Assembly: GCA_001776335.1 (NCBI GenBank)
Contig: MFAZ01000043.1
Span: 3,984 to 67,983 of the forward strand
DNA from: Candidatus Curtissbacteria bacterium RIFCSPHIGHO2_01_FULL_41_11
GTDB taxonomy: Bacteria; Patescibacteriota; Microgenomatia; Curtissbacterales; GWA2-41-24
Direction of reading: 5' to 3'
DNA: 64,000 nt
Shown: positions 1 to 64,000 of the stretch, piece by piece
Numbering within the stretch: position 1 is the stretch's first letter
How the letters are laid out: each line of letters starts with the position of its first letter
Translations under genes and position numbers: made by a program
The notes under the pieces: model-generated
Databases searched by the model: none
Seen by the model: the letters and a program-made list of their open reading frames with translations, nothing else
What the model was told of the DNA's origin: nothing

Positions 1-1012
1 ATAAATATGGTTGCAGGTAAAAGAACAACAAGTACCATTAGGTTTTTGTTGATTGCAATTTGGTTCGATGTCAGATAAACCGTCCCTAGCGCAAAAAACC
101 CAATTGCAAACTCGCAAAATGCAAAGGCCAGGAAGTTACTTTTTATGATTTTTGCATAATTTTTATAAAATAAACTTCCTATAGCTATTCCCAATAAATA
201 AAGCGCCAAAATTTCACTAAAGGCGTAGACCACGGTTCCTACGGTCGGAGTTAATATTCGTGTCCAAAGGACTTCGTAGGCTATTGAGATCAGACCCGAA
301 AGTGAGAATGCCAAAATTACGGTGGAAGTTTTTGGTGTTAATAATTTTAAAAAGTCTGTTTGTGAATTTATTTTGATTGTGGATTTAATTTCCGGTACTT
401 TTATAGTCTTTGCAACTGCGCCTATTAAAAAATTAATCAAAGCCGCAAAAATTAATGTGGTTTTCAGTCCGAATAACTCAATTAAGATAAAGGCGCTTAG
501 AAGTACGCCCAGGACCGCTCCAAATGTATTGACTGCGTAAAGAATGCTAACTGCGTTTTGGGGGCGGTTTTTTAAAAGATTTAGATGTTTGGTTAAAGTG
601 GGTAGTGTTGCTCCCATTAAAAAAGTCGGAATAATTAAAACCAGGATTGTGAAGAGGAATTTGATAAAAAGTAAAACAAAATCCTGCGAACTTCCATCAG
701 AAAACAGAGCATAAATATTTTTGATTTGGGGAATTAAAAATAGGGTTAGAAGGCTGAATAAACCTATTAAAATTTCTAAGTTAGAATAAACTTTCAGGAG
801 CTTTTTACCATTTGAGTTGTCTACAAATTTGCCAAAAGTGAGACTGCCAATTGCAAGTCCACCTAAAAATGCGGCGATGACAGCAACTATGGAGTTTGTA
901 GTCGAACCAAAAATTAAAACTAAATAACGTATCCAAACTATTTCGTAGATAAGACCAGCAGCTCCTGACAGAAAAAATAAAAGGTAGATTATTTTTGGAG
1001 ACCTAGGTTGCA
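1..1012 (-). CDS. Polyamine aminopropyltransferase (spermidine synthase)-like membrane protein, N-terminal multi-TM domain. Partial: the C-terminus lies beyond the window start.
   Basis: ATG at 1012..1010. Reverse-strand translation MQPRSPKIIYLLFFLSGAAGLIYEIVWIRYLVLIFGSTTNSIVAVIAAFLGGLAIGS... matches the signature N-terminal TM region of SpeE-like membrane fusion proteins. The frame stays open to position 1. It is not in the ORF track because it has no stop inside the window. Confidence 0.55.
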
Positions 1013-1201
1013 TTACGTAATTCTGCTTTTTGATAAACTTCCGAGTTTACATGAGCGAGTAGATACTTCAGTCCCCCGAAGTATGTATTCGTTCTTTCGC
1101 ATTCATCCGAGGACTAACAGTCCTGGGTGTTCTGCGAGCAAATATAAACTTCACTAAACCGAATACAGCTATACATTAGCCTGAAGTAATCTTCAATGAA
1201 T

Positions 1202-1966
1202 TTAGCTATGCTCCACTAAAGTGACTGTGATATAAACAACGATTATACCAAGAACCACTAAAAAACTTTCAATAGCCGCAAAACCCTTTCTTTTTTCATG
1301 ATGAATCTCCGGAATTAAATCCGAAGATGCAATATAAATAAAAAATCCAGCAGTTAGAGCAATGAATATAGGCAGATAGCCTGCCAAAATATCTCCTAAG
1401 ATATAAGTACCCACCGCACCAATAAATGCTACAGCAGCACTGGTAATATTGACCAAAATTATTTTCTTCCTCGAAAGTCCTTTATGAAGCATAAGACCAA
1501 AATCTCCAACTTCCTGGGGCAACTCGTGGGCTAAAACCGCCAGAGCAGTTACAATGCCGAGAGGTATATTTACTGTAAAAGTAGCGGCAATAATGACACC
1601 ATCTATAAAATTATGCATAGTATCACTGATAATAATTAAGGGCAGTGTGGATTTAGAATCATTATCTTCTTCGTGATACTGCTCATGGTGGTGAAACCAA
1701 TGAATAGAACGCTCCAAGAAAAAAAATAAAACCAAACCCGCAAGCGTCCAAAAAAAGATATCTATTTTTGCTTTTTCTCCTTGCTGAAGTGCCTCCGGCA
1801 AAAGATCAAAAAACGCTGTCCCAAGCAAAACTCCGGCAGCAAAAGAAGCAAGAAAATGAGAAATTTTAAGTGCAAGTTTTTCGCGGGAAAGCAAAATAAT
1901 TCCCCCGGCAAGAGCAATAATACTTCCTATAAAAGTAAACAATAAAATGTATGCTAAAGTTGACAT
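1202..1966 (-). CDS. ZIP family divalent metal (zinc) transporter
   Basis: 254 aa, about 8 TM. HNFIDGVII and HELPQEVGDFG motifs and a His-rich loop (HWFHHHEQYHEED). Confidence 0.85.
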   Translation of the reverse strand: MSTLAYILLFTFIGSIIALAGGIILLSREKLALKISHFLASFAAGVLLGTAFFDLLPEALQQGEKAKIDIFFWTLAGLVLFFFLERSIHWFHHHEQYHEEDNDSKSTLPLIIISDTMHNFIDGVIIAATFTVNIPLGIVTALAVLAHELPQEVGDFGLMLHKGLSRKKIILVNITSAAVAFIGAVGTYILGDILAGYLPIFIALTAGFFIYIASSDLIPEIHHEKRKGFAAIESFLVVLGIIVVYITVTLVEHS

Positions 1967-2246
1967 TTTTTACGGAGTCCAGATAATTCCAAACTGTGAC
2001 ATTTTGGAGGTTTTGAATCCATATTTTTCAACTAAAGTATATCATTATTGATATCCTTTAGCCTGGAATACTAAGAAACTGCATTTGTTGCAAGAAGAAT
2101 TGGAAGAAAAATCACGATCTGCAACTTAAGCTATTTTTCCATTCATATATTTAGTAACTATATCTGTAAGAATTCCTTTATCTAGCTGAAAGAAGTCAAA
2201 GTGTTCGAATAAAGGTTTAGTAAACTTTTCTACAATTTCTACTGGG

Positions 2247-2286
2247 GCCTGCCGGCAGGCAAGGCCGAGGGCTTTAGTGCCCTCGG
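2247..2286 (-). terminator. Two GC-rich hairpins (GCCTGCCGGCAGGC and CCGAGGGCTTTAGTGCCCTCGG) just downstream of the membrane-protein gene that ends at 2314
   Basis: Perfect GC-rich inverted repeats in an AT-rich spacer. There is no clean U-tract, so a role as intrinsic terminator is uncertain. Confidence 0.3.
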
Positions 2287-2313
2287 AAGTTTATGAAATG
2301 GCCGATCTAATCT

Positions 2314-3741
2314 TTACAGCCCCGTGGTAAGAGGCTGGGATAGAATCCAAAGACCAAGAGTGGTGTAAATTACCATTAATGCCAGCATTGGGAATTGACT
2401 TATCAGGGCCTTTTGCCCAGAAGGGTAAATCTTTAAGGAAACTAAATGTGCAAGGAAGACGGCAACGACGTGCCCCAAAAGAATGACCAAAACTTGAGAG
2501 TGCCATACAAAATTGGCGCCAACGATTCCGATATTTGGTGTAAAGTTAGCAGTCTTAAATAGATTCCAGCCGAATCCAAATGGATCCGAAACCAAACGAA
2601 TAATATTTTGACCTTCAGTTAAAAGTAGTGTGTAATAGTGGGCGATATTATATACCAGAGCAATCGGAATCAAGGAGAAGGCAAATTCCCTAGCAAGTTC
2701 TAAAATAGTCTGCCTAGTACCAGTGATTACTTTCGCTATTGCAATGAGTATCAAATAGATGTACAGGAATATTATAGGTGCTGCTGCAAGACCAAGTGTT
2801 TTAACTACTTGAAATGTTAAAAGCGAATTTTCTCCAAGAAGACTTCCAATTACAGTCTCTAAGCGGTAAGAAAGTCTCAACCAAGGGAGAGTCGAGCTGA
2901 AACCATCAAAGGCGGTCGAGGAAAGCATAAAGAGGATAAATACTAAAAGGCTGAAATGTTTTGTCTTGTCTTTTGCTAAACCCACAAAAGGGGGCCTGAG
3001 ATAAATTTTCCCTGAATCGACCTCGACTGGTGCGACTTTGGCAATTAAGCCAAAGAAGACACTGAAGAATTCACAATAAGAAAACCAATTTTTCTTGCCA
3101 AATGCAATGGCTCCTGTCAGGTTTATAAGAGTATATTGTATGATCAAAAGCGAAAGTTTCGCAGGTGTTGTACCACCAGCCAATTCCCACCAAATCAATA
3201 AAAAATAAATAATAAGAGCTGGCCAGTAGCTTAACTTCCGAGGATAGCTAAAAATTCCTCGTGTTTGCTGGCCTGTTAACTTCTCGCCAAGCTCAACTAG
3301 TACCCTCCAAGGATTGATAATCGACCAAAGATTGCCAAGAAGTGCCGTCAGGTAGGTAAAGCCTAGCAGGAAAACAATCCAGAAGAAAGTCATATTGAAA
3401 TTTGAGTAGGCGTCGTCAATGCCCCAAATGCCAGTAAGAACGGTTAAGAAAAAGAAAAAAAGGCTGATTGTTTTTAGTCCTTTAATAAACCAGCTTTTGA
3501 ACATCAGCCCGGATATTTCTTGAGATATTTCGAGTTTAGGGTAATTAATCTCTCTTTTGTGCTGATTGAAAAAATAGCCAATAATCAGAAAAGAAACAAT
3601 AAGAGCAGCTGCCGCCCCATACAAATAAAGCCAAAAGGGAACGGGTAAATTATAGAGTTGACCAAAGGCGTGGGCAAAGGTTGGTTTGGGAAAAATGAGA
3701 AGACTAATAAAGACGGCTATAAACGCGCCGACCCTCTTCAT
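2314..3741 (-). CDS. Polytopic integral membrane protein (>=12 TM), function unknown. Translationally coupled to the upstream cupredoxin-like gene.
   Basis: 475 aa, N-terminal signal/TM, many hydrophobic segments. Its start overlaps the stop of the 3741..4157 gene. Confidence 0.5.
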   Translation of the reverse strand: MKRVGAFIAVFISLLIFPKPTFAHAFGQLYNLPVPFWLYLYGAAAALIVSFLIIGYFFNQHKREINYPKLEISQEISGLMFKSWFIKGLKTISLFFFFLTVLTGIWGIDDAYSNFNMTFFWIVFLLGFTYLTALLGNLWSIINPWRVLVELGEKLTGQQTRGIFSYPRKLSYWPALIIYFLLIWWELAGGTTPAKLSLLIIQYTLINLTGAIAFGKKNWFSYCEFFSVFFGLIAKVAPVEVDSGKIYLRPPFVGLAKDKTKHFSLLVFILFMLSSTAFDGFSSTLPWLRLSYRLETVIGSLLGENSLLTFQVVKTLGLAAAPIIFLYIYLILIAIAKVITGTRQTILELAREFAFSLIPIALVYNIAHYYTLLLTEGQNIIRLVSDPFGFGWNLFKTANFTPNIGIVGANFVWHSQVLVILLGHVVAVFLAHLVSLKIYPSGQKALISQFPMLALMVIYTTLGLWILSQPLTTGL

Positions 3742-4157
3742 TATTTTGGTGAAACTTCAATTGCGCCTAAGTCGATTTTCGATTCTTCCAGTTCAAAAAT
3801 AAATCTTCCCGTTGAATTAGCGGTAAATTTAAGCTCTTTTGGATTATCTTTTTCTAAATCAACGAATTCGTCATAGCCATGAACATGAAACTCTTCGGGC
3901 TCATCGGTCGTTATCCTGATTACAATTTCGTCCCCTTCGGTTATTTTGATCGTTTCCGGACCAGATACCAGTTTTTTGTCTGCAATAACCAACTCAAAAG
4001 TTTTAACTGTAGATTCTGGGGATGGACTTTGAATCGTGGTAGAAGTTTGAGCCTGACCTGGAGTATTCTCTATTTGCTTTTTTGGTTTGAACATGAAAAA
4101 GAGACCTGCAAGTATTGCAACAGTTAAAACTAGATAAATTATTGGGTTAATCTTCAT
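3741..4157 (-). CDS. Secreted or membrane-anchored cupredoxin-like (Cupredoxin_1-type) beta-sandwich protein lacking the type-1 copper Cys ligand
   Basis: 138 aa, N-terminal TM or signal. The pattern F.L...D..L.SGPETIKITEGDEIVIRI.TDE..EFHVHGYD...F.F resembles cupredoxin-like domains. No Cys is present. Confidence 0.45.
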   Translation of the reverse strand: MKINPIIYLVLTVAILAGLFFMFKPKKQIENTPGQAQTSTTIQSPSPESTVKTFELVIADKKLVSGPETIKITEGDEIVIRITTDEPEEFHVHGYDEFVDLEKDNPKELKFTANSTGRFIFELEESKIDLGAIEVSPK

Positions 4158-4168
4158 AAACTTTTAAA

Positions 4169-4197
4169 TTTATACACTAAATACTCACAATTGTCTA
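4169..4197 (-). promoter_or_regulatory. Sigma70-like promoter TAGACA-17nt-TATAAA, 11 nt upstream of the ATG at 4157
   Basis: -35 at 4197..4192, -10 at 4174..4169, near-leaderless start. Confidence 0.4.
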
Positions 4198-4289
4198 GAA
4201 ATTTGTGGTAGTTTTTTTATGATTCAGTCTGTGGCCTGTACTGCAGCGCCTCTGCAACCATTCGATTACTCTCATGGTCTTAGAATCCC

Positions 4290-5828
4290 TTAATTATTAT
4301 CATTTGGGCGATATTGGAGGGATTCTGCGACATGATTTGATTTGATTTTGACGGAATCTTCCAGGTCGGCAATAGTTCTTGCAATTTTAATGACTCTATG
4401 AAATGCCCGTGCTGATAAGTTGAGTTTTGTAATTGCTTGTTTTAAAAGCAATATTGATTGCTCGTCTAAATTGCAAAACTGTTTAAGTTGCTTGTTGTTC
4501 ATTTCTGCATTTGATGTAATCTTTTGACCTTTGAATCTTTTAAGCTGAATGTCTCTGGCTCTCTGGACTCGTTTTTGGATTGTTGCTGATGATTCCGACT
4601 TAAATGCTAGAGTGAGTTTATCCGGACGCACCATGGGGACTGATATGTGCATGTCGATCCTGTCCAAAATTGGACCGGAAATTCTTTTTTGATAACGTGT
4701 AATTGCCGAGGGTGTGCAGGTGCAATTCCTGGTTTCGTCTCCAAAATAACCGCAGGGACATGGATTCGCTGCAGCAACTAAAGAAAAGCGGCATGGAAAT
4801 TTTACCGAACCGGCAGCACGTGAGATGGTAATATGACCATCTTCCATTGGTTGGCGAAGTGCCTCCAAAACTTGTCTGGGAAATTCGGGGAATTCATCAA
4901 GAAATAAAACTCCCCGATGTGCCAAGGAAATTTCTCCGGGTCTTGGAATATTGCCTCCTCCAATTAGACCAATATGACTTGTTGTGTGATGAGGACTACG
5001 AAAAGGTCTCGATGTGATTATGGGGTTGTCTGATGATAGAAGATTGGCGACTGAATAAATTTTGGTTACCTCTAAACTTTCTTCGAAGGAGAGAATTGGC
5101 AGGATCGTAGCATAACTTCTAGCCATTAAAGTTTTGCCGGCTCCAGGCGGACCTTTCATCAGAACGTTGTGGCCCCCAGCTGCTGAAATTTCAAGTGCAC
5201 GTTTAGCGCTTTCCTGGCCTTTGATATTTTCGAAATTATATTCACCGTCTTCGATGTTGGTATATTTTTGTTTCTTAAATTTTGCGGGACTTATGGATTT
5301 TGGCTCTGTTTGATTTAATGTTGAAAAGTGGTCGAAGAGTTGTTTAAGAGATTTAACAGGGAAAATTTTTATCTTGTCTACAGTTTGAGCTTCTTCCAGA
5401 TTGTCTTCGGGAATGAAAAGATTTTTAAACTTTTTGTCCCTTGCAGTTATTGCGCAAGGCAAAACTCCCCAAATTCTACGAAGAGAACCATCGAGAGAAA
5501 GTTCTCCTAAGAATATGGAGTCTGACAAATCGGGGTTCTGTAATTGCTCCGAAGCGACGAGTATCCCAAGTGCCATCGGAAGGTCGTAAGCGGGACCTTC
5601 TTTGGGAAGATCGGCGGGTGCCAGGTTGACTGTTATTCTTTTTGGAGGCATGTCGGCGCCGGAGTTTTTTAGCGCTGCGCGAACCCTTTCTTTGGATTCT
5701 TCTACTGCTTTGTCTGGAAGACCAACTATGGTAAAACTTGGGAGACCTTGCGCGGCAATATCAATTTCCACGGTTATCGGAACCGCATCAAGACCAACAA
5801 CTGCAGCCGAGGTAATTTTAGCAAGCAT
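4290..5828 (-). CDS. comM: YifB/ComM family Mg-chelatase-like AAA+ ATPase
   Basis: 512 aa. N-terminal Lon-protease-like domain, Walker A GPPGAGKT, C-terminal Mg-chelatase-like region. Confidence 0.9.
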   Translation of the reverse strand: MLAKITSAAVVGLDAVPITVEIDIAAQGLPSFTIVGLPDKAVEESKERVRAALKNSGADMPPKRITVNLAPADLPKEGPAYDLPMALGILVASEQLQNPDLSDSIFLGELSLDGSLRRIWGVLPCAITARDKKFKNLFIPEDNLEEAQTVDKIKIFPVKSLKQLFDHFSTLNQTEPKSISPAKFKKQKYTNIEDGEYNFENIKGQESAKRALEISAAGGHNVLMKGPPGAGKTLMARSYATILPILSFEESLEVTKIYSVANLLSSDNPIITSRPFRSPHHTTSHIGLIGGGNIPRPGEISLAHRGVLFLDEFPEFPRQVLEALRQPMEDGHITISRAAGSVKFPCRFSLVAAANPCPCGYFGDETRNCTCTPSAITRYQKRISGPILDRIDMHISVPMVRPDKLTLAFKSESSATIQKRVQRARDIQLKRFKGQKITSNAEMNNKQLKQFCNLDEQSILLLKQAITKLNLSARAFHRVIKIARTIADLEDSVKIKSNHVAESLQYRPNDNN

Positions 5829-5830
5829 TT

Positions 5831-6433
5831 TTAAGCTTTAGGATAGGCGATAACTATTAGACGTTTTTCGTCGAAGTTACCATCACATGTATAAACAGTC
5901 AGTTGATCTCTTGGAGAGATTATTGAATCGACATCTTGAGGTGTGACTTTTCTTTTTTCCGAAACAAGGTACGTGTATACCTTGTCTTTTGTTTTAACAT
6001 TTATCTCTGCCCCCACACTGATGTTTGCTAAATTCCCTAAAACGTTAGTCCTGTTGTGCCCATACAAAATAACATTACCTGAACCTGGTACTTCTGACGT
6101 AGAAAGCCATGAAACGCGAGTATCGGAGAGAGTCCAAACATTATCAACAATCTGACCGGGAGAAATTGGCAGATTAATGTTAACACTTGGGATTGAGATA
6201 AAAGTTGGTGGGGATAATTCTTGTTGTGCGGAGGTGTTTTCGGAATTTTGTGATACGGGTGAGGGCTTGGCAATTTTTGCTGCAAGAGTTTGTTTTTGTT
6301 TGTCTTCACCTAAAAGGTTTTTGACTATTTTTGTGGGGTAAATTTTTATAGCAAGAAGCGCAATGATGGTTGCGCTCATTCCGAAAATTAACAGTTGTAT
6401 GAAGTAATCACTCTTCAGCTTTGCTCCTGGCAA
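5831..6433 (-). CDS. Sortase family transpeptidase
   Basis: 200 aa, N-terminal TM. Catalytic His (ILYGHN), Cys (TVYTCDG) and Arg (RLIVIAYP) motifs. Confidence 0.75.
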   Translation of the reverse strand: MPGAKLKSDYFIQLLIFGMSATIIALLAIKIYPTKIVKNLLGEDKQKQTLAAKIAKPSPVSQNSENTSAQQELSPPTFISIPSVNINLPISPGQIVDNVWTLSDTRVSWLSTSEVPGSGNVILYGHNRTNVLGNLANISVGAEINVKTKDKVYTYLVSEKRKVTPQDVDSIISPRDQLTVYTCDGNFDEKRLIVIAYPKA

Positions 6434-6770
6434 TTTTTAAACCAATCAGAAAAGCAAGTAATCCAACTCCAAGTGCTATCACCCATTTTGCTATTTCTTT
6501 ATTGTTGCTCGTTTCTCCGAGAGTCGTCGTTTCACCGAGTACTTCCTGCTTGGTGGTGCCGCCTGCGGCTGCAGAACTTGATGAGGGAGTTTCAGATGGC
6601 GAAGGTGTGTCGGTGGGTGAAGGACTTGGCGAGGCTGAAGGGTCTGTGGATGGGGAGGGGCTTACGCTCGGGCTTGAGCTGGGGTCGGTTTGGGCAAAAG
6701 CGGTAACAGCTCCAGCAAATATTAAAGCGCAGGATGTGGCTAGCGCTAAGGCAGCTTTCCTTAATATCAT
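6408..6770 (-). CDS. Putative sortase substrate: signal peptide, Ser/Pro/Thr-rich low-complexity region, C-terminal TM helix and basic tail
   Basis: 120 aa. Signal peptide ALATSCALIFAGAVTAFA|QT, Pro/Ser repeats, then ...VLGETTTLGETSNNKEIAKW-[TM]-KIARSKAEE. Overlaps the sortase start by 26 nt and has its own promoter. Confidence 0.5.
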   Translation of the reverse strand: MILRKAALALATSCALIFAGAVTAFAQTDPSSSPSVSPSPSTDPSASPSPSPTDTPSPSETPSSSSAAAGGTTKQEVLGETTTLGETSNNKEIAKWVIALGVGLLAFLIGLKIARSKAEE

Positions 6771-6780
6771 GCAATATCTA

Positions 6781-6809
6781 GATTATCTAAAAACAGGCTA
6801 AAATTGCAA
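6781..6809 (-). promoter_or_regulatory. Sigma70-like promoter TTGCAA-17nt-ATAATC for the sortase-substrate/sortase pair
   Basis: -35 at 6809..6804 and -10 at 6786..6781, 10 nt before the ATG at 6770. Confidence 0.4.
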
Positions 6810-6823
6810 TACCCAAGATTTTT

Positions 6824-7657
6824 TCACTTTTTTGACTTTCTCCAACCGGCGGCTTGAGCGTCTTCTTCCGTGCAAAACCATCGTTCTCCCTGTGATTGGT
6901 CAATTTGGGTTTTGTTGTAATAATATTGTCCAGGCATATGATAAATTTTACCATTTGAGCTTATATTCCCTTTGACTATGCAATTTGCATCCGGGGGCTG
7001 CTGATTCTGAAAGGTTTGAACCGGTGCTTTATAAGATGAGTTGCAGGCTGACCACAATCCTAACTTATTCTGCTCCGCCTCTTGTTGAGCCTGCAGGAGT
7101 TGATTTTGATACTTTATGTCTGGCGGATAAGAGCTTGAGGTGGCATATCCCTGGCGCACAAGAAGATCGTTGACCATAACACCTTCAATATAAACATACC
7201 TCAGGAGTCTTCCATATTTGTCTGTTTCGGATACATCCTTCTCTAAAGTGACATTTTTACCTTCTACCAATTCCTTGTTTTTGCTTGCGGCTTCTTGCCC
7301 AAAACATTGCACAGTTTCCCGTGGATCTACGGTTTCTGGTGTATCAATTCCAATGTATCTGACTCTTTGGCCTCCTTCCCCTCCAGAGACGGGTCCGCCT
7401 ATGGCGGAGATTTCTATTGTGTCACCATCTATTACTCTGATTACTTTAAATATTTGTTCGGTAGTTGTTTCGGTAGTTGTTTTGAGTATTGTCGGACTTT
7501 GCTGATTTGAAGTTTTTGCACCTTGGGTTTTTTCTCCATCAATTTTAATACTTGTTGAAACGGGTTTTTTGAAATTTAAAGAAAAAACAGAATAGGAAAA
7601 TACAAGAGCTAATAGGGCGACGAGTGATATTAAAGAGTACTTAAATTTCGGAGGCAA
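6824..7657 (-). CDS. Secreted thermonuclease (SNase-like) family nuclease with a C-terminal Cys-containing domain
   Basis: 277 aa, N-terminal TM or signal. SNase motifs VIRVIDGDTIE, RVRYIGIDTPE, GRLLRYVY. C-terminal CIVKGNISSNGKIYHMPGQYYYNKT...GERWFCTEEDAQAAGWR. Confidence 0.8.
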   Translation of the reverse strand: MPPKFKYSLISLVALLALVFSYSVFSLNFKKPVSTSIKIDGEKTQGAKTSNQQSPTILKTTTETTTEQIFKVIRVIDGDTIEISAIGGPVSGGEGGQRVRYIGIDTPETVDPRETVQCFGQEAASKNKELVEGKNVTLEKDVSETDKYGRLLRYVYIEGVMVNDLLVRQGYATSSSYPPDIKYQNQLLQAQQEAEQNKLGLWSACNSSYKAPVQTFQNQQPPDANCIVKGNISSNGKIYHMPGQYYYNKTQIDQSQGERWFCTEEDAQAAGWRKSKK

Positions 7658-7658
7658 C

Positions 7659-8063
7659 TCAATCTTTTCTTTCTTTGACTAAAAAACCGCGCATGGTTTT
7701 TGTTGCGAAATAGAAAGCAAATAAAAAGAGGGCCGCAAGTGTTTGATTGATTAGAAAGAAGAAAAAATCATCAGCCGAGGAGAATGTCAAAACAGCATAA
7801 TATTCAAAAACTATAAAGCCTATTGACGATGTTACAACATCGACAAAGCTGAGCCATTTTTGTGCAGGATTTGTGAGACCAGCGACAAAAACCAGTGCCA
7901 GGATCGCAAAAATTGTGACGTAAAACGGAACCGGAATTAAATCCCTTAAAAGCGGCAAGCCCAGAAGCAGAATCGTTCCAGCAAGGAAGAAGAGAAGTCT
8001 CACGATATCCCCGTAATAATGAGGGAACCTGCCAATGCCAAGCAAAGTCTTAAGAGAGGCCAT
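7659..8063 (-). CDS. Small integral membrane protein (4 TM), unknown function
   Basis: 134 aa hydrophobic ORF, 1 nt upstream of the nuclease gene. Confidence 0.35.
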   Translation of the reverse strand: MASLKTLLGIGRFPHYYGDIVRLLFFLAGTILLLGLPLLRDLIPVPFYVTIFAILALVFVAGLTNPAQKWLSFVDVVTSSIGFIVFEYYAVLTFSSADDFFFFLINQTLAALFLFAFYFATKTMRGFLVKERKD

Positions 8064-8149
8064 AAATTTATGATATACAATTTAGCTTGTAAGAACAAGG
8101 ATCTCATTTCTTTGCAATTTTAGAACTACTATGTCTATTATTAAAAAGG

Positions 8150-8737
8150 ATGAGTAAAAAAGATTCTCTGCTGTCTGCAGCTGCCGGATTAGGTGTGGCC
8201 GTTTTTTTGGTGCCGACTCTTCTTAATACAAATATTGGAAGCAAGATTCCTCTTTTCCCTTTGTCTCTTTTGGCACTGCCGGTTTTTACTTATGGCGGAA
8301 TGTTCGTTGCAAGTATTATCGGAAGATCCTTTCCAATTCTTTGGCAACTTGCGAAGTTTGCGCTTGTCGGGGTTTTAAATACTGCGATTGATTTCGGAGC
8401 TTTAAACTTTTTGATTGCCAGAACAGGGGTGGTGAGCGGACCGCTCATTATTGCACTCAACGCAACATCATTTTCACTTGCTGTAATTAATAGTTATTTC
8501 TGGAATAAAGGTTGGGTTTTCCCTGAAGGGAAAAAGTCTAATTTTCTGACCTTTTTTGCGGTTACCTTGGTTGGGCTTGCGATAAATTCTGGGGTTGTTT
8601 TCATTCTGACTACTTTTGTTTCTCCCGTATTTGTGACTTCAAGTAAGCTTTGGGCGAATCTTGCGAAGGTACTTGCAACAGGACTTTCTTTGGTTTGGAA
8701 TTTCCTGGGATATCGTCTAATCGTATTTAAGCGTTGA
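8150..8737 (+). CDS. GtrA family membrane protein (polysaccharide-synthesis flippase-like) with an N-terminal extension
   Basis: 195 aa. GtrA signature FALVGVLNTAIDFG ... WNFLGYRLIVF. Confidence 0.8.
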   Translation: MSKKDSLLSAAAGLGVAVFLVPTLLNTNIGSKIPLFPLSLLALPVFTYGGMFVASIIGRSFPILWQLAKFALVGVLNTAIDFGALNFLIARTGVVSGPLIIALNATSFSLAVINSYFWNKGWVFPEGKKSNFLTFFAVTLVGLAINSGVVFILTTFVSPVFVTSSKLWANLAKVLATGLSLVWNFLGYRLIVFKR

Positions 8738-9269
8738 GGTATTTTTTCAGTTTTTTTAAGGCGAGAGCCCTGTGAGAAATTTTGTTTTTTAATGATGAAG
8801 GCATTTGAGAATAAGTTTTGTTGTACCCCTTAGGAATAAAAACAAAGTCGAACCCAAAACCGGAATTGCCTCTTGCGTGTGGAATAACTTTTCCCCAAAC
8901 CGTTCCTTTGAAAACCTTTAAAGTGCGTCCATCGTAGATTGCGACAGCATCTGTCACCTTAGTTTTTCTACTTCCCTTAACCAATTGGACAGTTTTTTCC
9001 TCGCCTAAAGTTTTAAGGAAAAACTTTACAAACGGACCGGGCAGACCGTTTAATCCTTCAATTTCCAAGCTAACATCGGTAACTAAAACCGGCTTTTTAA
9101 TTTTTTCGTATGCGGCTTTGGCTTTTTCGGTAATTACCTCGTCTAAGTTTAACGACTGGATTTCGGGAATATCTATATTGGAGATTTTATGGTTGGTCCC
9201 CAAAATTGCATTGATTTCGTCAATTTTGCCAGCGTTTGAAGTTACAACTACAAGATCGCTGATTTTCAT
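8727..9269 (-). CDS. rdgB: Non-canonical purine NTP pyrophosphatase (RdgB/HAM1, ITPase)
   Basis: 180 aa. TSNAGK, SLEIEGLNGLPG, GFGFDFVF motifs. Confidence 0.85.
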   Translation of the reverse strand: MKISDLVVVTSNAGKIDEINAILGTNHKISNIDIPEIQSLNLDEVITEKAKAAYEKIKKPVLVTDVSLEIEGLNGLPGPFVKFFLKTLGEEKTVQLVKGSRKTKVTDAVAIYDGRTLKVFKGTVWGKVIPHARGNSGFGFDFVFIPKGYNKTYSQMPSSLKNKISHRALALKKLKKYLNA

Positions 9270-9889
9270 TATATTTTTACTCCTGATTTTTTTAGGCTGC
9301 TAGCCAAACTTTTTGAACCTTTAAATAAGATTGAATGAATTCCAACAGAATTTGCACTTTCTATATTTGCAATTTTGTCATCAATAAATATTACCCCAGA
9401 AGGCTTCACTCTTATTTTTTTTAAAACGTGTAAGAAGATTTCTTGATCAGGTTTTTTTAAACCGAGCGTAAATGATGTAAAAACTTTATCAAAAAGTTCG
9501 TAAATTCCAGTTTTACCTATAGCATTGAAATGAAGATCTATGGTGTTTGAAAGTAAGTAAATTTTATAATCTTTTTTAAGTTTTTTGATTATTTTGATAA
9601 CTTGTTTATCTATATCCACTTGGGATTCATGAATTTTTTGCCATGTTTCGATTATACTTGCTATCGTTTTTTCACCTGATGTGATGTTTTGAAAAAGTTT
9701 CGCAACTTTTTTGACATTTAATCTACCCAGGGTCCAGTCATTTTTATACTTTTCGTAAAATTCTTGGACCTTTATGTCCTCAATTCCAAAGAAATTTCCC
9801 ATTAGTTCGAAGGTATTTTCATAAGTGTGTCTGAGGACGACGCCTCCCAAATCAAAAATGATAGCTTTTATCATTTTATTCGTATTCAA
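9269..9889 (-). CDS. HAD superfamily hydrolase (subfamily IA)
   Basis: 206 aa. IFDLGGVV motif I, SNT and DD motifs. Confidence 0.7.
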   Translation of the reverse strand: MNTNKMIKAIIFDLGGVVLRHTYENTFELMGNFFGIEDIKVQEFYEKYKNDWTLGRLNVKKVAKLFQNITSGEKTIASIIETWQKIHESQVDIDKQVIKIIKKLKKDYKIYLLSNTIDLHFNAIGKTGIYELFDKVFTSFTLGLKKPDQEIFLHVLKKIRVKPSGVIFIDDKIANIESANSVGIHSILFKGSKSLASSLKKSGVKI

Positions 9890-11396
9890 TGGTTGCCGGG
9901 GGCTTTTGGGTTATATCGTAAACGACACGGTTGACGCCCCTAACTTCATTGACGATTCTGCTTGAGACTTTTTCCAAAACAACGTATGGAATTTTAGACC
10001 AGTCGGCTGTCATAAAATCGGTGGTATCGACGGACCTTAGAGATACAATGTAAGAATATGTCCTGGCATCACCCATAACGCCTACGGATTTAACGGGAAG
10101 AAGTGCGGAAAACGCCTGATTAACTTCCTTATATATATTGTTAGATTTAAGTTCCGAGATGAAAATTTCATCTACCTCTCTTAAGATTTTTAGCCTCTCT
10201 TTGGTAACCTCCCCCACAATTCTTATTGCTAGCCCCGGACCAGGAAATGGATGGCGCATTAAAAACTCTTCCGGTATGCCCAGAAACTTGCCTATTTTTC
10301 TTACTTCGTCCTTGTAAAGATCGGCTACCGGCTCCAATATTTCAAGTTTTAATCCCTGGGGGAGAGTTACATTGTGATGGCTTTTAATCTTATCAGCGTG
10401 TTTCGAAGTCTGCGCGGATTCTATTCTGTCGGAATAAATTGTTCCCTGTCCCAGAAATTTTACCTGCCCAATTTTTTTGGCTTCGTCTTCTAAAATCTTG
10501 AAGTATACTTTTGCAATTCTCTTTCTCTTTTCTTCAGGGTCTACAACCCTTTTTAGTTCTTTCAGAAATGTTTTGGAAGCGTCTACAATTTTAAAATTTT
10601 TAAACTGAACTTTTTTGGCAACTTTTTTTAGGTCTGCAATGTCATAACTTCTAAGAAGTCCGGTTTCGATGAAAACTAAATAAAGATTTTTAGGAGAAGC
10701 TTCTTTAATCAGTGTCGCGGCAACCGTCGAGTCCACACCTCCGGATACTGCCATCAAAACTTTATTTTTGCCTATTTTGTTTTTTATTTTCTTTTTGATT
10801 TCTTCTTTTAGTTCCTTAAGATCCCAATCGTGTTTTGCATTTGAAATTTTAAAGAGGAAGTTTTTGAGAAGGACTCTCCCCTTTTCAGTGTGTGTAACTT
10901 CAGGATGAAATTGAATACCATAAAACTTCTTGTGGGAATTTTCCATAGAGGCAATTTTTGCATTTTTGCTGGATCCGGTTAATTTGAAACCTTTGGGAAG
11001 TTTGTCGACTTGGTCGCCGTGGGAAAACCATACTGTTTCGGTGGAAGAAAGACCAGAAAAAAGCTTTGATTTTGTGATATTTACAGTTTCTTTACCAAAC
11101 TGTTTTGATGAGTGCAACGAAACTTTTCCTCCAAGCTGATAAGCCATAAGTTGCAAACCATAACAGATTCCAAGTATGGGGAGACCTAGATGATAGATTC
11201 TTTGGTTGACGTGAGGAGCATTTTTTTCGTAACACGAAAACGGACTGCCGGAGAATATCAATGCTTGGGGTTTTAGACTTTGAACTTTTTCCGGGCTAAT
11301 ATCAGGGGAAACAAGTTCGCTTTTTACTCCAAAATCCCGCACTCTTCTGGCGATTAGGTGTGCATATTGCCCGCCAAAATTAAAAACCAAAATCAT
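9876..11396 (-). CDS. guaA: GMP synthase (glutamine-hydrolysing)
   Basis: 506 aa. GATase domain plus ATP-PPase SGGVDS motif, C-terminal ...KPPATIEYE. Confidence 0.95.
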   Translation of the reverse strand: MILVFNFGGQYAHLIARRVRDFGVKSELVSPDISPEKVQSLKPQALIFSGSPFSCYEKNAPHVNQRIYHLGLPILGICYGLQLMAYQLGGKVSLHSSKQFGKETVNITKSKLFSGLSSTETVWFSHGDQVDKLPKGFKLTGSSKNAKIASMENSHKKFYGIQFHPEVTHTEKGRVLLKNFLFKISNAKHDWDLKELKEEIKKKIKNKIGKNKVLMAVSGGVDSTVAATLIKEASPKNLYLVFIETGLLRSYDIADLKKVAKKVQFKNFKIVDASKTFLKELKRVVDPEEKRKRIAKVYFKILEDEAKKIGQVKFLGQGTIYSDRIESAQTSKHADKIKSHHNVTLPQGLKLEILEPVADLYKDEVRKIGKFLGIPEEFLMRHPFPGPGLAIRIVGEVTKERLKILREVDEIFISELKSNNIYKEVNQAFSALLPVKSVGVMGDARTYSYIVSLRSVDTTDFMTADWSKIPYVVLEKVSSRIVNEVRGVNRVVYDITQKPPATIEYE

Positions 11397-12364
11397 ACGA
11401 GTTTTGCCAAAGATTCTTCAATCCTTTTTCTTGGTTCGATTGAAAGGTCGATTTCAAATTTTTCTCCGGAAAGTTTTTCGTATACTTCTATATATCTGAG
11501 GGCAATTTTTGCGATTAGGTCGTTTGGCATTTTTGGAGCTTTCCCCCTGCCGGAATATCCTTGCTCCTTGAACCACAACCGCATGAACTCCTTATCATAA
11601 TTTTCCGGCTCTTCGCCTTTTTTAATTCTTGCTGCAAGGGTTTTTTTTACCCAGAAGCGACTGCTATCCGGGGTATGTATTTCGTCAATTAAAATCAGTT
11701 TCCCCCTTTTATCCAAGGCGAATTCGTATTTTGTATCCGCTAAAATCAGTCCTGCTTTATCGGCAATTTGGGATCCCCTTTCAAAGAGTTTCATCGCTGT
11801 CTTTTCTATTTGTTTCCAGACTTGTGGTGATACAATTTTCTGTTTTACAATTTCTTTTGCCGTTATTGGTTCATCGTGGCCGCCTGCTCCAGTTTCTCTT
11901 GTTGTTGGAGTAATGACAGGTTTTTTGAGTTTTTGGTTTTTGGTCAGACCTTGGGGAAATTTAATTCCATAAATAATTCTTTCACCGTTTGCATATTTTT
12001 GCCAAAGTGACGTATCTGTTACTCCGGTTATATACCCACGAACGACAACTTCAATAGGTAATGCTTGGCATTCGGACACAATCATGATATTAGGATCGAT
12101 TACACCAATCATGTGGTTTTGGATAATGTCACGGGTTTTTTCAAACCAAAATTCGGAAAGTTTGGTTAAAACTGCTCCGCGGAATGGAATGTGACCCAAA
12201 ACTTTATCAAAAGCGGAAATTCTATCTGTGGCTATAAGAATTCTTAAGTTGTTTTTTACAAACCAATCACGAACTTTGCCGCTATGCTTTGCTCCTAAAC
12301 CGTGAAGACTAACTGTTGTGATGGCTTGGGGAATATTTTTAGCAATGGTTTTTCTGTCAATCAT
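11393..12364 (-). CDS. purC: Phosphoribosylaminoimidazole-succinocarboxamide synthase (SAICAR synthetase), long form
   Basis: 323 aa SAICAR_synt family. Confidence 0.9.
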   Translation of the reverse strand: MIDRKTIAKNIPQAITTVSLHGLGAKHSGKVRDWFVKNNLRILIATDRISAFDKVLGHIPFRGAVLTKLSEFWFEKTRDIIQNHMIGVIDPNIMIVSECQALPIEVVVRGYITGVTDTSLWQKYANGERIIYGIKFPQGLTKNQKLKKPVITPTTRETGAGGHDEPITAKEIVKQKIVSPQVWKQIEKTAMKLFERGSQIADKAGLILADTKYEFALDKRGKLILIDEIHTPDSSRFWVKKTLAARIKKGEEPENYDKEFMRLWFKEQGYSGRGKAPKMPNDLIAKIALRYIEVYEKLSGEKFEIDLSIEPRKRIEESLAKLV

Positions 12365-12366
12365 TT

Positions 12367-12882
12367 TTATTTATTTCTGAGGTATTTGCGCCAGCCTATT
12401 TTTTGTAAAGTAGCGTTTTTAGATAATACCTCTTTTTTCATGTCATTTTTATATTTTGTAATTCTTTCGAAAAGTTCGGGGTCGGTTGAGGCGATTATTT
12501 GGGCGGCCAAGAGGCCGGCATTCTTGGCGCTATTGATGCCAACGGTTGCAACTGGAACTCCGGATGGCATTTGGACAATTGAAAGTAATGAGTCTAAACC
12601 TTCCAGTGATTTGGTCATTATCGGGACACCTATCACCGGAAGTACGGTAAGAGAAGCAATAGATCCGGGGAGAGCAGCGGCACCTCCGGCACCGGCAATA
12701 ATAACTTTGACGCCTCGACTTTTGGCTTCTTTCGCATATTTGGCAGTTTCTTCCGGGGCGCGGTGAGTTGAAAGAATTATACTTTCGTTTTTGACATGAA
12801 GTTCGTCTAAAATCTTGGAGGCATCTTTCATGACTTCCAAATCAGAATCCGAACCCATGATTATTGCAATCTGGGGCTTCAT
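12367..12882 (-). CDS. purE: 5-(carboxyamino)imidazole ribonucleotide mutase / AIR carboxylase catalytic subunit
   Basis: 171 aa. IIMGSDSD ... AGGAAALPG motifs. Confidence 0.9.
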
Positions 12883-14285
12883 TCTGATAACTCCTTATTT
12901 AGCTCTTTTAAAAAAATTGTACATTGTTGCTGGGCAAGTCCAGCGTGGGCAGTAGGATCGATTAATTGAGGAATTTTTTCACGATCCACGAACTTGATGA
13001 TTATTTTATCCCTTGCTAAAAGATGTGCAATAGGGTTTGCCCCATTTTTATCGATTTGATTCCAGGCTTCCATTGCAATTTGTCGTATTTTTTCATGAAT
13101 TTCTTGCCTGTTTGCCCCATTTTTAACTGCTTCTAACATTAAACTTTCAGTACCGGCAAATGGACCGTATTTTTCAAGATTATTTTTAATATTTGATTCG
13201 TTGACAAGCAAATTGGCGACAAGTTTTTCCGTAACTTCTAAGATTTCATCAGCCGCCAAAAAGGCTTCCGGAATAAAGATGCGACGGTTAGCACTATCAT
13301 CTAATGTTCTTTCCAGTAGTGACTCGGCTGCGTTTGCCCAAGCAATATTTACAAGTGATGAAATGTATCTTGCCAAAGAACAGACTTTTTCCGCTTTGTC
13401 AGGATTTCTTTTAAATGGCATAGCAGAGGAACCAACTCTTTTTTCATCTCTTTTTTCAGACCACTCTCCAATATTAGGTGACTCTAAAATTCTTAAATCG
13501 AAACAGAATTTATGAAGAGATTGTGCGACTGATGAAAGTGCTTGGGCGAGTAACAGATCAATTTTCCTGGGATAGGTTTGGGTGGCGATAATACTTTCTT
13601 TAAGACCAAGTTCGTCCATAACCATTTTACTCATAGTTTGAGCATCTATTTTGCTATTTTTTAGTAATTTGGCGTATGAAGCGCTTGTACCCACGGCGCC
13701 TTTCATACCTTTGGCTAGCAAATTATTTTTAAAATTACGGATAAGCTTTAGGTCAAAAAGTAAGTCTTGGGCGTAGATTGAAAATCGCAGGCCGAGAGTT
13801 GTCGGTTCTGCCGGTTGCAGATGTGTGTAGCCCATGCAAACTGTATTTTTATATTTTCTGATTTGGCGAGAGAAAGTTTTTTCAAGTTTTATTATTTTGC
13901 TTTCAATGATATCTGTGGCTTGTATAATTCTTATAATATCCGCGTTGTCTTCGATGTCCATGCTTGTTGCCCCGAGGTGAATTTTTCCGCCTGCTTTGCC
14001 GCTCTGCATAGCAAAAACTTTAATCTCGGCCATTAAATCGTGGTATATTTCTTTTTCAAATTTTTGGGCGAGAGCAATATCAATTTTGTTAGTGTTCTTT
14101 TCCAAAGATGTTAGTTCTTGTTTTGTCAGAAGTCCTGCTTTCTGCTGTGCACGCGCAAGGGCAACCCAGATTTTTCGCCAGAGTTTTCTCTTATTTATTT
14201 CGGAAAAAATTTTGCGCATCTCGTCACTACCATAGCGCCAAGAAAATGGTGATTGATAAGTGTCAAAATTTAAATCTGCTCTCAT
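12879..14285 (-). CDS. purB: Adenylosuccinate lyase
   Basis: 468 aa. Lyase_1 fold, [11 protein letters not shown] signature. Confidence 0.9.
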
Positions 14286-15370
14286 GTTGTTACTTTTTTG
14301 ATTTGATTTTTGAATAAAGCTTCTTTTATTTCCATTGCTACGCGCTTTCCCACGCTGATTGATTTACCAAACAAATATCCGCTATATGGAGTTGCGAAAA
14401 TGCCGGGAGATCCGGGCATTCTGGGTGAAACGTCAAAAACTACAATTTCTTTTTTTGGGGGGCCAGCGGTAATTATTGATTGTAAACTGAATGGACCGAT
14501 GATTCCAGGCGGAATTATTTCTCTGGCAGCTTTTACAAATTTTTCGCCTATCTCGAAAGCTGGTTCAAGGAGTGATTCTAGCGTAGTTACAGCCATGTGC
14601 CCCGCTTCCTCAAAGCTTGGCCTTGTTCCTGCTTGTAAAGCTTCTATCTGATATTCAGCCAGAAGATTTCTAAGCCCTTCTATATTTGTTTGTCTTCGAG
14701 TATCGGTTCCAATTAACTCTAGACGATTGTTTATGGATGAAAAGAAAAAATTAAAATTTACTTGAACACCAATTACAAATTCCTCGATAATTGCACTTTC
14801 AAGCCCGCGTTTATCAATCTTTCCTTGTTTTAACATGAAACTTGACCATCGGTTGTAACTTATGCGGTCGTAGCACAAGAAGAATCCCCTTTCAAAACGC
14901 CTGTCTTTCTCTTGCGCTTTGACTATAACTAAGCGGTCAATTTCGTCCGGCGTTTTGAATTGCTTGGGGTATCTGATGTCAGCTTTTTCTAGAAGATTAT
15001 ATTGATTGAATTTTTCTGTGCGCTCTTCAATTCTTAATAGTTTCCTATTGCCAAACATTGGGACATTAAAGTCTTTTTCAATTGCATCATAGTCATTTAC
15101 GTAAACTTCGAACGATCGATGAGGAATGAAGATAGCGTTTTTACTTTTGAGAATTTTTTGGACTTTTGGCGAAATTACATCTTTAAATTTATCTACATAT
15201 AAGACTTCGTCAACACAACCTAATTCTCCTTGAGATTTGAAATACTGAGCGTAAGTTTTGTCTCTACCCTTTTCAACAATAACCAGAGTTTTAAAACCTT
15301 CATCTTTTGCACCGCGGCACACATCAAGTGCGCTGTGACTTCCGATGACTGCAATTGACGGTTTAGGCAT
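14282..15370 (-). CDS. purP: 5-formaminoimidazole-4-carboxamide ribonucleotide (FAICAR) synthetase, archaeal-type PurP (ATP-grasp, formate-dependent)
   Basis: 362 aa. N-terminal IAVIGSHSALDVCRGAKDEGF typical of PurP (DUF1246/DUF1297). Confidence 0.75.
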   Translation of the reverse strand: MPKPSIAVIGSHSALDVCRGAKDEGFKTLVIVEKGRDKTYAQYFKSQGELGCVDEVLYVDKFKDVISPKVQKILKSKNAIFIPHRSFEVYVNDYDAIEKDFNVPMFGNRKLLRIEERTEKFNQYNLLEKADIRYPKQFKTPDEIDRLVIVKAQEKDRRFERGFFLCYDRISYNRWSSFMLKQGKIDKRGLESAIIEEFVIGVQVNFNFFFSSINNRLELIGTDTRRQTNIEGLRNLLAEYQIEALQAGTRPSFEEAGHMAVTTLESLLEPAFEIGEKFVKAAREIIPPGIIGPFSLQSIITAGPPKKEIVVFDVSPRMPGSPGIFATPYSGYLFGKSISVGKRVAMEIKEALFKNQIKKVTT

Positions 15371-16643
15371 AAATCACTTCACTCCTATCCGGCCCTACTC
15401 CAATAAAGCTAATGGGTAATTTGGTATAGTTCTCAACAAATTTAATGAAGTTTCTGGCTTCCTGTGGAAGATCAGTCAAGTTTCTCGCTTTTGAAATGTC
15501 TTCGTTCCATCCAGGTAATGTTTTGTAAACAGGTTTTACTGATGAGAGAAAATCTGCATCGCCAGAAATATAATCTGTTGTACTGTTGCCAATCTTGTAC
15601 TGGATGCAAACTTTTATTTCCTTTAACTGTGAGAGGACGTCTAACTTTGTCATTGCAATATTTGTGACTCTATTATTTTCGCAAGCAGTTTTTAGTAAAA
15701 CTAAATCAAGCCAACCCGGGTCTCTAATCCTTCCGGATGTTGTCCCAACTTCCCCACCTTTTTTTATAATCCAATCTCTCTGTTCACCTTTTATGTAGGT
15801 GGGCATGGGGCCCGATCCCACTCGGGTTGTATATGCTTTGGTGATCCCTATTACATAATTTATATCGGTTGGGTGGACGTCAAAACATCTCCAGATCCCA
15901 ATAATACCTGTATTTGAGGAGGTTACAAATGGATAAGTTCCCGCATCAACATCCAGAAAATACCCCTGCGCTCCTTCAAACAAAACATTCTTTTTATTTT
16001 TAATTGCGCTTTTTACAAGCGACGTAGTTTCTGTAACTAGTGGTTTGATGAGGTTTGTGTATTTATGAAATTGTGAATAAATCTTTGACGGTGATAAATT
16101 TAGACTGAAATATTTGTTTTGAATTTTTATTTCTTCACCCAGCAAATCTTTAAAATCTTTCCGGTAAAGATCTCTGACACGAATACCAACTCTTTCGATT
16201 CTATCTGCGTAGGCCGGGCCTACTCCTCTTTTCGTGGTTCCGATTTTGGCGTTTCTTGATTCTTCGCGCTGGCCATCTCTCATTTTATGCCAGGGCATTA
16301 CAAGCGTTGCGCGCTGGTCAATTCTTAAATTTTTCCAGGATACTTTCGCTTTTTTTAGTTGTTGGAGCTCATCATCTATTAACGATTCCAAGTCTACTAG
16401 TACATTTTTGCCTACAATATTTATTGATTTTGAATTAAAGATGCCAGATGGAATTATGTGAAGAGCAAATTTTCCAAATTTGTTTTTTACCGTATGGCCT
16501 GTGTTTGAACCACCATTAAATCGAGCAACAACATCTGCTGTTTGGGCTAAATTGTCTATTAATCTTCCTTTTCCGGAGTCTCCCCAATCTACTCCTATAA
16601 CAGCCGCCACTCCTTTCCAGTTTGAAAGTTTTGATTTTTTCAT
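15363..16643 (-). CDS. purA: Adenylosuccinate synthetase
   Basis: 426 aa. GDSGKGR P-loop, RFNGGSNTGHTV, KFALHIIPSGI. Confidence 0.9.
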   Translation of the reverse strand: MKKSKLSNWKGVAAVIGVDWGDSGKGRLIDNLAQTADVVARFNGGSNTGHTVKNKFGKFALHIIPSGIFNSKSINIVGKNVLVDLESLIDDELQQLKKAKVSWKNLRIDQRATLVMPWHKMRDGQREESRNAKIGTTKRGVGPAYADRIERVGIRVRDLYRKDFKDLLGEEIKIQNKYFSLNLSPSKIYSQFHKYTNLIKPLVTETTSLVKSAIKNKKNVLFEGAQGYFLDVDAGTYPFVTSSNTGIIGIWRCFDVHPTDINYVIGITKAYTTRVGSGPMPTYIKGEQRDWIIKKGGEVGTTSGRIRDPGWLDLVLLKTACENNRVTNIAMTKLDVLSQLKEIKVCIQYKIGNSTTDYISGDADFLSSVKPVYKTLPGWNEDISKARNLTDLPQEARNFIKFVENYTKLPISFIGVGPDRSEVIYA

Positions 16644-16645
16644 TT

Positions 16646-17659
16646 TTAATTTAAAATTTTTTCTGTCGATTTTTCTTTAATCGCTTTTTTTATTTCCATT
16701 GCTATTCTTCTTCCAGTCGAAACGTCTTTTTGGTAATAAAGAGATGCATAGGGGGATCCATTGATAAAAAGGTTCGTTCCAGCAACTATTCTACAAGATA
16801 TTTCAATGACGAAAAATTCCTGATTTGGAGTTATTATTGCCTCAAGACAAAAAGGGCCCCATAGGCCACCTGTCATTAATTTTTTGGAGGCTGTGATAGT
16901 TCTTTCACCCATTTCAAAAGCGTCTGCTAAAAGTGACTCACGAAGAACCAGAGGGCTGTTGCCCACGACAACAAAGCTTGGTTCTATACCAAGCCCTTGC
17001 TGGTTGTGTGACGGGATTCTACCAAGTGAGTCTACATTGCTTTCGTAACGTCTATCAATGGAAAGGACTTCCAGTTTTTTGGTAAGGGGTGAATAAAAAT
17101 AGTGAATGTATGCAGAGACACCGATAACATATTCTTGAATAATAAATTTTTTAGGTTTAAAGTTTTTAATTTTTTGCTTGTATTCTTGTTTGTTTTTAGC
17201 AAAGAAATATCCTTCGCCTCCCGACGCCCCATATGATTTAACAAGAACCGGTCTGTCTATTTCATTGGCTTTAGCAAATTTCCTAGGAACCGGGACGTTT
17301 GCTTTTTCCAACCATTCCCTTTGTTTAAGCCTATCTGATTCCCAATCTAAAACTGCTTTGTTTCCAAAATAATGCACATTCATCTTTTTGTGCTCTTTTA
17401 ATCCAAGATAAGCAACAAAGGATCCGTGGGGAATAAGAATGGCCTTTTCCTCTATAAGTTTTTTTTCGATCTTTGCGAAATCTGAAAAAGTTGGGATTTC
17501 TATTATTTTGTCAATGAAGTTAAATCGTCTATAAAGGGAAACGCGGTTTGGGGTGGCGACTACGATTGTTTCAAAACCTTCGTCTTTTGCGCCTTTTAAA
17601 ATTTGCAGGGCAGAATGAGAGCCAAGTGTGGCAATTTTGTAGGGCTTGCGACCCACCAT
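16646..17659 (-). CDS. purP: Second PurP-family FAICAR synthetase paralog
   Basis: 337 aa. IATLGSHSALQILKGAKDEGF N-terminus, ATP-grasp. Confidence 0.75.
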   Translation of the reverse strand: MVGRKPYKIATLGSHSALQILKGAKDEGFETIVVATPNRVSLYRRFNFIDKIIEIPTFSDFAKIEKKLIEEKAILIPHGSFVAYLGLKEHKKMNVHYFGNKAVLDWESDRLKQREWLEKANVPVPRKFAKANEIDRPVLVKSYGASGGEGYFFAKNKQEYKQKIKNFKPKKFIIQEYVIGVSAYIHYFYSPLTKKLEVLSIDRRYESNVDSLGRIPSHNQQGLGIEPSFVVVGNSPLVLRESLLADAFEMGERTITASKKLMTGGLWGPFCLEAIITPNQEFFVIEISCRIVAGTNLFINGSPYASLYYQKDVSTGRRIAMEIKKAIKEKSTEKILN

Positions 17660-17665
17660 TTACGT

Positions 17666-17694
17666 ATTTTACAGGAATCGAGGCTAAATTGCAA
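17666..17694 (-). promoter_or_regulatory. Sigma70-like promoter TTGCAA-17nt-TAAAAT giving an essentially leaderless transcript for purP (16646..17659)
   Basis: -35 at 17694..17689 and -10 at 17671..17666, with only 6 nt before the ATG at 17659. Confidence 0.45.
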
Positions 17695-17786
17695 ATTTTA
17701 AATAAGACTATAGGATTTTGAGGAGATTATTCCTTTTTCGGTTTCCCGAAATATGCTTAAAGTTTCAGGTTGCATGTCTGGATTCA

Positions 17787-18320
17787 TTATCTTGGAACTG
17801 ATTCTGATCGTCTTAATAAAATTTGCGAGTAAGGATAATTTTCATCGGGTAATCTACCTTTTGAAGTTTTAAAATCAATGACATGTTCTTTTCTCGTAAT
17901 CCCAGTTAATTCAAAATCTTCTTCACTAAAAACAGCGTAAGGTTTTATTCTTACACTTACCACTTCGTGAATTATTCTCGAACCATCTCCTGGATTTGTA
18001 GGAATATTATAAGAGACTGGCACCCAAACCCCCGCAATAAGAATGGCGACTTTATTTATTTTTTCCATCAATTCGCCTTGCGAATAGGTTAGTCTGACAG
18101 ATTTTAATGTGTTAACAAACGGCCAATCCAAACTTAGTTGTTCCGCGAATGTGTTCAGAGCCGCTCTCCTAACCGGGATTGGCCATAGATCAGCTAAATT
18201 TAAACCATAAAAAAAATTGCCCTTGAAGTTACGATCTTGGCTTGGTGTATACCACGAAATTTCTTTACAATATTCAATTTGATGCGAACCAGCGAGAGGG
18301 TGAAGAGTCTCGATTGTCAT
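17787..18320 (-). CDS. Conserved hypothetical protein (177 aa), last gene of the purN-to-purM-like transcription unit
   Basis: Its start overlaps the purM-like stop (ATGA). No TM segments and no motif I can assign. Confidence 0.5.
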   Translation of the reverse strand: MTIETLHPLAGSHQIEYCKEISWYTPSQDRNFKGNFFYGLNLADLWPIPVRRAALNTFAEQLSLDWPFVNTLKSVRLTYSQGELMEKINKVAILIAGVWVPVSYNIPTNPGDGSRIIHEVVSVRIKPYAVFSEEDFELTGITRKEHVIDFKTSKGRLPDENYPYSQILLRRSESVPR

Positions 18321-19414
18321 CTTAAATCTAACGTTTCTGACCCGAAGGTTATATTTTTGGGTCTGATGATTACTTGGCGAGGTCCGACCTCGACATGACC
18401 GGCATCAAGGGATGATAATTTGTTGTTTTTTATGATTTGTTGAGCTTTTTTGACATGTGATTCCGGTAAAAAAATTGCATAATCCTGCCCCATGTTAAGA
18501 GTTTGATAAATTTCATAGTCTGAGAGACCTGCATGTTTTTGGATAAATGTAAAAACTTCTTGAGGATTAAAGACCTTTTCAATTATATATGTAAATTCTC
18601 CCCTTGCCCTCATTATTTTTCTAAGTCCATGGCCGGTGATGTTGGAAATGTAATGGATATTAACTCCTTCATCGAGTAAATTCTGGATTAGTTTTGCATA
18701 AATGTTGGTTTTTGTCAGAAGGACTTCCCCATACATTTTGCCGCTCGGGAGTTTTATTGCATATCCTTTGGTGAGTTTTTTGGAAACCGCTCGGGCTAAA
18801 GATATACCGTTACAGTTAATTCCGCTGCTTTTCAAAAGCAGAATACGGTCTCCTGCTTTAAGTTTTTTGTCCGTAATCAGTTTATCTTTGGGGTCGATGA
18901 CTCCAATTGCAGACCCTCCAAGATCAACTGTGTCTTTTTCTATTACTCCTTTTAAGGTTGGGGTTTCGCCGCCGCCCCACGTTGCCATAGATACTTTACA
19001 AGCGTCACGCCAGCCCGTTACGAAATCTGTCATTCTATCTTTATCTTGTAACCAGCTGTTATCTTCGATAGCCCAGTAAGCATGAATGACTCTCGGCTTT
19101 GCACCGACTGTAATGAGGTCATTGATTATTGTGGCAACTGTGTCATAACCAATTACGTCGTAATATGTTCTTCCTGTTATCTTGCGCAATTGATCTGCGA
19201 CAAGATTTTTGGTGCCCAAACCTTCAACGACTGAGGCCATTAAAACATCCCCTTGTTGCCAAACAAAAGCTGACTCTCCACGACTGTCTGTGATTTCAAA
19301 AAAACCTGATTTCTCTTTGATTATTGTTTGACGGGCAAAAAGTTGCGCCATTTTTTTAACCGGGTCTTTTGTGTCGTAATTATCTCCGACTTTCCCGTAA
19401 GTGATTTTTTTCAT
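18317..19414 (-). CDS. purM: AIR synthase-related protein, probable phosphoribosylformylglycinamidine cyclo-ligase
   Basis: 365 aa. EGLGTKNLVAD and INDLITVGAKPRVIHAY align with PurM DGVGTKL / VNDLVVQGAEPLFFLDY. Confidence 0.6.
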   Translation of the reverse strand: MKKITYGKVGDNYDTKDPVKKMAQLFARQTIIKEKSGFFEITDSRGESAFVWQQGDVLMASVVEGLGTKNLVADQLRKITGRTYYDVIGYDTVATIINDLITVGAKPRVIHAYWAIEDNSWLQDKDRMTDFVTGWRDACKVSMATWGGGETPTLKGVIEKDTVDLGGSAIGVIDPKDKLITDKKLKAGDRILLLKSSGINCNGISLARAVSKKLTKGYAIKLPSGKMYGEVLLTKTNIYAKLIQNLLDEGVNIHYISNITGHGLRKIMRARGEFTYIIEKVFNPQEVFTFIQKHAGLSDYEIYQTLNMGQDYAIFLPESHVKKAQQIIKNNKLSSLDAGHVEVGPRQVIIRPKNITFGSETLDLR

Positions 19415-20217
19415 GACTGCTGTGCGAATTTTACCATTGATTCAAATATTAACCCACCTTTTGCACTAACGTTTCCTCTTCTCCAATTTGGATGCTGAGT
19501 TAATTCTATTATTTTTTCAGGGTGAGGCATGAGTCCCAGAATGCGGCCTGTCGGATCTGTTATACCGGCTATTGCATTTAATGCTCCATTCGGATTTGGA
19601 GGGTACTTTTGTGTAGGACGGCCATTTTGATCGACGTATCTGCAGAAAACTAAGTTTTCCTTTTCGATTTTGCTGATTGTTTTATTATCTGAGAAAAATT
19701 TACCTTCGCCATGATTTACGGAAATATCTATAACTTGTTCAACATAAGGCTTTAGAAATATTGCACATGATTGTTGGATTTTGATTTTGACGAAACGGCA
19801 TTCGAAATGGCCACTTTCGTTCTGTGCAAGTGTTGCATCCATTTCACCTAAATGATTGAAGGGTAAAAGGCCGGTCCTAACTAAAACCTGGAAACCGTTG
19901 CATATACCGAGGATCAATTTTTTTCTACTTACAAATTCCTGGATTTGATCTTTTAAAAAACTCACTAATTCTGTCGCCAGAATTTTTCCAGATACAACAT
20001 CGTCTCCATATGCAAAACCACCGGGGATTGCTAGAATCTGGTAGTTTTTTAGATGTTTGATTTTAGATCTTAGTTGGTTAATATGAACATACTCTGGTTC
20101 CCCACCGAATTTTTCGAATGCGTAGAATGTCTCTTCATCGCAATTTATTCCATCGGCCCGCAGAATACAAACTTTAGGCTTCATGTGTGAAATATCTCTT
20201 TCATTGGTTTTTGCCAA
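19411..20217 (-). CDS. purQ: Phosphoribosylformylglycinamidine synthase I (glutaminase subunit)
   Basis: 268 aa class-I GATase. Catalytic Cys in GICNGFQ, HPE near the C-terminus. Confidence 0.9.
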   Translation of the reverse strand: MAKTNERDISHMKPKVCILRADGINCDEETFYAFEKFGGEPEYVHINQLRSKIKHLKNYQILAIPGGFAYGDDVVSGKILATELVSFLKDQIQEFVSRKKLILGICNGFQVLVRTGLLPFNHLGEMDATLAQNESGHFECRFVKIKIQQSCAIFLKPYVEQVIDISVNHGEGKFFSDNKTISKIEKENLVFCRYVDQNGRPTQKYPPNPNGALNAIAGITDPTGRILGLMPHPEKIIELTQHPNWRRGNVSAKGGLIFESMVKFAQQS

Positions 20218-23012
20218 GCGGTCTTTAATTTTCCTACGTCAACAGAAAAAAAGTTTTCAATTGATAATGTTTGTTTTTTAATCGTTTCTCCGAGTATCTT
20301 GTATGGAACATTTTTAAATAATTTATGCGCTTGTTCTTTACCTTTAACTTCCACAATAAAACAGCCGGCAGTCTCGTTGAAAAGAAAATAATCGGGTCTT
20401 ACTTTTTTATCGGTGATGATTTTCGCACCCATTGTTCCTCCAAGACACATTTCAAAAATCGCAGTTATAATTCCCCCTTCAGAAACATCGTGACACGAAA
20501 GAATTTTGCCATTTGAAATACCCTGATTTATTACATCCAAAACTTTAGGCAGAATTTTAAGATCTATTTTTGGAACGCTTTCTCCAAGAAGCTCGTTTTT
20601 GCTGAAATACACAGTACCGCCCATTGATGACATATCCATCTTTCCTACTTGTACAATGGTTGACCCAGTTTTTTTAAAGTCTGAAGAGGTGGTCTTTTTG
20701 ACGTCTGGTATTTTTCCAAAAACTGATATACACAGAACCGGCGGAATTTTTAGGACGAAGCCGTCATCTGATCGATATGTTGAGGAAAGGCTGTCTTTGC
20801 CGGAAATTACCGGAATTTTTAAGGTCTTCATAAAATCAACAACGGCTGTGACGGATCTATCCAGGGATCCTAAAGACTCTTCGTCCGGAAATGGCCAAAT
20901 ATAATTGTTGACTAGCGATGCGTCTTGATAGATTCCGCCAACGGCAACATAATTTGAAATTGCTTCTGTTGCCGCCCAAATACTTCCCCAATACGGGTCG
21001 ATTCTGTTTAAGATTGGGTTTAATCCGTGGGCGACAACCATTCCATATGGTTTGCCCAAAATAGGCCGGATTACTGCAGCATCATTAGGTCCATCATAAG
21101 ATTCTCCTGTAAATGGCTGAAGAACACTTGTTCCTTGGACGGTATGGTCATACATTCTAAGAATTGGTTCTTTAGAACATATATTTCCGTCTGACAGTAC
21201 GTCTTGCAAAGTTTTTATCCATTCGGTTTGGTTTTTGGGAATCTTTGGCGATTTATTTTCTTTTGATTTGGATTTAGCAACCTCTTCCGCATTCATTACC
21301 CTTTGCGGCAATCCTTCGTGCAGAAATTGCATTTCCAAATCGCAAACTTTTTCGCTGCCATAGAAAACTTTTAGTTTTTTGGTGTCGTCGAAAGTTCCTA
21401 ATGTTGAAATTTCGACGTTATATTTTCCGCAGATTTTTTTGAACTTATTGATTTTATTTTTTGGGATTGCAAGGACTATTCTTTCTTGGGATTCAGATAA
21501 CCAAATTTCCCAAGGGTTTAGCCCTTGGTATTTTAGCCTCTCATTTTTGAGTTGAACCGATACTCCGGTTTCGGCACCCATTTCCCCTATTGCTGATGAG
21601 AGGCCGCCGCCGCCGCTGTCTTGCATCGCACGTATGCAGTCTTGATCGCGAGCTTCAATAATTGCATCGAAAGTCCTTTTTTCTTCTATTGCATTACCTA
21701 TTTGGACTGCTTGGGCGTTGACTGTTATTGTCCTTTGAGTCATTTCACCCGAAGAAAATGTTGCTCCGTGTATTCCGTCCCTACCTACCCTTCCACCAAT
21801 ACTTACAACAACATCACTTTTTTGAACTTTACCCTTTTTGGCGTATTTTTTTGGAAGAATTCCGTATGCACCAACTAATATTGTCGGCTTGGCGCGAAAA
21901 TCGTCGTGGAAATGGAAGGAGCCATTATTGGTTGGAATACCCATTCTGTTTCCGTAATCACGGACGGCTGATACGACTCGGGAAAGAATGTATCTTGGGG
22001 GCAGAGAACCCTTTGGAAGCTTTTTCGGATTCAGGTCCCAGTTTGCAAGACAAAATATATCTGTAGAAATCACAGTTTTTGCTCCTTGTCCTGTCGCTAC
22101 GATATCCCTGAAAACTCCTCCGCTTCCAGTCATAGCACCACCGTATGGTTCTATTGCAGAAGGACTGTTGTGGGTTTCTCCTTTTCCGTTAATTGCCCAT
22201 CCGTCATAGAAATCCATTACCCCTGCATTGTCGACGAAGGCTGAAACGATATTCTTCTTATGCTTAAATGCTTCTTTTTTAAGCCGCGTAATAAAAGGCT
22301 CTTTTTCTTTTCCGCCAACAATTATTTTTGCCCTAAATGTTTTATGACCAGAGTGTTCGCTCCAAGTTTGTGCAAGAGTTTCGATCTCGCAATCTGTAGG
22401 CTCTCTTTCAATTTTTTTGAAATAGTTTTGGATCACTTTCATTTCTTCAAGATTAAGAAAAAGTTTATCTTTTGAAAGATTCATAAGTTCTTCGTCTGAT
22501 ATATTTCGTATTGTCAGAGTTTGAGTTTTGCCAACTTTGCCCGTTATTAAAAGAGTCTTGGGCCTTTGATCTACTATATGTTCTATCAGTGGGTTATATA
22601 GACGTAGTTTGGCTATGAGATTTTTTGCTTCACCTCTTGTAAGTTCTCCGAAAAACACATATTCCCATGACGAATCTGCTGCCGTTAGTTTTATTCCTAA
22701 ATCTTTTGCCGCCTTAAGGAGCGAGCCGACTTCCGGATTCATCACTCCGGGTTTGTAAGCAACTTCTATCGTTTGGTTTGCATCTTTTAAGATAGACCCG
22801 TTGTATGAAACATTCTGGTCAATTTCTTCATATAAAACTTTTTGGGTGAATTTTTTAAGATCTGGTTTCGAAATTCCTTCAAGGCGGTAGACTTTTACCG
22901 TCCTTATTTTTTTAATGGGATATGTTTTAAGTGCTCTTTTAATTTCGGTGAGTAGATCTTCGCCCCGCGAATCCCGTTCTGCTTTTGATGTAACTCTAAC
23001 TTCGTAAATCAT
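20181..23012 (-). CDS. purL: Phosphoribosylformylglycinamidine synthase II with an N-terminal PurS-like domain (PurS-PurL fusion)
   Basis: 943 aa. The first ~80 aa (MIYEVRVTSKAERDSRGEDLLTEIKRALKTYPIKKIRTVKVYRLEG) resemble PurS, followed by the PurL AIRS/AIRS_C duplications. Confidence 0.85.
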   Translation of the reverse strand: MIYEVRVTSKAERDSRGEDLLTEIKRALKTYPIKKIRTVKVYRLEGISKPDLKKFTQKVLYEEIDQNVSYNGSILKDANQTIEVAYKPGVMNPEVGSLLKAAKDLGIKLTAADSSWEYVFFGELTRGEAKNLIAKLRLYNPLIEHIVDQRPKTLLITGKVGKTQTLTIRNISDEELMNLSKDKLFLNLEEMKVIQNYFKKIEREPTDCEIETLAQTWSEHSGHKTFRAKIIVGGKEKEPFITRLKKEAFKHKKNIVSAFVDNAGVMDFYDGWAINGKGETHNSPSAIEPYGGAMTGSGGVFRDIVATGQGAKTVISTDIFCLANWDLNPKKLPKGSLPPRYILSRVVSAVRDYGNRMGIPTNNGSFHFHDDFRAKPTILVGAYGILPKKYAKKGKVQKSDVVVSIGGRVGRDGIHGATFSSGEMTQRTITVNAQAVQIGNAIEEKRTFDAIIEARDQDCIRAMQDSGGGGLSSAIGEMGAETGVSVQLKNERLKYQGLNPWEIWLSESQERIVLAIPKNKINKFKKICGKYNVEISTLGTFDDTKKLKVFYGSEKVCDLEMQFLHEGLPQRVMNAEEVAKSKSKENKSPKIPKNQTEWIKTLQDVLSDGNICSKEPILRMYDHTVQGTSVLQPFTGESYDGPNDAAVIRPILGKPYGMVVAHGLNPILNRIDPYWGSIWAATEAISNYVAVGGIYQDASLVNNYIWPFPDEESLGSLDRSVTAVVDFMKTLKIPVISGKDSLSSTYRSDDGFVLKIPPVLCISVFGKIPDVKKTTSSDFKKTGSTIVQVGKMDMSSMGGTVYFSKNELLGESVPKIDLKILPKVLDVINQGISNGKILSCHDVSEGGIITAIFEMCLGGTMGAKIITDKKVRPDYFLFNETAGCFIVEVKGKEQAHKLFKNVPYKILGETIKKQTLSIENFFSVDVGKLKTAWQKPMKEIFHT

Positions 23013-24309
23013 TTTTTTTGAGCCTTTCTAAGTCACGCCAACCAATATCGGTCCTGTAATGCAAATTATCCCCTTCGATAAATAATTGTGACATAGCTTC
23101 GTATACTTTCTTTCTCGCATCAATTACTGTTTTTCCTTCCGCCACGACATGGAACAATCTTCCTGATGAGACAAAATACCTATCTTTTTCGCGTTTTACC
23201 CGAGCGCCATACATCGTCACATCTTTTAATTTGAGCACTTTTTTCAAACCGAATAGTTCTCTTTGTTTTTCTGGAATTCCAGGTTTAAGTGAACCAGTGA
23301 CGGCTACTCTGGCATTTCCGTCGGTCTTAATCTTTATATCATCAAGGGTGCCTTTTGAAACATGGACTGCGATTTCAAAGATATCGCTTTGTATTCCCGG
23401 AACAAGCACTTCTGCTTCCGGACTTCCCCAGCGTGCATTGAATTCAATGACAAAAACTTTATTATTGACAACAATTGCACCAAGGTAAAGAACTCCTTTG
23501 TATTGCCGTCCTTCTACTGCAAGACCTTGTATTGTTTTTTTTATGATTAATTCTGCCTGTTTGTAAATATTCTCGTTAACAATTAAGGGTGGGGTACTGC
23601 AACCTATCCCTCCAGTATTTGGGCCTTTGTCAGCATCGTAAAGTCTCTTGTGATCTTGTGCGCTTCCCACAATTTGAAATGTTTTGCCATCCGTTATTGC
23701 GAACATCGAGAATTCTTCTCCATCAAGCCATTGTTCAATTAAAAATGTTTCGCCTGCTTTTTTGAACTTTGACATTTGATCAATCGCATCAAAAGCCTGT
23801 TTGGTGTTTTCCGCTGGAATTGCTCCTTTTCCCTCAGCGAGTCCTGCCGCTTTTATGAAAAATCTTTTGTTTGGATTTTTGCTTATGAATTCTTTTGCGG
23901 GTTTTGTGGAATTAAAAACTCTATAAACGGGGGTGGGGATTTTATATTTTTTCATAAAATTACGTGCCCAAGCCTTATCCCACTCTATTTGGCCAGCCAT
24001 CCTAGTAGGTCCCAGTGTCATGATTCCTGTTTTTATTAAGTGATCTGTCAAACCTGCTTCCACGGCGTTGTCTTGGGCAACATCCACCAAAGTGACATTC
24101 TCCCTTTTGGAAATGTTGACTATTTCTTTTACGTCTGTGGTTTTGAGATCTGGGAAGATTTTTAAATTTTTTGTAGTATTGAGACCCATTAGGTCATTTC
24201 CTGGTACTGCAAGTAATTTTCCTACGTGTTTACTTTGAGAATATTTGTGGATTAAGGCGGCTCCTCTGCCCCCTGCGTCTACTACAAGAACAGTTGCGCT
24301 TTTTACCAT
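22996..24309 (-). CDS. purD: Phosphoribosylamine-glycine ligase
   Basis: 437 aa ATP-grasp GARS family. Confidence 0.9.
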   Translation of the reverse strand: MVKSATVLVVDAGGRGAALIHKYSQSKHVGKLLAVPGNDLMGLNTTKNLKIFPDLKTTDVKEIVNISKRENVTLVDVAQDNAVEAGLTDHLIKTGIMTLGPTRMAGQIEWDKAWARNFMKKYKIPTPVYRVFNSTKPAKEFISKNPNKRFFIKAAGLAEGKGAIPAENTKQAFDAIDQMSKFKKAGETFLIEQWLDGEEFSMFAITDGKTFQIVGSAQDHKRLYDADKGPNTGGIGCSTPPLIVNENIYKQAELIIKKTIQGLAVEGRQYKGVLYLGAIVVNNKVFVIEFNARWGSPEAEVLVPGIQSDIFEIAVHVSKGTLDDIKIKTDGNARVAVTGSLKPGIPEKQRELFGLKKVLKLKDVTMYGARVKREKDRYFVSSGRLFHVVAEGKTVIDARKKVYEAMSQLFIEGDNLHYRTDIGWRDLERLKKNDLRS

Positions 24310-24322
24310 GGGTTATTTTACT

Positions 24323-24931
24323 TTACGCACAAAGCTTTTGCAAAACTTTTACATAAAGAGCGTTTTCTTTTTTCTTGAGTCTTGTGTAGAGAGAATCAAC
24401 CGTATCATACTTTTGGGTTTTCACAAAAGCCCTTTCTAAAACCGGCCCAAAATCAAATTCATGAGTTAGGAAGTGAATACTGGAGCCGGCATACGTGGCT
24501 CTTTTATCGAGAAAGTTTTGGATAGCAACATTTGCCAACTTACCTTTATTCCAAATTGCATCTGTGCCATCCGGATTTTTAAATTTTACATTTTTGGTAT
24601 CTGGAATAATTCCGGGGTGGATATTCAAGATTCTTTTGGGAAATTTATCTATTACTTCGTCAGTTACTATTTGTTTCCACCCTGCAAGTGCGATGTAATC
24701 GGGTTTGTAACGTTCTAAAATTTTTATTAAATCTTCTTTTTTGGGAGAAATCGCAATTTTTATTTTGTGTTTTTTTGCTCTTGCTAGGCCTTTTGCGCCT
24801 GGTGTGTCGCTGATTACTATAACAATTTCAGCGTTAATTTCTTTTTTTTCGGTCGCGTCAATAATTGCCTGGAGATTGGTGCCTGTTCCGTAATTAGAGA
24901 TTAGAACAGCTAGCTTCTTCATTGAATGCAA
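24323..24931 (-). CDS. purN: Phosphoribosylglycinamide formyltransferase
   Basis: 202 aa. Formyl_trans_N, NIHPGIIPD-like motif. Confidence 0.85.
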   Translation of the reverse strand: MHSMKKLAVLISNYGTGTNLQAIIDATEKKEINAEIVIVISDTPGAKGLARAKKHKIKIAISPKKEDLIKILERYKPDYIALAGWKQIVTDEVIDKFPKRILNIHPGIIPDTKNVKFKNPDGTDAIWNKGKLANVAIQNFLDKRATYAGSSIHFLTHEFDFGPVLERAFVKTQKYDTVDSLYTRLKKKENALYVKVLQKLCA

Positions 24932-25032
24932 AAAAGTCTGAACTCCACTGAGCTTCTTTCATCCGACATTAAATTTGGGCAATTAATGCTTATATTATAT
25001 ATGAAATTAGCTCTGATTTTAAATCTTGACGA

Positions 25033-25251
25033 TTACTTCTCGTCTTTGAGGTATATTCCTAAAACTCCGAGTACTCCAGCTACAAGAAATAGTTGTGTGG
25101 GAGCTACATCGGTAAAATAATTTCTAGTAACTGATTCAAACACTGCTACCAAAATGAATAAGACTGTTAGAGCAATTAATATTTGTGAAATCGGATTGTC
25201 TTTTGATTTTTTAAATAAAGCTTTTTTGGCCATAATTATATATTGACGCAT
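25033..25251 (-). CDS. Small membrane protein (2 TM), hypothetical
   Basis: 72-aa hydrophobic ORF with no other support. Confidence 0.3.
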   Translation of the reverse strand: MRQYIIMAKKALFKKSKDNPISQILIALTVLFILVAVFESVTRNYFTDVAPTQLFLVAGVLGVLGIYLKDEK

Positions 25252-25311
25252 AACAGTTGCGATGTCAAATTAATTGAAGTTGTTGCTCATTTTTGATAGA
25301 ATTGCTTACTA

Positions 25312-25742
25312 CTTTAGGGAAGAAGGGCGATCGCTACGCTCAGTTTATATGAACGTAGAGGAAAGTCCAGACAGCAGAAAGCAGGGTGCGGGGCGTAAGC
25401 TCCGACGCGTATCCTTCGATAAGCTCAGGGTAACCCGAGTAAATTGAAGGGTCAAGCGCTAGTATCCCGAGTACCGAAAAGGAAAGGGGGCGGATTCTGA
25501 ACTGACAGGATTCGAGAGCCACAGTGACGATTAGATCCTAAGTCCGTCAGCTGACGGATATGGGTCGAAATGAAACGGTAAAGGTAATCCTCCCTGCTGC
25601 AACCCAGAACAAAGCCAATAATCATGCTTTCGAGGGGGCTTTAAATAGGGGCATCCGCCGGAGAGGCGGACGAATTGATGAATATCATTTCGAGATAGAT
25701 GATCGCATTTTAACAAAATCTGGCTTACTCACTTCCCTAAAG
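25312..25742 (+). ncRNA. rnpB: RNase P RNA (bacterial ribozyme)
   Basis: Perfect 11-bp P1 helix CTTTAGGGAAG (25312-25322) pairing with CTTCCCTAAAG (25732-25742). CR-I-like GAGGAAAGTCCAGAC at 25358, GCAGGGTGC, CCACAGTGACGA, a CR-III-like AACAAAGCCAATAAT...GAGGGGG, and CR-V-like ACAAAATCTGGCTTAC at 25713. GC-rich structured island producing only noise ORFs, followed by a T-run. Confidence 0.75.
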
Positions 25743-25751
25743 TTTTTTTGC

Positions 25752-26780
25752 TTACTCTTCTATCAGTCCGTCTTCCAACTTTTGATCCTCCATCAACAGT
25801 TCTTTTATAAGTATTTTTACAACAACTATTATAGGGATTGCGAAAAAGGCACCGCCTACTCCAGAAAGCTTGGCACCAATAAGAAGGGCCAGTATTACTG
25901 CCGGCGGCTGCAAACCAACTACTTTGGACATGACCATTGGTACTATTAAGTGATTTTCCAGCTGCTGCACAACGACGTACATTGCAATTGTCGCAAGACC
26001 AAGCACCGGTGAAATGCTAAGCCCAACAAGAACGCCAGGAATTGCAGCAATTAGAGGGCCAATTATCGGAATGATTTCAAACATTCCAGATATTAATGCC
26101 AAGGGCAATGCGTATGGGACATTAAGAATAATAAGCCCGATGTAAGTAAAAACACCAACAACTACTGATAGGGCCAACTGACCGCGAATCCAGCTACCAA
26201 GACCTTTTTCGACTTTGGAAATTATACTTACAACCTTTTTTTCCTGTCTTCCGGAAAACGGAGAGGATATGACTCTGACTATGTTTTTCCATTCCAAAAT
26301 CAAATAAAAAGTGAAGACTAAAAGAGTTAAAAGCAAAATTATACTTGAGAGGATTGCTTTTGAGATGTCAATTACGTTGCCGGCAAAACTCTGAACCTGC
26401 TGGGTTAAGACCCGGGCGAAATCTTCTGTTGGAATTTTGTTAAATACAAGAAAATCGTTAACTGTGGAAACAATCCGGGGAATTCCTGATATAAAATCTG
26501 ATGTTTGAGCAACCAGTGGCGGAACGATAATGGCAATAGTCGCCGAAAGCAGTCCAATTACAATTATATATACCAAAAGAGTCGCGAGTGCGCGCGGGAC
26601 CCTTTTTGCAGTCAACCATTCTACGGGCTTTAGGAGTGCAGATAGTACGATTGCTGAAAGAAAAAGGAAAATTATAATTTCTTTAAGCTGAATGATGAGC
26701 CAAAGACCAATTAAAAAAGCGGTTGTAAAAACAACAGTTTTATATGAAACCTCTACTCTTACGGGAGATTTTTCAAGCAT
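25752..26780 (-). CDS. AI-2E family transporter (PerM/YdiK/TqsA-like permease)
   Basis: 342 aa, 8 TM, AI-2E family signature regions. Confidence 0.85.
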   Translation of the reverse strand: MLEKSPVRVEVSYKTVVFTTAFLIGLWLIIQLKEIIIFLFLSAIVLSALLKPVEWLTAKRVPRALATLLVYIIVIGLLSATIAIIVPPLVAQTSDFISGIPRIVSTVNDFLVFNKIPTEDFARVLTQQVQSFAGNVIDISKAILSSIILLLTLLVFTFYLILEWKNIVRVISSPFSGRQEKKVVSIISKVEKGLGSWIRGQLALSVVVGVFTYIGLIILNVPYALPLALISGMFEIIPIIGPLIAAIPGVLVGLSISPVLGLATIAMYVVVQQLENHLIVPMVMSKVVGLQPPAVILALLIGAKLSGVGGAFFAIPIIVVVKILIKELLMEDQKLEDGLIEE

Positions 26781-27721
26781 TAAGCACTATGATACCAAGC
26801 CTCGACTGTTTTTTCTAATTTTTGGAAATAACTTGGGTTTGAAATATCAAAAATTTTAATATCTTTAAATTTGTTAAACCATGTTTTTTGTCTTCTGATA
26901 AGATCGTGAATGTCTCCTTTTAACCTTTCTTGAGCCTCAGGTTTGGTAGTTTTGCCGGTTAAAAATCGTGATATCCACCTGTACTCCAGCCCTATATCAT
27001 CTAACCATTCCTGGCTTACCCCATTTTTGATTAATGAGTCTATCTCTTCCACTAAATTGTGTTCTAATCGGGTCTCGAGCCAAATGTCTGATTTTTTGTA
27101 TAGATAGTTATTTGGCGCGGTTAGGCCAATGAGTAAAAAGTTTGTAGGTGGTAGAGGGTGGACAGTAGATGGTTCTTTGTTGGTATAGGTGGCTATTTCA
27201 ATAGCACGGATCAAACGGCGGGGATTCTTTTTGTCGGATTGATTCATCGATTCGACGCGAGCAGGATTGAGTTTTGCTAGCATTTTGTAAAGTTCTTCTG
27301 TAGATAACCTTTCAAGTTCTTGACGAAGTTTTAAATTTGAGGGTATGCCTGAAGAATTAATGCCCTTTAGGAGACTGTTTATGTAAAATCCAGTTCCCCC
27401 TGTGATTATTGGTAGTTTGTTTTCGTCTGTTATTTGTTTGATTTTTAATGTAGCTATCTTGATGAAATCTGCGGCTGTGAAGCGTTTTCCTGCGCCAATA
27501 ATATCGAATCCGTGAATTTTAACTCCGTTTACTATCCAGTAGCCTTCATATTTTTCAACTCTTGAATCAAAACTTACTTTTCCTGTCCCTATGTCCAGTT
27601 TTTTATAGACTTGCCTGGAATCAGCAGAAATAATTTCACCTTCAAATTTTTTTGCCAGTTTTATAGATAGACTCGTTTTACCGGTTACTGTCGGACCATA
27701 GATTATTAATACTTTATTCAT
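26780..27721 (-). CDS. miaA: tRNA dimethylallyltransferase
   Basis: 313 aa. P-loop GPTVTGKT and ISADSRQVYKKLDIGTGK. Confidence 0.9.
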   Translation of the reverse strand: MNKVLIIYGPTVTGKTSLSIKLAKKFEGEIISADSRQVYKKLDIGTGKVSFDSRVEKYEGYWIVNGVKIHGFDIIGAGKRFTAADFIKIATLKIKQITDENKLPIITGGTGFYINSLLKGINSSGIPSNLKLRQELERLSTEELYKMLAKLNPARVESMNQSDKKNPRRLIRAIEIATYTNKEPSTVHPLPPTNFLLIGLTAPNNYLYKKSDIWLETRLEHNLVEEIDSLIKNGVSQEWLDDIGLEYRWISRFLTGKTTKPEAQERLKGDIHDLIRRQKTWFNKFKDIKIFDISNPSYFQKLEKTVEAWYHSA

Positions 27722-27865
27722 TTGATCTTTATATTTTATATTTCCAGCTTATATTCGCACGTAGAAAATCCTACACTCTTAGTGTAGGGATGAGTGCAAA
27801 AAAAAGCGAATACATACTTTTGGGGGTCAAAGCCTAAAAGTAATAGAGAAGGTTATAATAATTTT

Positions 27866-29620
27866 ATGAAAGAATTAAATTTAAGAGAATTTTTGTTAAA
27901 ACGCCTTCCAGTTTTAGCTCTTTTTATAGTAATTGCTTTTCATTTATCACTTATAAATAAAACTTTTAGCGAGGACTCAAATGGAAATCTCAGGGCTGCT
28001 TCTGCCGGATATGGAGATATTCCTTTCCATATGACCCAAGTAAGTAAATTTGCATTTCAAAAAAATTTCAATTTCAACGAGCCTATATATGACGGAGAAA
28101 GGTTGCGATATGCATTCGGTATAAACCTGATAAGCGGTTTTCTGTTGCGCTACACCAACAGTTGGCCTCTTGCGATGCATCTGCCTGCAATGGGGTTTAT
28201 GGTTGCAGGTATCATCCTGACGTATCTGAGTTACCGGTTGTTTTTGAAATCAGAAACAGGAGCCGTGATTGCGGTTGTCATATTTTTGCTGGGTTCGGGA
28301 TTTGGGGCAGGTTATCTGTTTCGCGATTATTCACAAAGTACGAACATTTCGAATACTAGTTTTTTTCAGTATATAACCGATACTACCGCTTCAACCATTA
28401 CGAAATGGAATGCAATATATCCTGACCAAAATATCGCTTGGGGTGCGCCTCTTTCGCTTGTCTTTTTACACCAGCGAGCTTTTTTTATCGGATTTTTTTT
28501 GTTTTCTCTGTTTTGGTATCTACTTTGGAATTGGATTAAATATCCAGATAAGGTGAAGTGGGTACTTTTGCTTGGTGTAGTCGTGGGGCTTACTCCACTT
28601 GCTCATTACCATTCCTTTGTTGCAATGCTGGTGGTGCTTGGAGTGGTTGCTTTTGTTGGAATTATCAAACAAAAAAAAGTACTTGTAATACGTCTTATTC
28701 TTCTGGGTTTTATTATTTTAGTTTTGGCAATACCTCAGGTTTTATATCTCGTTCAGGGTAAAAGTAATTTGACTTCTTCTCAAAATTCGTTTCTTCAACT
28801 TCGGCTTGGTTGGATGAGTCAACCAACAACGGGTTCGATTCAATTTCCTTCTGAGTCTGATGTCTCTGGCAGAGTCATAGCTTTTTTAAATTTCTTATGG
28901 ATAAATTTTGGAATTATTCTGCCCATGTTTATATTTAGCACTGGAGTATCTTTAAAATCTAAAAGATTCAGGGAACGTTTTGGCGGTGTGTTAATTTTGT
29001 CGCTTGCAGCAATAGTGTTATTTTTATCGGTACAACTTATTAGATTCCAACCTTGGGATTACGATGATAATAAGATTTTGGTCTATTTCCAATTTTTCGC
29101 AGCACCGGTAATTGTCTCATTTTTTTTATGGCTTTTGGCATATAGAAAATTGGTGGGGCGCATTTTACTTGCAGCGTTCACCGTAGTTGCAATTCATTCA
29201 GGTGTGGTTGATCAAATTCCGCGTCTTTTGGTTAGCATAGATGATACACCTGTTATTTTTAACAGGGACGCTATTTCTCTTGCCGAATTTATAAAAGAGT
29301 ATATTCCAGCAGATAAAAAAATAATAACAACATCCACTCATTTGAACCCAGTTGCGTCACTTGCAGGTAGATCTGTTTTTGTCGGATATCCTGGTTGGCT
29401 ATGGACGCGTGGAATTGATTATAGTTTGCGAGAGTCGCATCTTAAGGAATTTTACGCTGACCCTATCGCTAATTTAAATAAGTCCTACATCAGTCAAGCA
29501 TATTATGTGCTTCTTGATCCGACAGCTGTTTATGATTGGAAAGCCTCCGAAGAAGTTTTTGATGAAAAATTAAACAGGATTTTTAGCAACGATACTTACA
29601 GTTTTTACAAATTAAGATAA
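27866..29620 (+). CDS. Large polytopic membrane protein, putative GT-C fold glycosyltransferase
   Basis: The start is set at the internal MKELNLREF ATG, which lies 6 nt after a TATAAT box at 27854-27859. About 14 TM with periplasmic loops. Paired with a GT39 gene downstream. Confidence 0.4.
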   Translation: MKELNLREFLLKRLPVLALFIVIAFHLSLINKTFSEDSNGNLRAASAGYGDIPFHMTQVSKFAFQKNFNFNEPIYDGERLRYAFGINLISGFLLRYTNSWPLAMHLPAMGFMVAGIILTYLSYRLFLKSETGAVIAVVIFLLGSGFGAGYLFRDYSQSTNISNTSFFQYITDTTASTITKWNAIYPDQNIAWGAPLSLVFLHQRAFFIGFFLFSLFWYLLWNWIKYPDKVKWVLLLGVVVGLTPLAHYHSFVAMLVVLGVVAFVGIIKQKKVLVIRLILLGFIILVLAIPQVLYLVQGKSNLTSSQNSFLQLRLGWMSQPTTGSIQFPSESDVSGRVIAFLNFLWINFGIILPMFIFSTGVSLKSKRFRERFGGVLILSLAAIVLFLSVQLIRFQPWDYDDNKILVYFQFFAAPVIVSFFLWLLAYRKLVGRILLAAFTVVAIHSGVVDQIPRLLVSIDDTPVIFNRDAISLAEFIKEYIPADKKIITTSTHLNPVASLAGRSVFVGYPGWLWTRGIDYSLRESHLKEFYADPIANLNKSYISQAYYVLLDPTAVYDWKASEEVFDEKLNRIFSNDTYSFYKLR

Positions 29621-29629
29621 CATATAAGT

Positions 29630-30901
29630 ATGAATCAAAAAAGATTGTTTGTTTTCATATTGTCTTTGCTTGTTTTTTCTTTCCTTGTTAGGATTTGGCG
29701 AATTTCCGAACCAAACCGATATTATTTCGATGAGGTTTATCATGTGGTAACAGCCCGTGCATATTCACAGAATAATCCTGAAGCGTATGATCCATTTGCT
29801 CCGGCACCCGAAAAGAATACTGCCTTCGATTGGCTTCATCCACCGCTTGCGAAGTTGATTCAGGCCGGATCAATTAAAATTTTTGGCGATAAACCACTTG
29901 GCTGGCGATTACCGAGTGCAATATTTGGGACTGGAATAGTTATTGCTACTTTTTTTCTTGCATCTGCACTTTTTGGACCAACCGTTGCTATTTTTGCATC
30001 ATCTGTGATTGCTTTCGAAAATCTGATTTTCGTTATGTCGCGCATAACCATGAATGATGTATTTGTAACATTTTTTACACTTGTTTCTTTTATCTTTACT
30101 TATTTTTATGTGACTCGTGGGAAAGTGAGGGATTTAGTCTTAACTTGTGTATTCCTGGGGCTAGCTGTTTCATCCAAGTGGTCAGGGGCATATACGATAA
30201 TTGCTTGTTCAGTTTTTATTTTGTGGAGTAAGTTACGAGTAAGGAAATTCGACATTCGATTAATATTTTTAGTTTTGATTCCACCTGCTGTATATCTTTT
30301 AAGCTTCAGTCAATATTGGCTGCAGGGCCATAGTTTTAAACAATTTATTGATTTAAACAAACAAGTCTGGTGGTATCAAAATAGAGAGGATTTGGAACAT
30401 TCTTATGGAACAACTGCACTATGGTGTGCCCCAAAAGGTTTGAACGGTCCCAAAACATGGTGTCCGTGGATTCTGGATGTGCGGGGGGTGTATTTGTCTT
30501 ATGAACAGTATGGTTCAAAAGCGGGATATATCTACGCGATTGGTAATCCGCTAATTTTTTGGTCAGGTGTTCTGGGAGTTTCATTTTGCTTGGGGCTTTT
30601 GATTGAGCAAAGGAAAAAAGAATATGTATTTTTATTGTTGGGCTATTTTATATTTTGGATTCCGTGGATTTTTAGCCCGAGAATCATGTTTCTTTATCAC
30701 TATTTACCGGCAATTCCATTTCTTGCCATCTCGCTCGGGGTTGTGCTTGCCGAAATTTGGAAGACTCGTTTTAAATTTATTTCAATTATTGTGATTGTGA
30801 TTTTTACTGCAGGCTTTTTCTACTTTTATCCAATAACTTCTGGCTGGCCAATTGAGCCAAAGGCGATTGATAGCTTTATGTGGCTCAAGACGTGGCGATG
30901 A
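29630..30901 (+). CDS. Glycosyltransferase family 39 (PMT-like, phospholipid-carrier-dependent) membrane protein
   Basis: 423 aa. YYFDEVYHVVTA and WLHPPLAK loop-1 signature of PMT/GT39, multi-TM. Confidence 0.8.
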   Translation: MNQKRLFVFILSLLVFSFLVRIWRISEPNRYYFDEVYHVVTARAYSQNNPEAYDPFAPAPEKNTAFDWLHPPLAKLIQAGSIKIFGDKPLGWRLPSAIFGTGIVIATFFLASALFGPTVAIFASSVIAFENLIFVMSRITMNDVFVTFFTLVSFIFTYFYVTRGKVRDLVLTCVFLGLAVSSKWSGAYTIIACSVFILWSKLRVRKFDIRLIFLVLIPPAVYLLSFSQYWLQGHSFKQFIDLNKQVWWYQNREDLEHSYGTTALWCAPKGLNGPKTWCPWILDVRGVYLSYEQYGSKAGYIYAIGNPLIFWSGVLGVSFCLGLLIEQRKKEYVFLLLGYFIFWIPWIFSPRIMFLYHYLPAIPFLAISLGVVLAEIWKTRFKFISIIVIVIFTAGFFYFYPITSGWPIEPKAIDSFMWLKTWR

Positions 30902-30902
30902 C

Positions 30903-32090
30903 TTAGTGCACGGCGGTGCGAGGCGTTCCTTTGCGATTAATCAGGTTGTTGAGGATAATCCAGCGGCGTTCTTTTTCGGCGTGAGAAATATCGTCTCTAA
31001 AAGCTTTATGAGCAGCAGTTGTGGGACGATCGGAATATTTGGAGACGTAGGCATATGCAAAATTTACTTCTTTTGCAAGTTTAACCGTACTTTGGAATTG
31101 TTCCTCTGTTTCACCAGGAAAACCCACAATAATATCCGTCGAAATTTGTACATTTGGAATCTTCGTTTTTATTTTTCTTATTAAATTTATGTACTCTTCT
31201 TGGGTATACCATCTGTTCATCCGTTTCAAGACTTCGTCATCTCCTGATTGAACTGCTAGATGAAGGTTTCTGTCTATCTTGGGATTTTTAGCTATGACGC
31301 TGATAAGTTGATCCGAAAAATCCCAAGGATTGGATGATATGAATTTTACAGTTTTAATGCCTTTTATTTTGCATACTTCGTCAAGCAGGTATGGAAAAAG
31401 TGTAGGGATGCGATATTTTCCGAGGTGTTTAACCATGACTGGCTTGACGGTTTTACCGTTTGGTAACTTGTAACCCTGCCTGCCGGCAGGCAGGCCTTTG
31501 CTGTTTTTGACTAAATCTGCCCCATAGGAGTTTACATTTTGACCAAGTAGAGTCACTTCGTAACAACCTTTTTTTGCCAGCTCCTCTATTTCTTCTATTA
31601 CATCTTTAAATGGCCGCGAGATTTCCCTTCCTCTGGTGAACGGTACAACACAAAAAGTGCAGAAGTTGTTGCAACCGTTTGAAATAGGAACCCATGAATG
31701 CGATACATCTTGCCTAAGCGCCGGGTAATCAAAACCTACTTCTTCAAGTGGTAAAAATTCATCGACTTCGGGCATTCTTTTTTGTAAGGCTTTGAGGTAT
31801 TTACCCGTTTCATCTCTGACTGCCATTCCTACCATACAACCGGAAACAACAATTTTGGGCTTAGTCTTTTCCCGCCATTTGGCGGATTTTGCGATGTTTT
31901 TGACAAGACCGGTAACTCTGTCTTCTGCAGACTGCCGGATCATGCAAGTGTTAATAACAACTTCACTTGCATCTTTCATGGTTTTAGAAGGTTTATAACC
32001 ACGAGATTTGTAATAACTGGCAATTCTTTGGCTGTCTGCCAAGTTCTGCTGACAGCCGAATGTCTTGATATAAAAAGTATTAGAGGACAT
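30903..32090 (-). CDS. MiaB/RimO/MtaB family radical-SAM methylthiotransferase
   Basis: 395 aa. N-terminal MTTase domain (IKTFGCQQN), radical SAM CNNFCTFC. Shorter than E. coli MiaB, so the TRAM domain may be reduced. Confidence 0.85.
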   Translation of the reverse strand: MSSNTFYIKTFGCQQNLADSQRIASYYKSRGYKPSKTMKDASEVVINTCMIRQSAEDRVTGLVKNIAKSAKWREKTKPKIVVSGCMVGMAVRDETGKYLKALQKRMPEVDEFLPLEEVGFDYPALRQDVSHSWVPISNGCNNFCTFCVVPFTRGREISRPFKDVIEEIEELAKKGCYEVTLLGQNVNSYGADLVKNSKGLPAGRQGYKLPNGKTVKPVMVKHLGKYRIPTLFPYLLDEVCKIKGIKTVKFISSNPWDFSDQLISVIAKNPKIDRNLHLAVQSGDDEVLKRMNRWYTQEEYINLIRKIKTKIPNVQISTDIIVGFPGETEEQFQSTVKLAKEVNFAYAYVSKYSDRPTTAAHKAFRDDISHAEKERRWIILNNLINRKGTPRTAVH

Positions 32091-32145
32091 TGTTGTATTG
32101 TTAAATTGTTAAATTGTTAAAGAAAGATTTTATCACAACGCAGAA

Positions 32146-32532
32146 CTAGCCAATAATTTTTGGCAGGAAGATTATCAGTCCGATGATTATTGCAGCAGTC
32201 GACAGGATTAGGACTCCGCCTGCTGCGCAATGTTTTGCAAGTCTTATCCTAGGATGGTGTTCGGGGTGAAGAACATCGCCCAATTCCTCAATTCCAGTGT
32301 TAATCGCTTCAGCCCCTAAAACTGCAGATGAGATAAGAATTATATTGAACCATTCGGCAGTAGTAATTCGATACACAAAGCCCAGTACAATAGCCAATAA
32401 TAAGACAGTTGTCTCAATTTTGAAATGTGTACCTTTTTTAAAACTGTAATAAATACCTTCGAATGCAAAGGCGAAGCTTTTAATCTGATGGATAAAAAAT
32501 GGGTCTTTTTTCTTAATTTCAATGGGGTCCAT
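32146..32532 (-). CDS. dgkA: Diacylglycerol kinase / undecaprenol kinase family (DgkA)
   Basis: 128 aa, 3 TM. EGIYYSF ... AEAINTGIEE signature. Confidence 0.85.
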   Translation of the reverse strand: MDPIEIKKKDPFFIHQIKSFAFAFEGIYYSFKKGTHFKIETTVLLLAIVLGFVYRITTAEWFNIILISSAVLGAEAINTGIEELGDVLHPEHHPRIRLAKHCAAGGVLILSTAAIIIGLIIFLPKIIG

Positions 32533-32619
32533 TATTCAATTTTAGCATTATTGTGAGGTAAATTTGCCTTGACTTTCGAGGCTAAAAGTAGTATATCTAG
32601 GGTTTGAAAGGGTTATAAA

Positions 32620-32958
32620 ATGCCAGAACAAAAGAATAAGGAAAAAGTACTTATTGGTCAAGTTACCGAAACAAGCAGTGCTGATTCCTTTATAGCGAGA
32701 GACTTGCAGGAGAGAAAAGAAGAATACTACGCAACCAGTGGTAAGACGCTAACGGCTAGTCCGGTTGGGCAATCCAATTCGCCAGGCCAAATTGGCATTT
32801 TAAAACCAGGTTCCTATACATCCGGTCATGCCTCAACTGAAGAAAATCGCCCAGTTCAGACCGGTGGGGTGGTAATTGATTTTAGTAATTTTAAAGAAAA
32901 CGCTTCGGGCGTCGGTCGAGAACTTGTTGCAGACAGGCAGAATAGAAAAGCTGCGTAG
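32620..32958 (+). CDS. Hypothetical soluble protein (112 aa)
   Basis: Plus-strand ORF with a plausible TTGACT-17-TATATC promoter and AAAGGG SD upstream. No recognisable domain. Confidence 0.4.
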   Translation: MPEQKNKEKVLIGQVTETSSADSFIARDLQERKEEYYATSGKTLTASPVGQSNSPGQIGILKPGSYTSGHASTEENRPVQTGGVVIDFSNFKENASGVGRELVADRQNRKAA

Positions 32959-32985
32959 TATAAGCTTCCTTATTATATTAGAGAT

Positions 32986-33258
32986 TTACTTGATTAACCT
33001 TCTGAGGGTTTTGCCTGCTGTGAATCCGGGAAGTTTGTGTGCAGAAATCTGAATGGCCCCGCCGGTTTGAGGATTTCTTCCTTTTCTAGTGGCTCTGGTT
33101 CTGACTTTGAAAGTACCGAATCCTGTAATTACGACCTTGTCCCCTTTTAAAAGTGCTTCTCTGATGGAGCCAAAAACTGAGTTGACAGCATCGAATCCTG
33201 CTTTTTTGGTAAGGCCAACTTTTTTTGCTACTCTTTCTGCCAGTTCGTTTTTTGTCAT
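32986..33258 (-). CDS. hup: HU family DNA-binding protein
   Basis: 90 aa. GFGTFKVRTRATRKGRNPQTG arm. Confidence 0.9.
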   Translation of the reverse strand: MTKNELAERVAKKVGLTKKAGFDAVNSVFGSIREALLKGDKVVITGFGTFKVRTRATRKGRNPQTGGAIQISAHKLPGFTAGKTLRRLIK

Positions 33259-33290
33259 AAATTATTTTGGTAAGGGGGATTATATCTCAA

Positions 33291-34772
33291 TTATTTTGCT
33301 ATGTCTACAGCTCTGGTTTCGCGAATTACAGTCACGGCAATTTGGCCGGGATAGGTGAGTTCTTTTTCCAACCTTTCTTTAATATCGTGAGCTAAATTTA
33401 TAATGCCCGAATCGTCCAAGATTTCCGGGTTAACAATAACTCTAATTTCGCGGCCAGCCTGTATCGCGTATGCTTTGTCTACACCTGGGAAGCTTGTTGC
33501 TATTTTTTCTATCTCTGTTAGCCTTTTTATGTACTGTTCAACCGGTTCGTGACGAGCTCCGGGACGGGCCCCGGAAACTGAGTCTGCGAGATGTACAATT
33601 ATGGACTCAATGCTTGAAAATGGTTCATCCTCGTGGTGTTGGGCGATGCAATCTATTACTTCCTGAGGGAAATTCCATCTTTTTGCTAGTTCGACTCCCA
33701 GCTGGACGTGGGTGCCTTCTTTATCCATTTGAGTTTTGCCTATATCATGGAAAAGACCCCCTGTTGCAGCGATTGTGGTATTAGCACCTAATTCTTCTGC
33801 CAATTTTTTTGCAATTTTGCCTGTTTCCAGACATGCAATAAGCTGGTTTTGCCCGTATGAGTAGCGAAATTTCAACCTACCGAGCGTGTCAAGTGTTTCC
33901 TGGGGAAGATTATAAAGACCGAGTTCGTGTGCAGCTTTTCTCCCGGCTTCGGACATATCTCTATCTACCAGTTCTTTAGCTTTTTCAACAAGCTGTTCGA
34001 TTCTTGTGGGTTGGATGCGGGCATCTTTTACCAACCACTCCAAAGCAATTCTTGCGACCTCTCTCCGTACAGGATCAAAAGAGGATAACCTAACCTCTCC
34101 CGCTACTTCACTGTCAAGTTCTACGTCTACGCCAGTGGCAAGCTCAAAAGCTCTTATGTTTCTGCCTTCTTTTCCTATAATCCTGCCTTTAATCTCTTCT
34201 GACTCAAGTCTGATTGTGGTTACTGTATATTCGGCGACCCAATCGGTGGCGCCTGCAATCATGGAGTTCACTAGGATTTCTTTCGCTCTTTCGTCCGAGG
34301 CTTCTTTAACTTTTTCTTCTGCTTCTTTTATTCTTTTAGCAATTTCGCCGGAAAGCTCCTTTTCGACATTCTCAAGAATTATTTTCTTGGCTTCATCTCT
34401 TGTTGTTGAAGTTACTTTTGAAAGTTTTGAAATTAAGTCTTCTCTTATTTTTACCAGTTCCTGTTCCTTTTTGACGTAGGATGCTTTAGCTTGCGCTATT
34501 TCTTTTTCTTGATTTTCGATTTTAGTTATTTTGTCTTCGAAGACCTGTGCTTTTTGAGCAATATTCTTTTCAATTTCCAAGGACTCTTCGCGTAATTTTC
34601 TCGCCTCTTCTTCTGCTGCTTTTTTAATTCTATAAGCCTCATCTCTTGCGTCTTGAATTATCTCTCTGGCTTGCGATGTTGGATCTTGGGAGGATTTTTG
34701 AACGTTACCCACAGAAACGACTACCTTTGTGGGCGAATCAGTATTTTGAGGATCTGAAAAAGATCTTTTCAT
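33291..34772 (-). CDS. rny: Ribonuclease Y
   Basis: 493 aa. Coiled coil, KH domain (GKEGRNIRAFELATGVD) and HD domain (HDIGK ... HHEDEP). Confidence 0.85.
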   Translation of the reverse strand: MKRSFSDPQNTDSPTKVVVSVGNVQKSSQDPTSQAREIIQDARDEAYRIKKAAEEEARKLREESLEIEKNIAQKAQVFEDKITKIENQEKEIAQAKASYVKKEQELVKIREDLISKLSKVTSTTRDEAKKIILENVEKELSGEIAKRIKEAEEKVKEASDERAKEILVNSMIAGATDWVAEYTVTTIRLESEEIKGRIIGKEGRNIRAFELATGVDVELDSEVAGEVRLSSFDPVRREVARIALEWLVKDARIQPTRIEQLVEKAKELVDRDMSEAGRKAAHELGLYNLPQETLDTLGRLKFRYSYGQNQLIACLETGKIAKKLAEELGANTTIAATGGLFHDIGKTQMDKEGTHVQLGVELAKRWNFPQEVIDCIAQHHEDEPFSSIESIIVHLADSVSGARPGARHEPVEQYIKRLTEIEKIATSFPGVDKAYAIQAGREIRVIVNPEILDDSGIINLAHDIKERLEKELTYPGQIAVTVIRETRAVDIAK

Positions 34773-34909
34773 CTTATATTTAAATCCAAAAGGAGAAAAC
34801 CCGCTTTGGGGTTATGAAGCTTTAATTAAATATTTACTTGTTTTCTCGATAATCTCGGGAAAAATCATATCTAAAACTTACTCCTAATGGTGTTTTTCTC
34901 AAGAAAATT

Positions 34910-35566
34910 CTACCGCTTATTGGAAAATATTGCAAATACCTCTTTAATGGTTTCAAAATCAAAGCCTTTTGAAATTAAATATTGGTAAATTTTCTTTTTT
35001 AAGTCAAGATTTGACAAATTTTGCCAACTTTTAATTTTCTTTTGGAGAGCTTTTTTTGCATATTCTGTTTCTTTATCAGATTTTGAAAGCAAATTTTCAA
35101 TTATACTATCTGAAATACCTTTTTTTCTCAGCTCAAGTTTTAATAATCTTGATCCTCTGGGTCTGCTTCTCAATCTGGATTCCACATACCATTTTGCAAA
35201 TTCCAAGTCATTTATGTAGCTGTATTTTTTTAATTTTGAAATAATTTTTTCTATGAGTGGACTTTCCGATGCCTGGTTGAATTTTACGTTTTCCCTGACT
35301 GCTATTTTTTTTATTAAGTGATCCCTTACTTCTTTTTCACTTCTTTGCCTGAAGGAAAGAAAGTTGGTGGCAATTTCAGTAAGTTTTGAGAGTTGTTCGC
35401 GGACCAATATTTTGGAAATCTCATCTTCGGTTAAGATTTTGCCAACTTTCAAATTATTTTCTAGAAGACTTTGGTCACTAATTCCAAAAGCAAATTTCCC
35501 ATCAAGAAAAATGTTAAATCTTGAAGTGTTCTTTTTTTGTGGTTCGATTAAAGAAATTTTGGGCAC
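34910..35566 (-). CDS. recX: Regulatory protein RecX
   Basis: 218 aa helical-repeat protein immediately downstream of recA. Confidence 0.75.
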   Translation of the reverse strand: MPKISLIEPQKKNTSRFNIFLDGKFAFGISDQSLLENNLKVGKILTEDEISKILVREQLSKLTEIATNFLSFRQRSEKEVRDHLIKKIAVRENVKFNQASESPLIEKIISKLKKYSYINDLEFAKWYVESRLRSRPRGSRLLKLELRKKGISDSIIENLLSKSDKETEYAKKALQKKIKSWQNLSNLDLKKKIYQYLISKGFDFETIKEVFAIFSNKR

Positions 35567-35571
35567 TAAAC

Positions 35572-36648
35572 TTATGCAGCGAGTGTTTCTGGAAGTTCTT
35601 CTTCTTCGTGGTCCTCTTTGCCTATGTTGTTTGTAACTTTAACCGGCCGAGAGGTGCTCTTTTTCATTTTTGTCCAAATTTCTTTTTCCAGGGCTGCCGC
35701 TTCTTTTTTGTGTTCCAAAATATATGCTTTGGCGCTTTCCCGTCCTTGTCCAATTAATTTTGCGCCCATCCTGAAAAATGCCCCTGATTTTGTTATAAGA
35801 CCAAGTTCGACTGCAACATCCAAAAGTCCTGCTTCTTTTGACATGCCTTCTTCACTCATAATATCGAACTCTGCAATTCTGAATGGTGGAGCAACTTTAT
35901 TTTTGACAACTTTTACCCGGTGCCGGGAACCGACAACCTTTTCTCCTTCTTTTATGTTTTCGATTCTTCTGATATCGAGACGGATCGAGGAATAAAATTT
36001 GAGAGCACGTCCACCCGGGGTTGTTTCCGGGTTGCCAAACATAACACCAATTTTTTCGCGCAGTTGGTTTGTAAATATTGCGACCGTTTTGGATTTGGAA
36101 ATTGCACCGGTTAGCTTTCGCAGGGCTTGTGACATAAGTCTTGCCTGAACCCCCATCATTGAATCTCCCATTTCCCCTTCTATCTCTGCACGTGGTACAA
36201 GAGCGGCGACTGAATCAATAACGATTACGTCAATCGCGCCTGAGCGGATTAAGGTTTCTGTGATTTCAAGTGCCTGCTCACCGGTATCGGGTTGAGAAAT
36301 GAGAAGATCATCGAGGTTGACTCCCATTTTTTGAGCCCACAGGGGGTCAAGTGCATGCTCTGCATCAATTAGCGCCGCGCTTCCGCCGTTTTTTTGAGCT
36401 TGAGCGATTATCGAAAGACAAAGGGAAGTTTTCCCAGATGCTTCCGGTCCGAAGATTTCGATTATTCTGCCTCTTGGAAGACCGCCAACTCCAAGAGCCA
36501 GATCTACGGGAACAGAACCGGTTGAGATAACATCTACTCCCAGCTTGCCCACAGAATCTCCCATCTTCATGATGGAGCCTTTCCCGTAAGCTTTTTCTAT
36601 TTGGGAAATGGCAGTCAAAATTGCTTGTTTCTTTGCGTCAGAACTCAT
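35572..36648 (-). CDS. recA: Recombinase RecA
   Basis: 358 aa. GPEASGKT Walker A and the highly conserved RecA core. Confidence 0.97.
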
Positions 36649-36766
36649 GTGGGGGCAGAGGCCAAGTTATTATTACAATAGTTTTTATGAAATTACAAGT
36701 GACACTTATTATACTATCCGAATATTACCCGAATATCAACAGCCACGTGTTAAAATAATAATTCAC

Positions 36767-36837
36767 CGGGGAGTAGTATAGTGGTAATACGCGCCGCTGG
36801 GGGTGGTGTATCGGGAGTTCGATTCTCCCCTCCCCGA
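36767..36837 (+). tRNA. tRNA-Pro (anticodon GGG)
   Basis: Manual cloverleaf. Acceptor CGGGGAG/CTCCCCG, D arm GTAT-AGTGGTA-ATAC, anticodon stem CGCCG/TGGTG with loop CTGGGGG, T arm GGGAG-TTCGATT-CTCCC, discriminator A. CCA is not encoded. Confidence 0.8.
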
Positions 36838-36884
36838 CACTCGGATTTGACAAAGGATATTTAAAAAGTGTTAGATATACAAAG

Positions 36885-37337
36885 ATGAAATTTTTGGAAA
36901 AGCTTCCTTTTTTTGGCAAAAAACAGTCACCAGCAGAAAATCTGCAGCCGGCTTCTCCTGCTCCGGGAAGTCCTGAAGCAAAACAGGCGACAGCAAACAT
37001 ACTTGCGCAAAACCTGGCAAATCTAGAAAACAATGCTGCAATGGCAAAGGAGTCTGGAGTAGCAAGTACTGACGCATCAACAATTTCTGCACTTGAACAA
37101 AAGCTCGCGGAAGGTGGTGTAACACCAACTGTAAATCCTGATGTTAAGAAAGCGGAGTTCAGCACGCCACCACCCCTACCGGTGACCTTCGGTCAGGTGG
37201 AAGGTCCAAAACCGAGCGCGGCTACAGTAGAAAGTTTGACTGCAGAAGTTACAAAACTGGCACAGGCGGATGCCGAATCAGAAGCGACTGCGAGCATTCC
37301 ACCAAAACCCGTTTCTACTCTAGATAAAGCTGCTTAG
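36885..37337 (+). CDS. Ala/Pro/Glu-rich low-complexity (probably disordered) protein, hypothetical
   Basis: 150 aa. A TTGACA box at 36849, about 30 nt upstream of the start, gives a near-leaderless start. The competing minus ORF 36725..37165 overlaps the tRNA and is rejected. Confidence 0.35.
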   Translation: MKFLEKLPFFGKKQSPAENLQPASPAPGSPEAKQATANILAQNLANLENNAAMAKESGVASTDASTISALEQKLAEGGVTPTVNPDVKKAEFSTPPPLPVTFGQVEGPKPSAATVESLTAEVTKLAQADAESEATASIPPKPVSTLDKAA

Positions 37338-37346
37338 AAAATTAAA

Positions 37347-37574
37347 TTAAATTTCTATAGTAGAGTTTTCTCGAAGATTTATTTTTGGGGGTAATACTGC
37401 TTCGAGTAAAAATGCTTGTTCGTATTGTCGACCAGTTTTTTCATCGCAGAATTCCACATTTGAACTTTGTGAATCCGCTTCTATCTTACGATTGAGATCG
37501 GTCTTTTGTATTGCAAACCCGACTCCAGTGATTATACCTACAATTGATAGTGTGCTTAAAACTTCTCTTCTCAC
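37347..37574 (-). CDS. Small single-TM protein translationally coupled to rpsI (GTG start overlapping the rpsI TAG)
   Basis: 75 aa, one TM helix (LSTLSIVGIITGVGFAI). Confidence 0.3.
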   Translation of the reverse strand: MRREVLSTLSIVGIITGVGFAIQKTDLNRKIEADSQSSNVEFCDEKTGRQYEQAFLLEAVLPPKINLRENSTIEI

Positions 37575-38017
37575 TAACGCTTTGGGCTTTGTTTGCCTTT
37601 CCGGGCTTTTTGGGCTCTTCCGTATTTTCGACGTTCCTTAACCCTTGGGTCACGTGTCAATAATCCTGCTTTTTTAAGAGCTGGGCGGAATGCCGGGTCT
37701 GCTTCTGTGAGGGCATGCGCTATTCCGTGTATGGCCGCTTCCAACTGACTGTTTTTGCCGGATCCTGAAATATTGATAGTCGCATAGTATGATTCCTGCG
37801 TTTTTGTGAGAACAAAAGGTTTTTGCAATTTAACTTTAGAAGTCGGCCCGGGGAAATATTTTTCAGCGGGTTTAGAGTTTACTGTAAGATCCCCTTTTCC
37901 TTTGAACAGTCTGACTCTTGCTGTTGCTTCTTTTCGCCTGCCATGGGAGCTAACGTAGTCCTTTTTTGGTTTCTTATCTGTTGCTTGTTTTTTTGTACTT
38001 TCTTCTTGATCTGCCAT
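37574..38017 (-). CDS. rpsI: 30S ribosomal protein S9
   Basis: Start trimmed to MADQEE, which overlaps the rplM stop (TAAAATG). GRRKEATARV and C-terminal ...SPKR. Confidence 0.9.
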   Translation of the reverse strand: MADQEESTKKQATDKKPKKDYVSSHGRRKEATARVRLFKGKGDLTVNSKPAEKYFPGPTSKVKLQKPFVLTKTQESYYATINISGSGKNSQLEAAIHGIAHALTEADPAFRPALKKAGLLTRDPRVKERRKYGRAQKARKGKQSPKR

Positions 38018-38018
38018 T

Positions 38019-38429
38019 TTATTGTTTGAATTTGTCTTTGTAAGCATGTTCTTTTTCCGGATAAATAAAAAGTTTTCTCATCATCTCTTTACCAATTTTA
38101 TTTTTGGGCAGCATACCCACAACGCTATGTCTCAGGAGCTCTTGGGGTTTTTGTTTTCTGACTTCTGCCGCCGTTTTTGATTTAAGACCTCCGGGATAGC
38201 CGGAGTGATGATAATAGATTTTTTGGTTTTCTTTCTTGCCTGAAAGTTTTATTTTTGAGGTGTTTATGACTACAATATTATCTCCGCAATCCAAATGAGG
38301 AGTGTAATATGGCTTATTTTTACCCATCAAAATTGTGGCAATTTTGGTGGAAAGCCTGCCGAGAACTTCATCTTTTGCATCTATAAGATGCCATTTTCTT
38401 GTTATGTCTTTTGGTTTAATGTTTTTCAT
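38019..38429 (-). CDS. rplM: 50S ribosomal protein L13
   Basis: 136 aa. WHLIDAKDEVLGRLST motif. Confidence 0.95.
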   Translation of the reverse strand: MKNIKPKDITRKWHLIDAKDEVLGRLSTKIATILMGKNKPYYTPHLDCGDNIVVINTSKIKLSGKKENQKIYYHHSGYPGGLKSKTAAEVRKQKPQELLRHSVVGMLPKNKIGKEMMRKLFIYPEKEHAYKDKFKQ

Positions 38430-38461
38430 GTATACGCTGATTTTACTGATTTAGGTTGATT

Positions 38462-38899
38462 TTAATGATGATGCGACTTACTTTGTTTTCTAGCAACCGA
38501 TTTCTTTTGAATACTCTCAACTGTTAGTGGTTTTTCTGTTTTCTTTCCAACCTTTATGAGTTCTAATCTTGCCATAGGGGCAGCATCTCCGCGACGAGGC
38601 GCAAGCTTAATGATACGAGAATAACCACCTGCCCTGTCTTTGAAAGAAGGTGCGATTTCTTTTGTCAATTTTTGAAATGCCGGACTTGACAGCTTGTTTG
38701 CGATTATTCGTTTTTGGGCTAAACCGTTTTTCCTTGCTACTGTTATCAACTTCTCGACATAAGCTCTAGCAAACTTCGCTTTTGCCAGTGTAGTGGTTAG
38801 GCGCCCACTGGCAATAAGTGAGCTCGCCAAGTTTCCGAGAAGCGCTTGTCTCGCATTGGTATCTCTTCCAAGCTTGCGACCAAATACTGCGTGTCTCAC
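38462..38899 (-). CDS. rplQ: 50S ribosomal protein L17
   Basis: 145 aa. MRHAVFGRKLGRDTNARQAL. Confidence 0.95.
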   Translation of the reverse strand: MRHAVFGRKLGRDTNARQALLGNLASSLIASGRLTTTLAKAKFARAYVEKLITVARKNGLAQKRIIANKLSSPAFQKLTKEIAPSFKDRAGGYSRIIKLAPRRGDAAPMARLELIKVGKKTEKPLTVESIQKKSVARKQSKSHHH

Positions 38900-39816
38900 T
38901 CTCTTGCGACCCCTTTCTCCCTAAGTTTTTCGTCGACTAAAGCGATCGACTTAGGACCCATGTTTTTCATTTTCAAAAGCTCCCTTCTGTCGACATGCAA
39001 AAAGTCACCAATAGTTTCGATCTTGCCTGATTTAAGACTGTTTGTCAGTCTTACTGGAAGATCAAGTTCTTCAAGAGACGTTTTTATAACTTCGTCTGAA
39101 ACTGTTGAGCTCGGTGCTTCTTTCTGTTTTTTGGCAGCAGTTTGTGGTTGATGGATTGTCATAAAATGATCAACCAAAATTTTTGCCGCCTGCTTAAGCG
39201 CTTCTTGAGGTTTGATAGTACCATCGGTCGTAATTTCAAGCGTCAGTTTGTCGTAATTTGTAAGCCTGCCGACACGAGTTGCTTCTACTTTGTAGTTGAC
39301 ATGAGTAATAGGCGAGAAGTTTGCATCAATTGGAATAACTCCAATTTCTCCAGTTTTTCTCTCATCTGCCAGCGAGTAACCACTACCATTTTCAGCGATT
39401 AGATGAACTGTCAATCTGGCTTTTGCGTCCGCAAGGTGAGCCAGTACTAGATCGCCGTTTATGATTTCAACTCCTGCTGAAGTTTGAATATCGCCCGCTT
39501 TAACAACCTTGGGACCTTTGACATCAAGTGTAAGTCTAACCGGTTTGTCTGACGAAATCTTAAGTCTAACTTTTTTAAGATTAAGGATAAATTCAACAAT
39601 GTCTTCGGTTATGCCGGGCATTGATGAAAATTGATGACGTACTCCGGAGATTTTTACCTGAGTAATAGCGGCACCTTGCAGGGATGTCAAAAGAACTCGT
39701 CTGATTGAAGTTCCAATGGTATGACCATAGCCCTGATCAAGCGGTTCTATGATAAACTTACCAAAATCTGCAGTTTCTTTTTCTGTTTGTAATTCTATTT
39801 GAGATAAATCAAGCAT
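38896..39816 (-). CDS. rpoA: DNA-directed RNA polymerase alpha subunit
   Basis: 306 aa with N- and C-terminal alpha domains, in the alpha-operon position. Confidence 0.95.
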   Translation of the reverse strand: MLDLSQIELQTEKETADFGKFIIEPLDQGYGHTIGTSIRRVLLTSLQGAAITQVKISGVRHQFSSMPGITEDIVEFILNLKKVRLKISSDKPVRLTLDVKGPKVVKAGDIQTSAGVEIINGDLVLAHLADAKARLTVHLIAENGSGYSLADERKTGEIGVIPIDANFSPITHVNYKVEATRVGRLTNYDKLTLEITTDGTIKPQEALKQAAKILVDHFMTIHQPQTAAKKQKEAPSSTVSDEVIKTSLEELDLPVRLTNSLKSGKIETIGDFLHVDRRELLKMKNMGPKSIALVDEKLREKGVARE

Positions 39817-39837
39817 CTTATATTTTCACCCCCCTCA

Positions 39838-40440
39838 CTATCTAGAGTAATACTCTACTATTAATTTTTCATTAATATCTGCTTCTATTTCTTCTCTTTG
39901 TGGCAGAGTGTTTATTTTTCCTACTGTTGCCTTTCGCGTAAGCCATGACGGTGTTTTTGGTTCCAAACTTGCTAACTTTTTGATAAAATCTAGATTGGCA
40001 GTTTTAGGAGAGAGTGAAACAATGTCTCCTATTTTAACATTGAATGAAGGAATAGTCACCCTTTTGTCATTAACAAAAACATGACCATGATTTACAAGTT
40101 GTCTTGCTTGAGGACGACTATTTGCAAGTCCCATTCGATAGATAACATTATCGAGTCTAGATTCTAATAGTTGCAAAAGCGCTTCGCCGGTTGAGCCTTT
40201 TTTGGAGGCGGCTTTGTTGTAATACTTTTGGAATTGTCTTTCTAAAACTCCATACATTCTTTTAACTTTTTGCTTTTCCCGAAGCTGAATACCATGCTCT
40301 GAAAGCTTTCTTCGGCCTTTTGCCCCGTGTTGACCTGGTGGCCCTGCATTTTTTTTGATAACCGGACAATTCGGTGAACCGCAAATGGCCATTCCCTCTG
40401 CTCTGCACAATCTATGTTTTGGTCCTGTATATCTAGCCAT
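39838..40440 (-). CDS. rpsD: 30S ribosomal protein S4
   Basis: Start trimmed to MARYTGPKHRLCR. Zn-type CGSPNC motif. Confidence 0.9.
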   Translation of the reverse strand: MARYTGPKHRLCRAEGMAICGSPNCPVIKKNAGPPGQHGAKGRRKLSEHGIQLREKQKVKRMYGVLERQFQKYYNKAASKKGSTGEALLQLLESRLDNVIYRMGLANSRPQARQLVNHGHVFVNDKRVTIPSFNVKIGDIVSLSPKTANLDFIKKLASLEPKTPSWLTRKATVGKINTLPQREEIEADINEKLIVEYYSR

Positions 40441-40450
40441 GGTAACGTCT

Positions 40451-40834
40451 TTAGACTCGTCTCCTTTTGCTTGCTCTTGGGCCATTGTGTGGAATCGGCG
40501 TAACGTCTGCAATCATAGTTATATCGAGACCTGCGGATTTAAAAGCTCTTATTGCCCCGTCTCGTCCAGGACCGGGACCCTTTATATAAACTTCAACACT
40601 TGTTATTCCTTTTTCTTTGGCTTTTTTTGCAACTGTTTCAACAGCACTTGTTGCAGCATATGGCGTTGATTTTCGAGCGCCTTTAAATCCTGACGCTCCT
40701 GCAGAACCCCACATTAGTGAATTTCCTTGAGGATCTGTAATGTTGACCAAAGTATTATTAAAAGTCGCTGTAACATACGCTTTTCCGCTTGTAACATTTA
40801 TCTTTTTTTCTTTTTTCTTTTGTTGGATAGCCAT
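40451..40834 (-). CDS. rpsK: 30S ribosomal protein S11
   Basis: 127 aa uS11. Confidence 0.95.
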
Positions 40835-40839
40835 CTAAA

Positions 40840-41259
40840 TTACTTTTGTTGTGTAGTAGTAGTTGTTGTTGGCGGCGCTACTTTTGTCACAACTTCCTTT
40901 CTGACAGTTCCGATTGTTACTCTTTTGCCTCTTTTGGTTCTTGCGTTTGTTCTGGTCCTTTGGCCTCTGACTGGCAAGTTTTTTGAATGTCTTGTGCCGC
41001 GATAAGCGCCGATTTCCTGCAATCTTTTAATGTTACTTTGGATTTCCCTTCTTAAGTCTCCTTCAACTTTGTATTCCTCGATTGCTTTTTGAAGTTTGTT
41101 AACTTGCTCTTCGGATAGATTTTTTGTTCTTATGTTTGGGTCTATTTGACATTTATTCAGGATTTTTTTTGCCATTGTCGGACCAACCCCAAAAATGTAG
41201 GGGAGAGCCGCTTCTATTCTTTTATCTTTTGGCAAATCTATGCCTGCAATACGTGCCAT
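40840..41259 (-). CDS. rpsM: 30S ribosomal protein S13
   Basis: 139 aa. [10 protein letters not shown], Thr-rich C-terminal tail. Confidence 0.95.
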
Positions 41260-41262
41260 AAA

Positions 41263-41376
41263 TTATCCTTGTCGCTGTTTGTGTCTTGGATTGATACAAA
41301 TGACGTAAAGGCGACCCTTGCGTTTGACAATTTTACAATTGATACATCTTTTTTTAACCGACGCTTGAACTTTCAT
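41263..41376 (-). CDS. rpmJ: 50S ribosomal protein L36 (zinc-ribbon form)
   Basis: Reverse-strand translation gives [37 protein letters not shown], 37 aa. Not in the ORF track because it is under 60 aa. Confidence 0.9.
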
Positions 41377-41378
41377 AA

Positions 41379-41651
41379 TTATCTATTCCTGTAGGTAATC
41401 CTTCCTTTAGTTAGATCGTATGGTGTCATTTCAAGTTTTACTCTGTCACCTGGTAGAATTCGAACATAGTGAATTCTCATTTTGCCTGATAAATGGCAAA
41501 GGACAATTCTATCCTCTTCGACATTGGGAAGAGAACCCTTTGGAACTCTGACCCTAAACATCGTGTTTGGCAGTGCTTCCGTTACTTCGCCATCGACTTC
41601 CATGACGCCCGGTTTGCTTTTGTTTGGTCTTAGATTTGAACGGTTATACAT
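41379..41651 (-). CDS. infA: Translation initiation factor IF-1 (about 16-aa N-terminal extension if the first ATG is used)
   Basis: S1-like domain [20 protein letters not shown]...[37 protein letters not shown] lies 8 nt upstream of the first ATG. Confidence 0.85.
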
Positions 41652-41823
41652 AATTAATACTCCAATGGGACACCAAGGTTTCCCCTTGGTATTCCTCTTC
41701 CTTTAGTGGATAAGCAAAGCTTGCGGTCCTCATCAATTTCATTGATTGCGGGCCTTAAATTTAATCTAGCATAGCTAGATTTAAATTTAATTTTATAAGA
41801 ATAAGTAAACGTAAATTTTATCA
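41652..41823 (-). promoter_or_regulatory. Conserved leader module copy A (family 2) between map and infA
   Basis: Contains the CTAGC-ATA-GCTAG hairpin, AAGGCCCG...GAGGACCGCAAGCUUUGCUUAU (shared with copy B) and GGAAGAGGAAUACCAAGGGGAAACCUUGGUGUCCC (shared with copy F). Confidence 0.55.
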
Positions 41824-42582
41824 TTATTTTAAATATGGCGTCAAGACTATAGGGCCATCTTTTGTGACAGCGACGGTTTGCTCAAACAGGCCGCCAAGTG
41901 ATTTGTCTTTTGTTGATATTGTCCAATTGTCTTGTTCCAGATAAACATCTCCCGATCCTTGTGCATAAATGACTTCAATTGCCAGGACCATACTTTCCAA
42001 GATTTTGGGGCCAAGTCCTTTTTTGCCGAATCCCGGAACCATGGGATCCTCGTGTAACTCGCGGCCAACACCATGACCGGTAAGACTTTTAACAATACTG
42101 TAACTGGCGCCTTCAATCTTGTTTTGGATGGTTGATGAAATATCACCGATTGTGCCACCTACTTTTGCGGCTTTTATGGCTTCTTTTAATGTTTGTTTTC
42201 CTGTTTCTAAAAACTTCATAGTACTTTTGGGGATATTCCCAACAGGAACAGATATTGCCATGTCACTGTGATATCCCCGATAAATTGCGCCGATATCTAT
42301 TCCCAAAACATCTCCCGATTCTAACTGTCTTTCCGTCGGTATGCCATGTACAACCTGACTGTTAATTGTTGTACAAATTGTCCATTTGTAATCATCGACA
42401 GTTTTAAAGGACGATTCACCGCCGTTTTTTCGAATCTCAACATCTGCAATCCTATCCAAATCTATGCATTTTACACCCGGTCTAACACTCTCCAAAACTT
42501 TCTTCAACGCTTTGGCGCAAATTGCACCTGAAACTTTCATCAGTTTCAGTTCCTCTTTAGTCTTTACCTGTGACATTTCCAA
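41824..42582 (-). CDS. map: Methionine aminopeptidase type I
   Basis: 252 aa pita-bread fold with metal-ligand residues. Confidence 0.9.
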   Translation of the reverse strand: MEMSQVKTKEELKLMKVSGAICAKALKKVLESVRPGVKCIDLDRIADVEIRKNGGESSFKTVDDYKWTICTTINSQVVHGIPTERQLESGDVLGIDIGAIYRGYHSDMAISVPVGNIPKSTMKFLETGKQTLKEAIKAAKVGGTIGDISSTIQNKIEGASYSIVKSLTGHGVGRELHEDPMVPGFGKKGLGPKILESMVLAIEVIYAQGSGDVYLEQDNWTISTKDKSLGGLFEQTVAVTKDGPIVLTPYLK

Positions 42583-43102
42583 GTTTTGATAATATATCCT
42601 GCTGAACCTCGCCCTGGGTTCTTACCCCGTTGATTTCTTCCAAGTTACCTTGTTGTCTGAAATACGTCAGAAGGGGTTCTGTTTCCTTGTGATAGAGTTC
42701 CAGACGTCTGGTGATTACATCCAGGCTGTCATCGTGTCTGCCCCTTGCGATTAATCTTTTTATGCCTTCGTTATCCGAAACTTTAATATAAAAGACCTTA
42801 TCAATATCTGTTGGCAGGCCCTCAATCTGGGCATAATTTCTGGGATATCCGTCCAGGACATAACCGTTCTTGCAATCGTTTTCGGATACCCTTTTTTTCA
42901 TTAGGCCAATTGTTATTGTGTCCGGAACAAGATTGCCTACTTCCAGGGCTTGTCGGATTTCCCCGCCTTCTTCGTCATTATCTTTTGATTTATCACGTAG
43001 AAGCTGACCCATCTCGATGTAGGGGAGACCTAGCTTTTCTGAAAGCATTTTTGCCTGTGTTGATTTACCAGATCCTTGTGCGCCTAAAAAAATAATCTTC
43101 AT
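42557..43102 (-). CDS. adk: Adenylate kinase (short LID)
   Basis: 181 aa. GAQGSGKSTQ P-loop. Confidence 0.9.
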   Translation of the reverse strand: MKIIFLGAQGSGKSTQAKMLSEKLGLPYIEMGQLLRDKSKDNDEEGGEIRQALEVGNLVPDTITIGLMKKRVSENDCKNGYVLDGYPRNYAQIEGLPTDIDKVFYIKVSDNEGIKRLIARGRHDDSLDVITRRLELYHKETEPLLTYFRQQGNLEEINGVRTQGEVQQDILSKLGNVTGKD

Positions 43103-43105
43103 TTT

Positions 43106-44389
43106 TTATCTTTTTCTTAAATAACTATCGTAATCTCTCATAACAAGTTGTGACTCGACCTGTTTGAATGTTTCGAGAACAACCGAAACTACGATTAAAA
43201 TTCCCGTACCGCCGACTAAAAGATTTTGGAGATCTGTTATGCTTTGAACAATAGATGGCAATATTGCAATTAACCCTAAAAATAATGCTCCAAACAAAGT
43301 TATTCTGAAAGAAATATATTCAAGGAAAGACTTGGTTGCCTGACCCGGTCTGATACCGGTTATAAAACCACCTTGCTTCATGAGCATTTCTGAAAGTTGT
43401 TTTGTATTGAAAGCCACTGTTGTGTAGAAATAAGTAAAAATTACTACCAGAAGAAAATAAGTAACGTTGTATAAAATTCCGTTTGGGTTAAAAATACGCT
43501 GAATGTTTTGAGCAGCGTTAGCGACCAAAACGTTTGGAGAAGATTCGAAGAATCTAGCGAAAGTTGTCGGCAACAAAATCAAGGACACCGCAAAAATTAT
43601 AGGGATTACACCGGCCTGATTAACTCTCATCGGAATAAAACTTGTAACTGCCGACTGAGAACCAGCTGACCTTCTTGAATAATTTACCTTTATTGGTCTC
43701 CGTGCTTCGGTTACAATAACTATTGAGACAACTACAATTAAACTCATTACTAAAAATATAAGAATATTTTTTATCTGACTTGGATCAAAAACTGATGCCG
43801 TTTGCAAAAAACTTATTGGAAGTCTTCCCACAATTCCTGCAAAAATTACCATTGAAATACCGTTCCCTATTCCCCTTTCTGTGATAAGTTCACCAAGCCA
43901 CATCAAAAAAATGGTCCCGGCTGTCATGGTTGTTATCATCGAAAGCAACGTCAGTGGAGTTACAGTAGTAATGATGTTTGAATTCTTTAAGAGTATATAC
44001 ATGCCGAAAGCTTGAATTACCGTAAGTGGAACTGTGAGATATCTTGTATATTGATTGATTTTTTCTCTTCCCGATTCTCCTTCTTTGGAAAGCTCTTCAA
44101 GTTTTGGGATTACCATTTGGAGCAGTTGCATGATAATGCTGGCATTAATGTATGGGTTAAGACCCAGCGACATGACCGAAAAATTGGCCAGTGTCCCACC
44201 GGAAAAAATGTCGAGTAGCGAAAGTAGCTGACTCTGGCCAAAAAGTTGTTTCAGTGACGAGATGTCAACTCCCGGAACAGGAACGTGTGCAAAAATTCTA
44301 AAGACAAGCAAGATCATTGCAGTAAAAATAATCTTTTGTCTAATCTGACTAACTTTAAAGGCTTTAATTAATGTGGATAAAAATCTCAT
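43106..44389 (-). CDS. secY: Preprotein translocase subunit SecY
   Basis: 427 aa, 10 TM. Confidence 0.95.
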
Positions 44390-44391
44390 CT

Positions 44392-44865
44392 TTATTTCTT
44401 TGCGATTTTTGGTTTAGCGTTTTCTGATTTTAATTGAGGCTTGCCCGCACCGATTTTTTCAGCAGCTTTTTTGGATATCGGAACATTTATTTTCAGGGTT
44501 TTAGTTAATTTACCGTCACCCAAAATTTTTACACCATATACTTTTGCGTCATCAGCCTTTACGATTTTATATTTAACCAGAGTTTCTATATCAACCGTTG
44601 ATCCTTCCGGTAAAATGTTTAGGGCAACTAAGTTTATTACCAAAGGTTTTTTACTAACTCTTTTATTACCCTTACCTCTTCTATAAGGTAGTCTTTTGAA
44701 AAGTGGTCTTTGCCCACCTTCAAAGTGAGGGTGCATAAGTGAAACTTTACCTCGGGCTTTTTGTCCTTTGGTTCCCCTACCGGATGTTTTCCCTTTGCCG
44801 GACCCTGGTCCTCGTCCGATTCTTTTTTTAGAAAACTTTTTGATTTTTAAGAGTTGTTGTTTCAT
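44392..44865 (-). CDS. rplO: 50S ribosomal protein L15
   Basis: 157 aa. [15 protein letters not shown]. Confidence 0.95.
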
Positions 44866-45320
44866 TTAAATGTTGTCAGTGCTTCTAATGTTGCGTAAAC
44901 GTTGGACGCCTGATTTTTGGTTCCCAGAACTTTGCTGGAAATATTTAAGATGCCCGCAGCTTCCACTACGCTTCTTACTGCGCCACCAGCGATTACTCCA
45001 GAACCTTCAGGTGCCGGCTTAAGTAAAATTTTGGCTGCTCCTCTTTTTATTAACACATCATGAGGTATTGTGCCACGAACAATCGGGACTGTGATTAAAT
45101 GCTTTTTGGCGTAAGCCGACGCTTTGCGAATAGCAGATGCGACATCACGAGCTTTTCCAAGTCCTACACCAACTCTCCCTTTTTTATCGCCAACTACTAG
45201 CAAAACCGAAAAGGCCATTCTATTGCCTCCTTTGGTCTTTTTAGAAACACGATTGACTTGGATTACTCTTTCGTCGAATTCTCTGGCTTCCTGCATAAAA
45301 CGAGCTTCGTTGTTTGCCAT
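44862..45320 (-). CDS. rpsE: 30S ribosomal protein S5
   Basis: 152 aa uS5. Directly followed by rplO, with no L30 gene between them. Confidence 0.95.
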
Positions 45321-45322
45321 GT

Positions 45323-45661
45323 TTAAAAAGCTAGACCTCCTTCTCTTGCACCTTCTGCCAGTGCTTTAATTCTGCCGTGATATTTATAACCAGCACGATC
45401 AAAAACCGCTTTTTTTACATTTTTCTTAAGTGCTGCGCTTGCCAATGTTTTGCCGACTTCTTTTGCTCTTTCTGTTTTAGAACCAGATTTTTCTACGTCC
45501 GATGCAGAAACAATTGTCAATCTCTTTTTATCGTCTATAAGCTGGGCGTATATATACTTGTTGGATCTGAAAACTGAGAGTCTGGGAAGGCTTTCTGTTC
45601 CCTCTACCTTCCTTCTAACTCTGGCGTGTCTTGCAATTCTTTGAGATCTTTTGTTTTTCAT
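45323..45661 (-). CDS. rplR: 50S ribosomal protein L18
   Basis: 112 aa uL18. Confidence 0.95.
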
Positions 45662-45664
45662 AGA

Positions 45665-46210
45665 TTACGCTCCTACTGCTTTAACAGCTTTTCCTGCTTT
45701 CTTTCTGACTATTTCATCGCTATATCTAATTCCTTTTCCTTTGTAGGGTTCGGGCGGGCGGACTTTTCTAATTTTTGCTGCCATTTCACCCACTGCAATT
45801 TTGTCTATTCCGGAAACTATAATTTTGTTATCTTTAGTGTCAAATTCCACACCATTTGTCGATATTATAACTACTGGGTGGGAATATCCAACATTTAGTA
45901 CTAAGTCGTTTCCTTGTTTGGCTGCTTTATATCCAACACCTACAAGTTCCAGCATTTTTTGATGACCATCGGTGACGCCTTTTACCATGTTTGAGATTAC
46001 ACTTCTGGTTAAACCGTGGAGTGCTTTTGCGAATTTATTTTCCGACTTTCTGCTAATTTTTACTGTTTGGTTTTCAACCATAACTGCAATTTCCGGTCTT
46101 ATTTGAAACGAGATATTGCCCTTTGGACCAGAAACATTAACGGTTAAATCTTCAACTTTTACCGTTACCCCCTGTGGTATCTGAACCGGTTGTTTGCCTA
46201 TTTTTGACAT
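45665..46210 (-). CDS. rplF: 50S ribosomal protein L6
   Basis: 181 aa uL6. Confidence 0.95.
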   Translation of the reverse strand: MSKIGKQPVQIPQGVTVKVEDLTVNVSGPKGNISFQIRPEIAVMVENQTVKISRKSENKFAKALHGLTRSVISNMVKGVTDGHQKMLELVGVGYKAAKQGNDLVLNVGYSHPVVIISTNGVEFDTKDNKIIVSGIDKIAVGEMAAKIRKVRPPEPYKGKGIRYSDEIVRKKAGKAVKAVGA

Positions 46211-46226
46211 AATTTGTTTCAGGTTT

Positions 46227-46601
46227 TTACCAAACCCTACAGATGACCTCCCCGCCCAGTTTTTTTGCTTTGGCTTCTTTACCTGTCATCACTCCTTGAG
46301 GAGTCGAGAGAATATATGTTCCCCTGCCACCTTTTAGTGTTGGAATTTTTTTACTTTTTGAATAAACTCTAAGGCCGAGCTTCGATACTTTTTGGATTTG
46401 GGAAATCTTGGGTTTGTGATTGTCATATAGAAGCTCGATAGTTATTTCTCGATCTTCGCTCTTAATATTGCCAATAAACTTTTCCTTTTCAAGCACTTTG
46501 GCAATTTCCAACTTAAATTTGGAAACTGGAATGGTCACAGATGGCTTTTTGGCCATATAACCGTTTTTTATTGTTATTAACATGTCTGCTATCGGATCCA
46601 C
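46227..46601 (-). CDS. rpsH: 30S ribosomal protein S8
   Basis: Start set at the GTG (46601) preceded by AAAGGAGGG. VDPIADMLI.IKNG motif. The longer track ORF would overlap S14. Confidence 0.9.
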   Translation of the reverse strand: MDPIADMLITIKNGYMAKKPSVTIPVSKFKLEIAKVLEKEKFIGNIKSEDREITIELLYDNHKPKISQIQKVSKLGLRVYSKSKKIPTLKGGRGTYILSTPQGVMTGKEAKAKKLGGEVICRVW

Positions 46602-46677
46602 GAGCCCTCCTTTGTCGGGAATTTCCAATTGGTCCCGTTTTCTGACGAAAAATGAATTTCCAATTTCCAATGATTTT

Positions 46678-46863
46678 TTACCATGATGATTTTTTGATTC
46701 CTGGTATCTCTCCTTTGTGTGCAAGATCTCTAAAACAGAGTCTGCATATTCCAAACTTGTTCATGAAAGCCCTTGGCCTGCCGCAAATCATGCAACGGTT
46801 TCGATGTCTTACCTCAAACTTTTGTTTTTTGTTGTTTTTAACTATCTTTGATGTTTTTGCCAT
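46678..46863 (-). CDS. rpsZ: 30S ribosomal protein S14 type Z (zinc-binding, 61 aa)
   Basis: [33 protein letters not shown]...[22 protein letters not shown] with a C4 motif. Confidence 0.9.
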
Positions 46864-46994
46864 AAAGATACTTGGAGAAAAGCTTAAGCTTTTCTCAATA
46901 TTCCCTTTCACTTAATAAGCAAAGCTTGCGGTCCTCGTCCTTTGAACTACGGGCCTTGGATAAAATTTTGGATTGTATTTTTAGATTACTCATA
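46864..46994 (-). promoter_or_regulatory. Conserved leader module copy B (family 2) between rplE and rpsZ
   Basis: Shares AAGGCCCG..GA.GAGGACCGCAAGCUUUGCUUAU with copy A and AATTTTGGATTGTA with copy D. Confidence 0.5.
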
Positions 46995-47537
46995 TTAATT
47001 ATTGCGGAATGGTACTCCTAAAAGCTCCATTAATTTTTTAGATTTTTCGGGATCACTGTTTTTTATAACTATGGAAACTACCAGGCCGCGAATCTTGTCT
47101 ATTTTTGCGTAGTCAATTTCCGGAAAAAGAATTTGCTCTGTAATACCCAAGCTGTAGTTGCCCATTTTGTCGAATTTATTTGTTTGTAGCCCTCGAAAAT
47201 CTCTCATTCTTGGCATAACAATTGCTATTAACTTCTCTAAAAAAATCCAAGCTTTTTTACCCCTAAGTGTTACCATCATTCCAATCGGATCCTTTTCTCT
47301 AAGTTTAAAAGTAGAAATTGCAGCTTTTGCCCGAGTTATTTTTGGTTTTTGTCCCGTTATGGTTGCCAGCTGTTCGTCTACTTTTGTCAAAATATCTTTG
47401 TTATCTTTTGCTTCTGCGATTCCCATATTAACTACAACCTTTTCAACATAAGGGATTGCTAAATCGTTTTTAAGATTAAATTCTTGTTTGAGTTTCGGCA
47501 TTATTTCCTGTTTATATTTTGTTTGTAAATTTGTCAT
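46995..47537 (-). CDS. rplE: 50S ribosomal protein L5
   Basis: 180 aa uL5. Confidence 0.95.
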   Translation of the reverse strand: MTNLQTKYKQEIMPKLKQEFNLKNDLAIPYVEKVVVNMGIAEAKDNKDILTKVDEQLATITGQKPKITRAKAAISTFKLREKDPIGMMVTLRGKKAWIFLEKLIAIVMPRMRDFRGLQTNKFDKMGNYSLGITEQILFPEIDYAKIDKIRGLVVSIVIKNSDPEKSKKLMELLGVPFRNN

Positions 47538-47860
47538 TTTTTCTCCTTAGGTTGGGCCAGACGACCCTGACATTTTTTACATATTCGTACTTTTATTTTC
47601 CCCTCCATCAGAAATCCTACTCTTGTCGGCTTCCCGCATTTTGGACAAATGATTGCTACCGTAGATGTAGACAATGGTCTTGCAATTTCGTAAATTCCCG
47701 CGGGTTGAGTCCTGGTTACTTTTCTGTGCCTTTTATAAATATTGACACCGGCAATAACAATTTTGTTTTCTTTTTTGTAAACCTTTTCAATCTTTCCTTT
47801 CTTACCTTTGTCTCGACCGGCCATAACTTGCACTTCATCTCCAACTTTGAATTTGTACAT
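47534..47860 (-). CDS. rplX: 50S ribosomal protein L24 with a C4 zinc-ribbon motif in its C-terminal half
   Basis: 108 aa. KOW-domain N-terminus, then ...AIICPKCGKPTRVGF...RICKKCQGRL. Confidence 0.9.
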   Translation of the reverse strand: MYKFKVGDEVQVMAGRDKGKKGKIEKVYKKENKIVIAGVNIYKRHRKVTRTQPAGIYEIARPLSTSTVAIICPKCGKPTRVGFLMEGKIKVRICKKCQGRLAQPKEKK

Positions 47861-48229
47861 TTATATAACCTCCTTGGCCAGAGACGCGATTTTCGCGAAC
47901 CCAAGTGATTTAACTTCTTGTGCTATTGGTCCAAAGACTCTGGTTGCCCTGGGAACTTTAGTGTTATCGATAATGACTGCAGCGTTTTGTGAAAATCTTA
48001 TATAAGAACCATCCGGTCTTCTTGTTTCCTTTTTGGTTCTCACTACAACAGCTTTTACTATTTCATGATCTTTGACTTGACCGTTGGGGTCTGCACCGCG
48101 CACTACACAAGTAACAATTTCTCCCAGTCGAACAAATCTTTTACCGGACCCTTTGCCCACTCCAATTACTACCAATAATTTGGCTCCACTATTATCAGCA
48201 ACTATCAAGTTAGATCTTCTTGCAAGCAT
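47861..48229 (-). CDS. rplN: 50S ribosomal protein L14
   Basis: 122 aa uL14. Confidence 0.95.
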   Translation of the reverse strand: MLARRSNLIVADNSGAKLLVVIGVGKGSGKRFVRLGEIVTCVVRGADPNGQVKDHEIVKAVVVRTKKETRRPDGSYIRFSQNAAVIIDNTKVPRATRVFGPIAQEVKSLGFAKIASLAKEVI

Positions 48230-48231
48230 AG

Positions 48232-48492
48232 TTACTTCACAACCTCCAATACTTTGAAGTGAACATTTTTAGAATAAGGTCTGGTTTCTGTAATTTTTAC
48301 TTTTTGGCCCATTTGTGCGCCTATCTCATCATGGGCCTTAAAGTTTCTAGTTCTTGAAATTATCTTTTTGTAAAGCGGATGTTTAATTTGTATTTTTACC
48401 TCGACCACAACTGTTTTTGGCATTTTATTTGAAACCACAGTTCCCTGTTTAACTTGCATTTTGACCATTCTCCTTTTGTGATTTTTCGGCAA
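48232..48492 (-). CDS. rpsQ: 30S ribosomal protein S17 (the real start is probably an internal Met)
   Basis: VVSNKMPKTVVVEV motif. Confidence 0.9.
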   Translation of the reverse strand: MPKNHKRRMVKMQVKQGTVVSNKMPKTVVVEVKIQIKHPLYKKIISRTRNFKAHDEIGAQMGQKVKITETRPYSKNVHFKVLEVVK

Positions 48493-48685
48493 AAGATTTT
48501 TCGTTTATCAGGGTCATAACCTGAGCGATGCTGCGCTTAATTGACAATAAGTGATGGTAATTTTTCGTTTTTGACATATCCCGTTCTATCATCGCTTCGT
48601 TTTTTTCCTTTAATAATCTCTCTCTTTCTTTTTTAAGAGCTTCGATGTTTTTGCTTTTTAATTCTTTTAAATCTTTGTTTTTCAT
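48449..48685 (-). CDS. rpmC: 50S ribosomal protein L29
   Basis: 78 aa. LKELKSKNIEAL.KE...LLKEK helical uL29. Confidence 0.85.
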   Translation of the reverse strand: MKNKDLKELKSKNIEALKKERERLLKEKNEAMIERDMSKTKNYHHLLSIKRSIAQVMTLINEKSFAEKSQKENGQNAS

Positions 48686-49089
48686 TATTTTGATATAATT
48701 CTGGTTTTTATTGGCAACTTGTGTGCAGCTAGGCGCATTGCTTCTTCGGCAACACTGGGCATGACAGCGCCCATTTCGAAAAGAATCATTCCCGGTTTAA
48801 CAACCGCAACGTATTGATGGATGTCACCTTTTCCGGAACCCATTCTGGTTTCTGCAGGTTTTTTGGTTGTTGGTTTATCGGGAAATATTCTGATCCAAAT
48901 ACGACCCCCTCTTTTGGTGTAATGAGTCATTGCTCGTCGGGCTGCTTCTATTTGTCTTGCAGTGATCCACGCGCATTCGAGAGCCTTTATACCGTGTGAT
49001 CCAAAAGCAAGAGAACTGCCGCGAGTGGCAATGCCTCGTCTTTTGTTTCTAAATTGTTTTCTATATTTTGCTCTTTTTGGCGATAGCAT
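48685..49089 (-). CDS. rplP: 50S ribosomal protein L16
   Basis: 134 aa uL16. Confidence 0.95.
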
Positions 49090-49092
49090 GTC

Positions 49093-49734
49093 CTACGATT
49101 CTCCTTTAAATATCCAAACTTTAATTCCGACTATCCCGGATTTAGGAACTTTGGCGTCTAATTTTGCAAAATCAATGATTGCTCTAAGGGTGTGCAGGGG
49201 AATTGCACCGTCTTTTAAAGATTCTCGTCTGGCGATTTCCGAACCACCCAGTCTTCCGGAAAGTTGAATTCTGACGCCTTTTGCACCGGATCTTTTTACT
49301 CTTTCCAAAGATTGATTCATAATTCTTCTGAAAGGAATTCTTCTCGTCAGCTGCTCGGCAATGTTTACCGCAACAAGATAGGCATCGAGATCTGGTGTTT
49401 TTACTTCTTCGAATTTTATTTCCATTTTTCCGGCGTCTTTAATTTTGAATCTTTTCAACATAGCTGCTTTTAATTGCTCGATTCCGGTCCCGCCGCGACC
49501 AATGGCGACACCTGGACGGGATACGTAAATATAGATTGTCCTTTTATCAAAAGATCTTTCAATATCGACCCTGGAAATTCCTGCAGCTTTTAAATTTTCC
49601 ATCAAAAAATTTCTGATCTTTCGATCTTCAAGCAAAGATGTCGCGAAATCCTGGTTTTTGCTGGCAAACCAGCGTGATTTCCAGGGATAGAATGAGCCTA
49701 GTCTGAATCCGTACGGATTAACTTTTTGTCCCAT
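49093..49734 (-). CDS. rpsC: 30S ribosomal protein S3
   Basis: 213 aa, KH domain plus S3-C. Confidence 0.95.
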   Translation of the reverse strand: MGQKVNPYGFRLGSFYPWKSRWFASKNQDFATSLLEDRKIRNFLMENLKAAGISRVDIERSFDKRTIYIYVSRPGVAIGRGGTGIEQLKAAMLKRFKIKDAGKMEIKFEEVKTPDLDAYLVAVNIAEQLTRRIPFRRIMNQSLERVKRSGAKGVRIQLSGRLGGSEIARRESLKDGAIPLHTLRAIIDFAKLDAKVPKSGIVGIKVWIFKGES

Positions 49735-50125
49735 TTTTCTCCTTTGGCTCCTCCAGTTTTTTTGTTTCTTTTGTTGCTTCGGTTTTTTTCTTTTCTTCTC
49801 CTTCGAGAATAACTGTTATGTGGCTGGTTCTTTTCAAAATACTGTGAGCGCGACCTCTTGCCACTGGCTGAAATCTTTTAAACATGGGTCCAATGCCAAC
49901 TAAAATTGATTTAAAAGCCAATGATTGCTCGTCTAGACCAAAGTTGTTTTTTGCGTTGGCAATTGCTGAGCCAATTACCTTTATCAATGGTTTTGCAGAT
50001 GACTTGTGAACCAATTTTAAAACTACCATGGACCTTGCCGGTTCCATTTTTTTAATTTGATCTACCACGAGCCGTACCTTTTCGGGTGAGACTCTTATGT
50101 TATTTGCTTTTGCTATGACTTGCAT
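49718..50125 (-). CDS. rplV: 50S ribosomal protein L22
   Basis: 135 aa uL22. Confidence 0.95.
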   Translation of the reverse strand: MQVIAKANNIRVSPEKVRLVVDQIKKMEPARSMVVLKLVHKSSAKPLIKVIGSAIANAKNNFGLDEQSLAFKSILVGIGPMFKRFQPVARGRAHSILKRTSHITVILEGEEKKKTEATKETKKLEEPKEKNGTKS

Positions 50126-50127
50126 TT

Positions 50128-50412
50128 TTATTTCTTCGCAGATGATTTTTCTGTTATTTTTCCATGTCCGCGAAATGTTCTGGTTGGTGCAAATTCGCCG
50201 AGTCTGTGTCCGACCATTGGTTCGCCAACGAAAACGTTTATGAAAGTTCGTCCGTTGTGAACCGAGAAAGTATGATTGACAAACTCCGGCGCTATCTGGC
50301 TAGCTCTCGACCATGTTTTGATGGCAGATTTCTGGCCTGATTGCTTTTGCGCCATTACCTTCTTCATTAATTTTTCGTCCACATACGGACCTTTTTTGCT
50401 AGATCTGGACAT
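50128..50412 (-). CDS. rpsS: 30S ribosomal protein S19
   Basis: 94 aa uS19. Confidence 0.95.
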
Positions 50413-50504
50413 TATTTTCTCTTCCTTTCGATAAAATCAGCAGGTCGACTTGCGAGACTTCGTCCTCGCAATGTCGCTCCTCTGATATTTTCTCTAGTCG
50501 TCAT
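50412..50504 (-). CDS. Candidate 30-aa basic small ORF ([30 protein letters not shown]) filling the rplB-rpsS spacer
   Basis: Its ATG overlaps the rplB TGA (ATGA) and its TAA overlaps the rpsS ATG (TAATG). AGGAGG lies 5 nt upstream, inside rplB coding. It contains a perfect 7-bp GC-rich hairpin TTGCGAG-N8-CTCGCAA at 50450-50471. It could equally be a noncoding structured spacer. Confidence 0.25.
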
Positions 50505-51322
50505 TTATTCCTCCTAGATAAAATGAAGCGGCTTGATGGTTTGTTTCTGTTTCTGGTTTTCTTGCCCATTGCCGGTTTGCCCCATGGTGTTTTTGGATGC
50601 ATACCTGTTCCGCTTCTTCCTTCTCCCCCACCATGCGGATGTGAACCAGGGTCCATGGCAACGCCCCGCACTTTTGGACGTTTTCCCATGTGACGACTTC
50701 TGCCGGCTTTTCCGATCATAAGATTTTTCCAATCAACGTTACCGATTTGACCGACCGTCGCAAAACAGTTTCCATGAATCTTTCTGGTTTCTTTGGAAGG
50801 CAATTTTATGTGAATATACTTGCCTTCGCGTGCCGCGATAATTGCCCCTGCTCCGGCACTTCTAATTAATTTTGCTCCGGATCCAGGAGTCAGTTCGACG
50901 TTATGTACGACTGTTCCAACCGGCATTTTGGAAAGCGGCAGAGCATTTCCGGGTTTTATTTCTGCACTTTCCCCTGACATAATTTTCTGACCTACTTTCA
51001 AACCTACTGGAGCCAGAATGTATCTCTTTTCGCCGTCTGTGTAATGAAGAAGTGCGACATTGGCACTTCGGTTCGGGTCATATTCTATGGCTGCAACAGT
51101 CGACGGCACGTGTTTGTCTCTTCGGAAATCTACCTGTCTGTAGTTTCTTTTGTGTCCGCCGCCTTTACCCCGGGTTGTAATCCTTCCCCCCGAACGGCCT
51201 GCTGTTTTATTTAACCTGTTAATCAAAGATTTTTCCGGTTTGGTTTTGGTTATATCTCCAAAAACCAAAAATGATTTGAATCTTTGGCCTGGTGTTTCCG
51301 GTCTAATTTGTCTGACTGCCAT
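50501..51322 (-). CDS. rplB: 50S ribosomal protein L2
   Basis: 273 aa uL2. Confidence 0.95.
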   Translation of the reverse strand: MAVRQIRPETPGQRFKSFLVFGDITKTKPEKSLINRLNKTAGRSGGRITTRGKGGGHKRNYRQVDFRRDKHVPSTVAAIEYDPNRSANVALLHYTDGEKRYILAPVGLKVGQKIMSGESAEIKPGNALPLSKMPVGTVVHNVELTPGSGAKLIRSAGAGAIIAAREGKYIHIKLPSKETRKIHGNCFATVGQIGNVDWKNLMIGKAGRSRHMGKRPKVRGVAMDPGSHPHGGGEGRSGTGMHPKTPWGKPAMGKKTRNRNKPSSRFILSRRNK

Positions 51323-51324
51323 TT

Positions 51325-51711
51325 TTAACCTTCCTTTCCTTCCGATATAACTTGTACATCTTTATCTTTCATGCTGTTTTTGGTTTTTGGTTCTTTTGCG
51401 GCCTCTCGACTTCGCTTGGGACCTTCGGCAGCTTTGGGCGAAAGAACAGCAATTTTTTGTCCCGGTTTAAGGTAGACAATGGCTTTTTTACCACCGCCGA
51501 CTTCTGTTTCTTTCCTTGTTTTTGCAATTCTTTTTGTCTTTGTGGCCCGGCTTAAAACATTTACTTTTTTAATGTCTACCGAAAACTGGTTTTTGACTGC
51601 TTTTGCGATTTGTTTTTTCGTTGCCCTCTCATCCACCAAAAACGTGTAAAGACCTCTTTCCATCAGTCTGTATGCTTTTTCAGAAAGAATAGTTTTTTTT
51701 ATGATATCCAT
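51325..51711 (-). CDS. rplW: 50S ribosomal protein L23 (C-terminal extension)
   Basis: 128 aa uL23. Confidence 0.9.
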   Translation of the reverse strand: MDIIKKTILSEKAYRLMERGLYTFLVDERATKKQIAKAVKNQFSVDIKKVNVLSRATKTKRIAKTRKETEVGGGKKAIVYLKPGQKIAVLSPKAAEGPKRSREAAKEPKTKNSMKDKDVQVISEGKEG

Positions 51712-52466
51712 TTGCCAAGTGCCTCCTTTGAAATTAATAGATTGTTATTTTGTAATACTTGATACGCATTGATGTTTGATACTGGTTCTACTGTAAGTGA
51801 TTGTATGTTTCTGGTTGCCAACTTCACGTTGTCATTTTTTGAAGAAATTATAAGAAGCGTGTTTTTTTGAGCATTTAATTTTTTGAGAAGGTTGGCAACT
51901 GGTTTTGTTTTTGTAGAAATTTTTTCGAGGTTTGAGATAATATTTATGTCTCCATCTTTGGCTTTTTGTGATAGAGCATGAATTAATGCCTTGCGTCGCA
52001 TTTTTTGTGGCAGAGTAAGTTTTGCTTCTCGATATCTTGGACCAAATGTAGTTCCTCCACCGACCCAAAGGGGTGATCTTATGGATCCGGCGCGGGCATT
52101 ACCTGTTCCTTTTTGGCGCCAAGGTTTTTTGCCGCCGCCGCGGACTTCACCGCGGGTTTTGGTGTGGGCGGTATTTTTAATACTTTTTGTTTTGTAAACT
52201 CTTATCGCAGTAGCTAAAAGTTGTTTATTTGTTGTTTGTCCAAAAATTTCTTTAGGTAAGACAACTGTACCGACGCTTTTTCCGGACATATCAAAAACCT
52301 TAGCTGTTAGACCAGTTGGTTTTGTTTCTGTTTTAACAACGGGTTTTGTTATTGGTCGTTGGGATTGCTTCGCATCCGCTCGCAATGACTTTGACGTCAC
52401 GATTGATTTTTCTTTCGTTACTTTTGATGCCTTTGATACTTGCGATACTCTTACTTTATCTGCCAT
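51699..52466 (-). CDS. rplD: 50S ribosomal protein L4
   Basis: 255 aa uL4. Confidence 0.9.
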
Positions 52467-52575
52467 TTATTTTTTACTTTAAGGGCAAACCTCTACGGTT
52501 TTCCCTTAATATTCCCTTTCCCTTAAAGGACAAAATTTCACTAGCAAAGCTAGATGAAATTTTGGTTTAAGAATT
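52467..52575 (-). promoter_or_regulatory. Conserved leader module copy C (family 1), directly upstream of the rplD ATG
   Basis: About 50 nt near-identical to copies at 58651-58770 and 59257-59399. The RNA sense carries UAAGGGA-AAACCGUAGAGGUUUG-CCCUUA around GAGG, preceded by the CUAGC-UUU-GCUAG hairpin and AU-rich flanking arms. Confidence 0.6.
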
Positions 52576-53319
52576 TTATTTAGAAACCTCCTTTGTTTGT
52601 TTTTCTTCTTTCTTTTCTTCTTTTGGCTCCTCTGGCTCTTTTGGCTCTTCTGATCCCTTTGTCTCTAGTTTTTCCTCTTCATCTTCTTTAGGTTTTTCTT
52701 CCGGTGGTGCTACATATTTTTTGACCTTTCCTGTTTTTTCGATCATCAAATATCCATTTCTAAATCCCGGAACTGCACCTTTTATGACTAGCATGTTTTC
52801 TGCAGGATTTACTTCTATTACTTCCAAGCCTGTAACTGTAATTTTTTCATTGCCCTGGTGCCCCGCCATATGCTTGCCTTTATAGACTCTTCCCGGTGTT
52901 GTGCCCTGACCAATTGATCCCGGTGCTCTGTGCCTGTCTGATTGTCCGTGTGTTTTTGGCCCCCCGTGAAATCCCCACCTTTTGACTCCACCTGTGAAAC
53001 CGTGACCTTTTGTTATGCCTGTAATTTTTACTGCGTCTTGGTTTGCGAAGATGGCAACTGTGATTTTGTCGCCTATTTTTACCTGTCCATCTGTTTTAAC
53101 TTCCCTGACAAATCTTGGCGCTACTCCAACTTTGTTGACGAAATCATTTTGGGGTTTTTTGACTTTCTTTCTTGCTCCAAGCCCCAAAACTGCGTGGTCA
53201 CCTTTAATGTCGACGACGACATTTGGTTCGGCTTTTATGACCGTGACAGGAACCCGATGTCCCCGCAGGTTGTATCGGGCTTCCATATTTCCTTTGATTC
53301 CTAAAATTGTGTTTAACAT
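52576..53319 (-). CDS. rplC: 50S ribosomal protein L3 (Lys/Glu-rich C-terminal tail)
   Basis: 247 aa uL3. Confidence 0.95.
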   Translation of the reverse strand: MLNTILGIKGNMEARYNLRGHRVPVTVIKAEPNVVVDIKGDHAVLGLGARKKVKKPQNDFVNKVGVAPRFVREVKTDGQVKIGDKITVAIFANQDAVKITGITKGHGFTGGVKRWGFHGGPKTHGQSDRHRAPGSIGQGTTPGRVYKGKHMAGHQGNEKITVTGLEVIEVNPAENMLVIKGAVPGFRNGYLMIEKTGKVKKYVAPPEEKPKEDEEEKLETKGSEEPKEPEEPKEEKKEEKQTKEVSK

Positions 53320-53525
53320 TGTCGTTTAAGTACTAAAAATCGGAGACCCTTGAGATTATTCCTTCGCTTGGCTTGGGATTTTCAGGAGTCTCTCTTTAGT
53401 AAATTTCTAATTTCTAATTATTCTAATTTCTAATAATCCCGTTTTCTACGAAAAACAAATCCCAATTTTTTAATTTCTAAATTTATTTAGGTCAATTAGG
53501 TTAATTAGAGCAATTAGAAATTACT
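53320..53525 (-). promoter_or_regulatory. 206-nt structured spacer between rpsJ and rplC
   Basis: Four CTAATT repeats face four AATTAG repeats as inverted AT-rich tandem repeats. A GAGAC/GUCUC hairpin plus U5 lies about 20 nt before the rplC start. Confidence 0.4.
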
Positions 53526-53834
53526 CTACATCTTCAGTTCAATATCTACGCCGGCCGGTAGTTCGAGATGAGTTAATGAATCTATGGTTTTGTTTGTCGG
53601 TTCAATAATATCGATTAGCCTTTTGTGCGTTCTCATCTCAAATTGTTCGCGTGCATCTTTATCTGTGTGGGGTGACGTTAACACCGTAAATTTCTGAATT
53701 CTTGTTGGCAGGGGAATCGGACCCGAGATTTTGGCACCTGTCGAAAGGCCGGTGTTTATGATATCCCGACACGCAGCGTCAATGACTCTGCCGTCGTATG
53801 CTTTTAGTTTGACTCGAATTCTACCTTTAGGCAT
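53526..53834 (-). CDS. rpsJ: 30S ribosomal protein S10
   Basis: 102 aa uS10. Confidence 0.95.
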
Positions 53835-54028
53835 TTTCTTTTAATGTGCTTTTTCCGAGAAAGAAAACGAGTCGAGAGGAAATTACTTATTACTTTAAGC
53901 GGTTAGACTTGAAGTTAAATATGGTTAATTTCATATTCAGCAGTGTCCTCGACTATTCGCTCTCTCAAATAGATTTGCAATTGAGTTCGCTTCGCTCACG
54001 TAATTTTGCAAATTTGCAAAATTATAGC

Positions 54029-54070
54029 AAAAAAAATCCTCCTTCGGCAAGCTCAGGATAAACCCTTGCC
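54029..54070 (-). terminator. Intrinsic terminator after tuf: GGCAAGGGUUUAUCCUGAGCUUGCC hairpin, then GAAGGAGGA and U8
   Basis: GC hairpin 54046-54070 followed (in RNA sense) by the run at 54029-54036. Downstream are three TTGCAAA repeats, a likely S10-operon promoter region. Confidence 0.5.
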
Positions 54071-54095
54071 AAAAAAGGAGTCATTGCCTTGCCGT

Positions 54096-55277
54096 TTACG
54101 CAATAATCTTAGAGACGACGCCCGCACCTACGGTGTGGCCGCCTTCTCTAATTGCAAATCTAAGTCCCTCTTCCATCGCAACCGGCGCAATTAGTTTTAC
54201 TTTCATTTTGATATTGTCACCAGGCATGACCATTTCGGTCCCTTCCGGCAGGGTTGCTTCTCCTGTAACGTCTGTGGTTCTGATGTAAAACTGTGGTCTG
54301 TAACCGGTAAAAAATGGTGTATGTCTACCGCCCTCTTCTTTAGTCAGAATGTAGACTTCGGCTTCGAATTCTGTGTGGGGGGTGGCTGTTGCGGTTTTGG
54401 CAAGAACTTGTCCTCGTTCAACGTCGTCTTTTTCGATACCTCGAAGAAGTACTCCAACGTTGTCTCCGGCCTGACCCTGGTCAAGTTCTTTTCGAAACAT
54501 TTCAACACCGGTGACAACTGTCTTTTTGGTAGGTCTGATTCCGACAATTTCGATTTCGTCATTAACTTTGACAACTCCCCGTTCGACTCTTCCGGTTACA
54601 ACTGTACCTCTGCCTTTAATTGAAAAGACGTCTTCAACCGGCATAATAAAGGGTTTGTCAAGATCGCGAACCGGAGTTGGGATTTTTTCATCTACAGCTG
54701 CCATTAAATCTTCGATTGCTTTTACTGACTGGGCATCTCCTTCGAGAGCTTTTTTAGCAGATCCACGAATGATGGTGGCCCCTTTACCGTCGTATTCATA
54801 TTTGTCAAGAAGTTCACGGACTTCGAGTTCAACCAGATCCAGAAGTTCGGCATCCTGAACCATGTCGACCTTATTTAAGAAAACGACAATTGCAGGTACG
54901 TTAACCTGACGAGCCAGAAGAACGTGTTCTCTTGTTTGAGGCATTGGGCCGTCCGGTGCGGAAACAACAAGAATAGCGCCGTCCATTTGAGCGGCACCTG
55001 TAATCATGTTTTTGATGTAATCGGCATGACCCGGAGCATCGATGTGGGCATAATGTCTTTTTTCTGTTTCATATTCGACGTGAGTGATGTTGATGGTTAT
55101 TCCACGCTGTTTTTCTTCCGGAGCATTGTCGATTTGGTCATAGGCTTTTTCCTGCGCCATACCTTTTCCGGCCAAAACCTTGGTGATGGCTGCAGTGAGC
55201 GTGGTTTTACCATGGTCGACGTGACCAATGGTTCCGATATTTACGTGTGGTTTTGTTCGTTGATACTTTTCAGCCAT
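54096..55277 (-). CDS. tuf: Elongation factor Tu
   Basis: Start trimmed to [26 protein letters not shown]. The track ORF begins at an upstream TTG. Confidence 0.97.
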
Positions 55278-55348
55278 GTCATCAAAATAAATGAATACCA
55301 ATCAAGCCAAGATGTTACACTTGGCAGGCTGATATTCAGTTTGTGTAG

Positions 55349-55376
55349 TTTATACTATTTCTACAGGCTAGTGCAA
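55349..55376 (-). promoter_or_regulatory. Candidate tuf promoter TTGCAC-16nt-TATAAA
   Basis: -35 at 55376..55371 and -10 at 55354..55349, about 70 nt upstream of the tuf ATG. Confidence 0.35.
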
Positions 55377-55572
55377 GAGGCGAAAAAGTATTCAATATTT
55401 TCGGGGTAAAAGGGAAGTTAAAAGGAGATCCTTCGTCTCACTCAGGATGACAAATTGAATTTCTCAATTGTATTCAGTTTGTCAACTTTCCTTTGTTTCG
55501 CCTTTTTGTTTGGCAACGATTTTATCGGCCCTTCACTACGTTCAGGGTAAACTCTAATAAACTTTTGACTGA

Positions 55573-57708
55573 CTAACTCTCTTTGGTTTCACCTTTCGTT
55601 TTGGCCACAATTTTATCTGCAATATTGCCCGGGACTTCTTCGTAATGGGACGGTTCCATATAAGCAGACCCACGACCTTGAGTAATCGAGCGCAGAGTGG
55701 TGACGTAACCGGACATTTCGGAAAGCGGAACAAGCGCTTTGACGATGACGGCATTGCCATGATGGGAAGAATCTAGAATTTGGGCACGTTTTGAGGAAAG
55801 ATCGCCTATGACATCTCCCATAAATTCTTCGGGGATTGTGACTTCAATATTCATTATCGGTTCCAAAAGAATCATATTGGCTTTTTTGGCTGCAGCTTCA
55901 AAAGCCATGGATCCTGCTATTTTGAAAGCGATATCGGAAGAGTCGACATCGTGATAGCTGCCGTCGTAGACTGCGACTTTCATGTCCACCATCGGATAAC
56001 CTGCCAAAACTCCAATTTCCATTTTTTCTTTGACACCTTTTTCGATAGACGGAATAAACTCCTGAGGAATTCGGCCTCCTTTGATTTCGGAAACATATTG
56101 GAAACCCTCTCCGCGGCCGAGCGGTTCAACCCGAAGGAGACAGTGACCATATTGACCATGACCCCCGGTTTGCCTGATGTATTTTCCTTCTCCTTCTGCG
56201 ATTTGTTTAATAGTCTCGCGGTAAGCAACTTGAGGACTACCGACATTTGCCGAAACCTGAAATTCCCGCTTCATTCTGTCTACTAATATTTCAAGATGGA
56301 GTTCGCCCATCCCTGAAATAATTGTTTGGCCGGTTTCCGGGTCACCTTTAATTCTGAAGGTGGGATCTTCCTCGGATAGTCTTCCGAGAGCATAACCCAG
56401 TTTTTCCTGGTCTGCTTTGGTTTGCGGTTCTATCGCCAAAGAAATGACCGGTTCGGGAAACGAAATTGATTCAAGGACGATGGGTGCTTGCGGGTCGCTA
56501 AGTGTATCTCCTGTTCCGGTATTTTTAAGACCGACAACTGCTATAATTTCCCCCGCATAAGCTTCCTGGATTTCTTCACGTTTGTCGGCGTGCATCAAGA
56601 GGAGCCTGCCGATTCTTTCAGAATCGTGTTTGCTGGAATTTGCAACTGCGCTACCTGACTTTAAAGTCCCGGAGTAAATACGAACATAGGTGAGTTTCCC
56701 AACGTGAGGATCAACCTGGATTTTAAATGCAAGGCCTGCAAAAGGCGCTTCTACTGTCTGTTTTCTGACTTCTTTTTCGCCGGATTTTGGGTTAGTACCT
56801 TCAATTTCTGCTTTGTCCATTGGAGACGGAAGGTAGTCAACAACTGCGTCCAAAAGTGGTTGAACTCCTTTGTTTCTTAAACTTGATCCGGCCATAACAG
56901 GCACGATTTTATATTCGATTACCGATTTTCTAAGAGCCGCTTTTAGATCGTTTACGTCTAATTCTTCACCTGCCAGATATTTCTCAAGCAGCACATCGTC
57001 TGCTTCTGCAATCTTTTCGACAAGTTCGTGGCGGTATTTTTCCATGTCTGCCTTGGCACCCTCTGGAATTGGGACTTCAGAATACTTCATGCCGGTTTTG
57101 TCTGTTTCATCCCAGACATAGGCTTTTCTTGTAAGAAGATCGATCACGCCTTTAAAATCATTTTCCTTTCCAAGCGGTATGTTGTAGGGATAAGCCGGTG
57201 CTCCAAGTTTGTTTCTGATTGATTCTAATGTCGCAAAGTAATCTGCACCAAGTTTGTCCATTTTATTTACGAAACAGATTCGGGGGACTTTATATTTGTC
57301 AGCCTGGCGCCAAACTGTTTCTGATTGAGATTGAACTCCTTCTTCGGCATCGAGAACTGTTACACCACCGTCTAAAACGCGGAGTGATCTTTCGACTTCT
57401 GCCGTAAAATCTACGTGGCCCGGGGTGTCAATGATGTTAATTCTAGCTTCAATATCTTTGTGGGGACCGTCTTTTGGAGTCCAAAATGCCGTAACTGCGG
57501 CGGAAACGATTGTAATTCCACGTTCTTTTTCCTGAGCCATCCAGTCGGTAACTGTTGTTCCCTCGTCGATATTACCGAGTTTATATGACTTACCCGTGTA
57601 ATAAAGAATCCGCTCCGTTGTCGTTGTTTTACCCGCGTCAATGTGGGCAATAATGCCTATATTTCGGATACGGTCAAGTGGATATGATCTGTCTTTTGCG
57701 TCGGCCAT
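55573..57708 (-). CDS. fusA: Elongation factor G
   Basis: 711 aa. AHIDAGKTT G-domain and all five EF-G domains. Confidence 0.97.
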   Translation of the reverse strand: MADAKDRSYPLDRIRNIGIIAHIDAGKTTTTERILYYTGKSYKLGNIDEGTTVTDWMAQEKERGITIVSAAVTAFWTPKDGPHKDIEARINIIDTPGHVDFTAEVERSLRVLDGGVTVLDAEEGVQSQSETVWRQADKYKVPRICFVNKMDKLGADYFATLESIRNKLGAPAYPYNIPLGKENDFKGVIDLLTRKAYVWDETDKTGMKYSEVPIPEGAKADMEKYRHELVEKIAEADDVLLEKYLAGEELDVNDLKAALRKSVIEYKIVPVMAGSSLRNKGVQPLLDAVVDYLPSPMDKAEIEGTNPKSGEKEVRKQTVEAPFAGLAFKIQVDPHVGKLTYVRIYSGTLKSGSAVANSSKHDSERIGRLLLMHADKREEIQEAYAGEIIAVVGLKNTGTGDTLSDPQAPIVLESISFPEPVISLAIEPQTKADQEKLGYALGRLSEEDPTFRIKGDPETGQTIISGMGELHLEILVDRMKREFQVSANVGSPQVAYRETIKQIAEGEGKYIRQTGGHGQYGHCLLRVEPLGRGEGFQYVSEIKGGRIPQEFIPSIEKGVKEKMEIGVLAGYPMVDMKVAVYDGSYHDVDSSDIAFKIAGSMAFEAAAKKANMILLEPIMNIEVTIPEEFMGDVIGDLSSKRAQILDSSHHGNAVIVKALVPLSEMSGYVTTLRSITQGRGSAYMEPSHYEEVPGNIADKIVAKTKGETKES

Positions 57709-57714
57709 AGTAAA

Positions 57715-57975
57715 TTATTTGGAAATTTTGTCTGAGGAGACTTGTGCGCCTAGTGGGTGTTCCAGATTTCGAATTTCTTTTTTGACTTCCGCAACCATTG
57801 CACGCAGAACAGAAACTTCTTCGTCTGCAAGTTCCCAGGCTGCATTTTCATTCCAGGCTGCGCCGGACTCCTGGAATGCGTCGCCATATTTGGCCAGAGC
57901 ATCCTTGAGCTTAACATTTTCAAGCTCGTCGAGCCTTTTTCTCAGATCTTTTATTTTTTGTGTTTTAGTTTGCAT
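57715..57975 (-). CDS. GreA/GreB N-terminal coiled-coil-domain-like protein (86 aa), with no C-terminal FKBP-like domain
   Basis: Acidic coiled-coil ORF. The tip ESGAAWNENAAWELADEE aligns with GreA ELGDLKENAEYHAAKEE, so the E44 equivalent is conserved while D41 is replaced by Ala. GAGGAAGGAA SD 8 nt upstream. 6 nt upstream of the fusA start. Confidence 0.45.
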   Translation of the reverse strand: MQTKTQKIKDLRKRLDELENVKLKDALAKYGDAFQESGAAWNENAAWELADEEVSVLRAMVAEVKKEIRNLEHPLGAQVSSDKISK

Positions 57976-58123
57976 TTCGTCAGTTCCTTCCTCAATGTAA
58001 ACATGCTTTGGTTAACAAATTTCATTTAAGCAGAAACTAGTCATCTTATACAAGGATTGACTTTATCCATTACTAAGCGGAAAAGCTTAATTCACCTGGC
58101 TAGAGGTATTAGGATAAGCGGGA

Positions 58124-58152
58124 ATTATATCAGTGAACGTCTTTTTAAGCAA
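58124..58152 (-). promoter_or_regulatory. Strong sigma70-like promoter TTGCTT-17nt-TGATATAAT (extended -10), immediately downstream of the rpsG stop
   Basis: -35 at 58152..58147, TG at 58132-58131, -10 at 58129..58124. Drives the GreA-N-like gene and fusA. Confidence 0.5.
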
Positions 58153-58155
58153 GAA

Positions 58156-58650
58156 TTACCACCTAAAGTGGGCAAACGCCTTATTCGCTTCGGCTGCGCG
58201 GTGCATTTCGTCGCGCTTTGCAACAGCTTTGCCCGTTCCTTGTGCTGCCTCTAGAATTTCTGCTGCCAGTTTTGCCGCGATTGGTGGAAGGTTTTTGATC
58301 TTTTCGACTTCCTTGGGCGAGCGGCTTCTGGCTGAAATTACCAACCAGGTAAGAGCCAGGGATTGCCTCCTGGGACCTCGAACTTCCATGGGCACCATGT
58401 AGGAAGCACCGCCGACACGCCTTGGTCTGACTTCCATTTTTGGTGTTACATTTTCCAGGGCTTTTTCGAAGGTAGTTTGCGGGTTTTGGCCTTTGCCTTC
58501 AATATATTCGAATGCGCCGTAGACTGCCTTTTGGGCAATACTTTTTTTACCGTGCATCATGATTTTATTTACAAGCTTTGCAACGGTGGGATTCTGGTAG
58601 ATGGGATCCGCTTCAATTTTTCTTTTTATGATTTTTCCTGCTCTTGGCAT
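58156..58650 (-). CDS. rpsG: 30S ribosomal protein S7
   Basis: 164 aa uS7. Confidence 0.95.
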   Translation of the reverse strand: MPRAGKIIKRKIEADPIYQNPTVAKLVNKIMMHGKKSIAQKAVYGAFEYIEGKGQNPQTTFEKALENVTPKMEVRPRRVGGASYMVPMEVRGPRRQSLALTWLVISARSRSPKEVEKIKNLPPIAAKLAAEILEAAQGTGKAVAKRDEMHRAAEANKAFAHFRW

Positions 58651-58770
58651 GTTTTTACTTTAAGGGACAACCTCTACGGTTTTCCCTTAATATTCCCTTT
58701 CCCTTGAAGGACAAAATTACACTGGCTGAGCCAGATATAATTTTGGATTGTAAAATAAATTTATTCATAT
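58651..58770 (-). promoter_or_regulatory. Conserved leader module copy D (family 1) in the rpsL-rpsG intercistronic region
   Basis: Same 50-nt module as copies C and E. The upstream hairpin has compensatory changes, CTGGC-TGA-GCCAG here against CTAGC-AAA-GCTAG in C and E. Confidence 0.6.
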
Positions 58771-59256
58771 TTATTCTGTTGGTGCTGTAGGCTGAGATGC
58801 AGCTGCCTGGGCACCAACTGTTGCTGCTGCCTGGGCTCCTGTTGTAGCACCAGATTTCTTGGTTCCGTAAAGTGATCTTCCCTGTTTTCTATTTGAAACA
58901 CCTGTTGTGTCAAATTTGCCCCGAATTATGTGATATTTTACTCCGGGTAAATCTTTAACTCTTCCACCTCTTATTAAAACAACAGAGTGTTCTGCCAATT
59001 CGTGTCCGATACCGGGAATGTATGCTGTTATTTCCTGTCTGTTGGAGAGCCTGACGCGGGCCACTTTTCTGAGCGCAGAATTCGGTTTTCTGGGTGTCAT
59101 GGTTTTAACGATTATGCATACACCGCGCTTTTGACCGGAAGGATAACTTACATACCGGTTCGTTCGCGAGTTATAAGCACGCCTTAGACCGGTTAAACCA
59201 ATTCTTTTGATTTTTGCTTTTCTTCCTTTTCGAATTAACTGATTGACTGTTGGCAT
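58771..59256 (-). CDS. rpsL: 30S ribosomal protein S12 (Ala/Thr/Gln-rich C-terminal extension)
   Basis: 161 aa uS12. Confidence 0.95.
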
Positions 59257-59399
59257 ATCGTTACTTTAAGGGACAACCTCTACGGTTTTCCCTTAATATT
59301 CCCTTTCCCCAATGGTAAATTTAAACTAGCAAAGCTAGATTTAAATTTGATTTTAATTGAGGATGACATTTTAAGTTTTTACCGGGTAAATTTCAATGT
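59257..59399 (-). promoter_or_regulatory. Conserved leader module copy E (family 1) between rpoC and rpsL
   Basis: Near-identical 50-nt module ending ...CCCUUAAAGUAACGAUAUG at the rpsL start. Upstream is the hairpin CAAAUUUAAAUCUAGC-UUU-GCUAGUUUAAAUUU, followed by a U-rich run. Confidence 0.6.
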
Positions 59400-62300
59400 T
59401 TACGATTCTTTAATTCTAGCTCTTTCCGCACTGGAGGGGATAAGACGGCCAATTATAACGTTCTCTTTGAGACCCAGAAGTTGGTCGGTTTTGCCTTCGA
59501 TTGCAGCATCAGTTAGCACGTGCGTTGTCTCCTGGAAGGAGGCTGCTGAAAGGAAGCTTTCGGTATAGAGTGCTGCGCGAGTGATACCCAGAATCACGAT
59601 TTGGGCGGTTGCGGGTTCTCCACCCTCTGCAAGAATCTTGGAGTTTTCCTGCTCGAATCTGTGTTTATCTACAAGCTCACCTGGTAGAAGTGCAGTGTCG
59701 CCCGAGGATTCTATTCTGACTTTTTCGCTCATTTTTCTGACTATAACCTCGAAATGTTTGTCGTTAATTGGGACGCCCTGACTTTCGTAAACTTCCTGAG
59801 CGCCTTCAATGACGTATCTTTGTGCGCTTCTGAGGCCAGAAATTGAAAGGATTTCTTTAACATCAAGATATCCTGACGAAAGAGAGGTTCCTGCTGTAAT
59901 TTGATCGCCATCTGCAACTGTTAATTCCGAAGTAGGCGGAATGAAATATTCTTTCTCGACCGGTGGTTTAAGATTGGTACTTCTAACTTTGACTACATAA
60001 CCTTCTGCTGTTTCTTCGACGCTTACTTTGCCGGTTATTTCTGAAATTTTAGCCGCAAATTTTGGAGTTCGAGCCTCGAAAAGCTCTTCGACACGAGGAA
60101 GGCCTTGAGTAATATCAAGACCAACGATTCCACCTGTGTGGAAAGTTCTCATGGTAAGCTGCGTTCCGGGTTCACCAATAGATTGTGCCGCAATTACGCC
60201 AACCGGCGTACCGATAGTAACTTTTTGTCTTGTTGCGAGATCGCGTCCATAGCAGTTTGCGCAAAGACCATATTTTGCTTCGCAAGTTAATATTGATCTT
60301 ACAGTCACTTCCTCTATTCCCGCTTTTTCAATCGCCTCAGCCTTTTCTTCGGTTATTTCTTCTCCGGCTGTGACTATGGGTTTTTTGCCCTTTGGCCCGA
60401 TATCAACTGCTGCGATTCTGCCGGTAATTCTCAGTGTGAAGAGAGCCTGACGTTTATCGTGCTTTGAAACCAACAGTCCGAGTTTAGTGTCACAATCTTC
60501 GGTTCTGATGATTGCGTCATGAGCAACATCGACAAGACGACGGGTGAGGTAACCGGATTCGGCAGTTTTAATCGCCCGGTCAGCCAAACCTTTTCGGGCA
60601 CCACGAGCTGATGTGAAGTATTCAAAAACAGAAAGTCCTTCACGGAAGTTTGATTTAACAGGAAGGGGCACGATTTGCCCTGAAGGATCCGTTACTAAAC
60701 CTCTAATTGCAGCAAGTTGTTTGATCTGTTCCGCTGTTGCACGGGATCCGCCGGAATCAGAAATAATTTTGATGGCGTTTGTGAGCGGCAGGCTTCTCCA
60801 AGTAAGGTCTGCCAGTTCGTTGGTTGTTGAAAGCCAGACTTCCTGGGAGAGTCTCCTTTCCTCTTCTCTTGTTATAAGGCCCATCTTAAAGTTCTTTTCG
60901 ATGTTTTTAACTTCTTTTTCCGCCTTTTGAATAATTTCCTGTTTGTTTGGGACAATCATACAGTCAAAAACCGATACCGAAAGACCGGAAAATGTGGCAC
61001 CTTCGAAACCCAGAGTCTTAAGCCTGTCTATAAGTTCAATTACCTGGTCTTCTGTCAAAAAGTCGACGCTTTTGCCAATTATCTTTTTAATTGCCGATGC
61101 TGAGACTGCGTCGTTTATAAAGCGGAGAGACTCCGGAATCTGCATATTAAAAATAACTCTTCCGGCAGAAGTATCCAGAATGTCTTTTTTGATTTTGACT
61201 TTGATTGGCTGGCGCATGCTAATTTTGGCGGTGTTAACTGCCAGAACAACTTCTTCTTCGCTTTGAAATACGTTTTCTACCGATTCTTTGGTGGAGTCAA
61301 TTGAAGTCAGGTAGTAAATTCCAAGAGCCATTTCTTTGTTGGGTAAAGTGATTGGTGATCCGTCAGCCGGACGAAGCAAGTTTCTGCCGGCCATCATCAA
61401 GCCAATTGCTTCCTCCTGGGATTTTTCAGAAAGAGGGACATGAACTGCCATTTGGTCACCGTCGAAATCGGCGTTGAAACCGGCGCAAATACAAGGATGA
61501 ATTCTAATTGCATCGCCTTCGATTAATATCGGATAGAAGGCTTGAATGCCTAATCTGTGTAGGGTAGGAGCGCGGTTGAGAAGTACCGGGTGATTTTTGG
61601 TAATTTCTTCCAAAATATCCCAGACTTCTCCGCTTCTTCTTTCCAAAAAGTGTTTTGCGCTTTTAACGTTTGGTGCAAATCCGCGGTTTATGACTTCGCG
61701 CAGAACAAATGGCTTAAACATTTCAAGAGCCATTTCTTTGGGTATACCGGTTTGGTTAAGATTGAGTTCGGGACCAACGACAATTACAGAACGACCTGAA
61801 TAGTCAACACGTTTCCCGAGCAGGTTTTGCCTGAATCTTCCCTGTTTCCCACGAAGCATGTCGGAAAGAGACCTTAGTTCTTGTGAAGCTCTGGTTGTCT
61901 TAACTTTTTGAGAATCTATTAGGGCATCTACCGCTTCCTGGAGCATTCTTTTTTCATTTCGAAGAATGATTTCCGGTGCTCCAAGCTCGATAAGTTTTTT
62001 GAGCCTGTTATTTCTGTTTATAACCCTTCGGTAAAGATCGTTAAGATCCGACGTCGCAAACCTACCACCGGAAAGCTGAACCATGGGTCTTAGGTCCGGT
62101 GGCAAAACCGGAAGGGTTTTTATAACCATCCAGGTTGGAGCGATGCCTGCTTTTCGCATCCCCTCGACAACGCGGAGTTTTTTAGCGGCTTTAATGTATT
62201 TTTGTCCGGTAGCTTTTGTGAGTTCCTGCCTAAGCTGTGCTGCCGAATTTGCCAGATCTACTTTTTCCAAAACTGCCAAAACAGCCTCCGCTCCCATGCC

Positions 62301-63089
62301 AACTTTAATGAATTCGTCTGCATTGTAGTCGCCTAGTTTGAAATATTCTTCTTCTGATAGAAGATCCAGGGGCTTTATAGATTTAACAAGGTTCGTGATA
62401 TTTTTGTAGATTTCTTCCAGTCTTGAAAGTTCTTTTGCGTTTTCGTCACGCATCATAGCTGTTTTGTGACGCATCACAAGTTGTGCTTCTTCTATTTTTA
62501 GATCTGACTGTTCTTTTGGACCTGTTTTTTTGGCTTTTATTACGGTGATCTCTTTTTTGCTTTCCGCTTCCAACTCTTCGATTCTCTTTTTGAGAAGGTT
62601 TTGTTGTTCTTTGCTTTTTTGAGCCAATTCGTTTTCTAAACCTTTTAAGACTGCTTTTCTCTTCTCCTCGTCGACTTCGATTACAATGTAGGATGCGAAG
62701 TAAATAACCGCATCAAGGCTTCTTGGCGAAACGTCCAAGAGAAGACCAAGTTTGGAAGGGCTTCCTTTGAAGAACCAGTTGTGGACAACAGGTGCGGCCA
62801 GAGTGATGTGGCCCATTCTTTCTCTTCGGACCCTGGATTGGGTTACTTCAACACCACATTTATCACAAATTATTCCTCGGTATCTGATTCTTTTATATTT
62901 TCCACAGTAACATTCCCAATCCTTTGTAGGTCCAAAAATACGTTCGTCAAAAAGACCATCTTTTTCCGGCTTAAGGGTTCTGTAATTTATTGTTTCGGGC
63001 TTGGTAACTTCTCCAAAAGACCAGGTTTTAATGTCATCGCCTGAGGCTATTGTAAGTTTTAATGCTTCAAAATCTACTAATTCGTTAAT
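59400..63089 (-). CDS. rpoC: DNA-directed RNA polymerase beta-prime subunit. The 5' end is uncertain: there is no ATG, GTG or TTG upstream of the conserved N-terminus, and an AUU initiator is proposed.
   Basis: The track ORF begins at an internal Met (MGHITLAAP). Codon-by-codon translation upstream recovers a conserved beta-prime N-terminus, ...INELVDFEALKLTIASGDDIKTWSFGEVTKPETINYRTLKPEKDGLFDERIFGPTKDWECYCGKYKRIRYRGIICDKCGVEVTQSRVRRERM, open to an in-frame TGA at 63168-63170. NADFDGDQMAVHVP is at the expected position. Confidence 0.85.
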   Translation of the reverse strand: MNELVDFEALKLTIASGDDIKTWSFGEVTKPETINYRTLKPEKDGLFDERIFGPTKDWECYCGKYKRIRYRGIICDKCGVEVTQSRVRRERMGHITLAAPVVHNWFFKGSPSKLGLLLDVSPRSLDAVIYFASYIVIEVDEEKRKAVLKGLENELAQKSKEQQNLLKKRIEELEAESKKEITVIKAKKTGPKEQSDLKIEEAQLVMRHKTAMMRDENAKELSRLEEIYKNITNLVKSIKPLDLLSEEEYFKLGDYNADEFIKVGMGAEAVLAVLEKVDLANSAAQLRQELTKATGQKYIKAAKKLRVVEGMRKAGIAPTWMVIKTLPVLPPDLRPMVQLSGGRFATSDLNDLYRRVINRNNRLKKLIELGAPEIILRNEKRMLQEAVDALIDSQKVKTTRASQELRSLSDMLRGKQGRFRQNLLGKRVDYSGRSVIVVGPELNLNQTGIPKEMALEMFKPFVLREVINRGFAPNVKSAKHFLERRSGEVWDILEEITKNHPVLLNRAPTLHRLGIQAFYPILIEGDAIRIHPCICAGFNADFDGDQMAVHVPLSEKSQEEAIGLMMAGRNLLRPADGSPITLPNKEMALGIYYLTSIDSTKESVENVFQSEEEVVLAVNTAKISMRQPIKVKIKKDILDTSAGRVIFNMQIPESLRFINDAVSASAIKKIIGKSVDFLTEDQVIELIDRLKTLGFEGATFSGLSVSVFDCMIVPNKQEIIQKAEKEVKNIEKNFKMGLITREEERRLSQEVWLSTTNELADLTWRSLPLTNAIKIISDSGGSRATAEQIKQLAAIRGLVTDPSGQIVPLPVKSNFREGLSVFEYFTSARGARKGLADRAIKTAESGYLTRRLVDVAHDAIIRTEDCDTKLGLLVSKHDKRQALFTLRITGRIAAVDIGPKGKKPIVTAGEEITEEKAEAIEKAGIEEVTVRSILTCEAKYGLCANCYGRDLATRQKVTIGTPVGVIAAQSIGEPGTQLTMRTFHTGGIVGLDITQGLPRVEELFEARTPKFAAKISEITGKVSVEETAEGYVVKVRSTNLKPPVEKEYFIPPTSELTVADGDQITAGTSLSSGYLDVKEILSISGLRSAQRYVIEGAQEVYESQGVPINDKHFEVIVRKMSEKVRIESSGDTALLPGELVDKHRFEQENSKILAEGGEPATAQIVILGITRAALYTESFLSAASFQETTHVLTDAAIEGKTDQLLGLKENVIIGRLIPSSAERARIKES

Positions 63090-63201
63090 TTCTCCAAGGG
63101 GACACCAGGGTTTCCCCTTGGTATTCCTCTTCCTCCATAGGATAATTTTGAACTGGCGGAGCCAGATTCAAAATTAATTTTATTTTTATAATTTTCATTG
63201 T
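63090..63201 (-). promoter_or_regulatory. Conserved leader module copy F (family 2) between rpoB and rpoC, overlapping the region where rpoC must initiate
   Basis: Shares GGAAGAGGAAUACCAAGGGGAAACCYUGGUGUCCC with copy A upstream of infA. Upstream hairpin CTGGC-GGA-GCCAG. Confidence 0.55.
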
Positions 63202-64000
63202 TTATTGCTCCAGTTCCATTGGACTGCTCGGTTTTGCGATGTCGGCTTCTGACGCAACGATTTCTGCACCAGAGACTGCAGCGAACTCTTTTGCCTTTTC
63301 CATATCAGCTTCGGTTTTTGCAGTTTCGGTTTCTTCTACAGTTTTTGCACCAATTGTTTGAACGTTTAGAGATAAACTGTTGAGCTCTTTAACCAAAACT
63401 TTGAATGATTCGGGGATTAGGGCCTGGGGAATTTCGGTTCCTTTGATGATTGCCTCAAATGCTTTTGCTCTGCCCACTACATCATCCGATTTTATGGTTA
63501 ACATTTCCTGTAGAGTGTAGGCTGCTCCATAAGCTTCAAGAGCCCAGACCTCCATTTCTCCAAGTCTTTGACCACCCATTTGAGCTTTTCCTCCCAACGG
63601 TTGCTGGGTAATAAGAGAGTATGGACCTGTTGATCTTGCGTGCGTTTTGTCCTCGACCATGTGGATAAGTTTCATAATGTATCCTTGACCTACAACAATC
63701 GGCCTATCGAAGGGGAGACCTGTTCTTCCGTCGTAGAGAACCATTCGCCCGTCTTGTGGAAGACCAGCAGATTTAAGTTCTGAAACTATTTTTTCTTCCT
63801 CAATGTGCTCGAATACCGGGAGAGCTACTTTGTAATTTAAGTTGCTTAAAGCAATTCCAAGATGAGCTTCTAAAAGTTGTCCGAGGTTCATTCGAGAAAG
63901 AACCGAAAGCGGGCTGATTATGATGTCGATTTGGGTTCCATCAGAAAGATAAGGCATGTCTGCAGCAGGAATTATTTTTGAAATAACACCTTTATTGCCG
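63202..64000 (-). CDS. rpoB: DNA-directed RNA polymerase beta subunit, C-terminal part. The gene continues beyond the window end.
   Basis: Conserved beta C-terminal region ...[27 protein letters not shown]..., stop at 63202. Confidence 0.95.

Follow-up and report, generated by a model that had tools for sequence, protein, structure and literature searches.

The window, i.e. the whole 64,000-nt stretch of DNA analyzed here, harbors a gene cluster for ribosomal proteins and RNA polymerase. Within this cluster, the complete intergenic regions rplC|rplD (109 nt), rpsL|rpsG (120 nt) and rpoC|rpsL (143 nt) form the leaders of rplD, rpsG and rpsL. They share a 49-nt core that is found exactly three times in the window, at 52474-52522 with two mismatches and at 58655-58703 and 59261-59309 with none, and is separated from the downstream ATG by 4, 4 and 8 nt. 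The chance expectation for this core in the window is zero, and a repeat search of the window recovered the same family. This confirms the original prediction of near-identical modules in front of these genes. The AU-rich hairpin with a GC tip that had been noted upstream is also present in each of the three copies (CTRGC-NNN-GCYAG at 52541-52553, 58722-58734 and 59326-59338).

Anatomy of the cassette

The three leaders are copies of a larger two-hairpin cassette of about 100-125 nt, which is previously undescribed. A covariance model matched six sites in the window, all on the minus strand (63087-63185, 59259-59358, 58653-58754, 52472-52573, 41655-41798 and 46866-46979), and the genes downstream of the six copies are rplD, rpsG, rpsL, rpoC, rpsN and infA. 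The copies at rpoB|rpoC and map|infA had been set apart as a separate family 2, but the covariance model unites all six in one family; the names family 1 (rplD, rpsG, rpsL) and family 2 are kept here for the two groups. The covariance-model search found no copy in the remaining 37 kb of the window, beyond the gene cluster.

In RNA sense, the cassette begins with TA(A/C)AAU, followed by hairpin 1 (8 covarying pairs rich in AU, with an AU bulge and CUGGC-UUU-GCCAG at the tip), a UCC-containing linker, the purine tract R1 (GGAARRGGAAUA), hairpin 2 (13 positions with a single A.G mismatch, the 5' arm being the purine sequence AAGGGRAAACC and the 3' arm pyrimidine) and the tail RRAG, which is separated by 3-13 nt from the start codon. 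Almost every copy has this conserved hexamer 1-2 nt before the 5' end of hairpin 1. The features of the six copies, all on the minus strand, are as follows.

59257-59399, minus strand: copy before rpsL, whole rpoC|rpsL intergenic region, covariance model 95.2 bits
59368-59396, minus strand: sigma-70-like promoter TTGAAA-17-TAAAAT
59350-59355, minus strand: cassette hexamer TAAAAT
59317-59348, minus strand: hairpin 1; linker 59309-59316; hairpin 2 59266-59296
59297-59308, minus strand: R1 GGAAAGGGAAUA
59257-59265, minus strand: tail AGUAACGAU, followed by the rpsL ATG at 59254-59256
58651-58770, minus strand: copy before rpsG, rpsL|rpsG intergenic region, 100 bits
58747-58752, minus strand: hexamer TACAAT; hairpin 1 58713-58744; linker 58703-58712
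58691-58702, minus strand: R1; hairpin 2 58660-58690; tail 58651-58659
58655-58768: 37-codon ORF that starts 2 nt past the rpsL stop and, after crossing both hairpins, ends 4 nt ahead of the rpsG ATG
52467-52575, minus strand: copy before rplD, rplC|rplD intergenic region, 106.1 bits
52565-52570, minus strand: degenerate hexamer TTAAAC; hairpin 1 52532-52563; linker 52522-52531
52510-52521, minus strand: R1; hairpin 2 52479-52509; tail 52467-52478
63085-63207, minus strand: family 2 copy at the rpoB|rpoC junction, 101.1 bits
63177-63182: hexamer; hairpin 1 63144-63175; hairpin 2 63094-63121; GGAG 63092-63095
63122-63133, minus strand: R1 GGAAGAGGAAUA
63087-63089, minus strand: rpoC start codon, ATT
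63085-63198: 37-codon ORF linking the rpoB stop to the rpoC start
41652-41798, minus strand: family 2 copy at the map|infA junction, 59.1 bits
41757-41788: hairpin 1; nested 47-nt insert 41710-41756
41690-41701: R1; hairpin 2 41662-41689
41649-41651: infA ATG, with GGAG 8 nt upstream
46864-46979, minus strand: degenerate copy at the rplE|rpsN junction, 31.8 bits
46972-46977: hexamer TACAAT; hairpin 1 consists only of its fused arms
46915-46957: nested insert, the same as in the map|infA copy
46899-46910: R1 UGAAAGGGAAUA, conserved
46872-46898: hairpin 2, divergent (GAGAAAAGC/GCUUUUCUC), with a purine and a pyrimidine arm kept
46861-46863, minus strand: rpsN ATG

Folding, covariation and the promoter question

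The leaders of rplD, rpsG and rpsL are predicted to adopt the two-hairpin fold, with z-scores of -4.5 to -5.3. Hairpin 2 had been described as a 7-bp stem with a 15-nt loop sequestering a GAGG. In the family 1 copies of the window its helix instead comprises 12-13 positions, one of them an A.G mismatch, and closes on the 5-nt loop GUAGA, so that the GAGG is half paired. A GAGG in the loop occurs in just 5 of 40 distinct copies and is not conserved. The differences in the rplD copy (GT to TG) preserve the helix and merely shift the mismatch. Among the 40 distinct copies the loops are mostly GUUA, GCAA, UU or a long insert, and only one copy besides these three, in L123, has GUAGA.

In an alignment of the 40 distinct copies, paired cells amounted to 93.7% compared to 82.3% in shuffles, and double-change cells to 119 compared to 33.8. 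The covariation score of 0.313 (0.105 in shuffles) was reached by none of 500 shuffles, and slid controls collapsed. At its base, hairpin 2 covaries between UU/AA, CU/AG and CC/GG. Covariation of both hairpins supports the predicted shared structured element. G.U and A.C mismatches numbered 4 and 7 in hairpin 1 and 8 and 4 in hairpin 2, and no clear strand asymmetry of mismatch types was seen in either helix. A sense-strand structure at the RNA level is therefore not proven over one at the DNA level.

The hexamer could also belong to a promoter, or to a combined terminator and promoter, which is considered unlikely. According to this explanation, TAAAAU would be the -10 element of an internal promoter working without a -35, as in other reduced genomes; hairpin 1 would end upstream transcripts and what follows would be 5' UTR. 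Transcription of a long gene cluster would have to restart several times in this way, though not at fixed positions, in accordance with the 2-6 copies per gene cluster and their variable positions. The conserved place of the hexamer fits, as do the terminator-like scores of hairpin 1 on both strands and the cassettes upstream of operon-first genes (hrcA, DUF2795) and of a divergent gene pair in L123. In L121, a hexamer with a good -35 (TTGGAA-17-TATGAT) lies ahead of a tRNA gene, which it would drive. However, -35 matches near the cassette hexamer averaged 2.3 of 6 compared to 2.57 at control hexamers, i.e. nothing above background, although the organism has canonical -35/-10 promoters. Two of these occur in the window (54021-54050 and 59368-59396), and separate canonical promoters lie upstream of the cassettes in L117, L119 and at rpsL of the window. 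A transcription start 7 nt past the hexamer would lose the covarying outer 5' arm of hairpin 1. This hairpin also has a GC stem of just 5 bp and lacks a proper U tract behind it. Putative mobile promoters are homologous upstream regions ahead of unrelated genes, and the cassette resembles them in placing the same sequence before non-homologous genes of one genome. It differs in the lack of a -35 and in its conserved parts, which are the helices and the purine tract and not promoter hexamers.

A promoter-associated repeat homogenised by gene conversion had been suggested as an origin of the modules. Its promoter part was not upheld, given the hexamer without a -35 and an internal TATTAA that is part of a covarying helix. 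Homogenisation or recent copying within the genome agrees with the shared GUAGA loop, and copies of one genome resemble each other more than copies of different genomes. The near-identity of the rplD, rpsG and rpsL copies fits recent copying or gene conversion in this genome.

Distribution and turnover in relatives

A 20-base core pattern matched 116 metagenome stretches, and related metagenome contigs provided about 50 further distinct copies. No cassette is present at 80 ribosomal-protein loci of other phyla or in the more distant relatives L001 and L204, in which L4 is 57% and 55% identical to that of the window. The family is restricted to a subclade of Candidatus Curtissbacteria (candidate phyla radiation).

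Junctions with a cassette are 110-180 nt long, and those without one span -4 to +20 nt. In operons that are otherwise tightly packed, the cassette behaves like a sequence inserted after one stop codon and before the following start codon. At least 19 different junctions are occupied, and the set of sites differs in every genome. In relatives, the cassette precedes rplC, rplF, rpsH, rplP, rplN, rpsS, rpmJ and rplT, but also tuf, secY, rpoA, infA, ftsL, hrcA and DUF2795 genes. In L121 and L091, a tRNA gene follows the cassette at a distance of 4 nt, and several copies lead directly into a bare terminator (L085, L095, L115, L143). A fixed location does not hold, as the occupied junction changes between genomes and even strains. 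The window and L081 both carry the rpoB|rpoC copy. It is missing from L082 and L083; these strains are 99.95% identical elsewhere and have an ATGA overlap in its place. About 45 copies are in sense orientation and one is antisense. The genome regions sampled contain about 5-8 copies each, and the ribosomal-protein/RNA polymerase gene cluster holds roughly two thirds of the unbiased matches. Since it occupies changing junctions, mostly in ribosomal-protein operons, the cassette is a generic, evolutionarily mobile inter-gene element and not an S12/S7/L4-specific regulator.

Protein-specific autoregulatory leaders for S12, S7 and L4 are accordingly very improbable. The structure is conserved, and its place before rpsG and rplD recalls the operators of E. 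coli, where structured RNA lies just upstream of rpsG (S7, str operon) or within the S10 operon (L4, S10 leader). However, the same cassette precedes more than 19 different genes, including non-ribosomal ones and a tRNA, as well as bare terminators, and the same junctions are empty in close relatives. It matches the E. coli sites in neither sequence nor structure, is not gene-specific and precedes rplD itself instead of lying in the S10 leader. In Rfam it matched no ribosomal-protein leader or any other family, and the statement that known leaders do not explain the module stands. S12/S7/L4-specific autoregulation is already contradicted by the distribution of the cassette.

The R1 and hairpin 2 core was also found within non-coding elements of about 200-230 nt beside tRNA genes. 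With a duplicated 3' half of a tRNA at their flanks, they resemble an integration remnant.

Patchy occupancy and strain-level polymorphism would also be expected of a selfish, non-autonomous mobile repeat (MITE-, REP- or ERIC-like). Such a repeat would have no host function and survive where it is harmless, i.e. between genes and in an orientation that does not block expression. The original prediction had regarded copies scattered in non-leader contexts as a sign of it, and this is partly what was found: a few copies precede terminators, one is antisense, and others lie in the tRNA-linked elements with their duplicated tRNA 3' half. The greater likeness within than between genomes points in the same direction. 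The cassette copies are, however, under purifying selection. Copies at the same junction are about 85% identical (core 86-90%) at neutral saturation, where four-fold degenerate sites are just 29-40% identical, and inserted copies of a selfish repeat would be expected to decay. The rpsD|rpoA copies of L107 and L160, which are orthologous because they share flanking sequence, differ by compensatory changes in hairpin 1. Copies are also few, with none in the 37 kb outside the gene cluster; terminal inverted repeats, a consistent target duplication or a linked transposase were not found, and orientation is biased. A purely selfish repeat is thus improbable. ERIC/IRU, REP/BIME, Correia (NEMIS), RUP and BOX are dispersed intergenic repeats that are co-transcribed with genes and can alter mRNA stability or processing. 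The cassette resembles them as a non-coding intergenic repeat of about 100 nt that forms RNA hairpins and varies between strains. Those repeats are single long palindromes or carry terminal inverted repeats, and occur in both orientations with tens to hundreds of copies at any intergenic site. In contrast, the cassette has two unlike hairpins without inverted ends, an orientation ratio of about 45:1 and few copies, which abut start codons and are concentrated in ribosomal-protein operons.

Translation start and possible function

At rplD, the former Shine-Dalgarno sequence AAGGAGG remains at the 3' end of rplC and is now about 125 nt from the ATG, compared to 8-12 nt at empty sites. Because this ancestral sequence was left so far upstream, the cassette must be competent for translation. 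At rpoA, the cassette was inserted upstream of the existing Shine-Dalgarno sequence, and GGAGGUG was retained. The family 2 tail contains GGAG 3-8 nt from the start codon, and some 50 nt of linear sequence separate R1 from the AUG. A bridging ORF is present in 10 of 47 junction copies, e.g. at rpsG, rpoC and infA of the window, L203:11905 and L119; its start lies between -4 and +12 nt relative to the upstream stop, and its end between -4 and +14 nt relative to the downstream start. Its peptide is not conserved and is read in three different frames.

The best explanation, which is held tentatively, is a co-transcribed inter-cistronic RNA module that serves cistron insulation and translation initiation and not protein-specific autoregulation. 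Transcribed together with its flanking genes, the cassette would work as an RNA, serving as a generic expression module between cistrons or in a 5' UTR. The two stable hairpins would insulate the neighbors, protecting the upstream cistron at its 3' end and the downstream cistron at its 5' end, and the conserved single-stranded tract between them may serve as a processing site. Stop-start coupling would be replaced by the cassette's own translation start. In family 2, the GGAG of the tail, half-paired in hairpin 2, would be a true Shine-Dalgarno sequence. In family 1 the tail has decayed to AAAG, so that initiation would have to rely on the Shine-Dalgarno-like R1 (AAGGG) and an A-rich unstructured spacer; hairpin 2 would hold R1 at the equivalent of about 10-15 nt from the AUG. 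In about one fifth of the copies (rpsG, rpoC and infA here), the short ORF would relay ribosomes across the cassette. Against this model, copies upstream of a tRNA or followed by a terminator cannot serve translation, and the bridging ORF occurs in a minority of copies only.

Several known systems share parts of this design. In phage T4 genes 38 and 25, a hairpin bridges a split ribosome-binding site with a canonical Shine-Dalgarno sequence; ribosome standby sites belong to the same group of comparable systems. By analogy, the hairpin of the cassette would bridge R1 AAGGG/GAGG, linearly too far away, to the AUG; here, however, it pairs a Shine-Dalgarno-like strand with one resembling the anti-Shine-Dalgarno. 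Inter-cistronic stabilizing or processing hairpins are known from Rhodobacter puf, E. coli pap, malEFG-REP, B. subtilis cggR-gapA and plastid expression elements. The cassette likewise has two stable hairpins flanking a single-stranded tract between cistrons, but those examples are locus-specific, whereas it is a portable repeated module, known here from sequence. Mycobacterial interspersed repetitive units (MIRUs) are short intra-operon repeats in the orientation of the flanking genes, and some of their small ORFs touch the upstream stop and the downstream start, which keeps translational coupling. The cassette is similar in its place inside operons, its gene orientation and its bridging ORFs. 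MIRUs, however, form tandem arrays of 40-100-bp units and lack a conserved two-hairpin fold, whereas the cassette is single at each site, covaries strongly and has a bridging ORF in only about 20% of copies, with an unconserved peptide.

The insulation and initiation model does not explain why TAAAAU and the sequence of the hairpin 1 tip are conserved, which suggests a binding partner. A purely generic module does not predict the strong enrichment in the ribosomal-protein/RNA polymerase cluster. The cassette might instead be a binding platform for one putative trans-acting factor that coordinates growth-related operons, which appears rather doubtful. Candidates are an rrn-type antitermination site, i.e. 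a hairpin followed by a boxA-like linear element, or the site of a global RNA-binding protein. Three elements that are single-stranded or apical and conserved in sequence, namely TAAAAU, the tip GC-UUU-GC and the R1 tract GGAARRGGAAUA, suggest recognition by a protein, and R1 is kept even where hairpin 2 is completely replaced (rpsN copy, L157:6714). Enrichment in ribosomal-protein, RNA polymerase, tuf, infA, secY and tRNA contexts also agrees with such a platform. The linker UGUCCUUUAAG, which we take to be loosely like boxA UGCUCUUUAACAA, would fit as well, but this likeness is weak (about 8/11), the linker is variable and the junction positions are not conserved. The cassette together with a terminator resembles a small-RNA gene of about 115 nt, and such stand-alone copies might be small RNAs that titrate the same factor.

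The cassette and its two-hairpin structure

The window holds three occurrences of a 49-nt core string, one at 52474-52522 with two mismatches and two at 58655-58703 and 59261-59309 with none, where no occurrence is expected by chance. This bears out the original observation of a near-identical leader module in front of rplD, rpsG and rpsL (family 1). Repeat finding in the window recovered the same family and linked the upstream hairpins to it as well. The surrounding genes all lie on the minus strand, in the order rpoB, rpoC, rpsL, rpsG, 86-aa ORF, fusA, tuf, rpsJ, rplC, rplD ... rplE, rpsN ... map, infA, rpsM, and the three copies constitute the entire rplC/rplD, rpsL/rpsG and rpoC/rpsL intergenic regions. 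Folding yields two hairpins per family 1 leader (z-scores between -4.5 and -5.3 relative to dinucleotide-shuffled sequences). Hairpin 2 had been proposed as a 7-bp stem with a 15-nt loop; the hairpin stands, but it comprises 12-13 stacked positions with one A.G mismatch and a 5-nt loop. The effect of the two differences in the rplD copy is limited to a shift of this mismatch. When all intergenic regions of the window were read, the same architecture was found before rpoC and infA (family 2), and a degenerate copy before rpsN.

Parts of the cassette in RNA sense, from 5' to 3'
TA(A/C)AAU
Hairpin 1: AU-rich stem, AU bulge, tip CUGGC-UUU-GCCAG
UCC-containing linker
R1, conserved purine tract: GGAARRGGAAUA
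Hairpin 2: 5' arm purine, 3' arm pyrimidine
Tail RRAG, a few bases, start codon

At the base of hairpin 2, compensatory changes (UU..AA vs CC..GG) set family 1 apart from family 2 and convert the tail from AAAG to GGAG, a correctly spaced Shine-Dalgarno for infA. A nested insert of ~45 nt (AAGGCCCG...GAGGACCGCAAGCTTTGCTTAT) recurs within cassettes as a repeat within a repeat. It is located between hairpin 1 and R1 in some copies and within the hairpin 2 loop in L203 (L numbers denote related metagenome loci or contigs compared with the window).

Positions of the nested insert
Window 41710-41756, minus strand
Window 46915-46957, minus strand
L141
L081 590-636
L203 4380-4425
L205 4880-4930

Forty distinct full copies were aligned to the two-hairpin structure. 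In this alignment 93.7% of cells are paired vs 82.3% in shuffles, double changes occur at 12 pairs, and compensatory cells number 119 against 33.8 expected; the pairing signal collapses in slid-partner controls. The single A.G mismatch of hairpin 2 is present in 38 of the 40 copies, while TAAAAU and the hairpin 1 tip are conserved in sequence. Overall mismatch counts (12 G.U vs 11 A.C) give no clear strand signal. The covariance model built from this alignment, also named R1, recovers six copies and no more in the window, each on the minus strand, and the 37 kb that lie beyond the gene cluster yield no match. Just past the end of the window, a seventh copy separates ruvX from a small ORF.

The purine arm of hairpin 2 is a mirror image of R1 (columns 65 and 80 of alignment A2; L135 7388-7490; L081 549-696). 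The variable base of R1 (N1, column 65) is identical to that of the purine arm (N5, column 80) in all 40 full, or class 1, copies. Asymmetric variants are better explained by mirroring than by direct repetition, and the hairpin 2 variant AAGGAG is accompanied by the mirrored GAGGAA in R1. This symmetry could reflect a tertiary contact, alternative pairing or shared ancestry, and the covariation of N1 and N5 may be mere subfamily ancestry. A purine-motif triple helix (R1*R2-Y) was not adopted, since RNA strands form such triplexes poorly and ancestry may explain the covariation.

Distribution, turnover of position and selection

Candidatus Curtissbacteria bacterium RIFCSPHIGHO2_01_FULL_41_11 has an L4 protein 100% identical to the one encoded in the window. 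When JGI metagenomes were scanned for a degenerate core pattern of 20 bases, 116 stretches matched; three or four of these are chance matches in coding DNA and the remainder are the cassette. Cassettes are present in relatives with L4 59-65% identical to that of the window (L202, L203, L205, the 254-kb contig behind L128, L140, L157). Covariance model R1 has no match in L001 and L204 (L4 55-57% identical), nor in 80 ribosomal-protein loci of other phyla, which included four other CPR groups (Paceibacterota, Saccharibacteria, Staskawiczbacteria and Nealsonbacteria). Both the further copies and the compensatory changes sought in related genomes were found, in Curtissbacteria relatives but not in these 80 loci.

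Comparison with the Rfam leader families, also suggested at the outset, left the cassette unmatched. At the gathering threshold, only tRNA was detected in the whole window, and only tRNAs plus one group I intron elsewhere in 20 related loci. At E<=5, positions 41000-64000 of the window gave only Alpha_RBS with 19 bits (gathering 38), elsewhere, at 41227-41308. Gathering and permissive searches of the window, 29 related loci and one class 2 element (see below) returned nothing relevant, and the cassette matches none of the ribosomal-protein leaders (S7/rpsL motifs, S10/L4 leader, Alpha_RBS, others) near the gathering score. No description of it turned up in full-text literature searches. The cassette belongs to no described family and is kin to a known kind, the dispersed structured intergenic repeat or leader.

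When the same junctions are compared, filled ones measure 110-180 nt and empty ones -4 to +20 nt. The occupied junctions vary in every genome, and the cassette strongly favours the ribosomal-protein/RNA polymerase gene cluster.

Sites occupied by the cassette
Window: rpoB/rpoC, rpoC/rpsL, rpsL/rpsG, rplC/rplD, rplE/rpsN, map/infA
Elsewhere: rpsJ/rplC, rplB/rpsS, rpsC/rplP, rpsQ/rplN, rpsN/rpsH, rpsH/rplF, rplO/secY
Elsewhere, continued: infA/rpmJ, rpsD/rpoA, fusA/tuf, rpmI/rplT, rpsG/ORF
Outside the gene cluster: rsmH/ftsL; before hrcA, a DUF2795 gene and proline-rich membrane proteins
Outside the gene cluster, continued: 4 nt before a tRNA gene; directly before terminators

The idea of a shared structured cis element is partly right: two covarying hairpins define a family that extends beyond the three leaders, but neither the link to autoregulation by S12, S7 and L4 nor a function of the loop GAGG is upheld. 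At least 19 junctions are used, including sites before non-ribosomal genes and tRNA, and a protein-specific autoregulatory leader was rejected because rpsL/rpsG and rplC/rplD are cassette-free in L001, L111, L128 and L136. The GAGG is not conserved across copies, and its role as a working Shine-Dalgarno was dismissed on that ground.

Sense copies outnumber antisense ones by ~45:1, the sole full antisense copy (L113 812-912) being located between two co-directional genes. Core-only antisense copies without hairpin 1 occur between a tRNA gene and the next gene (L101 1718-1792, L116, L112, L145); their R1 complement CCUUCC can pair with the next gene's own Shine-Dalgarno GGAAGG.

The rpoB/rpoC junction is polymorphic among three assemblies from one population, whose identity to the window is 99.95%. 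L082 (5540-5570) and L083 show a classical, cassette-free ATGA overlap, whereas the window (63085-63207, minus strand) and L081 (5440-5570) harbor a 121-nt cassette together with extra substitutions at the rpoB 3' end and a change of the rpoC start from ATG to ATT. Copies at the same junction are 85% identical over the cassette and 86-90% over the core, with four-fold degenerate sites of the flanking genes at 29-40%, that is, at saturation. The rpsD/rpoA copies of L107 and L160 are orthologous, as their flanking sequence is common to both, and their differences in hairpin 1 are compensatory substitutions. Judged from these comparisons, the copies are apparently under selection.

The core of R1 and hairpin 2 was also found in non-coding elements of ~200-230 nt directly 3' of tRNA genes (class 2).

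Class 2 elements
L158 6970-7200
L142 7650-7970
L125 2530-3140 (minus strand)
Other loci: L093, L094, L099, L104, L122, L137, L138, L155, L161

At their start the T arm of the tRNA is repeated as a decayed inverted copy, and at their end the tRNA 3' half is repeated directly. They also hold another purine/pyrimidine hairpin (AGGGAGAAAG..UUUCUCCCU); their presence differs among related contigs. An Rfam search of L158 6880-7320 at E<=10 matched only the tRNA itself, so that a group I intron or known tRNA-linked RNA was discarded. The class 2 elements look like remnants of integrative mini-elements, and thus a mobile origin of the core stays plausible. That the cassette is a selfish repeat is clearly unlikely, as same-junction conservation and compensatory substitutions argue against a neutrally decaying repeat.

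Promoter, terminator and repeat-class readings

The hexamer 5' of hairpin 1, conserved as TA(A/C)AAT, is the sole -10-like element. The best -35 match upstream of it averages 2.3 of 6 positions vs 2.57 for 949 control hexamers, and a full sigma-70 promoter was rejected because a -35 is absent at 16-18 nt spacing. Transcripts starting 7 nt past the hexamer would lack the outer 5' arm of hairpin 1, whose pairs covary. An internal promoter (TTGTCC-16-TATTAA) fails since no other part is as conserved as the would-be spacer and since the TT of TATTAA forms covarying pairs with an AA of hairpin 2; where TACCAA replaces TATTAA, the bases 30 nt downstream have changed to compensate. Sigma-54 (TGGC..TGC, hairpin tip) and ECF-type (GGAAT-N18-GTT) readings have spacings that are wrong or change with loop length. 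The cassette is not a promoter. A loose terminator scan passes the hairpin 1 tip (5 bp) with its U-rich 3' arm on both strands. The U-rich arm is itself engaged in pairing, and many copies have G/C in its proximal part (GCCAAUUUU, GGAAACUUU). A promoter/terminator cassette is improbable: the hexamer lacks a -35, and the organism has canonical promoters, for example one before rpsJ (TTGCCG-18-TATAAT, plus an upstream TG) and one 5' of the rpsL cassette (TTGAAA-17-TAAAAT). Clear promoters also precede cassettes in L117 and L119. A DnaA-box reading of the linker (TTATCCAC) applies to some copies only and was taken as coincidence.

MITE-, Correia- or ERIC-type repeats were excluded, as the ends (TAAAAT... 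/ ...CCCTTAAAG) are not inverted repeats and orientation is strongly biased. Filled and empty sites reveal no clean target duplication, the best being ATGAA(CG)AATTA at rpoB/rpoC and AAATAA at rplC/rplD. Derivation from IS200/IS605 (PATE) or REP was dismissed because the two hairpins resemble each other neither in sequence nor in composition. An unsystematic look at the neighbourhood of copies revealed no transposase. For phage origin, the sole match of a viral scan is a chance match inside a coding gene.

That the cassette serves as a binding platform for a global factor is very unlikely. The linker bears a weak resemblance to the boxA of rrn-type antitermination sites (boxB-boxA-boxC). Fetched loci of the lineage were searched for rRNA with a leader copy of the cassette, and none contained rRNA.

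Translation across the cassette

At empty junctions the upstream gene holds a Shine-Dalgarno in its 3' end, at a distance of 8-12 nt from the ATG. At the rplD junction of the window, AAGGAGG is still present at the rplC 3' end, now ~125 nt from the ATG, which implies that the cassette must permit initiation on this essential gene. Where the cassette is inserted upstream of an existing Shine-Dalgarno (rpoA), GGAGGUG is kept. The family 2 tail provides GGAG 3-8 nt from the start. The family 1 tail offers AAAG only, and the nearest Shine-Dalgarno-like sequence is AAGGG in R1, with 5 pairs to the canonical anti-Shine-Dalgarno. Here hairpin 2 would bring R1 to ~10-15 nt-equivalents from the AUG, by analogy with genes 38 and 25 of phage T4, which reportedly use a hairpin-bridged Shine-Dalgarno.

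A MIRU-like coupling repeat would carry a small ORF that overlaps both flanking stop and start codons. Of 47 junction copies, 10 are spanned by an ORF of 36-59 codons, among them those before rpsG, rpoC and infA in the window; the other copies, window rplD and rpsL included, have none. Measured from the upstream stop, these bridging ORFs start at -4 to +12 nt; measured from the downstream start, they end at -4 to +14 nt. A 37-codon ORF links the rpoB stop to the rpoC start in the window, and the ORF in L203 overlaps both neighbours (TAAATG ... ATGA). At L205:9482, in addition to these 10 copies, the L15 frame continues through the cassette as a C-terminal extension, terminating at the secY ATGA. 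A conserved leader peptide was rejected because three different frames are used; therefore ribosome passage across the cassette, not the peptide product, would matter in such a relay.

Gene callers translate through cassettes, extending L15 to 187 aa (L205 9024-9587), truncating rpoC to 1138 aa and predicting phantom ORFs of 59 and 37 aa (L205 4829-5008; L081 5453-5566). Genes near cassettes are thus mis-annotated, and public annotations of such genomes will contain either artefact ORFs or genuine relay ORFs. Assemblers likely break contigs at cassettes.

The best-supported reading, quite possibly correct, is a lineage-specific, selected RNA cassette of labile position, located between cistrons or in 5' UTRs, that would insulate cistrons from one another and supply translation initiation. 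A more far-reaching proposal, which we consider rather unlikely, is a new class of portable "gene-junction" RNA that delivers ribosomes between coupled essential genes and is read by a dedicated host factor tuning the synthesis of ribosome components in Curtissbacteria, with the symmetry of R1 and the purine arm being a real tertiary contact or switch. In such an RNA, either a Shine-Dalgarno-like tract docked by the SD:anti-SD-like hairpin or a relay ORF would bring ribosomes downstream. Few gene arrangements in bacteria are as conserved as the ribosomal-protein operons, whose junctions usually measure a few bases, with coupled translation. A lineage with reduced genomes tolerates, and apparently keeps by selection, a structured insert of 100-125 nt at shifting junctions, even at rpoB/rpoC. 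To our knowledge, almost no experimental gene-expression data exist for CPR bacteria. If the role in translation initiation or transcript insulation is true, the cassette would be a natural, compact and portable inter-cistronic expression element and a handle on CPR translation start at genes without a Shine-Dalgarno.

Further features were observed as well. L4 carries an N-terminal extension of ~59 aa (window 52290-52466), kept in relatives, with an in-frame small palindromic repeat, CATTGCGAGCGGATGCGAAGCAAT, at 52364-52387; the NCBI annotation uses an internal Met start (196 aa). At the corresponding position, L001 (10001-10180) encodes SLRAKRSNL and VIPAKAGIQ-type peptides. A separate family of small hairpins, ATCCTGAG-N5-10-CGAAGGAT, occurs in several long intergenic regions (fusA/tuf, tuf/rpsJ, rpsJ/rplC). 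A small ORF of 80-91 aa between rpsG and fusA is conserved in the lineage and unmatched in Pfam; in L203 a cassette precedes it.

Hairpin repeats of the ATCCTGAG type and the rpsG-fusA small ORF
Window 55428-55448, minus strand: hairpin repeat
Window 54036-54059, minus strand: hairpin repeat
Window 53359-53388, minus strand: hairpin repeat
Window 25411-25431, minus strand: hairpin repeat
Window 57715-57975, minus strand: small ORF
L203 4452-4727: small ORF
L204 3811-4053: small ORF

The S12 protein (rpsL, window 58771-59256) comprises 161 aa with a C-terminal extension rich in Ala, Gln and Thr, as does that of L001 (161 aa).
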